From Eledone cirrhosa (lineage: Eukaryota), in contig OZ024755.1 of NCBI GenBank assembly GCA_964016885.1, forward strand, positions 18,724,001 to 18,788,000: a stretch of DNA of 64,000 nucleotides, in the 5' to 3' direction. The first letter of the stretch is position 1. Each line of letters starts with the position of its first letter. The notes below the pieces were generated by a model. That model saw nothing but the letters and a program-made list of their open reading frames with translations, did no database searches and was not told where the DNA came from. Both the position numbers and the translations under genes were made by a program. Positions 1 to 64,000 of this stretch are shown in pieces.

Positions 1-908
1 CATATCCTTAACACGGGCCACTGAAGACTTAGTTGGTATATCCAGTCAGATACAGTAAATAAATCTGACTATGGTGGAAACCGAAGTGATTACACCCTCT
101 CCAGGCGGGGGTTGAAAACAAATTGTTGATCACGATATAAAATCAATTAAGAAATTAAAAGTAACTAAAAATAAACTTAGTGTGGGATTCATTTTTTTTT
201 TTTTTTTTTGTTTAAGTTCACACTAAACCAATATTTTAAAATAAATAAATATATATATATTCCGTTGACTGTGTGTGTGTGTATATATATGCGTGTGTAT
301 GTATATTCCTGGGAGTCGAACTATAAATTTCTTTTTAGTAAATCCATAATTTTTTGGGGGGGAGAAAAAAGACAGTTGTAAATTATATCCAGGGAAAAGA
401 CGAAGAAAAATAACAAGAGAAAGATCGCAGCATTTCTATTAATGTATAATAACCCATATGGCAGTTGTACAGTTAGAATACTCGGGTGGTTTCTATCTCT
501 ACTATTATTGTTGTGATTTCCCCCACCTCCTCTCTCTCTCTCTCTCTCTCTCTCTTCCCTTGTGTAGTTTTGTTGTTGTTTTTTTTTATTTTTTTTTAAA
601 GCTTAGTACATCAGGTAATTTCCAATTTCAAACAAACCGGCGCAAACACGGCAATAAAATAATCCCTGGGGTACTTCCAATGAATTCTGTATCCATTAAG
701 GAATGGACACAACAAACAACCGACACGAAAGAAAGAAAGAATGAAAGCAACAAAGAAATCAAAGTAAATGCAGCAGGCAGAACGGCTAAAGGAATGTCAC
801 AGGCAGACTTGTCTCACTCTGTATTATTCCATCTCTCTCACTCTCTCTCTCTGCCTTACGCTCATCCTGTCTCACTTTGTCTTACTCTATCTCTCTGTGT
901 GTTTTACT

Positions 909-946
<38 letters not shown>

Positions 947-1134
947 GTTTTACTCTGTTTCTCTCTCTCTCTCTCACTGTGCCTTACTCTGTCTTACTCT
1001 CTCTCTGTCTCTCTCACCCCGACTCCTCTTAAATGAATGGACTGTTTTTGATGTCAACTAGAAGAACAGGTAGTTTAGGACGAAATTTTTTCTCTCTCCC
1101 GACTTCCTCGACTCAAATGCTGCTGCTGCTGTCG

Positions 1135-1475
1135 ATACTACTACCACCACCACAATTATTACTATTCCTACTACTACTACCACCACCACCACCACTACAA
1201 CAATTATTACTATTCCTACTACTACTACCACCACCACTACAAACATTATTACTATTCCTACTACTACTACTACCACGACAATTATTACTATTCCTACTAA
1301 CACCACCACTACAATTATTACTATTCCTACTAACACCACCACTACCACCACGACAATTATTACTATTCCTACTAACACCACCACTACCACCACTACAATT
1401 ATTACTATTCCTACCACCACCACGACTACTGCCACAATTACTACTACTACTACCACCACCACCACCACAACTACC
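1135..1475. repeat. (ACC/ACT)n-based compound repeat; similar tracts at 3585-3950 and 55570-56680
   Basis: CAATTATTACTATTCCTACTA anchors separated by variable triplet runs. Confidence 0.9.
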
Positions 1476-1978
1476 GTTGTAATTACATTAGCTCCCTCAT
1501 ACCTGTACTACTACTACTACTGTTGCAACTGTTTACTATAGCAACTGGACTGCTTGCTGTAAAAACGTTCTTTTACAATAAATTTGTTCATTCTGCCCTG
1601 ATTAGCAATATATAATACACTCTCTACTCTACCACAGTGTAGACAACTACAAAAACTAATTTGAAAGTAACCGGCACAACATGACATGCTATGCCATGCC
1701 ATGCCATGCCTTCCTTTGGCATGGCATTGTATGAAGTCTTGTAATTCCATTCCTAATCAAAAGAAGCTGAAGTTTACCATTCCTTAGAAAGATAGCTTTT
1801 GTACAAAAAATACCCAGCTGCATATGTCCTGTTTAGAATAGGTACACTGTATCCTTGTGTGCTGTTATGAAGGGCTTAAGCGGAACTGTCGGGAAGGGCA
1901 TCCGGCTGTAAAACATTGCTGCGAAAAAGTCCCTCATCCAACCCATGCCGACAATGGAAAAGTCGACATAAAAATAAT

Positions 1979-2015
<37 letters not shown>

Positions 2016-2017
<2 letters not shown>

Positions 2018-2147
2018 CCTGGGTTCAATCGGGGGTAACCACAGTAAGTAAGGTACTCAATACACAGAGTATATACAAAATTTAATATAGAAATGGCTTC
2101 TACAGGACTAGAACTGTTTCATTCGAAGGAAATCACCAGGAAAGCCC
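2016..2147 (-). mobile_element. H2-bearing repeat (Penelope-like pLTR/retrozyme fragment); also at 10691-10806 (+) and 61735-62316
   Basis: Shared GGTAACCACAGTAAGTAAGGTACTCAATAC...TACAGGACTAGAACTGTTTCATTC sequence, flanked by (TG)n/(TA)n. Confidence 0.55.
2095..2146 (-). ncRNA. Hammerhead motif, family H2, core variant CUGGUGA
   Basis: Minus strand GGCTTTC-CTGGTGA-TTTCCTTCGAAT-GAAA-CAGTTCTAGTCCTG-TA-GAAGCC; stem I sequence differs from the 62250 copy but still pairs. Confidence 0.55.
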
Positions 2148-2187
2148 TATATATATATATATATATTACACACAATATATTAATAAA

Positions 2188-2480
2188 CAATATATTAATA
2201 AATGGAAACTATATTTATAAAACCATATTTATTTTATTATACATATTTCAAGGCAAATTATGGTGTCTTTTTTTCCGGGTATGTCAATATTTATTTATAA
2301 AACAAATCTGTATTTTATCTGATGAAAGCGCACCATAATTTGCCTTGGTTGCCCTTGAAATATGTATAATAAAATAAATATGGTTTTATAAATATAGTTT
2401 CCATTTATTAATATATTGTGTATTTACTCCATTAAATTGTTGAGTGCTTTATATCAGTTATAAAAAATTTTAAATTAAAT
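2188..2480 (+). mobile_element. H1-bearing repeat with partial inverted duplication; also at 51423-51603 (+) and 52385-52642 (-)
   Basis: 2188-2265 is an inverted copy of 2331-2418; all three copies abut (TA)n. Confidence 0.55.
2311..2376 (+). ncRNA. Hammerhead ribozyme motif, family H1 (minimal type I)
   Basis: TATTTTAT-CTGATGA-AAGCGCACC..GGTTGCCCTT-GAAA-TATGTA-TA-ATAAAATA: 8-bp stem I, intact core, stem II, short near-palindromic stem III, AUA cleavage triplet. Confidence 0.75.
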
Positions 2481-2498
2481 ATAACCTTTGCATATATA

Positions 2499-2839
2499 TC
2501 ATCATCATCATCTCATTTTACGTCCACTTTTCCCTGCTTGCAAGGGTGGGACGGGAACTGATTCTGGCTTGATTTCTGCAGCTGGATGCCCTTCCTAACA
2601 CCAACCTCATTTACAGTGAGTGCTGGGTGCTTTTTTTGCCGTGGCACCTCCACGACCACTCTACAGTGGAATGATAGGGACCCCAGTCCCTATCATCTCA
2701 TTTCTACAGCTGAGTGAACTGGAGCAATGTGAAATAAAGTGTCTTGCTCAAGGAAACAACACATCACCCGGTCTGAGAATTGAACACACAACCTTTCGAT
2801 TGCAAGGCCAATGCTCTAACCACTAAGCCATATGCCTCC
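2499..2839 (-). mobile_element. tRNA-derived CORE-type SINE (family B), full length
   Basis: Head GGAGGC.TATGGCTTAGTGGTTAGAGC (A box), GTTCAATTCTC (B box), CORE-like TTCCTTGAGCAAGACACTTTA, tail GTTAGGAAGGGCATCCAGC...GGACGTAAAATGA(GAT)n. Confidence 0.8.
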
Positions 2840-2902
2840 ATATAATATATCTAACCCATGCTAGCGTGGAAGATAGACGTTAAACGATGATGATGATTTA
2901 TT

Positions 2903-2940
<38 letters not shown>

Positions 2941-3040
2941 AAATGTGTGAAATTCTTATTACAGTTAGGTATATTTGAAAAAAGGAAAAGGATAACTTCA
3001 TTTAATACCAACTACAAATGAAGTCATTCTTTTCCTTTTT

Positions 3041-3043
<3 letters not shown>

Positions 3044-3118
<75 letters not shown>

Positions 3119-3255
3119 TATATGTATGTATTTATACACACAGAGTCACTAATGTATATTAGTCCAGTAAACAATACTTCTTATACATACAATCAAAATA
3201 TGTATGTATGTATAGATATAAATATATATATAAATATATATATTTATATATATAT

Positions 3256-3304
<49 letters not shown>

Positions 3305-3370
3305 AATATATTTATATATAAATATATAAATATATATATATATAAATATATAAATATATATATATATATA

Positions 3371-3402
<32 letters not shown>

Positions 3403-3481
3403 AATATATATATAAATATATATATATAAATGTATATATATAAATGTATATATATAAATATATATATATATAAATATATAT
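3044..3481. repeat. (TA)n microsatellite; other large simple repeats at 9531 (TA), 9821 (12-mer), 10010-10420 (AG-rich), 22055 (TA), 43835 (AG), 54870-55420 (TG-rich), 57893-58103 (AG), 58475-58850 (CT-rich)
   Basis: Direct inspection. Confidence 0.95.
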
Positions 3482-4202
3482 GTCATGTGCCCACATTAAA
3501 ACAAAACTCCAGTTAGTCTCTTCTACTTCTTTCTCTTCAACAATCTTTGTTTTTATTTACTGTTAACTCACTTTTCTTTCCCCCTACCACCATCACCTCT
3601 CTTTCTCCTCCCCACCACCCACCACCCACCTCTTCTACCTCTTTTTCTAGTAGCCACCACCACCACTACCACTACTACCTTCTTTTCTAGTCCCCACCAC
3701 CACCATCTCATCTCCCTCTCTTTCTAGTCCCTCTCATCCACCACCATCACCATCACCACTACCACCTCTTTCTAGTAACTACCACCACCACCATCTCTTC
3801 TCCCTCTCTTTCTAGTTCTTCTCATCCACCACCATCACCATCACCACTACCACCTCTTTCTAGTCGCCACCACCACCACCACCACCACCACTAGCATCAC
3901 TGCTGCCATACCCATCATGTTATTATTATTATTATTATTTACCATTATCACCATCAGTCTTCATAACTTAGTGTGATATATAAATTCCAGAGGGAGATAG
4001 GCTGAGAAGTTATAGCAGGAGTTAGTTCCATGCCAAGGACCCACAAACTAAGAAGACAAGGATAACTGAAGAAAAGAAAAGAAAAAAAATATCCTTTATT
4101 CCTCAAAGGTATATTTTTATCTACAATAAAAAATATATGAGGAAAATAGCTGAGTTGATTAAACCTTACTGCTGTTAACTAAAAGAAGCTGTTCAAAATA
4201 TA

Positions 4203-4386
4203 ACAGTTTCTACTTTGGGGCACAAGGCCAGCAATTATCCCAGTGTATTACTGGTACTTTATTTTATCGACCCCCCGTAAGGATGAAAGGCAAAGTTAAC
4301 CTCGGCGGGATTTGAACTCAGTCCGTAAAGTAACGTAACTCTTTGCTGCAAAGCATGGCGTCCGACCCTCTACCGATACCTGCCAA
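4203..4386 (-). mobile_element. tRNA-derived SINE family A
   Basis: Consensus TGGCAGTATCGGTAGAG (A box), GAGTTCAAATCCC (B box), CTTTGCCTTTCATCCTTACGGGGTCGATAAAATAAAGTACCAG, tail GTAGAAACAATTAT; CAAAATATAAC duplicated at both flanks. Confidence 0.8.
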
Positions 4387-4480
4387 CAAAATATAACTCT
4401 CAACTAAAAGAAGCACAAACACACACACACAAATATTTATATATATATATATATGTGTATATATATATATATATATGTGC

Positions 4481-4660
4481 AAAATTCAGGACACCCACGG
4501 CTGAGCTCCTGCCATTTCAACAGCTAAATCCAAACTCAGTTCGGATCTAGCTGTTGAAATGGCAAGAGCTCAGTCATGGGGTCCCTGAATTTTTCATATT
4601 GCCTACTCTACGAGACTCTGGTGAGTAATGGTCTAACTGGTCTTTACTGCTTCTATTCAA
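4481..4660. repeat. About 115-bp imperfect palindrome plus tail in (TA)n, diverged relative of family D
   Basis: AAAATTCAGG..GGCTGAGCTC.TGCCATTTCAACAGCTA / TAGCTGTTGAAATGGCA.GAGCTCAG..CCTGAATTTT. Confidence 0.65.
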
Positions 4661-4683
4661 TATATATAAATATATATATATAT

Positions 4684-5028
4684 GGAGGCACATGGCTTAG
4701 TGGTTAGAGCATTGGCCTTGCAATCGAAAGGTTGTGAGTTCAATTCTCAGACTGAGTGATGTGTTATTTCCTTGAGCAAGACACTTTATTTCACATTGCT
4801 CCAGTTTACTCAGCTGTAGAAATGAGATGATAGGGACTGGGGTCCCTATCATTCCACTGCAAAGTGGTCGTGGAGGTACCACGGCAAAAAAGCACCCAGC
4901 ACTCACTGTAAATGAGGTTGGTGTTAGGAAGGGCATCCAGCTGTAGAAATCAAGCCAGAATCAGTTCCCATCCCACCCTTGCAAGCAGGGAAAAAGCGGA
5001 CATAAAATGAAATGAAAATGAATGATGA
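4684..5028 (+). mobile_element. SINE family B, full length; partial copies at 9697-9784 (+), 11300-11466 (-), 17838-17952 (-), 54172-54340 (+)
   Basis: Near-identical reverse complement of 2499-2839, inserted in (TA)n. Confidence 0.8.
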
Positions 5029-5047
5029 TATATACGTATACATACAG

Positions 5048-5092
<45 letters not shown>

Positions 5093-5497
5093 ACAAAGTC
5101 ACTGGACCGAGATCTTTGGCGCTACGCAGTAATACAAAAGACCCGCCTTGCCTAAGTACAAAGCGAAACCTACAGTCGGTAGGCACCTCTTAATCAAATA
5201 TACCCCCCCCCCATCCACAACACCCCTTCCAATGTAAAGTTATGTTGGTACCACAGCATCCAGTCCTAAATAAATGAGGTCGTGTAGGTGTCACGACAAA
5301 AAAAACACACAGGCCATGCTGTAATGTGGCCGTGTAGGTAACACGGTAAAAACCTCCCAGTTCACACTGTAAACGTGGTTGGTGTTAGGAAGGGCACCCA
5401 GCCTTTGTTATATATATATAACAAAGGAATTGTGGTAAGGAACCAGAAGTAGCCGTCGAAACGGCTTGAGCTCTGCCGTCGGGGTCATACTTTTTCC

Positions 5498-5528
<31 letters not shown>

Positions 5529-6039
5529 TATACATACACACCTATTATATATATATATATACACACACACAGACAAACATGTATTCAGAAATATACACAT
5601 ACATATATATATATATATATATACCTATATGTGGGTATGTATGTATGTATGTATGTATGTATACACGTATGTATGTGTGTGTGTGTGTATGTCTATACGT
5701 ATAATAGATAGGTGTATTTGAGTGTGTTAGTGTGTATAGATACACATTTTTTTTTTCCTTAACATACAACAGTAGCAGTGAAGAAAAAGAGGTACATATG
5801 TGACAGCTATTCTACCCCCCCCCCCCCCCCCCCCCCCGGTGCCTGATACCATACCACCACCACCCCTAGTACACAAGAGATTATTACTGAAACAAGATCC
5901 CTTGGAATATACTACATAACAACAACAGCACACTTAAGTCCCTTCCCTAGACAAAACTGCAGACTGACCTTATTGATCTTCTAGGAGGCTTACCCCATAT
6001 ACTTAAACTCCATACAGATAAACACATTCATACACTCAA

Positions 6040-6225
6040 GCATACATACAGACATACATACATGGTGGTTGCCAACTCGTTTTCGAGTACGGCCACTACT
6101 TTATATCCATGTAGGAGAACCCCAACCGATGCGCTGAACAAGTGTGACTTTTTAGTCCAGCCAGCGTATTGAAAACTCTGGTACAAACACTACACTTGTG
6201 ACAATTATTGACACAGTGCTGGGCC
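6040..6225 (-). mobile_element. RTE (BovB-like) LINE 3' end with terminal C2H2 finger
   Basis: HKCSVCTRVFNTLAGLKSHTCSAH, short 3'UTR and (TATG)n tail. Confidence 0.55.
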
Positions 6226-7229
6226 CATGATACCATGCGACGACAAGTGCAGAGAGATCTCCAGATATAAAGCAATGCCTTTGCCATGAAGCTTTTATAG
6301 TGAGCAAAGGCACTGCACAAAGCCAGTCCCACTCTCTTAACCAAGATGATATTTACCAAAAAGAAGAACAAGTCAACATCATTGGATACCATCAGGGTTG
6401 CAGGTGTTATATCAGAGTTTTCCTTCTCCTAGAATTCTGCCTTGACAAAGGCTAAAGGGTCATCTCTCCCATACATACATACATACATACATACATATAA
6501 TTTTGTATATGAGTGTGAAATATATACATGTATATATGCATACATTACACACTCAAACAAAATTATAGTTTACCCATATATATATATACTTACATTCTCA
6601 TACAAGTTGTGTATAAATTAGTGTATATATATATATGGGTGTGTGTATGTAAGTATATATATATATGTGTATGTATATATGTATATATACAAAGACAGAT
6701 GTATGTACTGGGATATATAAAATAATAAATTACTTTAAGTATAAAATAAGTTTCCTTAAAAACACTCCCTTTAAAGGATATGGGCTTTATTTTTTTTATT
6801 TTCTCTAGGCTTCCTCAAAGCTAATGTCACCCTGTTTCTCTGTCTCTCCCCTTCTCTCTCTGTCTGTCTCTCTCACCCTCTATGTCTCTCTCCCTCTCTG
6901 TGTTCCCCCCTCACTCTCTCTCCATTAAAATAAGGGCTTCCCCCTCCACGTTCAGTACACCAAAATAAACATACAAGAACCAGAAATCCAGTTAAAAGTC
7001 CTCAATACATAAAGAATGACATTTGTTCCAGACCATCTCTATTGTTAGAGAAGCTCTAAATATTTCCATACAGTTGTATTTGGGGGATTAAATTTATTAT
7101 CATAACAATAATTGTTGCTGCTGCTGTTGTTGTTGTTTAGCTCCAGGACAACTCTGACTGATAAGACCTATCACCAAAGATGCTCCAGTTGCGACCATCC
7201 TATCTTTTTTCTATGTGCAAGGACTCCAA

Positions 7230-7849
7230 GAGCAGATTATCCAATCAACTTTATTTAACCCTTTAGCATTTACACTGGCTGTATCCAGCCAGAATTCTCT
7301 CACCTCTTTCTGTTTAAACCAACCATAACTGGCCACTCCTACTAATGTTAAGGTATTGTTCTCAAAATAAATGATATCAAAATCTCGTAGATTCGATATT
7401 GTGTGAGATAATTGTGGGGTAAAAACCTTCACCACGGAAATACAATAACAAATATAGAGTAATGTAAATGCTAAAGGGTTCAAGTGTGATTTGAAGTAGA
7501 GTTGACTCCTGTTTCTAGCAGGTCCGGGCAAACATACTGAGAGCAGATTATCCAATCAACTTTATTTAACCCTTTAGCATTTAAACTGGCTGTATCCAGC
7601 CAGAATTCTCTCACCTCTTTCTGTTTAAACCAACCATAACTGGCCACTCCTACTAATGTTAAGGTATTGTTCTCAAAATAAATGATATCAAAATCTCGTA
7701 GATTCGATATTATGTGAGATAATTGTGGGGTAAAAACCTTCACCACGAAAATACAATAGCAAATATAGAGTAATGTAAATGCTAAAGGGTTCAAGTATGA
7801 TTTGAAGTAGAGTTGACTCCTGTTTCTAGCAGGTCCAGGCAAACATACT
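7230..7849. repeat. 311-bp tandem duplication
   Basis: AGCAGATTATCCAATC at 7231 and 7542; the two units differ by only a few bases. Confidence 0.9.
7259..7478. mobile_element. MITE family C (piggyBac-like TTAA target); duplicated at 7570-7789
   Basis: TTAA-CCCTTTAGCATTTA...TAAATGCTAAAGGG-TTCA. Confidence 0.75.
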
Positions 7850-8002
7850 GGCTCACTTCTTGTTATGGGTGGAAGTTCTAATAGCAATCAAGACATTTCT
7901 TCTTCTTCTCCTCATCTTCCTCCTTCATTGTTTCAATATACAGTAGTAACTTTCTTGTCTGATGTTAGATTAAATGGCCACCAATTGCAACCAGGAAACA
8001 TT

Positions 8003-8258
8003 TCATCCTTACAGGGTCGATAAAATAAAGTACCAGTAATGCACTGGGTAATTGCTGGCCTTGTGCCAAAAAGTAGAAACAATTATATAGTTGCCGGACG
8101 TCATGTTTTGACGCATAGAGTTACGGCCCTTGCCATTCTGAGTTCAAATCCCGCCGAGGTTAACTTTGCCTTCCATCCTTACGGGGGTCGATAAAATAAA
8201 GTACCAGTAATGTACTGGGTAATTGCTGGCCTTGTGCCAATAGTAGAAACAATTATAT
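8003..8258 (+). mobile_element. SINE A, two tandem 5'-truncated copies
   Basis: Both end in GTAGAAACAATTATATAGTTG. Confidence 0.75.
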
Positions 8259-8447
8259 AGTTGGCCCTTCTCAGAACATCCCAAATGGACATAGGTGACA
8301 TGAGAATTGAGTTGGCATAAAAAGATGATGTCACTGTAATTATGTCAGACATCATGGAGGCTCGAAGTGGTTAGAATCATTCTAAAGCAAGAATTCTCAA
8401 AGAAGAGGAAATTGGCTTTTGGAAAAATCCAAACTGAGAAAGAGTAG

Positions 8448-8775
8448 TATGTTGGGTTGGCCAAAAAGTGCATTTGTTTATTTGTTGGCACTAAACTTTA
8501 AGCACTCTAATAAGTAGCTAACTTTAGTTTGTCCTTTTCACACGTAGATTTGTTAGATACTCAACAATTGTTTGACATGAAGCTGTGACATGGCAGGTTA
8601 TATTTTATGCACTTGGGATCATCCTGAAATTGGAGAACCAAAACGAACATTATCGGCACCCGATGGTTTTTTATTTAAAAAAAGGGCAAAAGCCTGCAGG
8701 AAGATATGCGCTGTGTATGGATGGAGAAGATGATGTTATGGAATGTGTGTGATCAGAAGTAGTTTTCAACATTTT
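8448..8775 (+). pseudogene. Decayed mariner element: left TIR and transposase N-terminus
   Basis: TATGTTGGGTTGGCCAAAAAGT terminus; frameshifted ENQNEHYRHPMVFYLKKG / KICAVYG / EDDVMECV*QK*FSTF matches the mariner HTH region. Confidence 0.7.
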
Positions 8776-8959
8776 GATCCATACTATACATATTGGTAAT
8801 TTGTAGAAAAGGTCTTGTTATCAATTAAATCCTCCATTGTGAAGATCACCCTATAATTTTCCTTTGACCAGAATCGACAGACAGTTTTCTTCTAACTGGT
8901 TATTATGATGAAACACGTGTAGTTAACACAACTAAAAGTATGGAGGAGAGATACTTTAA

Positions 8960-9164
8960 CCTTTTAGCATTTAAACCGGCCATATCCGGCCAGAATTCTC
9001 TCACCTCTTTCTGTTCAAACCAGTCATTACCAGCCGTTCATAATGATGTTAAGGTATTGTTCTCAAAATAAATAATATGAAAATCTCGTAGATTCGATAT
9101 TATGTGAGATAAAGCCTTTACTGTGAAAATACAATAGTAAATAGGGTAATGTACTGCTAAAGGG
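8960..9164. mobile_element. MITE family C
   Basis: Same TIRs and internal sequence. Confidence 0.75.
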
Positions 9165-9525
9165 TTATGTCAAACTTGAACTTTTTTTACTTCTACTTAA
9201 AGAGAAGGTGCTGTCCTTTCCTTCAGTAAATTTGTTGAAAGGAGGCAAACAAGGCCCAAGTGAATAGGTTTACACTTAGTAGGTACTTGTAGAGACGTAT
9301 ACGACAGGTGGAATATTGAACTAAACATCTTACAATATTTAGTTACACCCCTTCCATGTTCTAAGAACAAATATAACCGAGATTGACTTCTCCATTCATC
9401 TCTCCAGGCCAGATATATCTCAAACTGGAATTTATATATTTATATGGTGACAATGTTACCAATTTTGGAGATCCAATGGCAACTCGTTTATTTATTCTAA
9501 CATTTTGGGGTTTGTGTGTGTATGC

Positions 9526-9606
<81 letters not shown>

Positions 9607-10851
9607 TGTATGTATAGTATATTTGGCAATATACTATACATACATTCATGTATACATCGCTATTTCAGAGCACCAATATTAATACCATATATATATGGAG
9701 GCTCATGGCTTAGTGGTTAGAGCATTGGCCTTGCAATCGAAAGGTTGTGAGTTCAATTCTCAGACCGGGTGATGTGTTGTTTCCCTTTTTCTCTCTCTCT
9801 TTCTCGCTAGTGACGTATTTAACAACACCAATAACAACACCAATAGCAACACCAATAGCAACACCAATAGCAACACCAATAGCAACACCAATAACAACAC
9901 CAATAACAACACCAATAACAACACCAATAACACAAGCCATGTATAACTTCACAAAGATGAATAAAAAATAAGTGAAATAACCTCTAACATATAAAACAGT
10001 TATATATGAAAGAGAGAATTGAGAGAAAGAGGAAGTAGAGAAAGAGAGAGAGTGATTGTAGTGAGATAGAGACAGAGAGAGTGTGGTTTAATGGAGTGAG
10101 AGAGTGGCAAACGAGACAAACGGAGAGAGAGTGGCAAGAAAGAGAGAGACAGAGAGAGTGTGGTGAGACAGAGACTGGCGAGAGAGAGAGAGAGTGGTGA
10201 GAGACAGAGAGAGAGTGGTGAGACAGACAGGGAGAGAGTGGTGAGAGAAAGAGAGACAGAGAGAGAGTGGTGAGACAGAGACAGACAGAGAGAGAGTGGT
10301 GAGACAGAGACAGACAGAGAGAGAGTGGTGAGACAGAGACTGGCGACAGAGAGAGAGAGAGAGAGAGAGAGTGGTGAGGGAGAGAGAGAGAGCAAAAGTG
10401 AGTGACGAGAGAGACAAGGAGAAAGAACATTTCAAAGAAAACTCAACTGACATATATAGATATCTATTAAAAATAAAACCATCTCAAGAAAGAATGTTGT
10501 CACACAAAGCAACAGAATATTGACAAACCAAAAAATAAGGCAAAATCAAAATGTCAATAGTTATAAAATCATTAAAGGAGAACATATGATGGAATTGTTA
10601 CCACCTGGATTAGAAAACAGCTTGCAAACTTAGTTCACTAGCTGCTTATAATTACAGTTATGAAAGATTTGTGTGTGTGTGTGTATATACCTTCAAATGA
10701 AACAGTTCTACCCCTGTAGAAGCCATTTCTATATTAAATCTTGTATATACTCTACTTTGTATTGAGTACCTTACTTACTGTGGTTACCCCCGATTGAACC
10801 TAGGATGGATATGTGTGTGTGTGTGTGTGTGAATATATTTGTACATATTCA

Positions 10852-11300
10852 TTTACAGTGAGTGCTGGGTGCTTTTTTTTTCCGTGGCGCCCACATGTTC
10901 ACTTTACGGTGTGGGCTGGGTGCTTTTTTGCCGTGGCACCCCCACGTCCACTTTACAGTGAGTGCTGGGTGCTTTTTTGCCGTGGCACCTCCACGTCCAC
11001 TTTACAGTGAGCCTGGGTGCTTTTTTGCCATGGCACCTCCACGACCACTTTACAGTGTGGGCTGGGTGCTTTTTTGCCGTGGCACCCCCACGTCCACTTT
11101 ACGGTGTGGGCTGGGTGCTTTTTTGCCGTGGCGCCCACACGTCCACTTTACAGTGAGTGCTGGGTGCTTTTTTGCCGTGGCACCTCCACGTCCACTTTAC
11201 AGTGAGTGCTGGGTGCTTTTTTTTTCCGTGGCGCCCACACGTCCACTTTACGGTGTGGGCTGGGTGCTTTTTTGCCGTGGCACCTCCACGACCACTCTAC
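10852..11300. repeat. About 49-bp tandem array (about 9 copies) inside a SINE B
   Basis: TTTACAGTGAGTGCTGGGTGCTTTTTTGCCGTGGCACCTCCACGTCCAC units. Confidence 0.85.
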
Positions 11301-11787
11301 AGTGGAATGATAGGGACCCCAGTCCCTATCATCTCATTTCTACAGCTGAGTAAACTGGAGCAATGTGAAATAAAGTGTCTTGCTCAAGGAAACAACACAT
11401 CACCCGGTCTGAGAATTGAACTCACAATCTTTCGATTGCAAGCCCAATGCTCTAACCACTAAGCCATAGAGAGAGAGAGAAAGAGAGAGAGAGAAAGGGA
11501 AATCTGTATGAGCAAAACATGGTCACCTAGCCTGAACCTGTCTCATAACATAACAACTCATCTTTTACCCATGCAAGCATGGAAAATAGACGTTAAGCTG
11601 TGATGAAGATGGTCATATGTATGTATCTAATATATATATATGTGTGTGTGTGTGTGAGTAATGGGTTTGAGTAATGGGTTTGTATTTTTAATAATACAAA
11701 CCTAATTATATCACTGAGTGACAGAAGAAACTACTGAGGCTGAGTCAATTCTCTTCAACTAGCTTTTTATACCTATATATATATATA

Positions 11788-11850
<63 letters not shown>

Positions 11851-11855
<5 letters not shown>

Positions 11856-12029
11856 AACGAGTAGGACCCGACAGCTGAGCTCAAGCCGTTTCGACGGCTA
11901 ATTCTGGACTAAATTAGTCCAGAATTAGCCGTCAGGGTCCTACTCGTTCCTATTACCCACTCTCCTACCCTAAGTATTGAGTACTTTGGTGCGTTATGGT
12001 CCACCTGGTTCCTTACCACATTTCCTCAG

Positions 12030-12030
<1 letters not shown>
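11851..12030. repeat. Palindromic element in (TA)n (family D); also at 37879-38085 and, deleted, at 5421-5500
   Basis: ATAGGAACGAGTAGGACCC...GACGGCTAATTCTGGACTA/TAGTCCAGAATTAGCCG...GGGTCCTACTCGTTCCTAT plus a shared 70-bp tail. Confidence 0.75.
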
Positions 12031-12069
<39 letters not shown>

Positions 12070-12117
12070 ATAAAATAACAGGAGGCTGGACTGGTGTAAT
12101 TCCTTATAAGATTTATT

Positions 12118-12175
12118 ATACTATGATCATTTCAATGACCGGGTTCAGTACGAATCCGGTGACATCATCAGGTAT
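12118..12175 (-). ncRNA. Hammerhead ribozyme motif, family H3
   Basis: Minus strand ATAC-CTGATGA-TGTCACCGGATTC-GTACT-GAACCCGGTCATT-GAAA-TGATCA-TA-GTAT; palindromic stem III ATGATCAT, base of stem II imperfect. Confidence 0.55.
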
Positions 12176-12551
12176 TCGAAATATAACAAAGGAATATTAT
12201 AGACAACATCTATGGGGCTGAAAATCAGAGACATGAGGGCAACCACCGAACATTTAGCAGCTTCTACATATAAAAAGTCGGCAGTGCCAAGACCAGGGAG
12301 ACCATAAATCAGGGGAAAAGCATTTATATTATAAGATCGATACACCCTATGGTCGTGTGTAAACCATTTCAATGGCAAAATGGGAAATTAAATGAAATGG
12401 TGTATAAACTTCTACCATAACCATCTCATCGGGGTGGAGTTATGGTTTGATTGACAGGTAGAGTATAGGTATATTGGAGCAGTGAAAGAAAACTTTAATC
12501 ATTTGATATAGCAATAATTAGAGTTCTCTGTTGTTTAAATTTATAGTTGCT

Positions 12552-13495
12552 GTTGTTTAAACCCGGGTGGGTTCTGGACAAGCTGACCGTTATCCCAATC
12601 ATAGTTGCCTTTGTTGTTTAAACCCGGGTGGGTTCTGGACAAGCTGACCATTATCCCAATCATAGTTGCCTTTGTTGTTTAAACCCGGGTGGGTTCTGGA
12701 CAAGCTGACCATTATCCCAATCATAGTTGCCTTTGTTGTTTAAACCCGGGTGGGTTCTGGACAAGCTGACCATTATCCCAATCATAGTTGCCTTTGTTGT
12801 TTAAACCCGGGTGGGTTCTGGACAAGCTGACCATTATCCCAATCATAGTTGCCTTTGTTGTTTAAACCCGGGTGGGTTCTGGACAAGCTGACCATTATCC
12901 CAATCATAGTTGCCTTTGTTGTTTAAACCCGGGTGGGTTCTGGACAAGCTGACCATTATCCCAATCATAGTTGCCTTTGTTGTTTAAACCCGGGTGGGTT
13001 CTGGACAAGCTGACCATTATCCCAATCATAGTTGCCTTTGTTGTTTAAACCCGGGTGGGTTCTGGACAAGCTGACCATTATCCCAATCATAGTTGCCTTT
13101 GTTGTTTAAACCCGGGTGGGTTCTGGACAAGCTGACCATTATCCCAATCATAGTTGCCTTTGTTGTTTAAACCCGGGTGGGTTCTGGACAAGCTGACCAT
13201 TATCCCAATCATAGTTGCCTTTGTTGTTTAAACCCGGGTGGGTTCTGGACAAGCTGACCATTATCCCAATCATAGTTGCCTTTGTTGTTTAGACCCGGGT
13301 GGGTTCTGGACAAGCTGACCATTATCCCAATCATAGTTGCCTTTGTTGTTTAAACCCGGGTGGGTTCTGGACAAGCTGACCATTATCCCAATCATAGTTG
13401 CCTTTGTTGTTTAAACCCGGGTGGGTTCTGGACAAGCTGACCATTATCCCAGTCATAGTTGCCTTTGTTGTTTAGACCCGGGTGGGTTCTGGAGA
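12552..13495. repeat. 61-bp minisatellite, about 15.5 copies
   Basis: GTTGTTTAAACCCGGGTGGGTTCTGGACAAGCTGACCATTATCCCAATCATAGTTGCCTTT, near-identical units. Confidence 0.95.
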
Positions 13496-13670
13496 AGTTA
13501 TCCTTTGACCACAATCATTCAAACCATGACCATCCCATCTTATTTTCAGACATTGTGTCAAGAATTACATTAACTAATGTGTCTTTCATTTTTTAAGACA
13601 GTAGGATATGGTTTGAAGGTTATTTGACTGCCATTTGTAGCAGGTTGTACGACCATGTAGAAGGTCTCTT
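13495..13670. mobile_element. Old interspersed repeat family E; pieces also at about 7130, 14475, 23600-24050, 24470, 24805, 63695
   Basis: Recurrent GTTGTTTAG..CAGG...GACC.ATGA.CAAAG..TTCCAG..ATGACCATCCCATCT...GCTATTTCTAGCA motif. Confidence 0.55.
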
Positions 13671-15017
13671 GTTGATTCATGGAATTTCATAGTAGAAAAG
13701 TTCTGAGATATTTTCTTAATCTTAAATACTCTCTTCAGTTTTCACCAACATTTCTACACTATATACCAAAATGTAAACAATAATAATACCTGGCCAAGAA
13801 CAGAACAGAACAGAAATATTTAGCTAAATTTTTATCCTTTCAGTAAATTAGTTACGGAGATCCTTGTCTACTGTAGTAGAAACTCTATCTTGTGTTTTTC
13901 ACACAAGTGTATCCCATTAGTTCTAAGCTGTGGAATAGCAGACTTTTGGGCGATGTTTTAAAAAAAAGGAAAGTTAGTCAGTTTGAAGAAAGAAACATGT
14001 ACAAAAATAAATAGTTCTACTTGACATTCCAAAAATATCAGAAAACTTTGAGGATATTTCTTCTAAATTTCTCATTCCCTATCATGTCTGCCAAATTAGT
14101 TATCTTTCTTACAGTATTTTCCACCTATAAAATGCTGTCCGTCTGTGTGTCACCAAAATATCAAGGGCCTTTTATGGATCGGTACTTAGCCCCAGTTTTT
14201 CGGTGTGATGCAGATTGGGAGATAAATTTTTTCCCTCAATAATTACCAAGTCTATCACAGGTAATGGTCCCCTAGTATCTGCCAGCTACAGGTTTAATCC
14301 TCCTGACTCAAGAGCATATAGCCCATTACTTTATCCACTTGGGCATTTTGCTTACACTTATATTTACACATGAAACATTAGTGATGTAGTTATACCCAAT
14401 ATCCAAGACTATATTTGGAAAGTAACTTTATGACAACACTATAGGCGCATCTACATACCAAGCCCTTTTATGATTCATCAACTTGCTAGAAATAGTAGCC
14501 AAATCTCCCTTAAATCACACCCCACTGCCTTAAAAAAGGGAAGGACTCATTAGACAATATAGTCCCTAATATACAAAAAGACAAGATATTTATGTCTGGA
14601 ATAATTTTGATCATATGTCTGCCCAATTAAAGTTGACCAAGGGCTAAACCAGACAAAGGCAACCTTTTTGAAATTAGGCACACCATTCAGAAAGCTAAAT
14701 AGGTTGCATGTGGCTCTCATTTTGCCCATGATGAGGATAAACAACCACACCCACAGAAGGCTTTCTCCTGCTCAATAAAATTATAATACCATAGCACGAT
14801 TTTACTTAATCCTTTTAATGGAATCCAATACAATGAAAGCCTACTACAACAATAAGATCTCTCATCACCTGATCTCTTTGGAATTATTAATTATTATTTC
14901 TGGACTACATGGAGTTCTAACAGTTTTATTGGCCCTATCATAGACAGATAAATACCAATGTAATTTATCTATCTATCTATCTATAGAACTCCATGTAGTC
15001 CAGAAGTAATAATTAAT

Positions 15018-15201
15018 ATAATTGTTTCTACTTTAGGCACAAGGCCAGCAATTACCCAGTGCATTACTGGTACTTTATTTTATCGACCCCCGTAAGGATT
15101 AAAGGCAAAGTCAACCTCGGCGGGATTTGAACTCAGATCGTAAAGGGACGTAACTATGCTGGAAAGCATGGCGTCCGACACTCTACCGATACTGCCAATC
15201 C
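15018..15201 (-). mobile_element. SINE A
   Basis: Consensus match; ATAATTAATATAAT at both flanks. Confidence 0.8.
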
Positions 15202-16064
15202 ATAATTAATATAATCCCAAAGAGATCAGGGGATGAGAGTTCTTGTTTTTGTAGTAGGCTTTTATCATATTGGATTCTGCTGAATCAAAACTATTTGACC
15301 AGTATTACAAAAGTAGCAATCAGTGAATCTAATCAAAGAAGCAATACCTCTTTCCATTGCTGATACTATCTACTATCTACTGGTTGCAATTCCTAAGAGA
15401 AAGCTGATGATTGGAGCTTTCTCAGACTACTACGAAGTTTTCCAGGTAAAACATGTACATTAGTGTATAATATTAGCTATACAAAAGACAAAGCTCTTTC
15501 ATAAATGCTTGACCTGTTCAGATCTTTAACTAAAATAGATCAGATTAGATGAGAAGTTGTCCTCTATATGTGATTATCATATACAGTCTTGAATTAGATC
15601 TGTCAACAGATTTGAATATTTAGTTGAGTTGTAGGAGGAAATAATTTCACAAATTGCTAGACTCTTTCTCTGCTAACTGCTCAACCATGGAGAAAGTGTT
15701 CAGTCAGTTTTCTACTTTGGGAGACCATATCAAATAAAGAGACTAATAATTCTTTCTAACATTGTCACAAGACCAGTAATTTGGGAGAAGAGGAAAGTCA
15801 ATTATATCAACGCCAGTACTTAACTGGTACTTTATTTTATCAACCCCAGAAGGATGAAAAGCAAAGTTAACCATATTTCTATAGAAAGATATTGCCAATG
15901 TGTTTCAATTAATTTTTTAAATAATCACAGATATAAAGGAGTTTTGTATAATTACCAACTTTCTCATTACTAATTTTATGCTTAGAACATTACTTGATAA
16001 AAATTCAAAAATAAAATATTGATGGGAGGCTTTAATATAAGTTTTAACCCTTTAAAATGGGCAG

Positions 16065-16600
16065 TTTTATATTATAGAACCAGAGTAGTTTTATATAATA
16101 GAACAAGGGTAGTTTTATATAATAAAACAAGGGTAGTTTTATATAATAAAACAAGGGTAGTTTTATATAATAAAACCAGGAACAGTTATATATTATAGAA
16201 CCAGAGTAGTTTTATATAATAGAACCAGGAACAGTGAGATATTATAGAACCAGAGTAGTTTTATATAATAAAACCAGAAACAGTTATATATTATAGAACC
16301 AGAGTAGTTTTATATAATAGAACCAGGAACAGTGAGATATTATAGAACCAGAGTAGTTTTGTATAATAAAACCAGGAACAGTTATATATTATAGAACCAG
16401 AGTAGTTTTATATAATAAAACCAGGAACAGTTATATATTATAGAACCAGAGTAGTTTTATATAATAAAACCAGGAACAGTGAGATATTATAGAACCAGAG
16501 TAGTTTTATATAATAGAACCAGGAACAGTGAGATATTATAGAACCAGAGTAGTTTTATATAATAAAACCAGGAACAGTGAGATATTATAGAACCAGAGCT
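16065..16600. repeat. 24/25-bp subunits forming a 49-bp minisatellite
   Basis: TTATAGAACCAGAGTAGTTTTATATAATAAAACCAGGAACAG repeats. Confidence 0.9.
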
Positions 16601-17062
16601 GTTTCAAGCAAGTTGGTATCAAAAGGGTTAAATTTCTCTTCTAATTTATAAACAGTAATTTTACCATATTTCTAATAAAAAATACTGCCTGTTATTTTTG
16701 AATAATTTCGAAAATAATCAAGAATTTGGAGGGATTTCTTATTATAAAGCTGGTGTTTGGAATATAATATAACAACGGTTTTTACATAAAATTATGATGG
16801 AATGGTCTTTAGAAAGATATAAACATTTAAAAATAAATGGTATTGTATCATAAGAGTGAAAGATAAATAGTGATTGAAACATATGAACCTAAACAGTAGA
16901 TTCAATAAAGTTTCTATTTTTAGCTATGATCATATGTTCCTCAAACAATATCTCCATAAACCATTGCAGTTTATTGAAAATAATAATTTATTATATTCAG
17001 CATACTTAATCATTTTCTGGCAATAATTATTTTTATTAATATTGAAAATGATTTGGCTGTCA

Positions 17063-17447
17063 GGGTCGGACGCCATGCTTTGCAGCAAAGAGTTACGGCC
17101 CTTTATGATCTGAGTTCAAATCCCGCCGAGGTTAACTTTGCCTTTCATCCTTACGGGGTCGATAAAATAAAGTACCAGTAATACACTGGGCAATTGCTGG
17201 CCTTGTGCCAAAAGTAGAAACAATTATTAAAGCAGCAGTATCGGTAGAGAGTCGGACACCATGCTTTGCAGCATAGAGTTATGGTCCTTTACAGTCTAGG
17301 TTCAAATCCCACCGAGTTTAGCTTTGCCTTTCATCCTTGCGGGGTCGATAAAATAAAGTACCAGTCACGCACTGGGGGATCGATTTAATCGACTTTCCCC
17401 CCTTCCCTCAAATACTGGACTTGTGCCTATACTAGAAATCATTATTA
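17063..17447 (+). mobile_element. SINE A, two tandem copies (short and long variant)
   Basis: Second copy carries the extra GATCGATTTAATCGACTTTCCCCC segment. Confidence 0.8.
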
Positions 17448-18596
17448 AAGCTGGCATATAGAACCTACTCAGTGGTCTAAAATAATCGTCCCCCAATCCC
17501 CCACTTATTAATTTTTCAGACCCCCGCCCCTATTAAATTTTGCTAATCTATCTCCAGTGAAATTTTATTTCAAGTGGTAGCATTCCAGCGACAGTTAATT
17601 TTCTTTAGACATTAAAAAACATTATACATGATAAATAAAGATATATAGCTATAATCTCCTATGATAGCATCATCTTTAAAACTTATTCAACATACATTGA
17701 TCAAAATGATCAACAAGATCCCAGACCTCATTCATTTACTGGGGTGGAAATCATCAAATCAGACCAAGGAAACATTTTTTTTCCATTGGTCTTTCCATTG
17801 TTGATACTATCTACCGGTTGCAGCTCCTAGTAGAAAGAGCAATGTGAAATAAAGTGTCTTGCTCAAGAACATAACATTTCCCAGTCCGGGAATCGAATTC
17901 ACAACCTCACAATTGTGAATCCAATTCTCTAACCACTAAGCCACCCACCTTCAACATACAACAATGCCTATTATACATTGAGACCTAAACAACCATTTTT
18001 ACTACTTCTCTATCTGCAACTAAAATGAACCTACCTATTTTATTATATAACAATATTAAATGGCAGCAACTGATTTTTTTTGTTCGATACTGGTCTTTCC
18101 TACTCAAAAAATCAATAACAAAATAATCACCAAAATATCAGTGATTTATGGTGATAGAGACAATTTACAAAAAGAGATTCCTTGTTTAATAACCCTCACC
18201 ACCACCACTTAACACAGACACCTTTCAAACCTTACTATCTTTTTTACTCTGTCCTTAGTAACAAAAAGAGATTCCTCATTTAGTAATTCCACCCACAACA
18301 CAGACTTCAAACCTAACTATCTTTTTTTTCGTCTGTCCTTAGTAACAGACAGAGTTGAGATTTGTGGTTAGTTGCCAAAATAGACAAATATTGACCTGTT
18401 GCCTTGCTTCACAATTAATTGTACCCAGCCAACCATAAAAGAATTCAGTTCTCCTCTTCCTTCTATAGTTCAATAGGGAATCATAAATAACTGGCAATCA
18501 AACTATCAACTACTAAATGCTAGAAGTGACTTTCACTAATTGTTCATATTAATTGGTTTTACATGGATAAATATATATATATTTTTTTTATATATA

Positions 18597-19190
18597 ATAA
18601 TTGTTTCTACTTTAGGCACAAGGCCAGCGAATGCCCCAGTGCATTACTGGTGCTTTATTTTATCGACCCCATAAGGGTGAAAGGTAAAACTAACCTCGGC
18701 AGGATTTGAACTCAGAATATAAAGGGCCATAACTCTATGCTGCAAAGCATGGTGTCTGATGCTCTACTGATACTGCCAATCCACTGCTATGTTTTTAAAT
18801 ATATAATAATGGTTTCTACTTTTGGCACAAGGCCAGCAATTATCCCAGTGCATTACTGGTACTTTATTTTATCGACTCCGTAAGGATGAAAGGCAAAGTT
18901 AACCTCGGCGGGATTTGAACTCAGATCGTAAAGGGACGTAACTATGCTGGAAAGCATGTCCGACCCTCCACCGATACTGCCAAATGGTTTCTAATTTAGG
19001 CAAAAGGCCAACAATTTTAGGGAAGGGGTAAGTCTATTAAATCAACCCCAGTGAATTACTGGTATCTCATTTTATCAACCCAGTAAGGATGAAAGGCAAA
19101 GCTAAGCTCGGCAGGATTTGAACTCAGAACGTAAAGGGTCGTAACTCTATGCTGCGAAGCACGGTGTCCGACGCTCTACTGATACTGCCA
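18597..19190 (-). mobile_element. SINE A, three tandem copies
   Basis: Consensus matches at about 18597-18786, 18806-18983 and 18984-19190. Confidence 0.8.
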
Positions 19191-19573
19191 AATAATAACA
19201 ATAATAATCTGGAAAAACTATTATGACTGATTGAGCATCCAACCTCCAGGAAAACCCATCTATCTAACCTGAAAGAAACACAATAATAGATTAACCTATT
19301 TCCAGCTAAGCATTACAAATAGAATGAAAGCTTTCATGTGGTATAAACCGAACATGAACAATAAAGAGTTAGGATATCTTTAATTAAGCCAAACAAGATT
19401 AGTTGTAGTAAATTTTTAGAAATGACCCAATGAGAATGAGGAACACTTTTATATTACAGAAAAGATCACAGAAATTAATTATCAGTGGCTATAGTTGAAC
19501 ACAAAACTATAAAAGATGCAGGTTTTAAATTAAGTTATTTCAGGACAATATCTATTCTAAAGTGGGTAAAATT

Positions 19574-19731
19574 CCCGAGATCCATGGACGAGTTCTCTCC
19601 AGCGGTCTCTGTCTCTCATTATCGCTGCCATGTCCTGCGTCTCCAACAGACCAGTGTCTGTCCTTATGGCATCAACATACGTTAACCTTGGTCTTCCTCT
19701 TCTAGTGTGTCCATGTAGGGGCTCCCAAAGG
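19574..19731 (-). mobile_element. RTE/RTE-X-like LINE ORF C-terminal fragment
   Basis: Minus-strand LWEPLHGHTRRGRPRLTYVDAIRTDTGLLETQDMAAIMRDRDRWRELV. Confidence 0.75.
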
Positions 19732-19924
19732 ATGGTGGATGGGTGCTACACGAGAGTTGACATTGCACTCAGGACAATATACAGAATGTTAATTAATCAG
19801 GCTAAAAGAGATAAAAAAAAATGCTTATCCACAAAGTAAGAAACTTATTGAATATGGAACCATGTTACTTCACTTAATTTAGGCCACTAATTTTAATGCA
19901 GTTTGGTACCATGTACATATTTAA

Positions 19925-20143
19925 CCCTTTAGCATTTACATTACTCTATATATACTATTGTATTTTCATGGGAAAGAATTTATCTCACAAATATCTCACA
20001 CAATATCAAATTTACGAGATTTTTATATTATTTATTTTGAGAACAATACCTTAACATAAATATGAGCGGCTGTTTACAGCTGGTTTGAACAGAAAGAGGT
20101 GAGAGATTTCTGGCCGGATACGGCTAGTTTAAATGCTAAAGGA
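19925..20143. mobile_element. MITE family C (reverse orientation)
   Basis: TTAA on both sides, TIR CCCTTTAGCATTTA. Confidence 0.75.
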
Positions 20144-20508
20144 TTAAGAAGACATCTGATATTAGTGTGGAAAATGTACGTTAAATGATGATGATGATAT
20201 ATACATACATATACATACATATACATACATACACATATATATATAATCTATGTCTGGTAGGCAATTTTCCCATGAGAAGAGTTGAAATCCAATGAAATAG
20301 ATGCCAATTTTAGAGTATTGATATGACTTAAAGCTGTGAAATAAATACAAGTCTGCAGTAATTTCTAACTGCTAGTTTTTGGTTGGCTAAGAATCCTGGT
20401 CATAAACATCTTATAAGATGAGATCTATTGATCTGTCGGGCTTCTTTGGTTCTCCAGACAAGAAGAAAGATTAAAGTCAATGAAATTCAGAATTGATTGT
20501 TTTCCTCT

Positions 20509-21060
20509 TTGACCCTTTCATTATTATATTTCTAATGATAAATTTGTCCTTGACCCTTTCATTATCATATTTCTAATGATAAATTTGTCTTTGACTCTTT
20601 CATTATCATATTTCTAATGATAAATTTGTCTTTGACCCTTTCATTATCATATTTCTAATGATAAATTTGTCTTTGACCCTCTCATTATCATATTTCTAAT
20701 GATAAATTTGTCTTTGACCCTTTCATTATCATATTTCTAATGATAAATTTGTCTTTGACCCTTTCATTATCATATTTCTAATGATAAATTTGTCTTTGAC
20801 CCTTTCATTATTATATTTCTAATGATAAATTTATCTTTGACCCTTTCATTATCATATTTCTAATGATAAATTTGTCTTTGACCCTTTCATTATCATATTT
20901 CTAATGATAAATTTGTCCTTGACCCTTTCATTATCATATTTCTAATGATAAATTTGTCTTTGACCCTTTCATTATCATATTTCTAATGATAAATTTGTCC
21001 TTGACCCTTTCATTATCATATTTGTAATGATAAATTTGTCTTTGACTCTTTCATTATCAT
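20509..21060. repeat. 41-bp minisatellite, about 13.5 copies
   Basis: TTGACCCTTTCATTATCATATTTCTAATGATAAATTTGTCT. Confidence 0.95.
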
Positions 21061-21503
21061 GCGTTGTTAATGTGAAACGTGTGGAAAGCTTTGATTTAGA
21101 AGCTCCTTTCATCGGCTTGTGAGAATAGAGAGAATGAAAAAGATGAACATCTCTTCAATTTATCTTTCCAGATGTTTCCTATGTGCTTCATTCAATCAAT
21201 TCTGACACTAATCAAGAATTTGGAAGAATTTATTAAAACAGCTTTCTCATTAAGTTGGTATTTGGAACATAACAAAATGTTCTTCTTATAATGAAAGGTG
21301 TAGATGGTGTAAATTTAAATATGCACTCATGATCTGATATCAAAAGAGTTAAACATGACAACACTATTTCTATAAATAATAGCTAAGTTAATGTTAACAA
21401 TATTGTAATGTAAAAACAATATTAGTCAATGGTTAATATTTTATTTCAGTAAGTATGTGAGACAACTCTAGACATGTTTCAGTTCATATTATTACCTCAT
21501 TAG

Positions 21504-21695
21504 GGCGGTGGATTGGCAGTATCGGTAGAGGGTCGGACGCCATGGTTTGACGCATAGAGTTACAGTCCTTGCCATTCTGAGTTCAAATCCCGCCGAGGTC
21601 AACTTTGCCTTTCATCCTTACGGGGTCGATAAAATAAAGTACCAGTAATGCACTGGGTATTTGCTGGCCTTGTGCCAAAAGTAGAAACAATTATT
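21504..21695 (+). mobile_element. SINE A with about 16-bp TSD
   Basis: ATTATTACCTCATTAG (21488-21503) and ATTATTATCTCATTAG (21690-21705). Confidence 0.8.
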
Positions 21696-21940
21696 ATCTC
21701 ATTAGCAAAGCACAAATTTCTGATGAGGTCATATATAAGATCTAGATATGTCCAGAATTTTCTATTATTAATATTATATTTTATAATAACGGATTTTATA
21801 GCATTTTAAGTGGGTCCGTCGAGCTGCGAGTTATTGAGTCGGTAGGATCAATATAGATCGAACCTTGAGCTGATCAGTGGCGAAACGCGCGTCACCTATC
21901 AATAAATGCAATGAAGGAATAATCAATCATCCTTTTTATC

Positions 21941-21982
<42 letters not shown>

Positions 21983-22052
21983 CAACTAGAAATTGATTGA
22001 CTTATATATATATCTAAAATAAACATATGAAACAATCACAGGGAATAATTTT

Positions 22053-22220
<168 letters not shown>

Positions 22221-22500
22221 GCACATGTAAAATGAGGTGTGGATTTGAACACAAAAACAAGCGAACATACAAACAGTGATGAGTCATTTATGCTTAAGTT
22301 TGAACTTTGTTTCAACTTCAGCTCCTTTTTTTTCTGATGTGTGTAAAGAGATGTCTAATAAGATGGTAGACTAATAACCCAAGATCAGGCAGATATTTGT
22401 ACCCTTAAGAAACCTCTGTCATTATTATCTGTCTCAGTGAAGATAGCTGATTAAATAGATACAAGAATATATTTAAGATATTTCCTGTTCCTGCTAAGAT

Positions 22501-22544
<44 letters not shown>

Positions 22545-22867
22545 GAGAGAAAGAGAGAGAGACTGAGAGAGGAAGTAAAGAAAGAGTATCAGAGTATATC
22601 AGAATAAAGTAAATGTCACAGCCTTTCACAGTTCAACACAAACTCTAACAATTTACTGAAAATCTACAACTATGTCTTTGCAATTAATTCTGTAAATCTT
22701 TCAATTGCTCTCTAGTCTGATGATGATGATATGATGATGTGCCATTCACAGGACAGAAGTCATGTGTGATTGTGAAATACAAAAAAAAAAAAATGGATAT
22801 AATGTATATCTGGACAAGATGAAAATAAGAAAAAGAGCTAAAAATAAAATACATCAAAGGAGTCTCT

Positions 22868-23296
22868 AGAGGGTCACATACTACAAGTGTTGGACTTACC
22901 TATAAACTAAAAATAAGCTATAACTTAGGGCCACACTTCCTCAGGAGCGCCCTCAGTGTAACCACTGCTTGACCTACCTATAAGCTAAATAAGCTACAGC
23001 TTAGAGTTACACACCCTTGGGGACCTCAGTGTAGCCACTGCTTGACCTAAAACTATGCTACAGTGTAGGGTCACATGCCCTTGAGGGCCCTAGTATAGCC
23101 CAGTGCTTTACTTATCTATAAGCTAAATAAGCTACAGTGTAGGGTCACACACCCTTGAGGGCCCCAGTATAGTCCAGTGCTGGACTTATCTATAAGCTAA
23201 ATAAGCTACAGTGTAGGGTCACATGCCCTTGAGGGCCCCAGTATAGCCCAGTGCTGGACTTATCTATAAGCTAAATAAGCTACAGTGTAGGGTCAC
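22868..23296. repeat. About 74-bp diverged minisatellite, 5-6 copies
   Basis: CTATAAGCTAAATAAGCTACAGTGTAGGGTCACA..CCTTGAGGGCCCCAGTATAG. Confidence 0.85.
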
Positions 23297-23649
23297 CATG
23301 ACATTTCTAATATATTAATATATGTAAAACATTTGTAATATAACAATGGTCCTGAAAATAATATGAATATAGAAAGGAAATTAGTTCAACATTGGAACAG
23401 ACACTAAGAGAATATACTTTCTATTTTCTACATATAGGTGGATATATGAGGGGGGGACTAGTTTTTAATATAACAATCTATTAGGAAAATATATTTTCTA
23501 AATTTGTACGACAATACTAGTGATTACATGACTGAAGCAAAAATAGAAATTTCTCTAAATACGTTTTGAACGATATGAGCAAGAGTTTTATTCAATTTAT
23601 TGTTGTTGTTTAGCCTTAAATCATTAATCCTGATTGAGAAGACCTTTAA

Positions 23650-23870
23650 CCCTTTAGCATTCACATTACTCTATATTTACTATTGTATTTTTACAGAAAA
23701 GGTTTTATCTTACATAATTATCTCACATAATAACGAATCTATGAGATTTTGATGTCATATATTTTGAGAACATTACCTTAACATAAGTATGAACAACCAG
23801 TTATGGCCAATTTGAACAGAAATTGGTGAGAAAATTCTGGCCAGATATGGCCAGTTTAAATGCTAAAGGG
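23650..23870. mobile_element. MITE family C nested in a family E repeat
   Basis: TTAA TSD; family E sequence resumes on the other side (GACCT|TCAAAGGTATTCCAG). Confidence 0.8.
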
Positions 23871-24276
23871 TTAATCAAAGGTATTCCAGCTATGACCATC
23901 CCATCTTTATTTCTTTTTCAAGATATCAAGATCCCTACTATCTGATATGTCCATTAAAAAAATAAGAGAGGAGCATGTGGTTTGAGGAAGATTTTTCAGC
24001 TATTTTCTAGTAAGTTAGATGTCTACATAGAGGTGCTATTGTTGGCTTCAGTTATTTGGATATGCAAAATTGGTTTCTAAAGGGTCAAGAGATTTCTATA
24101 TGTTCATGTGATGTTGTTTTTTGATTGAATGAAATAAGTCATAGGTAAATACTTAAGATAAGCCACAAGTAAATACTGATCAGGCTGACCGTTCATTATG
24201 TTCTGTTGTTAAGCCACTGGTAAATAATCAAGCTGACTTAAGGTCAGTCAAGATATTTCAAATATTTACTATCCCA

Positions 24277-24469
24277 TGGCGGTGGATTGGCAGTATTGGC
24301 AGAGGATCGGAGACCATGCTTTGCAGCATAGAGTTGTGGCCCTTTATGTTCAGAGTTCAAATCCCGCTGAGTTTAACTTTGTTTTTCATCCTTACAGGAT
24401 CGATAAAATAAAGTACCAGTAATGTACTGGGGTAATTGCTGGCCTTGTGCCAAAAGTAGAAACAATTAT
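24277..24469 (+). mobile_element. SINE A; further dispersed copies at 15745-15875, 25945-26130, 29885-30088, 34936-35128 (all -), 46455-46750 (inverted pair), 63138-63270 (+)
   Basis: Consensus matches. Confidence 0.75.
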
Positions 24470-24935
24470 TCTATATCAAGAACTACATTAGTCAGTATAT
24501 CATCCATCTTTATTTAAGATGGTAGGGTGTTATTTGAGGGAATTGGACTGCTATTTTTAGCAAGTCAAGCTTCAACAAAGAAACTCCCTTAGTGTGTATC
24601 ACGTATAATGTATCACGTATAATGTACATGTGATATATACAATATAGAAGGAGATCCTAACACTGACATCTAAATACCAGAGCAAAATATATAAAATTAC
24701 TGATGAAATTTTATTTCATATGGACAAGGAAATAGTGATATGACAGCTGTCATAGAATGATGACAGTTGAAGAATGACATGATGCAGGTCTGAGAGAGTA
24801 TAATTAGGACCAAAGACATTCAAGCCATGACCATCACATCTATTTTCCAGACATTGTATCTTTGACTATATTATCAAATATGTTCTTCATTTTTTTCTTC
24901 TTCAAGCTGAAACAGAGTTGGATTCTAATTCTGGC

Positions 24936-25306
24936 AGATTGAATGGCAACAAACACTCCCAGAAGATTGAACAGCAATGAACACTCCCAGAAGATTGAAC
25001 AGCAATGAACACTCCCTTCATTCCCAGAAGATTGAACAGCAATGAACACTCCCAGAAGATTGAACAGCAATGAACACTCCCAGAAGATTGAACAGCAATG
25101 AACACTCCCAGAAGATTGAACAGCAATGAACACTCTCAGAAGATTGAACAGCAATGAACACTCTCAGAAGATTGAACAGCAATGAACACTCCCAGAAGAT
25201 TGAACAGCAATGAACACTCCCAGAAGATTGAACAGCAAAGAACACTCCCAGAAGATTGAACAGCAATGAACACTCCCAGAAGATTGAACAGCAATGAACA
25301 CTCCCA
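24936..25306. repeat. 28-bp minisatellite, about 13 copies
   Basis: GATTGAACAGCAATGAACACTCCCAGAA. Confidence 0.95.
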
Positions 25307-25459
25307 CATTGGCTCATATATCATAGTTTCTGAAATACACTAAATCTTGCCAGTGATACTGGAGTCAGAGTAAATATATATTACTGATGAAAGGACAGTA
25401 TTTATGTCTTCTCTGGGATATTTATCAATCTATCCACAAGAATGGAGAAGTAGAATCCC

Positions 25460-25500
<41 letters not shown>

Positions 25501-26774
25501 CACACAAATATACAGAGAAAACAAACTATATGGGTTTAATACAGGAAGTGTTTATAACGGATGTAACTAGAGATTGGTTATTAAGGGAACCAATGATTTC
25601 TTTGGGGTCCCTATGACTAACTAGATTTAAGAGTTTTATTGTTACTATCACTGTAATGAAGAAATATAAAAATCATCATCATCTTCATCATCGTTTAACA
25701 TCATTTTCTATGCTTAAAGTAAAATAAATATCAAGACCCAATTTTTCTTCAATCCCTTTTTTTCATTTTCTCCAGAAATAACTACATCCTCATCACTCTG
25801 CCCATTCCACATGCCCTACCCTGGTTATTTATGATAATTATTTAAAAACTATCCCCCATCCTCCCACCAAACGAGGTCAATTTTAAGAAGGAATATACAG
25901 CTGAGGCAGTGGTGGTGGTGATACTAATGATGGTGGTGATGATGATGCACAAGACTAACAATTTGAAGGGAAGAGGAAAGACAATTAAATCAACCCCAGT
26001 GTGTTACTGGTACTTTATTTTATCGAGCCTGCAATGATGAAAGGCAAAGCTAACCTCTGTGGTATTTGAACTCAGAATGTGAAGGGCCGTCACTCTATGC
26101 CACAAAGTATGTTGTCTGACGCTCTACTGATAAGATTTAAGCACCTTTCTAATAATGTTGAATCTTTGTGAAAATTTGCATTATTAGACTTTAATGTTTT
26201 ATGTCATGCAGTCATAGTCACTGTTTTATACTTTTCAAGAATGGCTTGCCAATGTGGTCTCATGTGGTACAGGATGTTAGGAGGTAATAAGTCACTGAAA
26301 ATTTTATCTTTAAAAAATGTGTTGTTAATGTGTAAAGTGTGAGCAACTTTGAGTTAGAAGCTCCTTTCGCTGGCTTGTGGGAATAGAGAGAGAGAAGAAG
26401 AAGCTAAACCTCACTTCAATTTACCTTTCCAAATACAGGTAATGCATTTCTAAGGTATCCTAACCAACAAACAAGGTCCCTGAACTGTCTAACTACTAGC
26501 ATATTCTGTTTCACTTTCGCATAATTAATTGCAGCAGTTTTACTGCTTCCCCTTTCAATTAATAGCCCCAGTAAATGAAAAAGCATTTGCTTTCAATAAC
26601 AAATAACAGAGATTTTGAATGTTATATGAGAAATGTTATATGTTTCAATGTTATATGAGAAAGAATATTTTATTTCTGTTTCTGGTCCTGAAAATTTTTA
26701 AACAGAATAAATAGGCTGCACTTAAAAGAAGTTTGCTACCAAATGTATGATACCGTTGGTGTTCAGCTCTGATG

Positions 26775-27342
26775 AAATAAATCTCAGATCAGCCGTGATT
26801 AAATAAACCTCAGATCAGTCCTGATTACAAAAACCTCAGGTCAGCCATGATTACAAAAACATCAGGTCAGCCATGATTACAAAAACCTCAGGTCAGCCAT
26901 GATTACATAAACCTCAGGTCAGCCATGATTACATAAACCTCAAGCAAGCCCTGATTAAATAAACCTCAGGTCAGCCCTGATTAAATAAACCTCAGGTCAG
27001 CCCTGATTAAATAAACCTCAGGTCAGCCCTGATTAAATAAACCTCAGGTCAGCCCTGATTAAATAAACCTCAGGTCAGTCCTGATTACATAAACCTCAGA
27101 TCAGTCCTGATTACATAAACCTCAGATCAGTCCTGATTACATAAACCTCAGATCAGCCCTGATTACATAAACCTCAGATCAGTCCTGATTACATAAACCT
27201 CAGATCAGTCCTGATTACATAAACCTCAGATCAGCCCTGATTACATAAACCTCAGATCAGCCCTGATTACATAAACCTCAGGTCAGTCCGGATTAAATAA
27301 ACCTCAGGTCAGCTCTAATTAAATAAATCTCTGGCCAGCCTT
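26775..27342. repeat. 26-bp minisatellite, about 21 copies
   Basis: TTAAATAAACCTCAGGTCAGCCCTGA variants. Confidence 0.9.
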
Positions 27343-29310
27343 AATTAGTCTTATTTATTATTGTACATATCGATGGTTTAAAAAGTTTGAGTATCCTTGG
27401 TATAGTGACTACCACATTGACTCAAGATTCCTTTAATAGAAAATTAATGATCCCTATTTAGATATTTACAGTAATATACACAAACACAGATATGCTAGGC
27501 TTCCACAGCTCCTGTTTATCAAATTTCAAACGCAAGACATATATCAACCGAAGACTATGGTAGAAAGCACCCAAGTGCTACATAGTGAGATCAAGGCCAG
27601 AACCACATGGTTGTAAAACAAACTTCTTAACTATTAAGTCATGTCTATACCACATGTTTAAATATCTTGAATTAGAGACACGAGTGTGTTAAACATTTGT
27701 TTAAGTGACTGTAAATGACTATGCTACCCATTCACATAAAATAAAATATTTTCACAATTGTTTTCTGCTGTAGTATTTCATTTTCATAATAACATAACAC
27801 AAGTATAATACTATTATCTGTAACAAGTTTTTCAGACCAACTGAGTGTAGAAAGATAAGAGATAGGGCATGGTAGTTAGAGAATACTGAAAAACCATATT
27901 CACATTATAAGATCTTTTGGGAGATGTCTAGTAGAGACATTCAATAAATTATATAAATGTTGTAAATCTCCAATTGTGTATAGACAAGAGCACCAATGTA
28001 TTAAGCATGTATTTATTTATGTGTTTTATTATCTATAAAACCAGTAATTAACTTTTGTATTCTTATTCCTTATTCTAGATATGTATTTATACTAAAAGAA
28101 ATAGTATGCACACACATGCACACATGCAGAAACACTGACAAGACAAATCTATTAATGGTTTGCTTTTATGCACAGTGGCAAATCTATGTCGTGCTTATTT
28201 GTGAAAGGCTGACAAGTTGAAAAGTTGAACATATGCTATTTAAATAGCAGTATAGCTGTCTAGAAAAGTATTTAAATAAAGTTTATGTATTTTATGTAGA
28301 CAAAAGTATGGAACATATTAAATTAAAAACAGTTTTATCAACCCTTTCACTTTAGTTATTATATTTCCAATGAAAGATGTTGCTCCTTATTGTCAAATAG
28401 AGTTTCAATGTTAAATAAAAGGTGGAGCTTATCCCTCGCCAAGTTAGAGCCTCAAATAGAAGGATTAAGCTGAGAAGAACAAGTTAATGAAACAATTATT
28501 CAGTACGTTGTCATAGTAATTCTTCATACAGCACTAGATTAACCATTAAGTAAGATAAGAATATACTTTTCACCTTAGTTAAAAGAGGGGACCAATAGAC
28601 TATGCTGTCAGTACAGTATATTGGAGTTTGTTCCATATACGGTGCATAAAAGTATTATAGGCTTTTCACTTCTTAGGGGCTTCTAAAGTTTTTCATCTGG
28701 CTCTGTATTCATGGATAAGGAAACTAAGTTATTAAAGGTAAAGAGACCTAGGGGTAGACCATGAGCAAAATGGTTGGATAACACCCATGAGCTCAGCTGG
28801 TCTCACTTGGGGATCCAGCCAGATAAACTTGAGTCAGTTGCTTCAGACAGGACTCACTGGAAGGCATACTTGATGAATAAGTGGTCAAAGAAAAAGAGAT
28901 ATATGACCAAGTTAATATTTCACTGACGTTATGATTCAGCTAGCTATGGCATACTATGGCAGTAATGTAAATAAATATCTATGAAAATCTAGTGTGAGAG
29001 AAAGTAGTGTTAAGAAGACTCCCAATTTACTGCATGGAATAGAAAAACAACATAACAACATAATAATGTTGTTGTCATTGTTGTTCAGATCAAAGTCAGT
29101 TCTGACAGAACAGACAGACAAATGATCAAAGGAATTCCAGACAAGGTCATCCTGTCTTTTTGTATATGTAAAACTATATTGGAATAGAAGAAGACTTGAG
29201 CCAAGGTAAACCAAGTAATCAAATAGAGGCTCTTTCTTCAACTTGAACAGCAGAATACAGGCTGTTTCAAAAAATTAAATATTATTTGAGATGTAAATAT
29301 CCCAGAATCT

Positions 29311-29786
29311 ACCATATATATTGTGAGTTGGAGGTGATAAAAATAGCATATATATTGTGAGTTGGAGGTAATAAAAATAGCATATATATTGTGAGTTGGA
29401 GGTGATAAAAATAGCATATATATTGTGAGTTGGAGGTGATAAAAATAGCATATATATTGTGAGTTGGAGGTGATAAAAATAGCATATATATTGTGAGTTG
29501 GAGGTGATAAAAATAGAATATATATTGTGAGTTGGAGGTGATAAAAATAGCATATATATTGTGAGTTGGAGGTGATAAAAATAGCATATATATTGTGAGT
29601 TGGAGGTGATAAAAATAGCATATATATTGTGAGTTGGAGGTGATAAAAATACCATATATATTGTGAGTTAGAGGTGATAAAAATACCATATATATTGTGA
29701 GTTGGAGGTGATAAAAATACCATATATATTGTGAGTTGGAGGTGATAAAAATACCATATATATTGTGAGTTAGAGGTGATAAAAAT
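29311..29786. repeat. 34-bp minisatellite, about 14 copies
   Basis: CATATATATTGTGAGTTGGAGGTGATAAAAATAG. Confidence 0.95.
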
Positions 29787-31843
29787 CCAAACCTGAGTTG
29801 TTAATGAGGAAAGATATATTTATTAAAAACATAATTAGACCCCCCCCCCCCGTAGGTAAATGTAATTGCGAGTTTTATATCAAATAATAATTGTTTCTAT
29901 ATTTGGCACGAGGCCAGCAATTATCCCAGTGCATTACTGTACCGATACTTCATTTTATCAACCCCGTAAGGATGAAAGGCCAAGTTAACCTCGATGGGAG
30001 GGATTTGAACTCAGACCGTAAAGGGCCGTAATTCTATGCTGAAAAGCATGGTGTCTGACTCTCTACCGATACTGGCAATCCACCGCCCTTTGCCAATCCA
30101 ATAATAATGCTATAATATAAAATCTCAAGAAATTTTTATTGATTTAGGAATGTTTTAACATCATCCTTGTCATTGAAGCTGTCATCATCTTTTTATGTCA
30201 AGTATTTTCCATAATTCTACAAATGGATGTTCTTCACTTGCTTCTTTTTAAAAGTAAGGTTGGGATCTTTGCATTTTAACCTGTTGAGCCACAACACTGC
30301 AGGACATACACAAACATCCCTGCCAGCGATGTCAAATGCAAAGAGAAGCAACAAATGAGCTGTGTGACTTCTGCTTAAGTGAGACATAAACAAATATCCA
30401 TGCCGATCATGTCGAATGCAAAGAGAAATGATTAATGAGCTGTGTGACATCAGCTTATGTGAGATATAAACAAATATCACCGCCAGTGGTGTCAAATGTG
30501 AAGTAAAATGACAGAGAAAAAAAAACAAGCTACATGCAGGACTTGTATTTATGTGGGACATTAATAAACATCTCTGCCAGTGATGTCAAATTCAAAAAGA
30601 GAATAGACAGATTACTTAAATTTAAAAAGAAATCTTGCATTCCTAGCATTGAGTTAACTCTTAATGTTCTCTTGTTTTTGATACATAACTTCCTGTAGCT
30701 TTGAAATCTGAAGGAAGTGATTTTAAGTGTAAAACAGAATCTAATCCGTAAAAGTGAGAACACCTTAACACTCCCAAGTACTGCATGTTATTGTCACTAT
30801 ACCTTCCATTGCACTTATTAGCATTAAAACACTTCAACAAAATGTTTATCTCAGTTTGACTTTAACCAATGGCTAACCTAAGCTGGTCCCTTTAGAGATA
30901 ATATATTTGCCATGCTTCCTGTTTCAGAACAAATAAAGGCCAGATGTAATGTTCATTTAAATCTTTAAATCTATTAGGTTACATAGAATGTTCTAAGAAA
31001 GAAATATCAAGATCAACCATTAATATTGCTATGGTATCGAGAGAAAACTTTGCCCTGTGGATTTTATCATTAAGAAAAATGATGAAGTGGTGGAAATATA
31101 TTTTAAAAAGAAAAAAAATTCCTTGTTTACATAAATCAACTGTAAATGAAGCCAAGAAGAGAGTTGAATGAAAAATGGAGAATGGAGATTACTAAACCAA
31201 CTTGTGTTAACCAGACCAACATAGAAAACAGATGTTATAATAACAACAATGGGACCAGAAATGCTTGTTGTTAAAATTCTCTCTCCCTTATATATATATA
31301 ATATATACATACACACACACACACACATATACATACATACAACCTAGTGATAATCACAATAACCAATATATATATATATATGAGTATGTACTTATGTGTA
31401 TAAGTGTATATTGTATGTCTATGTGTGTGCATACACACACAATATATATACACACACATATACATAGCAATTTTGCACACATTCATTGAGACTTGGAAGT
31501 ACATTCATCTAAAACAATGTGTTATAGAAATAAATGTAGACATATGTCAACAATAAGCTATATACTCAAGTGTAAATACTTTTATTATTATCATTATTGC
31601 TGGCCTTGTGCCTAAAGTAGAAACAATTATTATTATTATTATCATCATCATATTCCTCATTGGTGTATAGCCATGTTTTTATCCCCGTTAAGTGCAGCAG
31701 CTAATCTTCTTTTCTTTCTCAATCATTTCAGCAAACACACTTGTATATAGTCTTTATTCTCATCTTTTTAACTTTATTTGCTCTCTAATAAATGAAGTCT
31801 ATTTTGTGCTATTTCCACAATTACCAATCTATGTACACTTTAA

Positions 31844-32065
31844 CCCTTTAGCATTTAAACCAGCCATATCCGGCCAGAATTCTCTCACCTCTTTCTGTTC
31901 AAACCGGTCGTAATCAGCTGCTCATACTGACGTTAAGGTATTGTTCTCAAAATAAATAATATTCAAAATCTCATAGATTTGATATTATGTGAGATAATGA
32001 TGTGAAGTAAAGCCTTTATCATGAAAATACAACAGTAAATATAGAGTAATGTAAATGCTAAAGGG
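31844..32065. mobile_element. MITE family C
   Basis: TTAA-CCCTTTAGCATTTA...TAAATGCTAAAGGG-TTAA. Confidence 0.85.
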
Positions 32066-32244
32066 TTAATATTAATATTGACTATTTAAGATCTTAATCT
32101 TAGCAAAGGTGTACTTTAGAGAAGAGATAAAGCTAAAATTATACAAATAAACACTGAAGCATAGCAAAGGGGTTGCAAGGAGGAGCAATCATCCCTGCGC
32201 ACATGTATAAAGGGGTACAAAATTTCCTCCAACACAGTGGAGTA

Positions 32245-34725
32245 CTAATAGTTTGACCTGTTGTTTCTGAGATGAGAGATATGGCGAAGCCAGGTGTCCA
32301 CTCTGTCGCTCTAATAGTTGACCTGTTGTCTCTGAGATGAGAGATATGGCCAAGCCAGGTGTCCACTCTGTCATTCTAATAGTTGACCTGTTGTCTCTGA
32401 GATGAGAGATATGGCCAAGCCAGGTGTCCACTCTGTCGCTCTAATAGTTGACCTGCTGTCTCTGAGATGAGAGATATGGTGAAGCCAGGTATCCACTCTG
32501 TCACTCTAATAGTTGACCTGTTGTTTCTGAGATGAGAGATATGGCCAAGCCAGGTGTCCACTCTGTCGCTCTAATAGTTGACCTGCTGTCTCTGAGATGA
32601 GAGATATGGCGAAGCCAGGTGTCCACTCTGTCGCTCTAATAGTTGACCTGTTGTCTCTGAGATGAGAGATATGGCCAAGCCAGGTGTCCACTCTGTCGCT
32701 CTAATAGTTGACCTGTTGTTTCTGAGATGAGAGATATGGCGAAGCCAGGTGTCCACTCTGTCGCTCTAATAGTTGACCTGTTGTTTCTGAGATGAGAGAT
32801 ATGGCCAAGCCAGGTGTCCACTCTGTCGCTCTAATAGTTGACCTGTTGTTTCTGAGATGAGAGATATGGCCAAGCCAGGTGTCCACTCTGTCGCTCTAAT
32901 AGTTGACCTGTTGTTTCTGAGATGAGAGATATGGCCAAGCCAGGTGTCCACTCTGTCGCTCTAATAGTTCACCTGTTGTTTCTGAGATGAGAGATATGGT
33001 GAAGCCAGGTGTCCACTCTGTCGCTCTAATAGTTCACCTGTTGTTTCTGAGATGAGAGATATGGCCAAGCCAGGTGTCCACTCTGTCGCTCTAATAGTTG
33101 ACCTGCTGTCTCTGAGATGAGAGATATGGCCAAGCCAGGTGTCCACTCTGTCGCTCTAATAGTTGACCTGTTGTTTCTGAGATGAGAGATATGGCGAAGC
33201 CAGGTGTCCACTCTGTCGCTCTAATAGTTGACCTGTTGTTTCTGAGATGAGAGATATGGCAAAGCCAGGTGTCCACTCTGTCGCTCTAATAGTTGACCTG
33301 TTGTTTCTGAGATGAGAGATATGGCCAAGCCAGGTGTCCACTCTGTCGCTCTAATAGTTGACCTGTTGTTTCTGAGATGAGAGATATGGCCAAGCCAGGT
33401 GTCCACTCTGTCGCTCTAATAGTTCACCTGTTGTTTCTGAGATGAGAGATATGGTGAAGCCAGGTGTCCACTCTGTCGCTCTAATAGTTCACCTGTTGTT
33501 TCTGAGATGAGAGATATGGCCAAGCCAGGTGTCCACTCTGTCGCTCTAATAGTTGACCTGCTGTCTCTGAGATGAGAGATATGGCCAAGCCAGGTGTCCA
33601 CTCTGTCGCTCTAATAGTTGACCTGTTGTTTCTGAGATGAGAGATATGGCGAAGCCAGGTGTCCACTCTGTCGCTCTAATAGTTGACCTGTTGTTTCTGA
33701 GATGAGAGATATGGCAAAGCCAGGTGTCCACTCTGTCGCTCTAATAGTTGACCTGTTGTTTCTGAGATGAGAGATATGGCCAAGCCAGGTGTCCACTCTG
33801 TCGCTCTAATAGTTGACCTGTTGTTTCTGAGATGAGAGATATGGCCAAGCCAGGTGTCCACTCTGTCGCTCTAATAGTTGACCTGCTGTCTCTGAGATGA
33901 GAGATATGGCCAAGCCAGGTGTCCACTCTGTCGCTCTAATAGTTGACCTGTTGTTTCTGAGATGAGAGATATGGCGAAGCCAGGTGTCCACTCTGTCGCT
34001 CTAATAGTTGACCTGTTGTTTCTGAGATGAGAGATATGGCAAAGCCAGGTGTCCACTCTGTCGCTCTAATAGTTGACCTGTTGTTTCTGAGATGAGAGAT
34101 ATGGCGAAGCCAGGTGTCCACTCTGTCGCTCTAATAGTTGACCTGTTGTTTCTGAGATGAGAGATATGGCGAAGCCAGGTGTCCACTCTGTCGCTCTAAT
34201 AGTTGACCTGTTGTTTCTGAGATGAGAGATATGGCGAAGCCAGGTGTCCACTCTGTCGCTCTAATAGTTGACCTGTTGTTTCTGAGATGAGAGATATGGT
34301 GAAGCCAGGTGTCCACTCTGTCGCTCTAATAGTTCACCTGTTGTTTCTGAGATGAGAGATATGGCCAAGCCAGGTGTCCACTCTGTCGCTCTAATAGTTG
34401 ACCTGCTGTCTGAGCTGTGGTCTGACCAGGCCAGGTGTCCACTGTGTCACTCTAATAGACCACCTGCTGTCTCTGAGATGAGAGACATCACCAGGCCAGG
34501 TGTCCACTGTGTCACTCTAATAGACCACCTGCTGTCTCTGAGATGAGAGACATCACCAGGCCAGGTGTCCACTCTGTCACTCTAATAGTCCACCTGAGGA
34601 GAGATGTGGCCAGGCCAGGTGTCCACTCTGTCACTCTAATAGTCCACCTGAGGAGAGATGTGGCCAGGTCAGGTGTCCACTCTGTCACTCTAATAGTCCA
34701 CCTGAGGGGAGATGTGGCCAGGCCA
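32245..34725. repeat. 65-bp minisatellite (about 33 copies plus degenerate 54-bp units) derived from an RTE ORF
   Basis: CTAATAGTTGACCTGTTGTTTCTGAGATGAGAGATATGGCCAAGCCAGGTGTCCACTCTGTCGCT. Confidence 0.95.
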
Positions 34726-36724
34726 TCTATATTTGCCCTCCTTGATGGCCTCAGTTATATTCCAAACACCAACTTTATAATGAAAAGATACATTACTAAA
34801 TCCCTCCAAATAATTATTTTCAAAGTTATTTGAAAATCCTCGACAGTGTATTTCATTAGAAATATAGTAAGAGAGGGTTAAGCAACATATAATAGAAATT
34901 TCTTTCAATATATCACCCTCATTATAATATAAATGATAATTGTTTCTACTTTAGGCACAAGGCCAGCAATTACCCAGTGCATTACTGGTACTTTATTTTA
35001 TCGACCCCCCATAAGGATGAAAGGCAAAGTCAACCTCGGCGGGATTTGAACTCAGATCGTAAAGGGACGTAACTCTTTGCTGAAAAGCATAGCGTCCGAC
35101 CCTCTACCAATACTGCCAATCCACCGCCATTAATATAATATAATTATAATATATTTCGTTTCTGAATTTGTTTAGCAAGATTCTTATTGGCAACATGACC
35201 CTCCCAAAAGTATAACAATATAATATATTATAATAATATAATATAAATATATTAATATAATATAATATAAATGATACTGTAACACATTCTGAAGTATTGA
35301 TATGAATATTATGTGACATATTAACTGTAATTTGGTGTTCTATTATTAGAAAATTAGACAGCATTCAGCAATATTGCCAAATATACAGCCCAATCCTCTA
35401 CCACTACCCTATCCTCCCACTCCCACCAACACCACCCTCTCTCTGTAAAGTTGGTACCACAACATCCAGTCCAAATAAATAAGGTCCTGTAGGTGTCACA
35501 ACAAAAACACACAGTCCACACTGTAATGTGGCCGTGTAGGTGTCACGGTAAAAAGTTCCCAGTCCACACTGTAAATGTGGTTGGTGTTAGGAAGGGCATC
35601 CAGCCGTAGAAAACCTGCCAGACAGTCCTATACGAGCGAGACATGGTCACCTGACCAACCTTGCCTCAAGTGGGACAACTCCCGTCTAACCCATGCCAGC
35701 GTGGAAAATGGACGTTAAACGATGATGATGATGATGATGATGATGACACCAATTTCTTGCATAGTCACATGTGCTAACTTTATATGTAGTAAAACAATAC
35801 ACATCCAATTTAAACATGAGTATATATGTGTTTCTTCAAAGTTAACTGTCATATAACATACATACAGACACACATATACATGTATACACAGAGAGACCTA
35901 CATATATACATATGTACATACATACATACATATATGATGGCTGAATCTCGATTTCAAGAATTGCCATAATTTAAACCCCCCCTCCCCTCATATATGGGTG
36001 GAACAAACATGACTTACATTCCTGCATATGCTACAGTGAAAGAGAAAAAAGAATGCCTTTTGCAGTTATGGCCAGCCATGCTTATGTAAGATATGAATGA
36101 CATTGATGCTCCTATTTAATGCTGTAAATGGTTAACATAAGGAAGGGCATCCAGTTGTAGAAACCGATCCAAGAATGGAACATAGGAGCAAGATATAATC
36201 ACATGACTCGTCTGGACCCAGGCATGCGATGATTATGATGATATTTTTTTATGGATGATACAAAACATAAAACTGCTCAATATAACTTGCAGAAAGTTTC
36301 AAGAATCTTTAATATAAGTTAATTTATGTGAGACAAAGAGGGTTTATGTTCCCAAACTACTGTTCAGTCAGTTGACTGCATATGTGAGCAGGTTTGAAGA
36401 TAATAAAGTATACAGATCTTAGTTAACACACTTTCCCAAGTCACCTGCAACAGAACAGCAGTTTGTTCTGACATTGTCATGTAGAAAACATCACAGCACT
36501 TCTAAAAGACAGTTAGAAATCAAGAAACAAAGCAGAGACAACCAGTATCTCTTGAGAAATGTGAAATGCTACATAAGGTGCATGTAATTAAAAATGGATG
36601 AAAGTCATGTCACCTCTGCATCACAAAGAAGCTCAATATCATATGCCATCCTACTGCCATCTTCAAATAAAAAAGAGCAATTCAGGAGTTGCCCAAACAT
36701 GTCTAAATTCATCTTTGAGAATCA

Positions 36725-36912
36725 TAATTGTTTCTACGTTTGGCACAAGGCCAGCAATTACCCAGTGCATTACTGGTACTTTATTTTATCGACCCCCGTA
36801 AGGATGAAAGGCAAAGTTAACCTCGGCGGGATTTGAACTCAGAATGGCAAAGGCCGTAACTCTATGCGTCAAAGCATGGCGTCCGACCCTCTACCGATAC
36901 TGCCAATCCACC
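36725..36912 (-). mobile_element. SINE A with 19-bp TSD
   Basis: CATCTTTGAGAATCATAAT on both sides. Confidence 0.85.
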
Positions 36913-37085
36913 ATCTTTGAGAATCATAATAGGTAACAACAGACAATCACAATGTTTACACTGTATAAAGCTATCTTATTACTTTCAAACCTATTGATGT
37001 TGAGACCAACTGTTGTTCAAATGAAACTACAGTTTGGGAATGTAGCCATTGTTTATCACACACACACACACACATTCATGTGTGT

Positions 37086-37650
37086 CATCATCATCATCAT
37101 CATCATCATCGTTTAACGTCCATGTTCCACGCTTGCATGGGTTTGGACGGGAGTTTTCCCACTTGAGGCAAGAGTGGTTGTCTTGCTCGTATAGGACTGT
37201 CTGGCGGGTTTTCTACGGCTGGATGCCCTTCCTAACACCAACCATGTTTACAGTGTGGACTGGGAGGTTTTTACCGTGTTACCTACACGGCCACATTACA
37301 GCGTGGACTGTGTGTTTTTTTTGTCGTGACACCTACACGACCTCATTTATTTCGGACTGGATGTTGTGGTACCAACATAACTTTACAGAGAAAGGGGTGG
37401 TGTGGATGGGGTGGGGGTAGTGGGACGGGGGTGTATTTTGTTAGAGGTGCCTACTGACTGTAGTTGGTTTTACTTTGTATTTAGGTAAGGCGGGTCTTCT
37501 CTATTACTGTGTAGCGCCAAAGATCTCGGTCCAGTGACATTGTCTTGGAGAGGTATAAGTGTGTGAGGTCGGAATTTATCAGGTCGTCCCAGGTTTTTCT
37601 GGGTCTGCCTACTCCGTGGCTACTGTCTATTTTTATTTCCCTGCACTTTT
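37086..37650 (-). mobile_element. RTE LINE 3' fragment, same family as 44231; others at 5093-5404 (+) and 35385-35746 (+)
   Basis: GRPRKTWDDLINSDL peptide and near-identical 3'UTR. Confidence 0.85.
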
Positions 37651-38083
37651 GTGTGTGTATATATATATATATATGTGTGTACACATTCATCATCAATCTT
37701 ATATTTACCTTCCCATGCTGTCATGGGTTGGATGGGATATTTTCAGACAATGCAATGTTTTACAGCCAGATGCCCTTCCTGATGCCAACCCTCTTAATTG
37801 CCTCGTATGACACACAGAGGATATGATCGTTCTATTCTAAGAACTGAGATACACATGCTATTATATATATATATATATATAGGAACGAGTAGGACCCCGA
37901 CGGCTGAGCTCAAGCCGTTTCGACGGCTAATTCTGGACTAATCCCTAGTCCAGAATTAGCCGAGGAAACGGCTTGAGCTCAGCCGTCGGGGTCCTACTCA
38001 TTCCTATTACCCACTCTACTACACTAAGTATTGAGTACTTTGGTGCGTTATGGTCCACCTGGTTCCTTACCACATTTCCTCAG

Positions 38084-38128
<45 letters not shown>

Positions 38129-38951
38129 TGTGTACATATATATATACAAACAAACACACACATACATACACACATACATATATGCACATAAATATATGTA
38201 TGAGAATAATGAAGGATATGGACAGCGGAAAATTTGCTATAAACACGCCAACTGTAAGAAAGACGATTAGAAGCAGTTTTATAAGATCTATTAATAAAGT
38301 TTCAGGAGATATCACTGCCTGAATCAGTTGTTTTCAACATTATTAATATGTAGTTATTGATTGTTAATCACAATAGCATATACACAGATCTAGTTACAGT
38401 CCATGCATAAAATATTGTTTAAAAGAAGTCTATCTGTCTATATGGAAGAGGAGGGAAATAATAATGTATTCTTCCTCTTTCTTTTCCTTTTTTAATAACA
38501 GATTTATTTCTGTTCTAGGTTCTCACGTGTATTCATTGTGTCCTGTCCTGTACTGCCGGTAATGTAAATTTATCCTTTGATATCAAACTGATGTAGAAAG
38601 TCTCAGTTTTCATGTCCATTTAACATAATTATTGATTGTTAAGATAGATATAAGAGCTCAAATTTGAGGAAATATTGGTAGACTTTATCTGCCATCTGAT
38701 TTAACAACACCAGTACCTCCACTAGGCCCTTGGATGCCTTTAGCAGAGTCCACTCTGTTGCAAGTATTCAGGCCTTGTCTCTGGGTTTCAGAATATTTTC
38801 CTCTCTTCTTCATACTGATCTTGGATAAAGCATCAGAGGTGGTGCCTTTCCCACTCTGACTAAATAGTAAAATACAAACAAGCAACAAAAACAAACACCA
38901 CCACCACAAAAACATTAGATCAAAACCTCTGAACTCACCTGGTACATGTAA

Positions 38952-39258
38952 GACATGAGCCAGGATGATGTGAGGCATGAGCCAGGATGATAAAGACATG
39001 AGCCTGAGTGATAAAAGACATGAGCCAAGGTGATAAAAGACATGAGCCAAGGTGATAAAAGACATGAGCCAAGGTGATAAAAGACATGAGCCAAGGTGAT
39101 AAAAGACATGAGCCTGGGTGATAAAAGACATGAGCCTGGGTGATAAAAGACATGAGCCTGGGTGATAAAAGACATGAGCCTGGGTGATAAAAGACATGAG
39201 CCTGGGTGATAAAAGACATGAGCTTGGGTGAGAAAAGATGTGAGCCAGGATAATAAAA
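38952..39258. repeat. 22-bp minisatellite, about 13 copies
   Basis: GACATGAGCCTGGGTGATAAAA. Confidence 0.9.
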
Positions 39259-42200
39259 GACTGTTGCTCTCAGCAGAATTTGAACTCAGAATGTAACTCA
39301 GTATATACATAGCTAAATACTATGAAATACATGTTTGCCTGCCAATCTGTTACTTTATTTATTGACTGCTACAGTTATTTACACATCAAATACTGCTGAG
39401 AAATGAAGCTATTATATTTCCTGAACTGTTATGCAACAATTATTATTAAACCTTAATTATGAATAATAACAGGAAGCCAACACCATGTTTATGATGATGT
39501 ACAGGTTCACATATAAGATCATATTTTGTATATCACTTTGGTAATGATTTCAGATACTTATTAGATTCTACTGAATATAATAAAAGTGGACCTGAAAGTA
39601 TATATGATATGGTTATGTATAATAAACATTATATGTCTTGCTATGCATGTTTATAATATATACATATTATATATATATGTCTTCATAAATTCCTCTATTA
39701 TGAATCACACTATATTAGTGCTACTGCTAACTATTGAATATATTCTTAACACACATACACATCATTTGTAAAAGAGTCTTAACGTTTTGGACATTGGTCC
39801 TTCATTAGAAGATAGAATGAGAAATAAAAGTTGAAATAAAAAAAAACGAAAATGAGAAGAGGAAGGAATGGAAAACAATTTTTTTTTTTTTTTAGAAAAA
39901 GCATGTGTGTGTTTAGTCAGTCAATATATATGATGAGTATTTGCTCAGTTTCTGTCTATTAAATTGCCTTCACAAGGTATTGGTCAACTGGAGGCTATAG
40001 CAGGATCAAGCCCAGAATCGTTTTATGTAATCTATTCTTACATATGCTACACATTTATTAAATTGTAACTAAAATAATTTTTAAAATATTTAAATCTAAC
40101 TAAGAATACTTATTTAATAACCCTGTGAACTCTGATCTCCTACTATGTGATGTGTGCAGTTCCCAATAATGGCCATCTCTGCACGGAAATTACTGAAATG
40201 CCAATTAACCCTGAACAGAGATGATAATAATTGTGCAAAGTTAATAAAAATGATGGCAATTCTTTAGCAAAGAAGGCAAGCTAAAGCATTTGTGTAAAAT
40301 CACCCCTGATTTATGTAGAGGTATAAATAACCAACAAACGGAAGTGCATGACAACGTAATTCTAGGATATTGCCGGGATATAGTCAAGAATTATTTATTC
40401 AGACCGGAATACAAAACTGGTAGAGTCAAAGCATTATAAACTTAAAGCAAGTAAAAATAGATATTGTCAAAATAGAAACTCAGGATATATTCTTGCAACT
40501 ATTTAGTTTCTAACAGAACCAATTATCCGCCATAGTTTGTTTGAGATGATCCAATTGCAATTAAAATAATTGATGATTTGAAAGTTGATATATTCACTGA
40601 AATACATCTGATATGAGAAAGTCATAATTATGGATAACTAGTTTATAATCCATTGTTTTATGGGTGAAATAAGTAATATTCAGCTTCATCACCAGACTGA
40701 AACAAAGACATTACTGTGAATTTTACAGATACACATACAGCTAGTCCACTCTGTAAGGTGGTCATGGTAGTGACATGACAAAAAGAACCCAGTCCACCTT
40801 GTTATGTGGTCATTTTAGCGCCTTGATAAAACGCACCCCATCCACACTGTAACATGGTTGGCATTAAGAAGGGTATCCAGTCATAGAAACCAAGCGAAAA
40901 TACAGATCTGTATGAGCAAAATGTGGTCTCTGGACCTGACTTGTCTAATAACGTGACAACTCATGCAAGTGTGGAAAATGGACATTTAATGATGATGATA
41001 CACACAGACACACATATATATATAGAGAGAGAGAACATTGACAGAGAACACTCATTTCCAGTATGAATCAAAGCATTTTAAAACATTTAGAATATTCCCC
41101 CCTCATTTTTTTAATTTTTATTTGTCTTCCATGAATTTTATTTGTAATTTTAGAACGTTTTTGACAGACCGTACCATTCTTGTGAAAGGTGGGCAAAAAG
41201 GCTGCACAGTTATAATATTGATTCAAGTTCCAATATTTTGAAGAGTTTCAACAATGAACTTCCTAGAAATGTTTTCTAAACTTACCTTAATGTCTTGACT
41301 ATCCTCTGGCTTTACAGCATATATTCCTTTCTAGAAACAAAACAGAAAATAAGAAAATATAATAAAATATATAATTGTGAAAACAAACCAAATTAAATAT
41401 TTCAAAGTAGATAAATTCTTTAAAAAATATAAATGGAAAAATTGAAAAATGTTTAGATTTGAATATCATGATATTGATGGAGAAACAATAAATGAAATTT
41501 GGAGGAACACTTGGAAAGGAGCTGACCATCAGATCAAAGTAAGGAAATTATGAAAATTGAAGTAGAAGGCTTCAATGCAACATTTATTTATTTTTTTTTT
41601 TTTTTACTAAATAAAACGAAAAAAAAAATGGGTATCAAAACACATAGGAGTCAAGCTCATGCTTCTTGTTTGCTGAACAAGTATGCTACCATTACTCCGA
41701 TATTTGACTATTTCAATTTTCAAACTCCACTTTCTAAGCATACTTCAATTATCTCTAATTGATCCGGCTGAAACCCCAAGTGTGACCTGCCAAACTCATG
41801 GATGTTATCCAACCATCTTGCCCAGGGTCTATCTCTAGGTCCCCTGCCAGTTGGTTTAGCCCATAAAATTTATCTAGTTATAACTAAATGTGTATTGTTT
41901 CATACTAATTCTTTAGGGTTATTGTTATCTAGATTCTGTAGAAACAGCTCCACTGTTCTAACTAAATATATATTTAGTTCAATATTAATTCTTTAGTGAT
42001 ACAAGCTACATTATACTTCTATTGGGAACTCAATTGTATTTTCATTGAAAGACCAGCAGAATATGTGAGCTCTACCATCCATAACTTGAGTCTATTCCAA
42101 TACAAACAACTCCAACAATATTTGCAACCAGTAGATAGTATCAGCAATGGAAAGACCAATGGAAACATTGTTTCTTTGGTCTGATTTGACGATTTCCACC

Positions 42201-42821
42201 CCATTTGGTACATGAATGAGGTCTGGGACTTTGTCAATCAACTCAATCAATCGATCAATTTGAAAACGCAAATACATTTTACAACATTTTACGTTACATC
42301 CACAATGCTATTCTAAATTTACTACTTCGCTCTCTTTATCAAGACAAATATACACTTCACCAAAAATATGCATACACCCCAAAATAGCTACAAAATCAAT
42401 TTCCTCTCTGGCCCAAACTCTGCATTATGCTATGGCATCTCTATATAATATATTTCAAGAAATCAAACTTCCTACACACTGAATGAACTATTTTAAACCT
42501 GTTTCTGCTATATCATAAATAAATATGACAAACAGAAGGATAGTAAACTGAATAAAACACATTCACATAGCCACATTGTGTTCACTGGTTGATGGGGAAC
42601 CAATACGAACTCAAAAGAAACTAAAATGCACTCAAATGTGTTGATTAATTTTAAACATGTATTCAACTATTTCTAGTTTCCATATTTTAGCAGAACTGGT
42701 TGTGCTAATACAACTACTTTTATAATCATCATCATTATCATCATCATCATCATTAGTATCTCTTAATATTAAGAATTTGATTCTATTGAATTTCTCTCTG
42801 TGTTCTAAGATGGCAGTGTAT

Positions 42822-43038
42822 GCCATTTTACAGGTGAAACCAACTGGTAGGAGACCCAGGGGTAGACTCCAAGCAAGATGGTTGGATAAAATCCATGAGC
42901 TTGGCTGGTCATGCTTGGGGATCCAGCTGGATCAGTTGGAGACAGTTGCTTCTGACAAGACCCACTGGAGGGAGTGTTTGAGGACTCTTCCCCCATGACC
43001 CTCTCAGGAATAAGTGGGCAAAGAAAAGAAGAGAGAAG
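42822..43038 (+). mobile_element. RTE (Expander/Rex3-like) LINE 3' fragment; others at 28735-28900 (+) and 41760-41862 (-)
   Basis: PTGRRPRGRLQARWLDKIHELGWSCLGIQLDQLETVASDKTHWRECLRTLPP. Confidence 0.8.
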
Positions 43039-43819
43039 ATGTATTCAACTATTTCTAGTTTCCCTATTTTAGCAGAACTGGTTGTATTAACACAACTGTT
43101 ATAATCATCATCATTATCATCATCATCGTCACTAACATCTTTTATTTTGGCTCTATTGAATTCCTCTGTGTTCTAAGATGGCAGTATATACCTGTTTTTT
43201 TTTTTACCAAATAGAATGTTAACAACAAAAATATGGGAATTAGGGTGCAGCTAGATTCAAGGGTCCTTATTATTGGACTGCTCCCTTCCAACAATGTCTT
43301 CTATCAATCTCTTCTTTAGTGGTAAGTAACTCTCAGCAGAAGGACTTCAGAGAAGAAGCCCTCCCTACTCAAGCAAGTATTTTGGCCCTTAACTTAGATA
43401 GTAGGGGGTTAGTTTGGAGGGTAGGGTGTGTCTTCAGTGGGGGTTAGTAAATATAGAGTAATGTAAATGCTAAAGGGTTAAACATTTTTTTCTTTTTTAT
43501 AGATATAATCCTTGTCCAGAGAAATGGAATGCGTTTCATAAAAACAACTTACTGAGCAATAAGTGTCAATCTCCTGTAAATTTAGCCCAATTTTAATTAA
43601 GAAGGATAATGTAATACTTATGTAAGAAAAGCAGGCAATAAAAAGAAGTATAAAGGAAACAATAAAGACAACAATTATCATGTAGTTAATTCTGTTTCAT
43701 GTGTATGTAACATTTATCAGATCATCGGGAACGAAATATAGAAAACTGCACGTGTGGAATATCAGAACAAGATCTTGTAAGACTATACACTATATGGAGA
43801 GTGTGAAAGAGAGAGATCT

Positions 43820-43949
<130 letters not shown>

Positions 43950-44201
43950 AGAGGGAGATACAGAAATAATTTCTCTAAATAATCCGGCCTTAGAATAAAA
44001 TACAAAAGGTTTCGAGGACCTCAACAAAAGGAATGTCACTACACACAACTTTAGACCTGATTCTCAAGATATAATAGTGACAAAACAGAAATCCAGTATA
44101 TGACAACACCCAAATGTTTGTTTTATGATATAAATGATTTGACACTATACCAGAGCAGAAATAACAAATTATATGCACTTGTGGGTGTAGAAATACACGT
44201 G

Positions 44202-44230
<29 letters not shown>

Positions 44231-44232
<2 letters not shown>

Positions 44233-44893
44233 CATCATCATCAGCATCGTTTAACGTCCATCTTCCACGCTTGCATGGGTTTGGACGGGAGTTTTCCCAC
44301 TTGCGGCAAGAGTGGTTGTCCTGCTCGCATAGGACTGTCTGGTTGGTTTTCTATGGGTGGATGCCCTTCCTAACACCAACGTTTACAGTGTGGACTGGGA
44401 GGTTTTTACCGTGTTACCTACACGGCCACATTACAGCATGGACTGTGTGTTTTTTTGTCGTGACACCTACATGACCTCATTTGTTTCGGACTGGATGTTG
44501 TGACACCAACATAACTTTACATTGAAAGGGGTGGTGTGGATGGGGTGAGGGTAGTATGACGGGGGTGTATTTTGTTAGAGGTGCCTACTGACTGTAGTAG
44601 GTTTCACTTTGTACTTAGGTAAGGCGGATCTTCTGTATTACTGTGTAGCGCCAAAGATCTCGGACCAGTGACATTGTCTTGGAGAGGTGTAAGTGTGTGA
44701 GGTCGGAATTTATCAAGTCGTCCCACGTTTTTCTGGGTCTGCCTACTCCGTGGCTACCGTCTATTTTTATTGCCCTGCACTTTTTTATACAGCTGTCATC
44801 TTTCATGCGCATCACGTGACCATACCAACGTAGCCTTCTCTCGAGTAAACAACATCTGATCCCTCTTATTTCTAATTTTTCCCTTAGTTCGTT
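44231..44893 (-). mobile_element. RTE LINE 3' end (ORF C-terminus and 3'UTR with (GAT)n tail)
   Basis: [27 protein letters not shown]; ends GGACGTTAAACGATG. Confidence 0.85.
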
Positions 44894-44929
44894 TATATAT
44901 ATATATATATACCTACGTATATATATACC

Positions 44930-44966
<37 letters not shown>

Positions 44967-45100
44967 ACGTATATATATACCTATGTATATATATATATAT
45001 ATATATACCTACGTATATATATACCTATGTATATATATATATACCTACGTATATATATATATATATATATATATATACGTAGGTGATTTTTCTGACTTTT

Positions 45101-45669
45101 AGGTAGAGTGGCTTACTTTTAGCTAGGTACTTTTCCTGTAACTGCCTCACAAGGAAGAGGGCATCAGTGGTGCCTCTTCCTGGTATAAACCCAAATTGCA
45201 TCTCATCTAGTTTCACCCGGTCCCTAATCAACTGTGCTATAACTCTTTGTTACTTTCATCACCTGGTCCATCAGCTTTATACCTCTATAGTTTCCTCTAT
45301 CTAGTGCATCACCTTTACCTTTGTAGCAGTTGACAATGATGCTACTGCACCAATCTTTTGGTATAACACCTTCCAGTATTACGTGGTTAACAATACGTGT
45401 GGTTATAGTGTGACCTACAGACCCAGATGCCTTCAGCATCTTGGCAGCTATACACGATGGACCGGTTGCCTTCCCCATCTTCATATCTTTGATTGCCTTA
45501 CTTCCTACGCTGCTGCTGACTTGTACTGCTGGCTCCTTTATAGGGTCTACTTGGGGTAGGGTCTCTTCTTCCCATGCATTCTCCTCATTTAGTAATCTAT
45601 CATAATGGCTCTTCCATGCACCTTTCTTCTCAGCACTTGTGAGGGCAAGCTCACCTTTATCATTCTGGA
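45101..45669 (-). pseudogene. RTE-clade LINE reverse transcriptase, N-terminal part (frameshifted)
   Basis: MKMGKATGP..IPKDWCSSIIVNCYKGKGDALDRGNYRGIKLM then QFGFIPGRGTTDALFLVRQLQEKY. Confidence 0.9.
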
Positions 45670-46841
45670 TAAAATCAGTATGAGCAGCCAGGTTCAGCCA
45701 GTTCAAACAGAAAGGTGTGAGATAATTCTGGCTGGATACGGACAGTTTAAATGCTAAAGGGTTAAAGATAGAAACAGAATTTGCCATTGGTCACTACGGG
45801 GAATCAAACCTTGTATCTCCCAAAGAAATATAATAGTAATAGGTTTTAAATACATAAATTTTCATGCGTTTTGCGAATTGTGAAGGAACATATGGTTTTG
45901 ATGGGGACAATAAAAATAAGATATTTACTGTAGTTTTGTTAATTTGTAGACACAATTGAAGACAGCAAAAGACATCCTTGATAAAAAAAAAAATCTCTCT
46001 AACAATAGGAAATAATTTTTCAAAGATAACTGAAGTTGAAGTAATACACCTCAGATGGTGTAATACTCATTATTTGAGAGAAGTATTTCACTGATTGCCT
46101 GCCAACATCATTGAATGCCAGTTAATATACCTCATATGATAAAAAGATGTCCGAGCACAAAACATTAAGATGTCAATGTCTGCTCCATAATTTATTTTAA
46201 ATTAAGATTTTCACACTCCTTCCAAATACTAGATAATATGATAATTATAAATTTGTGACTGCAGGTTTAAAGCATGGGAATGGGAATTCTTGAAGAAAGC
46301 TGGCATGTTAATATATATATTCTGATATACTCATCAGTCCAGTTTTACAATTATGGGAAAATAATTTTCTCTGCGCATAATCTAAAACTGCACGTGTTAT
46401 TGTAGTATCAGGCAGGGTTAACTGCGGTGGAAGAGAGTGACATACATGTCCATAATTTTGGATAAAGGGAAAGTCGATTAAATCAACCCCAGTGCATTAC
46501 TGGTACTTTATTTTGTCGAGCCTGTAACGATGAAAGGCAAAGCTAAAGTGGAAGACACTTATTTTAATCATCGGTAGAGTGTCGGAAACCATGCTTTGCA
46601 GCATATATATACAACCATTCATGTTCTGAGTTCAAATCCTGCAGAGGTTAGCTTTGCCTTTCATCCTTACTAGGGTTGATAAAATAAAGTACCAGTAACA
46701 CTCTGGGGTTGATTTAATCGATTTTCCCCTCTTCCCAAAATTGTTGGCCTAGTTTATCACCCATTATAATCACATATGCTATAAACCAGTTATTTTTTTA
46801 TAAAAATATTAGTGGGCGCCATCGTTTTTTGTTATCTAAAA

Positions 46842-47047
46842 CAGGCATGTCAAACTGAGGGTCCCCTGAGGTCCACATGGGTCACATATGTGTTGTCTGA
46901 GGGCCACACTTGACATCTAATTGCGCACATTACAACTAATATTTTTTATTCTATATTACACTCGCGCTGTAAAAACCTTTGTGCGGGCTGAAGGTGTGCT
47001 TGTAAAGGGCTGCATGTGGCCCGTGGGGTGCATGTTTGACATGTCTG
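46842..47047. mobile_element. hAT (Charlie-like) MITE
   Basis: TIRs CAGGCATGTCAAAC / GTTTGACATGTCTG with perfect 8-bp TSD ATCTAAAA. Confidence 0.85.
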
Positions 47048-47675
47048 ATCTAAAAGGCTTCGTCCCAAAGTGATCACAATAAGTAGTTTCCATTCAATAA
47101 TGTATAGTAAGGGTTTATAAAAGAAAAAAAAAAAACATTTCTGCAAACTGCATGATTAACCCAGTTCTTAGAGAAACTAATTTCCTAGAAATTATTTTTT
47201 AAATCTGTAGCATATAATTTCAGTTATCTTCCTGTTTTTACTAGATATCCACAGCAATATATCTAATGAAATTTGACTGTAATAGTATGTTTTCTATTAT
47301 ATTTCGGGTCATAATTACAGTTCTAAACTCTACCTAACTAATTATATATTACCTGTTTGTCTATTTTTAATCCTCCATGCTTGCCCAGTCTCATCTGTCA
47401 CTATATTAGTATTGTAAAGTAAAGGGAAATAGTGTAACTAAAGTAAATGGTTTTTTATGACTGAATTCTCTTCCTAGACAGATCTATACTCTCTGAGGAA
47501 GGAACTGTGCTTATGTCCTTTGAAAACCTTTTAAAATCAGTGAGATTGCTGTGGTTAATGTTTGTCTTAAACAATAGCAAGCTGACACATGTAGGGGTAA
47601 AAACATGCAAGGAGGGAATTCCTGAGACCCAACATTCTGGGGAGGAAGGGGTAGTGTGTACATAATATGAATGAT

Positions 47676-47716
<41 letters not shown>

Positions 47717-48858
47717 GTATGTGATAAGCTTAGGGGATACATTGTTTGAAAGAAATGGTAGGGACATTATTAGGACTGATGACCCTGTTGGTTTGAAGCA
47801 ACCAGACGGGCTTCAAATTTTGTGTGTATGACAGTAAGCATGATTGAGATGAGATAGTTCTGCTAATACAACAGAACAAAATCTTAGGGAGATATGGAGT
47901 TCAATCCTTTGTAGTGGCTGTTGTCAACATTTTTTCTGTCTCTAAGGATCTTTACCTGATTTTTATAAGCTATAAAAATTGCAGCTATTTTTTGTGCCTA
48001 AGTTTCCTACATCTTTTTATAGAAGTTTAGGCTTCGACATAAAATGGTTATGTAAAAGCTCTAAATATAAATCAACTCATAAATTTACCAGTATCTATGA
48101 AAAGTAGGAGAGAACTGAGACAACTAAAAACATTCAATTTTTCACAACTTAGCCATGACTCTAAAGAGTTTTAATTAAATAATTTTACAGTAATTCAAAC
48201 CAAGCATTTTTATCTAACATTTCAACTGACTTTCATTTTTATCTGTAGATCAACAAGTAAATAAACCAGCAATTTGATCTAAGATCCATGGATTAACTTG
48301 GATTAAGCGAAGGAAATGAAAATAAGAAGCCAACAAAATCTAACAAACTTTAATCAGGGAAAAATAATGCATTAACTGAAACACAAATAGGGTTTTAACT
48401 AGGTGTCAGATGTATTTAAAAATATATATTGAGGCAATTAAAAAATATTTACTTTTATTTACTACTCAGGTGTAACATAGAAAATGATAATATACAAGTT
48501 GAAAAGATTAACATTTCAAACCATTTAATTATCTTAGAAAGACTTGAAAATGTATTAAAGTCACTGCATTAAACAAGGCAATTATGTTGAACTTTTCTTT
48601 GTGGCACCTATCCCGTGTGAATATAATCTCCATTTTAATATATTGACACCACTTCCTTACTGTGGGTGTTAGTGTCACTTGACAAGAATATATAGATATG
48701 GGTTTTGATATAAACCTGTCACAAAAGTAAACCACTGATTCATTAAATATGGGAACAATAAAAAATATGAACTAAATATGAGGTGTTACTATATAGCCAC
48801 CCTCTTTGCAATTCTTTTCTTCTGTCCTAAACTCAAGGTGAAACTTCATTTAAATCTA

Positions 48859-49289
48859 TAATAATGGTTTCTTATATAGGCACAAGGCCAGCAATTTTTT
48901 GGGGGAGGGAAAAGTCGATGAAATCGACCCCAGTGCGTGACTGTTACTTTATTTTATCGACCCCGTAAGGATGAAAGGCAAAGTTAACCTCGGCGGGATT
49001 TGAACTCAGATCATAAAGGGCCGTAACTCTATGCGGCAAAGCATGGCGTCCGACCCTCTACCGATACTGCCAATCCACCGCCCTATTTAAATCTATAATA
49101 ATTGTTTCTACTTTAGGCACAAGGCCAGCAATTACCCAGTGCATTACTGGTACTTTATTTTATCGACCCCGTAAGGATGAAAGGCCAAGTCAACCTCGGC
49201 GGGATTTGAACTCAGATCATAAAGGGCCGTAACTCTATGCAGCAAAGCATGGCGTCCGACCCTCTACCGATACTGCCAATCCACCGCCC
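48859..49289 (-). mobile_element. SINE A, two tandem copies (long and short)
   Basis: ATTTAAATCTATAATAAT occurs before, between and after the copies. Confidence 0.85.
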
Positions 49290-49666
49290 TATTTAAATCT
49301 ATAATAATAAATGTGAATTTGTGTGTGCGCGTCCACATGGCTTTTTGGCTTTGGCAAATATAAGTATTGTATTAAATATTAATGGTTGGACAATGATTCG
49401 GAACCCACCAACATCACTTTCTTCTCCCGATGAAAAATATGGATATACCTCATCATATAGATTAGCATTGGTGCTATTGTCTATAACACTCAACCCCCAG
49501 CAATAAGGATGGGGAAGAGACAAGTCTTAAGTATTAAAATATAATTAAGTGTTAAAATTAAATTTGTCATTGCAAGTTTGCACTGTTCTTGCAACATGAG
49601 ATACATCAGTTCAAGTTTCTATCATTTGATATGTGAAAATGATAGAAGCTTGCAGACATTTGTATA

Positions 49667-49847
49667 CAGTGAAATTCTTGTTATAACGATATTCATGGGA
49701 TATAAAAAAAGATTTCTTGTAACGAAAAATTCTTTATAACAAGATGGACCGAAACACATCAAGCATCATGTGGCTGAGGATTTAAAAAAATTTCGTTATA
49801 CTGAAAAATTCCTTATAATGGTATTTGTTATAACGGAATTTTACCTG
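49667..49847. mobile_element. pogo/Tigger-like MITE
   Basis: TA-CAGTGAAATTCTTGTTATAAC ... GTTATAACGGAATTTTACCTG-TA. Confidence 0.65.
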
Positions 49848-50368
49848 TATATTGAAACTGTGAAATGATAGAAACTTGCATACACATGTATATATATATT
49901 GAAACTGTGAAATGATAGAAACTTGCATACATTTGTTTATATTGAAACTGGAACAGCCAAGTACAGACCACTAGAACAGATTGCTATGAGTTAACTCTAC
50001 AGTCTGGTACTTAACATTAACATATTAAAATATTGATTACACACACATATATATATATACAGACAGAGCAAACAGAGCTGCAAATATCATTATAACATTT
50101 ACAATGAAACTATTCCTAGACAGCCAATAGAAATAACAGACTATAGTAATAATTATACATACTTTCATAATTTCTCAATCAACATTTATGATGGGAATTC
50201 TATTAATATAACTTGTCAACTGTTTAAGCAATCATAATAATTTAATTTGATTTCATCAGGTGAGGCCACAGTTTTCTACAAGGGAATTTAACCAAGTATA
50301 TTTAACTAAGAATTTAACCACAGTATATGATGGATATAACAATCTCTTGTTGTTATCATTATTCTCTT

Positions 50369-50900
50369 GGTGGTGAATTGGCAGTATCGGTAGAGGGTCG
50401 GACGCCATGCTTTCTAGCATTGTTACGGCCCTTTACAGTCTCAGTTCAAATCCCGCCAAGGTTAACTTTGCCTTTCATCCTTACGGGGTCGATAAAATAA
50501 AGTATCAGTAATGTACTGGGGAATTGCTGGCCTTGTGCCTAAAGTAGAAACAATTATTATCATGGATTTGGCAGTATCGGTAGAGGGTCGGACGCCATGC
50601 TTTCCAGCATAGTTACGTCCCTTTACGATCTGAGTTCAAATCCCGCCGAGGTTGACTTTGCCTTTCATCCTTACGGGGTCGATAAAATAAAGTACCAGTA
50701 ATGCACTGGTTAATTGCTGGCCTTGTGCCTAAAGTAGAAACAGTTATGTTCTAAGTTCAAGTCCAACCAAAGTTAGCTTTGCTTTTCATTCTTAAGGGGT
50801 TGATAAAATAAGGTACCAGTAACAATCTAGATTCAATTTAATCGACTTTACCCTCCCCTAAATTGTTGGCCTTGTGCCAAAATCAGAAACCTTTATTATT
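50369..50900 (+). mobile_element. SINE A, three tandem copies
   Basis: Consensus matches at about 50369, 50563 and 50747 (last is old and truncated). Confidence 0.8.
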
Positions 50901-51377
50901 ATAGCTTACACCTGCATATGTTAAGCTGGTATCTTATAGCAGTTCTCTTGGATATTTTAATGTCAGAGGCCTCAGACATATCATGTCACCAGTTTTTTGA
51001 TGACAGGAGGTCACACTGAGAACATACAAAACCAGAATAGATACAACCAAGTATTTTATTTTATCTAATGTTTTAACAATTCCACCAACCCATTGCCATA
51101 GGCTGGTACTTTACTTATTTATTGTAAGGTGGTCATGTTGGTGACATGACAAAAAGTACCACCCGCTCCTTCCCGTAAGGTGGTCATATTGGTGACAAGA
51201 TAAAAAGCACCCAGTCCACCCTGTAAGGTAGTTGTGTTGGTGACAAAAAAAAAAGCATCAAGTTCACCCTGTGAACTGGTCATGTTGGTCATACGACAAA
51301 CATCACCCTGCCCACCTTGTAAGGTGGTTGGAAGCAAACTTGTGAGAGAGAGGAGAGAGCAAAAGATGTACATCACT

Positions 51378-51425
<48 letters not shown>

Positions 51426-51498
51426 GGAGTCTTCCAAAAGTAATGGTTGCATTTTGTAAGGGTATGTCAATATTTATTTATAAAACTGGTATATATTG

Positions 51499-51563
51499 TA
51501 TTTTGTCTGATGAAAGCATACCATAATTTAACATGGTATCCTTGAAATATGTATAATAAAATA
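51499..51563 (+). ncRNA. Hammerhead ribozyme motif, family H1
   Basis: TATTTTGT-CTGATGA-AAGCATACCAT..ATGGTATCCTT-GAAA-TATGTA-TA-ATAAAATA; stem II covaries with the 2311 copy. Confidence 0.75.
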
Positions 51564-51748
51564 GATATGGTTTTATAAATATAGTTTCCATTTGTTAATA
51601 TCGTATATATATATATATATATAATATATAAGATCAAAAGATGGTTAAAGGAGTTCCATGTATTTTATTATGCGCATTTACTTTTCATATGTTGATTTAA
51701 AACTGCACTATCCACAAGTGTTTTTTAGCCTTCATATCATGTCCTCCT

Positions 51749-51817
51749 GTTTTATCTGATGAAAACACAAATATTATTGCATGATGATGTTTGTTTTTTA
51801 AATGCGCATAATAAAAT
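51749..51817 (+). ncRNA. Degenerate hammerhead motif (GAAA replaced by TAAA)
   Basis: GTTTTAT-CTGATGA-long stem II-TAAA-TGCGCA-TA-ATAAAAT; palindromic stem III. Confidence 0.45.
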
Positions 51818-51941
51818 ACATGGAACTCCTTTAACCATCTTTTGATCTTATATATTATGTATACTCCAGTCCTACAAACTGTAGAGTGCTTCTTATCCGA
51901 TATCTGCATTGCTTTATTGTACTACAATAAAACTCACCTCC

Positions 51942-51978
<37 letters not shown>

Positions 51979-52247
51979 ATACTTGGGAGGGTCATATTTG
52001 TGTAATATTGCCAGAATTAATAACAGAACACACTCACTGTTTGGTTGGTTTTTGCTTTTCGCTTCTGTGTCTTTTATATCGGTAATCTAATTTATTCGGT
52101 CCTCAATGTTGCCATTGACTGACCAACGGTCAAAAATAATACAGATACAATATAGACACAAACACATATATATAGTTTATCAAAGTTCTTTCATTGCACA
52201 TCAAAAACCTTGCAAAACTAATTCATCGCCGTTATATATATATTCAT

Positions 52248-52279
<32 letters not shown>

Positions 52280-52292
52280 GTGTACATACTCA

Positions 52293-52323
<31 letters not shown>

Positions 52324-52513
52324 CATGCAAGCGTGGAACATGGACGTTAAACGATGATGATGATATATATATATATGTGTAGAAGTTATATTTAATTTGT
52401 TGGAATTCTGACAAACTTAAATGTTTATAACTGATTTAGAGCACTCAACAAGTTACTGGAGTAAATATTCCAAGATATTAAATAAATGGAAACTATATTT
52501 ATAAAACCATATT

Positions 52514-52578
52514 TAATTTATTATATATATTTCAAGGGCAACCAACCCAACCTTGGTGCGCTTTCATCAGGTAAAATA
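52514..52578 (-). ncRNA. Hammerhead ribozyme motif, family H1
   Basis: Minus strand TATTTTAC-CTGATGA-AAGCGCACCAA..TTGGTTGCCCTT-GAAA-TATATA-TA-ATAAATTA; core intact, stem I has two mismatches. Confidence 0.65.
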
Positions 52579-52638
52579 CAAAGTTTGTTTTATAAATAAA
52601 GACGTACCCATGAAAATCATACCTTATCAGTCGGAGAT

Positions 52639-52715
<77 letters not shown>

Positions 52716-53707
52716 TCATATATATATATATTTATATATATATATATATATATACACACACGTGTACATACTCAATTCTATTTTACCCATAAATTTAAAA
52801 AAGAAGTGAAAAATCCCCCTATAATATCTAACCCTTTGTTTAAAGCCAACAGACAGAAACGACTAGCTGAGGTTGAAATGCCATGACTGCAACTTTACTA
52901 AAACAATAGAACAGAAATAGACTAGGAATTAAAGTGGGTGAAGAGGGGGGGGGGGGGGTTAGGATCCTCCCCTCCTTTTTTATATACTATTATTTTTTCT
53001 TCTCCTGAAAAATAAAAGACAGTAAATAGTGTGGAATATTTTACAGTTTGGATTGGATTGTCTTGTTAGATGGAGGGATTTCCTTTTCTTTTTACAGCTG
53101 ATGAGAAAACAAAAAAAGGTCAAAGAGAAATAAGCTAAAGAAAATATTTCTGTTTCCACAAGAGCAGTAAATGAGGAATATTGGATTTGACAACACAAAG
53201 AAAATAAATTGTTTTAGTACACGAGACTTGCTATTCTTAATTTGAACTAACCCCTTCTCTCCTTCACTATACTGACCCAATATACTTCACTAAAACAAAA
53301 ACGAAGTTCCAAAATTCATGTTATTTGTTTAGGAAAAGGAGGAAAAAAATAAGAACAATTTGGCAAAAGAAAGTTTCAAATTTGTACGATGTGTTCCATA
53401 TAGTGTCCTTAGTTTCTTGTAGACATACCCAACACATTTATTTATTCTACAAAACGGAATATTTTATATACATTTATTATTATATAAGTTTATGCTTGGT
53501 AAGGAGCTGGGTATCACCAAGCATTTCTAAGGCCCATTCAAATGCCATGGTGGACACAGTCAAATGTTTAGAGTGGCACACACAATGATTAGTTGCAACA
53601 GTTACAGGAACATGATTCATTATATAAGTTTAAGAATGAGACCTACAAGGTAGACTGGCTCTTTCAGCACATCTCCCTTATTATCCCCCAGAGTAACATA
53701 TTAGCAT

Positions 53708-54020
53708 TTCTGTCCAGAGGGACCATGTATCTGCTGGGATCATGAAACAATACCTTCTTAATGTTTGGCAAAGGATATGAGATGGTTACATATCTGTCTA
53801 GAGGGACCATGTATCTGCTGGGATCATGAAACAATACCTTCTTAATGTTTGGCAAAGGATATGAGATGGTTACATATCTGTCTAGAGGGACCATGTATCT
53901 GCTGGGATCATGAAACAATACCTTCTTAATGTTTGGCAAAGTTATATGAGATGGTTACATATGTGTGCAGGGGGACCATGAAGTAATACCCTCTTGATGT
54001 TTGGCAAAGGATGAGAGATG
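53708..54020. repeat. 84-bp tandem repeat, about 3.7 copies
   Basis: AGAGGGACCATGTATCTGCTGGGATCATGAAACAATACCTTCTTAATGTTTGGCAAAGG repeated. Confidence 0.9.
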
Positions 54021-54480
54021 GAAGTTCTGACATTGGTGATATACTTGTTATTGACTGATTCAATTTAGCAGCACTTGAACATAATCTTTCCTCACCCTTG
54101 TAACACATGATTAATACCACTCTTAGAAATAAGTGAACCAAATATCTCTATTTAAGACACAGTAGAGTAAAATGGAGGTACAGTGCCTTGTGGTAAGGGT
54201 GTTGAACTTATGATGATGATGATGTTGTGGGTTCAATTTCTGGAGTGGGTTATGTGTTGTGTTCTTAAGCAAAACACTTCACTTCATGTTGCTCCAGTAT
54301 ACTCAGCTGAAAATGAGTACCAGCAATAGCTGGGGGTTTAACTCTTTGATGGAATGGTGTTCAGTGGAGGGAGTCTTGTACTGTGTCACTTCACGACATG
54401 GAAACTGATATCAGCCAAATGAGTCTCCGGGGTCAAGACAGACTCTAGACTTTAGAGATTAAATTGGTAGATTAATTTAA

Positions 54481-54700
54481 CCCTTTAGCATTTAAACTGG
54501 CCGTATCTGGCCAAAATTCTCTCACCTCTTTCTGTTCAAACCGACCATAACTGGCCACTCATACTGTTGTTAAGATATTATTCTCAAAATAAATAATATC
54601 AAAACCTCATAGATTCAATATTATGTGAGATATCATGTGAAATAAAGTGTTTATTATGATAATACAATAGTAAATATCGAGTAAGGTAAATGCTAAGGAG
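54481..54700. mobile_element. MITE family C; others at 62583-62783, 63842-63990, 60760-61093 (internal duplications), partial at 43446, 45675, 59440
   Basis: TIRs and TTAA flanks. Confidence 0.75.
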
Positions 54701-55655
54701 TTAAGTGCAAGAAAAACTACTTGGTGATACCCATCTTTTTCTGTTTAGGGGGTTTGTATGTCCCATTATTTGACTATTTTATTTAGTTAAAATGCTAGTG
54801 AAGCCTTCCATTTCCAAACCTCACTTGCTGCTTTCTAAATACACTTCCTTTATCTACATGAGTATTTTATTTGTGTGTATGTATGGGTGTGTGTATGTGT
54901 GCCTGTATTTGTGTGTCTGTATGTATGAGTGTGTATATGTCTGTGTGTGTGAGTGAATGTGTCTGTGTTTGTATGTATGAGTGTGCATATGTCTATGTAT
55001 GAGTGTGTATATGTCTGTATGTGTGTGAGTGAATGTGTCTGTGTTTGTATGTATGAGTGTGCATATGTCTATGTGTGAGAGTGAATATGTCTCTATGTGT
55101 ATGTGAGTGAGTGTGTGTGTGTGTGCATGTGTCTATATTTGTGTGTATGTATGTATATATGAGTGCACATATGTCTGTCTGTGTGTGAGTGAATATGTCT
55201 ATGTATATGTGAGTGAGTGTGTGTGTGCGCATGTGTCTATATTTGTGTGTATGTATGTATGTATATATGAGTGCACATATGTCTGTCTGTGTGTGAGTGA
55301 ATGTGTGTCTGTATGTATGGGCGTGACTGTGTCTGTGTGTGTGTGTGAATGTGTGTCTGTATGTATGGGTGTGCATGTGTCTCTATGTGCGTGAGTAAAT
55401 GTGTGCCTATATGTATGTCTGTCTTAACATACATACATACACTTTCACATGTTCATCATGTAAACATGTGGTGATACAAACATTACCTACATGTGTTTCT
55501 TCTATTATTTCAGAATCCATCAAATACATACCATTGTTTTTATGAGCTGTATAATAGAATTAATGTGGTTTACTACTACCACCACTACCACAACTACTAC
55601 CACCACAACTACTACCACCACAACTACCACCACAACTACCACCACACCATCACAG

Positions 55656-55701
<46 letters not shown>

Positions 55702-56570
55702 AACCGCAACTACTACCACTACCACCACAACTATTACTACCACCAGCACCACCACTACTACTACCACCCCACCATCACAGCCACTACTACTACTACCACT
55801 ACCACCACCACTATTACTACCACCAGCACCACCACTACTACTACCACTACCACTACACCATCACAACCACCACTAATACTACCACTACCACCACCACTAC
55901 CACTATTACCACCACCACAACCACTACTACTACTACAACAACCACCACTACTACTACCACCACCACCCCACCATCACAACCACTACTACTACTACTACTG
56001 CTACAACAACCATCACCACCATTATCACCATCATCATCATCACAATAGTTAATTAGTATTGTAACTAATCTACATTTTAGTATTCATTAAAGTAGGTTTA
56101 CTAGTACTAATACCACCACTACCACCACTACTACTACCACCACCACTACTACCACCACTACTACCACTATTACTACCACCACCACCACCACCACCACTAT
56201 TACTACCACCACCACCACCACTACTACCACCACCACTACTACTACCACTATTACCACCACCACCACCACCACCACTACTACTACTATTACTACCACCACC
56301 ACCACCACTACTACCACCACCACTACTACTACCACTATTACCACCACCACCACCACCACCACTACTACTACTATTACTACCACCACCACCACCACTACTA
56401 CCACTATTACTACTACCACCACCACCACCACCACTACTACCACTATTACTAATACCAGCACCACAACTACTACCACTATTACAACCACTACTACTACCAC
56501 CACCACCACCACCACCACCACCACTACTACCACTATTACTACCACCAGCACAACCACTACCACCACCATC

Positions 56571-56602
<32 letters not shown>

Positions 56603-56747
56603 CACTACTACAACAACAACCATCACCACTATTCCTACTACTACCACAACCATCACCACCATTATCATCATCATCACGATATTTAATTAGTATTATAACT
56701 AATCTACATATTTATTAAAGTAGGTTTACCTGTTGGGAATTTCCATT

Positions 56748-56781
<34 letters not shown>

Positions 56782-56982
56782 TACTGTACATGTGACTATG
56801 TGTGTATGTGCATGCATGTGTACACACACACACATGCATATTTTGTACATGTGACTATGTGTGTTCATGTGCATGTATATATGTGTGTGTACTCATGTAT
56901 ACACACACACAGACACACACACAGACACACACACACACACAGACACACACATAGCTTTATTAGCTTTATTATATAGAAACGA

Positions 56983-57775
56983 TGGTGGATTGGCAGTATC
57001 GGTAGAGGGTCAGACACCATGCTTTACAGCATAGAGTTATGACCCTTTACGTTCTGAGTTCAAATCCCGCCGAGGTTAACTTTGCCTTTCATCCTTACAG
57101 GGTCGATAAAATAAAGTACCAGTAATACACTGGGTCATTGCTGGCCTTGTGCCAAAAGTAGAAACAATTATATAGAAACTACGGTGGATTGGTAGTATCG
57201 GTAGAGGGTCAGACACCATGGCAGTATCGGTAGAGGGTCGGACACCATGGCAGTATCGGTAGAGGGTCGGACACCATGGCAGTATCGGTAGAGGGTCGGA
57301 CACCATGGCAGTATCGGTAGAGGGTTGGACACCATGGCAGTATCGGTAGAGGGTCGGACACCATGGCAGTATCGGTAGAGGGTCGGACACCATGGCAGTA
57401 CCGGTAGAGGGTCGGACACCATGGCAGTACCGGTAGAGGGTCAGACACCATGGCAGTATCGGTAGAGGGTCGGACACCATGGCAGTATCGGTAGAGGGTC
57501 GGACACCATGGCAGTATCGGTAGAGGGTCGGACACCATGGCAGTACCGGTAGAGGGTCGGACGCCATGGAAGTATCGGTAGAGGGTCGGACACCATGGCA
57601 GTATCAGTAGAGGGTCGGACGCCATGCTTTGCAGCAAGGAGTTACGTCCCATTATGGTCTGAGTTCAAATCCCGCGGAGGTTAACTTTGCCTTTCATCCT
57701 TACGGGGTCGATAAAATAAAGTACCGGTAATGCACTGGGTAATTGCTGGCCTTGTGCCAAAAGTAGAAACAATTA
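56983..57775 (+). mobile_element. SINE A, two tandem copies; the second has its 29-bp head amplified about 15 times
   Basis: Unit TGGCAGTATCGGTAGAGGGTCGGACACCA at 57190-57625; ATTATATAGAAAC at all three junctions. Confidence 0.85.
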
Positions 57776-57888
57776 TATAGAAACTACCAAATACAACAGC
57801 TGCAGTTTGATAACGGCTGTCTTCCCCAATTGGTGGACAGTCTGCATTCAGTTTGCCAAGTTCCAGCAATGCAGACTTTGTGTGTGTA

Positions 57889-57975
<87 letters not shown>

Positions 57976-60255
57976 AAGAGAGAGAAAAAGAGAGAGAAAA
58001 AGAGAGAGAAAGAGAGAGAAAAAGAGAGAGAAAGTGTGAGAGAGAAGAGAGAGAAAGTGTGAGAGAGAAGAGAGAGAAAAAAAGAGAGAGAGAGAGAGAG
58101 AGAGTAGTTTAGGACAGTGTCAGGTGATTCGATGGCAATCCATTTAAGGCAGTGCCCCAGCATGGCCACAGTCTAATAATAACTGAAAGCAGTAAAAGAA
58201 TAAAAGAATAAAAGAATAGAAGAACAAGACAACTTGACAACCTCTCACCTGAATTGGATAACAAACAACTGAGTTAATCCTCTCTGGATGAGACACAAGT
58301 AATAGAACATAGAGGAAGGAACACTCTGAACAATTTCCCACTTAAGAAAGAAAAAAGGGGAAGGTTTATATCCTGCTTTGATGATAAATAAAGAAAAGAT
58401 ATCACCTTGAAATACTGAAAGCTAAGACCTTCACCACCTTCCACAGGAAGACAAATTAACCAAACATTACTTTGTCTCTCCCTCGCTCTATCTCTCTATC
58501 CCCCACTCTCTCTCTCTCTCTATCCCCCTCTCTCTCTCTATCTCTATTCCCCACTCTTTCTCCCTTTCTCTATCTCTCTATCCCCAACTCTCTCTCTCTC
58601 TATCTATCCCGCACTCTCTCTCTCTCTCACTCTCTCTCTCCCCCACTCTCTCTCTCTATCACCCCACTCTCTCTCTCTATCACCCCACTCTCTCTCTCTC
58701 CCCCACTCACTCTCTCTCTCTATCCCCCACTCTCTATCTCTATCCCCACTCTATCTCTATCCCCCACTCCCCCCCTCTCTCTCTATCCCCCACTCTCTCT
58801 CTCTATCCCCCTCCTCTCTCTCTATCCACCCCTCTCTCTCTATATATATATTAATACACACACACACATATATATATACATACACACGTATGTAATACAA
58901 AGCAGAAGATATATAAAGGAAAGGAACTATACTCAGATACACACTAGAAAATTACAAAAACAAAAAAAAAGAAAACTACATAAAAAAAAAGAAAAGAAAG
59001 AAAAGAATTCAAGAAAGATGTGTGTGGAGGAGGAGGAAGAGGAGGAGGAGGAGAGGGGGGGGGGGGGGGGGGGTAAGGTTGGGTAGGAAGCTGTGGGACG
59101 AGGTGAAGGAGGTGAAGTGAGGTCAGCTACCAAGCTGAATAGTAAACAAGAGCTAACTAAAGTAAGGAGTTAGTACTATAAGGTACAGAATAAACATAAG
59201 AGATAAACAAGATAAACATAAGAGAGAGAACCTGTAATACAAGGGTCACAGAGACCAGTACTTTTAGTATGAATTAAACTTTGGCTCAATCAAATCCCCA
59301 CAAAAATTATTGCAAAACAAAATACTCAATAGTAAAAAAAACTGTACAATATATATGGCAATAAAGCAATTAAAGAAAAGAGAGGATAATATGAAAGAGG
59401 ATAATAAAAAAAAAGGGGGGAAGTGAAATTCTTGCTTAATCCTTTAGCATTTACATTACTCTATATATACTATTGTATGTTTGTGGCAATTATCTCACAT
59501 AATTATCTCACATAATATTCAAAGAATTTTAATAGTCGAGAATTTGAAGGGTTTAGTAATATAACTAAATTTCTTGTTATCAAGCTGGTGTTTGGAACAT
59601 AACATAACAAAGGTTCCTATATAAAATTATGATGGAAAAGTTGCAGATAAATATGAACACTTTAAAACAAGTAGTTATGTATTTTAGAACCAAAGGTAGT
59701 TTCTGTGGCTGCAGCCCAGGTAACCCTTCATTTTGTGCTCCCCTGCCCCACAAAAAAATACAGCATATTATACAGTGGCTCCCTCTTAAAGTGTTGATGC
59801 CATAAAAGTGTCTCCCAGGGCAGACAGCTCCTTTGTGCAGAGATACTGAGCTGAAAAGGACCCTTCCAATCCAGGCAAGCATAGCAAATGGAATTAAAAA
59901 AACGATGACGCTGATGATGATGATGAGTAAGAGGATTATATCATAGAAAGATCTATTACACTTCAACTTGTAAAGCACGCAGTTATTTCTTTAGAATCAC
60001 AGATTGCGTAGACATCTTTGATGAATTGGTTCGCAAGTCAAAGTGTAAAGAAGCAGTCAATTGATCTGTCTATTTACTGTTATGTCACTGTCTGATATCA
60101 GGTCTAATAACAATGAAGAAAATATAAAAATATAATAATACTACATCAACAATATAATAACATATCATAAAATAATCTTCAAAATTAAATAACAATTCTG
60201 ATGATGATGACAATGATATTGGTGATGATGATGATGATGGCAGTGAGGATGTAGA

Positions 60256-60555
60256 TCAGAGGTTCTCAAACTTTTGGGGCCATTGCCACCCTCACAGCCA
60301 TATAACACCCTCAGCGCCCCCAACCCTATTTCCAGAGAGACCTGTCTACAAGCACTTTGTAAACAATATATAATAAATAAAATGTTGAATTTATATATAA
60401 TAAATAATATAATATATATTATGTATAAATAGATATTATATATTTTTTATTTTATATTTATTTATAATATGTTTCATTTGATATTCAATATACTATTATA
60501 TCATCTCTACCCCCCCCCCCCCACTGCCCCTTTAGGCCACAGCGCCCCCCTGGAC
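60256..60555. mobile_element. Possible hAT-type element fragment
   Basis: CAGAGGTTCTCAAACTTTT terminus followed by GCGCCCCC subterminal motifs; the other TIR is not found. Confidence 0.4.
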
Positions 60556-61152
60556 CTTATCAAGCCCCATGATAGGGGTCCTTTTGGGGGTAATATTTTA
60601 CATGCAGATGCCCTCCTTGGCACTAAACCTCTTTTAATTACACCTTACAAGAAGTAGAACAAAGAACTAGGTGTGTAGATAGAATAAATAATTTGAAAAT
60701 CAGCACTATTTCAATAGCAAAGAAATAATTATTTCTGATTTAGACACAAGGACAACAATTATGTATTTTCACTGCAAAGGCTTTACCTCACATAATTATC
60801 TCACATAACATTTAGATTACTCTATATTTACTATTGTATTTTCACTGCAAAGGCTTTACCTCACATAATATCTCACATAACATTTACATTACTCTATATT
60901 TACTATTGTATTTTCACTGCAAAGGCTTTACCTCACATAATTATCTCACATAATATCGAATCTGTGAGATTTTGATATTATTTATTTTGAGAACAATACC
61001 TTAACGTCAGTATGAGTGGCTGGTTACAGCCGGTTTGAACAGATAGAGGTGAGAGAATTCTGGCCAGATACAGCTGGTTTAAATGCTAAAGGTTTAAATT
61101 AAATGTAGAGTTAAATAAAAGGCAAAATGAAAAGAAGAATTATTTCTGTTTG

Positions 61153-61312
61153 CCAGGCATAGCTGGGTGGTTAAGAACTTTGCTTCCAGAACCACGGGGT
61201 TTGTAGTTTGATCCGACAGCACCACAGCTTGGGTACATTAGTCAAGTGTCTTCTATCAGAGCCTTGGACCAACCAATGCCTTGTGGGTGAATTAGGAATA
61301 AGGAAACCATAG
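61153..61312 (+). mobile_element. Old tRNA-derived CORE-type SINE (family G); also at 27495-27650 (-) and 39945-40020 (-)
   Basis: CAGGCATAGCTGGGTGGTTAAGAAC head and CAAGTGTCTTCTA..GCCTTGTGGGTGAATT body. Confidence 0.55.
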
Positions 61313-61813
61313 GGTAGCTCATTATACAATGTTGTAATTAGGCAGAAACACTCAATATCATGGGAGCCACAAGATTATTTTGAAAGAGTTAAATTCAAGC
61401 CAGAGACTGAGTTTAAATGATCCCCCACCTCTCAATTCTCTCTTTCCCTCATTGTCTTTCTTCAATATTATTGTTGTCAGTCAACCAACAATGAAACAGT
61501 TACTTAAATCAAGTTTGTACTGTTCTATAAAGCATAAGATGTTGAGAGAGAGAGAGGGGGGGGGTGAACAGGGCAGGCTGTATAAATAGAAAACATATGG
61601 GAAAAAGGACTTTTCACAAGAACAATTCTAGTTTTTACTATTTATTTTAGTTTGCAAGTTTCCCTTTATTTTGACAACTATAATTCAACTATTAAAGAAA
61701 AAACTATATATATATATATATATATATATACGTTATTCCGGGTTGAATCGGAGGTAACCACAGTAAGTAAGGTACTCAATACATAGCAGAGTATAACAGT
61801 TTTAATATAGATG

Positions 61814-61864
61814 AGATTCTACAGGACTAGAACTGTTTCATTCATTAGAAATCATCAGGAATCT
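61814..61864 (-). ncRNA. Hammerhead ribozyme motif, family H2 (inverted copy)
   Basis: Reverse complement of 62250-62300, inside a 130-bp inverted repeat arm. Confidence 0.65.
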
Positions 61865-62249
61865 GGGTATCAAAAAATAAATATGGTATTTATAGGTCTC
61901 TACAAGTGGTAGGAGAGGGTGGGGAGTGGGATGGGTGCAGGTCATTGGTTGATAGAGAAGGGAATTCATTAAAAGCTAATTCTACATAGCTATAGTTAAT
62001 TTATATTTATTTATGTTTTTAGAGTAACAAAGGCAGACAGAATTCTATAAACAGGTTCCGGATGGCATACCATTCCTTGTCAATAAGTTTCTCTTAAGCT
62101 AGCAGATGTCTATAAAATCAGTGGGGGGTCATTCATGCTCGATAGAATTAAAGAAAAGGGAGATTCTTTAATAGCTAAAGTCATTAACTCCCCACCCTCT
62201 CCTACCACTTGTAGAGACCTATAAATACCATATTTATTTTTTGATACCC

Positions 62250-62300
62250 AGATTCCTGATGATTTCTAATGAATGAAACAGTTCTAGTCCTGTAGAATCT
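62250..62300 (+). ncRNA. Hammerhead ribozyme motif, family H2
   Basis: AGATTC-CTGATGA-TTTCTAATGAAT-GAAA-CAG-TTCTAGTC-CTG-TA-GAATCT: 6-bp stem I, GUA triplet; stem II closed by U-U rather than G-C. Confidence 0.65.
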
Positions 62301-64000
62301 CATCTATATTAAAACTATATATATATATATATATATATATTGTCTGGCGACACTGTGAGTGCATAGGTGAAACTCCAGAATAACAAGACTCACTATTTAG
62401 CCACAAGAAATGAATATTTATATATATATAGTTTGCTAAATTTTCACCTTAAGATAATAAATAATAAATTATTTCCACACCAGTTCTAATACTTAAATCA
62501 AATGTCAGGTTTTAATGTTAAATGTTTTTCTGTTCCCTATTAAACAACCTTTTTATAAGACACATTATGGTCAGAGTTTTAACCCTTTAGCATTTAAACC
62601 AGCCACATTCGGCCAGAATTCTCTCACCTCTTTCTGTTCAAACTGGCTGTAACTGGCCACTCATACTGACATTAAGGTATTGTTCTTAAAATAAATAGTA
62701 TCAAAATCTCATAGATTCGATATTATGTGAGATAATTAGTGAAATAAAGAGTTTACTGTGAAAATACAATAGTATATACAGGGTTAAACTACAATATCAA
62801 TTGATGGCTAATAAAATACTGACAGCTACTGATATCTTTATTTTTATTGGTATTTGACATTGGACTGTGGTCATGCCAGGGCTGCTGTTATAAGGCCATT
62901 TTCCCTGCTAAAGCAGGAATTAGCCTTATGGAGTCCCAGGATAGGCTTCACCCGCATTATGGAATCCTTTTTCTGGTAAATTTTACAGATGGGTGCCCTT
63001 CCTGGCACCAACTGCATCAGTTGCCATTTCCAACACACAGGGATATGTTTTATTAATTCTGCACTAGATACATACAGTAAAGGGATAAAATGGAAGAGTG
63101 ACTTTTTTGAAAATATAAACTCTATTTTATTATATACTACCGAGGTTAGCTTTACATTTCATCCTTACGAGCTCAATAAAATAAAGTACCAGTAACCTAC
63201 TGGAGTCGATTTAATCCACTTTCCCTTCCATCAAAATTGTTGGCCTTGTGTCTAAATCAGAAACCATTACTTTTTTCTTTTAGTTTTCTCTTAACTATAA
63301 CCTTCACTTCTTTAATTTTTATGTCAGCCCTTCAAGTTGAGGTTGAGGGTTGAGGGTTGGCATATAAATTAAAATAGTAGGGAGGGTTCTAGTTAAACTA
63401 ACCCCACTTTCTCCTAATCTAATGTTTATATTTAAAATAATAAAAAAAAAAAAAAAAAAAAAAAGAGAGATTTCCAACACAATAAGCAGATATGATGTAT
63501 GTATTGCATTGACTGACAGAAGGCTTTCATGGCGGAGGGTGGTGGGGTAGGGGTGGAAAGTGGGGCAAAGGAAACAGTACCCCCCCCCCCCCCCCACACC
63601 TGCCCTGTCACCACATGAAAACAGGAATCTAACTGTATTGCTATTGTAACTGTAAAAATGGGATAAATGCTTCACCAGTCAGACCTTGTTGTTTTTGTTG
63701 TTTAGCTTCTGGTAAGCATGGATCAAGCAGGCCTATGATAAAAAAAGCACTCCAACCAGGACCACACTATAGAGTATTTCTCCTCCTCAGGACTAGATTA
63801 TCTAATATGTCAGTTTATAGGACAAGCAGGTTGTGGTTTAACCCTTTAGCATTTAAACCGGCCATATCCAGCCTGAATTCTCTCATCTCTTTCCGTTCAA
63901 ACCGGCTGTAACTGGCCACTCATACTGATGTTAAGGTATTGTTCTCAAAATAAATATCAAAATCTCATAGATTCGATGTTATGTGACAATAGTATATATA

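What the first reader, a model, noticed from the sequence alone, without database searches (positions are those of the whole stretch)
61798..62316. 130-bp inverted repeats each carrying hammerhead H2 behind a TATA-like box
Seen: arms 61798-61927 and 62187-62316 look like exact reverse complements around a 260-bp spacer, and the unit lies between (TA)n tracts. Each arm has CTATAAATA about 30 nt upstream of a hammerhead core with a GUA triplet. The related copy at 2095-2146 swaps stem I from AGATTC/GAATCT to GGCTTTC/GAAGCC and still pairs. A U-U pair closes stem II in both. Established: Penelope-like insertions often have inverted pseudo-LTRs. Inference: a young Penelope-like or retrozyme insertion with a non-canonical hammerhead variant.
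Basis: partly seen in the sequence, partly recalled or inferred. Interest (0 to 1): 0.75.

Follow-up and report, generated by a model that had tools for sequence, protein, structure and literature searches.

The report
Penelope retroelement stub with twin hammerheads
This is a short head-to-head fragment of a young Penelope-like jumping gene sitting in a TA repeat, with two mirror-image hammerhead ribozyme motifs of a form already listed for its group; the ends of sister copies suggest its RNA likely starts exactly at the ribozyme and is likely copied into DNA uncut.

Summary
The arms are real (130/130 complementary, 259 nt apart), each with a TATA box and an intact type I hammerhead motif. 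They are the 3' end of a young Hydra-clade Penelope-like retrotransposon. Sister copies are about 99% identical and lead into a 713-aa ORF whose model matches telomerase RTs best and which carries every Hydra motif. The spacer is 3' UTR. U-U at stem II is not new: it is in 14 of 25 published Hydra families and in 26,985 motifs here. Two patterns add something. All 23 of 23 nearby head-to-head pairs have one tailed and one tail-less arm. Short copies start at TATA+30, the first base of stem I: 59 TA junctions there, against 10 at the cut site and 7 at a control. So insertion likely uses uncut RNA primed on both target strands. No RNA data tested this. The scan reached the same reading before on other DNA (e1-9549524). 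New member of a known kind.

The parts
61705..61730 (.). left (TA)13 target tract
   Evidence: sequence; 2-nt TA overlap with the element end
61731..61797 (-). 67-nt 'tail', present on this arm only; its end is the likely distal RT start
   Evidence: shared by sister copies; continues into the 5' UTR and ORF in tandem copy L036
61798..61927 (-). left arm: pLTR segment of the main (tailed) copy
   Evidence: 130/130 complementary to the right arm
61814..61864 (-). type I hammerhead motif, predicted cut after 61820
   Evidence: stem I covariation across subfamilies
61887..61894 (-). TATA box; Inr-like element 61860-61866, predicted +1 at 61864
   Evidence: 5' ends of sister copies
61928..62186 (-). 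spacer = end of the element's 3' UTR, non-coding
   Evidence: stops in all six frames; continues into about 2.3 kb of microsatellite-rich UTR and the ORF in other copies
62187..62187 (.). head-to-head junction, 1-nt overlap
62187..62316 (+). right arm: inverted, tail-less pLTR segment; its end is the likely proximal RT start
   Evidence: inverted arms of sister insertions end at the same place
62220..62227 (+). TATA box; Inr-like CCAGATT 62248-62254, predicted +1 at 62250
   Evidence: offset 30; TATA and its spacing kept across subfamilies
62250..62300 (+). type I hammerhead motif: stem I 62250-55/62295-300, core 62256-62, U-U plus 3-bp stem II 62263-74, stem III 62278-93 with 8-nt loop, predicted cut after 62294
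62316..62340 (.). right (TA)n target tract
   Evidence: sequence
2015..2147 (-). solo tailed copy of an older subfamily; starts at stem I with one extra G; core mutated (A6G)
10696..10806 (+). tailed fragment of the older subfamily, truncated inside stem II

Best explanation
This is a 5'-truncated, head-to-head insertion of a young Hydra-clade Penelope-like retrotransposon in a (TA)n tract, likely made when the element's endonuclease nicked both strands and its reverse transcriptase likely primed one cDNA from each nick on uncut RNA. Shown: family membership, the ORF, the two fixed 3' ends (with and without the 67-nt tail) and their strict pairing. Inferred: the two ends are two RT start sites; the two cDNAs (456+ and 130 nt, overlapping in template) were joined at their 3' ends. 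Also inferred: the TATA/Inr is a Pol II promoter whose RNA begins at the first base of hammerhead stem I. The ribozyme would cut 45 nt later, removing the cap from a leading pLTR and both RT starts from a trailing one, so cutting would limit transposition or yield unit-length or circular RNA. This copy has no ORF and would act at most as two outward-facing promoters.
For: Family: 1,242 candidates, 40 scored, 39 sister loci, nearly all 99-100% over query 1-456. ORF: 713 aa from ATG, 175 nt after C3 in tandem copy L036; most of the 63 best genomic matches are 95-100% identical and many have no stop. The AlphaFold model (pLDDT 83.8) has telomerase RTs as its top 8 PDB matches. Motifs RWR, DKT, CxCX5C, CxxC..E and N..CxH fit the Hydra definition. 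Tail rule: 23 of 23 head-to-head pairs within 600 nt in pattern-chosen loci have exactly one tailed arm. Solo tail-less copies between TA tracts exist (L112, L117, L153), so that end arises on its own. PAc protein cuts and extends both strands from two internal starts that bound the tail, and HHR cutting is not needed (PMC11167929). RNA start: of 49 young arms, 19 scored long and 30 short; 16 of the 30 end 5-6 nt before C3 and none end between -13 and the TATA box. TA junctions: 59 at TATA+30, 10 at the cut site, 7 at a control site. Stem I covaries across subfamilies: 8 cells changed on both sides, 0 of 500 shuffles as high.
Against: There is no RNA or cleavage evidence. The hammerhead fold is marginal (-5.3 against MFE -5.6; stem II pair probabilities 0.15-0.19), and Rfam misses it. 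Pfam gives only GIY-YIG E 0.069, below cut-off, and PDB sequence searches find no RT. Covariation is limited to 2 pairs of stem I (149 of 500 shuffles as high on that measure); stems II and III never vary and were partly fixed by my search pattern, and I chose the 18 rows. Arms of one pair are not independent, so the binomial p of 4e-13 overstates the case. None of 37 ORF-bearing copies ends exactly at -5/-6: 24 run past the TATA box, 2 end at -8/-12 and 11 end downstream of C3, so a second, longer-than-unit template must exist. The clustering at stem I could partly reflect annealing at the near-palindromic GATTC.
Confidence: 0.85

Rival explanations
1. Same element, but the inverted arm arises by fold-back or self-priming of one cDNA (or of an antisense template), resolved by a nick at the tail-less end.
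For: Proposed for rotifer Penelopes from junction palindromes (PMC3846280 passages). Many short pairs join at the near-palindromic stem I 5' strand with overlaps of 0-5 nt. The tail-less end lies in AT-rich sequence that resembles the target.
Against: Solo tail-less copies flanked by TA exist. Several junctions carry extra linker bases rather than a hairpin (L095, L107, L118). The window junction overlaps by 1 nt and skips 259 nt. PAc extends both strands in vitro.
Confidence: 0.2
2. The pile-up of 5' ends at stem I is an RT stop or annealing artefact of the hammerhead structure, and the TATA-like word is not a promoter.
For: The genome is AT-rich. D. virilis Penelope uses a TATA-less internal promoter (PMC2377424 passages). 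The 5' strand of stem I is nearly palindromic.
Against: Spacing is exactly 30 nt to an Inr-like CCA+1GATT (consensus recalled). The TATA word and its spacing persist while the sequence between diverges. The pile-up also holds for non-inverted TA junctions (59 vs 7).
Confidence: 0.25
3. A non-autonomous retrozyme, or a DNA-transposon (MITE) with terminal inverted repeats.
For: The window unit is short, non-coding and bounded by perfect inverted repeats in TA. Short copies vastly outnumber ORF copies.
Against: Arm and spacer lengths differ at every insertion. The arms are asymmetric (tail). The sequence is contiguous with an RT-endonuclease ORF. Retrozymes are tandem direct units.
Confidence: 0.02

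Closest known systems
Hydra clade of C-terminal EN+ Penelope-like elements (Craig et al. 2021, PMC8557442), including Hydra-1_Obim
   Same: RW(K/R), DKT, CxCX5C linker, CxxC/CxH around E and N, single ORF of about 700 aa, (TA)n target, type I HHR with U on both sides of stem II (14 of 25 families), ACAG/CTGT stem III arms in several families, inverted 5'-truncated copy and optional tail.
   Different: Unit is about 4.96 kb, with a 2.3-kb microsatellite-rich 3' UTR, against generally <3 kb. Loop III is 8 nt against 1-3 nt in all 25 listed families. Stem II is 3 bp. Tail is 67 nt against 30-40. The HHR differs from that listed for Hydra-1_Obim, so this is another family (by eye).
Poseidon_Ac (PAc) of the green anole (Frangieh et al. 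2024, PMC11167929)
   Same: Two fixed 3' ends bounding a tail; AT-rich target; HHR cut apparently not needed for insertion.
   Different: Different clade. In PAc the starts lie inside the ORF and the HHR overlaps the start codon; here HHR and both ends lie in the 5' UTR, upstream of the ATG. PAc was tested in vitro; this was read from genomic copies only.
Adineta vaga Pen2a (PMC3846280)
   Same: Inverted pLTR, tail on one arm, putative TATA plus Inr in the pLTR.
   Different: That promoter was proposed from sequence on a single copy; here the 5' ends of many copies fall at TATA+30, at the ribozyme's first base.
Natural U10.1-U11.1 hammerheads (Perreault et al. 2011, PMC3088659)
   Same: U-U opens stem II; weak stem II.
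   Different: This RNA has not been assayed.
L1 twin priming (recalled, no call)
   Same: Both target strands prime cDNA, giving a 5' inversion.
   Different: L1 copies two non-overlapping parts of one RNA; here the same 130 nt are copied twice from two fixed starts.

Membership tests
EN+ Penelope-like elements | Telomerase-like RT in a single ORF | tested here: met
   713-aa ORF; top 8 fold matches are TERTs; YRDD motif. Sequence searches alone found no RT.
EN+ Penelope-like elements | C-terminal GIY-YIG endonuclease | tested here: inconclusive
   YIGMT at 602 and Pfam GIY-YIG E 0.069, below cut-off; the Hydra EN is described as divergent.
EN+ Penelope-like elements | Partial tandems (pLTR), inverted 5'-truncated copy, optional tail | tested here: met
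   Tandem L036 and L040; 23 of 23 pairs with one tail; 24 of 37 ORF copies longer than unit.
Hydra clade | RWK-type motif, DKT, CxCX5C linker, CxxC and CxH flanking E and N | tested here: met
   RWR 38, DKT 116, CNCLNKETC 566, CDLC 666, CMH 694 against the definition.
Hydra clade | (TA)n insertion preference | tested here: met
   28 of 30 loci have (TA)n at the 3' end; the other 2 continue into a tandem unit.
Hydra clade | Monophyly with published Hydra RTs | not tested
   No tree with published Hydra proteins was built; resemblance judged by eye from supplement passages.
Hydra clade | Generally short (<3 kb); a tendency, not a diagnostic | tested here: not met
   Unit about 4.96 kb (core at 4866 and 9829 in L036); 2,317 nt from stop codon to next core.
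Type I hammerhead ribozyme | Core C3-A9, G12-A15.1, U16.1, H17 with three stems | tested here: met
   U-U at 10.1-11.1 is a reported natural state. No Rfam match.
Type I hammerhead ribozyme | Self-cleavage 3' of H17 | not testable with these tools
   Needs an in vitro assay or stranded RNA ends.
Non-LTR retrozyme | Tandem direct 150-400-nt HHR units with no ORF | tested here: not met
   Inverted arrangement, and sequence contiguous with an ORF.
DNA transposon / MITE | Fixed TIRs at both ends and fixed internal length | tested here: not met
   Arm and spacer lengths vary between insertions, and arms are asymmetric.

The most novel reading that the evidence does not exclude
In this family the promoter places the capped first nucleotide on the first base of hammerhead stem I, so the ribozyme is a built-in off switch or timer: cutting removes the cap from a leading pLTR and both RT starts from a trailing one. 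Only uncut RNAs are copied, two at a time from the two nicked strands of a TA tract, which would explain head-to-head pLTRs and the one-tail rule across Penelope-like elements. The 8-nt quasi-palindromic loop III (self-duplex -12.8 against hairpin -1.4 kcal/mol) would let the two RNAs held by an RT dimer cut each other.
Probability: 0.35. Interest if true: 0.65.

Novelty: new member of a known kind. Interest (0 to 1): 0.35.

Why it matters
The object itself is an expected footprint of a described clade. Its value is as a test system. What hammerheads do in Penelope-like elements, and how head-to-head insertions form, are stated as open in PMC8557442 and PMC11167929. This genome holds a young family with many uninterrupted ORFs and about 27,000 ribozyme-motif copies whose ends map a likely transcription start, two likely RT starts and the absence of a peak at the cut site. 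Each of these gives a base-precise prediction.

Tried and rejected
Rfam, whole window and the 651-nt region: no hammerhead. Free folding does not give the hammerhead. Six-frame translation of the spacer: stops in every frame. Pfam and PDB sequence searches of the ORF and of a 19-row alignment (19 of 120 listed hits plus query minus one: query and 18 homologues): nothing above cut-off. Expression: no RNA holder listed; 4 of the 6 runs were laid as contigs, which cannot show RNA ends, so neither call bears on expression. A subfamily with a restored pair at 10.1-11.1: none seen; 511 and 473 motifs differ at one side, 11 at both (the 473 include those 11), scattered over subfamilies, about the level of decay (only the first 100 rows were listed). 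An extra G at the 5' end as a cap trace: seen in L051, L057, L060, L061 and L062, but these were picked by likeness to a query that has it, so it is not used. Twin hairpins behind the two ends (lead from e1-8673755): a hairpin starts 4 nt behind one end and 7 nt behind the other, but they are unlike each other and weak (z +0.44, -1.72, -1.59). The inverted repeat at 60938-61098/62578-62738 around the element recurs elsewhere in the window and was judged unrelated. In one search the unit-length search returned nothing, and the first mapping line failed; neither result was used.

Full report
Observation. The two arms are exact reverse complements over 130 of 130 bases and extend in neither direction; 259 nt lie between them. 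Each carries TATAAATA, then AGAUUC-CUGAUGA-U UUC UAAU GAA U-GAA-ACAG UUCUAGUC CUGU-A-GAAUCU: a type I hammerhead layout with U10.1-U11.1 and H17 at 62294 and 61820. The left arm does not touch TA; a further 67 nt of element follow it. The copy at 2095-2146 pairs in stem I with a bulged U and has A6G in the core, whereas 13 of its 20 closest relatives fetched have the intact core. Rfam has no match, and the fold is marginal on its own.

Family. In the 3.0-Gb own genome (unnamed; likely a cephalopod from its repeats, my inference and untested), the 585-nt unit gave 1,242 candidates. Of 40 scored, 39 are sister loci and nearly all match query 1-456 at 99-100%. So spacer, left arm and tail are one continuous piece of the element, and the right arm is an inverted partial duplicate. 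Of the 30 loci fetched, 28 end in (TA)n and 2 continue into a tandem unit. In tandem copy L036 a 713-aa ORF starts 175 nt after C3. It is followed by 2,317 nt of microsatellite-rich sequence (GC 24%) up to the next core, giving a unit of about 4.96 kb. Most of the 63 best genomic matches to this protein are 95-100% identical and many have no stop, so the family is young.

Identity. The protein has at least 692 database relatives at E<=1e-20, almost all unnamed. Sequence searches of Pfam and PDB were uninformative. A model built on a 19-row alignment (pLDDT 83.8) matched telomerase RTs in its top 8 places. The motifs RWR, DKT, CxCX5C, CxxC..E and N..CxH are those that define the Hydra clade (Craig 2021, PMC8557442, section 11 read whole). 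That paper also describes the inverted 5'-truncated copy and the one-sided tail as typical (passages), and lists Hydra-1_Obim with a different hammerhead (supplement parts 1-2 and passages). No tree was built.

The U-U pair. It is reported as natural in Perreault 2011 (PMC3088659, section 8 and passages). By my count of Craig's File S2, 14 of 25 Hydra families have U on both sides of stem II. Here 26,985 motifs carry U-U (control 0); 511 and 473 differ at one side and 11 at both, while the tetraloop, N7 and stem I vary between subfamilies. Two unrelated hammerhead families in the fetched loci also have U-U. Stem I covaries: 8 cells changed on both sides, 0 of 500 shuffles as high, but only 2 pairs (149 of 500 as high), in 18 rows I chose and aligned without gaps. 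What does differ from the published table is the 8-nt loop III (1-3 nt there), which can close as a weak hairpin (-1.4 kcal/mol) or self-pair as a dimer (-12.8). Metazoan PLE hammerheads are described as weak and dimer-dependent (PMC4209133, parts 1-2 of 4).

How the inversion forms. In loci chosen only by the motif (L071-L153), all 23 of 23 head-to-head pairs within 600 nt have one tailed and one tail-less arm; longer pairs look the same, though those were selected with a tailed query. Both 3' ends face outward into TA, arm and spacer lengths vary, and solo tail-less copies exist. PAc protein nicks and extends both strands, starts at two internal sites that bound the tail, and does not need hammerhead cutting (PMC11167929, parts 1-2 of 4). 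I infer priming from both nicks at the two starts and joining of the two cDNAs, here with a 1-nt overlap at 62187. Fold-back or antisense self-priming (PMC3846280 passages) remains a rival.

Where the RNA starts. The first T of the TATA box is 30 nt before the A of stem I, which lies in CCAGATT, an Inr-like word (spacing and consensus recalled). TATA and its spacing persist across subfamilies. Of 49 young arms among the 100 motifs listed, 19 scored long and 30 short (one of the 30, L144, is by eye a long variant). Sixteen end at -5/-6 from C3, 4 at -4 or -7, 8 at 0 to -2 (mostly the partner arm of a pair), 1 at -12, and none between -13 and the TATA box. Genome-wide, direct TA junctions number 59 at this site, 10 at the predicted cut and 7 at a control site (the patterns differ slightly in overlap and breadth). 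So short copies look like run-off copies of uncut RNA beginning at stem I. Against a single template: of 37 ORF-bearing copies (from the 63, those reaching residue 1, less two already held), 24 extend past the TATA box, 2 end at -8/-12, 11 end downstream of C3 and none exactly at -5/-6. Longer-than-unit templates (read-through or circular) must therefore also be used; these are the copies that keep a promoter. D. virilis Penelope uses a TATA-less internal promoter (PMC2377424 passages); a TATA/Inr was proposed for rotifer Pen2a.

Literature gaps. A search for Penelope + hammerhead + TATA + transcription start gave 0 papers. Penelope-like + twin priming + inverted gave 2 listings whose titles and abstracts are off topic. 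Searches with octopus or cephalopod gave only Craig 2021 as relevant. The library lacks most subscription papers, so this is weak evidence of absence. The retrozyme preprint (part 1 of 5) and PMC7229834 (passages) define retrozymes as tandem units, which this is not.

Earlier notes. No sequence look-alike was indexed. A word search gave e1-9549524, the same reading on another genome, and e1-8673755, hairpins behind the two ends, which I could only partly support. My reading was fixed before I saw them.

Verdict. Real, and explained as a new family of a described clade; the U-U pair is not the surprise. The added value is base-precise, untested predictions about the promoter, the two RT starts and the role of the ribozyme. 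Interest 0.35.

Noticed in passing
window 2190-2420; also 51507(+) and 52570(-): A second hammerhead family: intact core at 2319(+), long stem II, palindromic stem III, with a degraded head-to-head inverse arm at about 2205-2290. Likely another Penelope-like family.
   Followed up: partly
L025 (4 units), L017, L003: 310-bp tandem units, each with a U-U type I hammerhead and a 6-nt palindromic stem III; looks like a non-LTR retrozyme.
   Followed up: partly
L036 7512-9828 and sister copies: The family's 3' UTR is about 2.3 kb of TA/TG microsatellite, that is, its own target; other elements, including Hydra-like ORFs, sit in or near it (L043, L038, L033, L046).
   Followed up: partly
L101-L153: At least eight further distinct type I hammerhead families turned up in about 300 kb of flanks, so this genome is very rich in them (one search lists them in L001-L070).
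   Followed up: no
genome-wide: Strand imbalance (376 forward vs 135 reverse) for motifs changed at 10.1 suggests one tandem array of a variant copy.
   Followed up: no
window 32123-34300 and 26659-27438: Tandem arrays with 65-bp and 26-bp periods.
   Followed up: no
window 4691-4754, 9706-9763, 11409-11466: Weak tRNA-model matches within repeated segments, probably tRNA-derived SINE heads.
   Followed up: no
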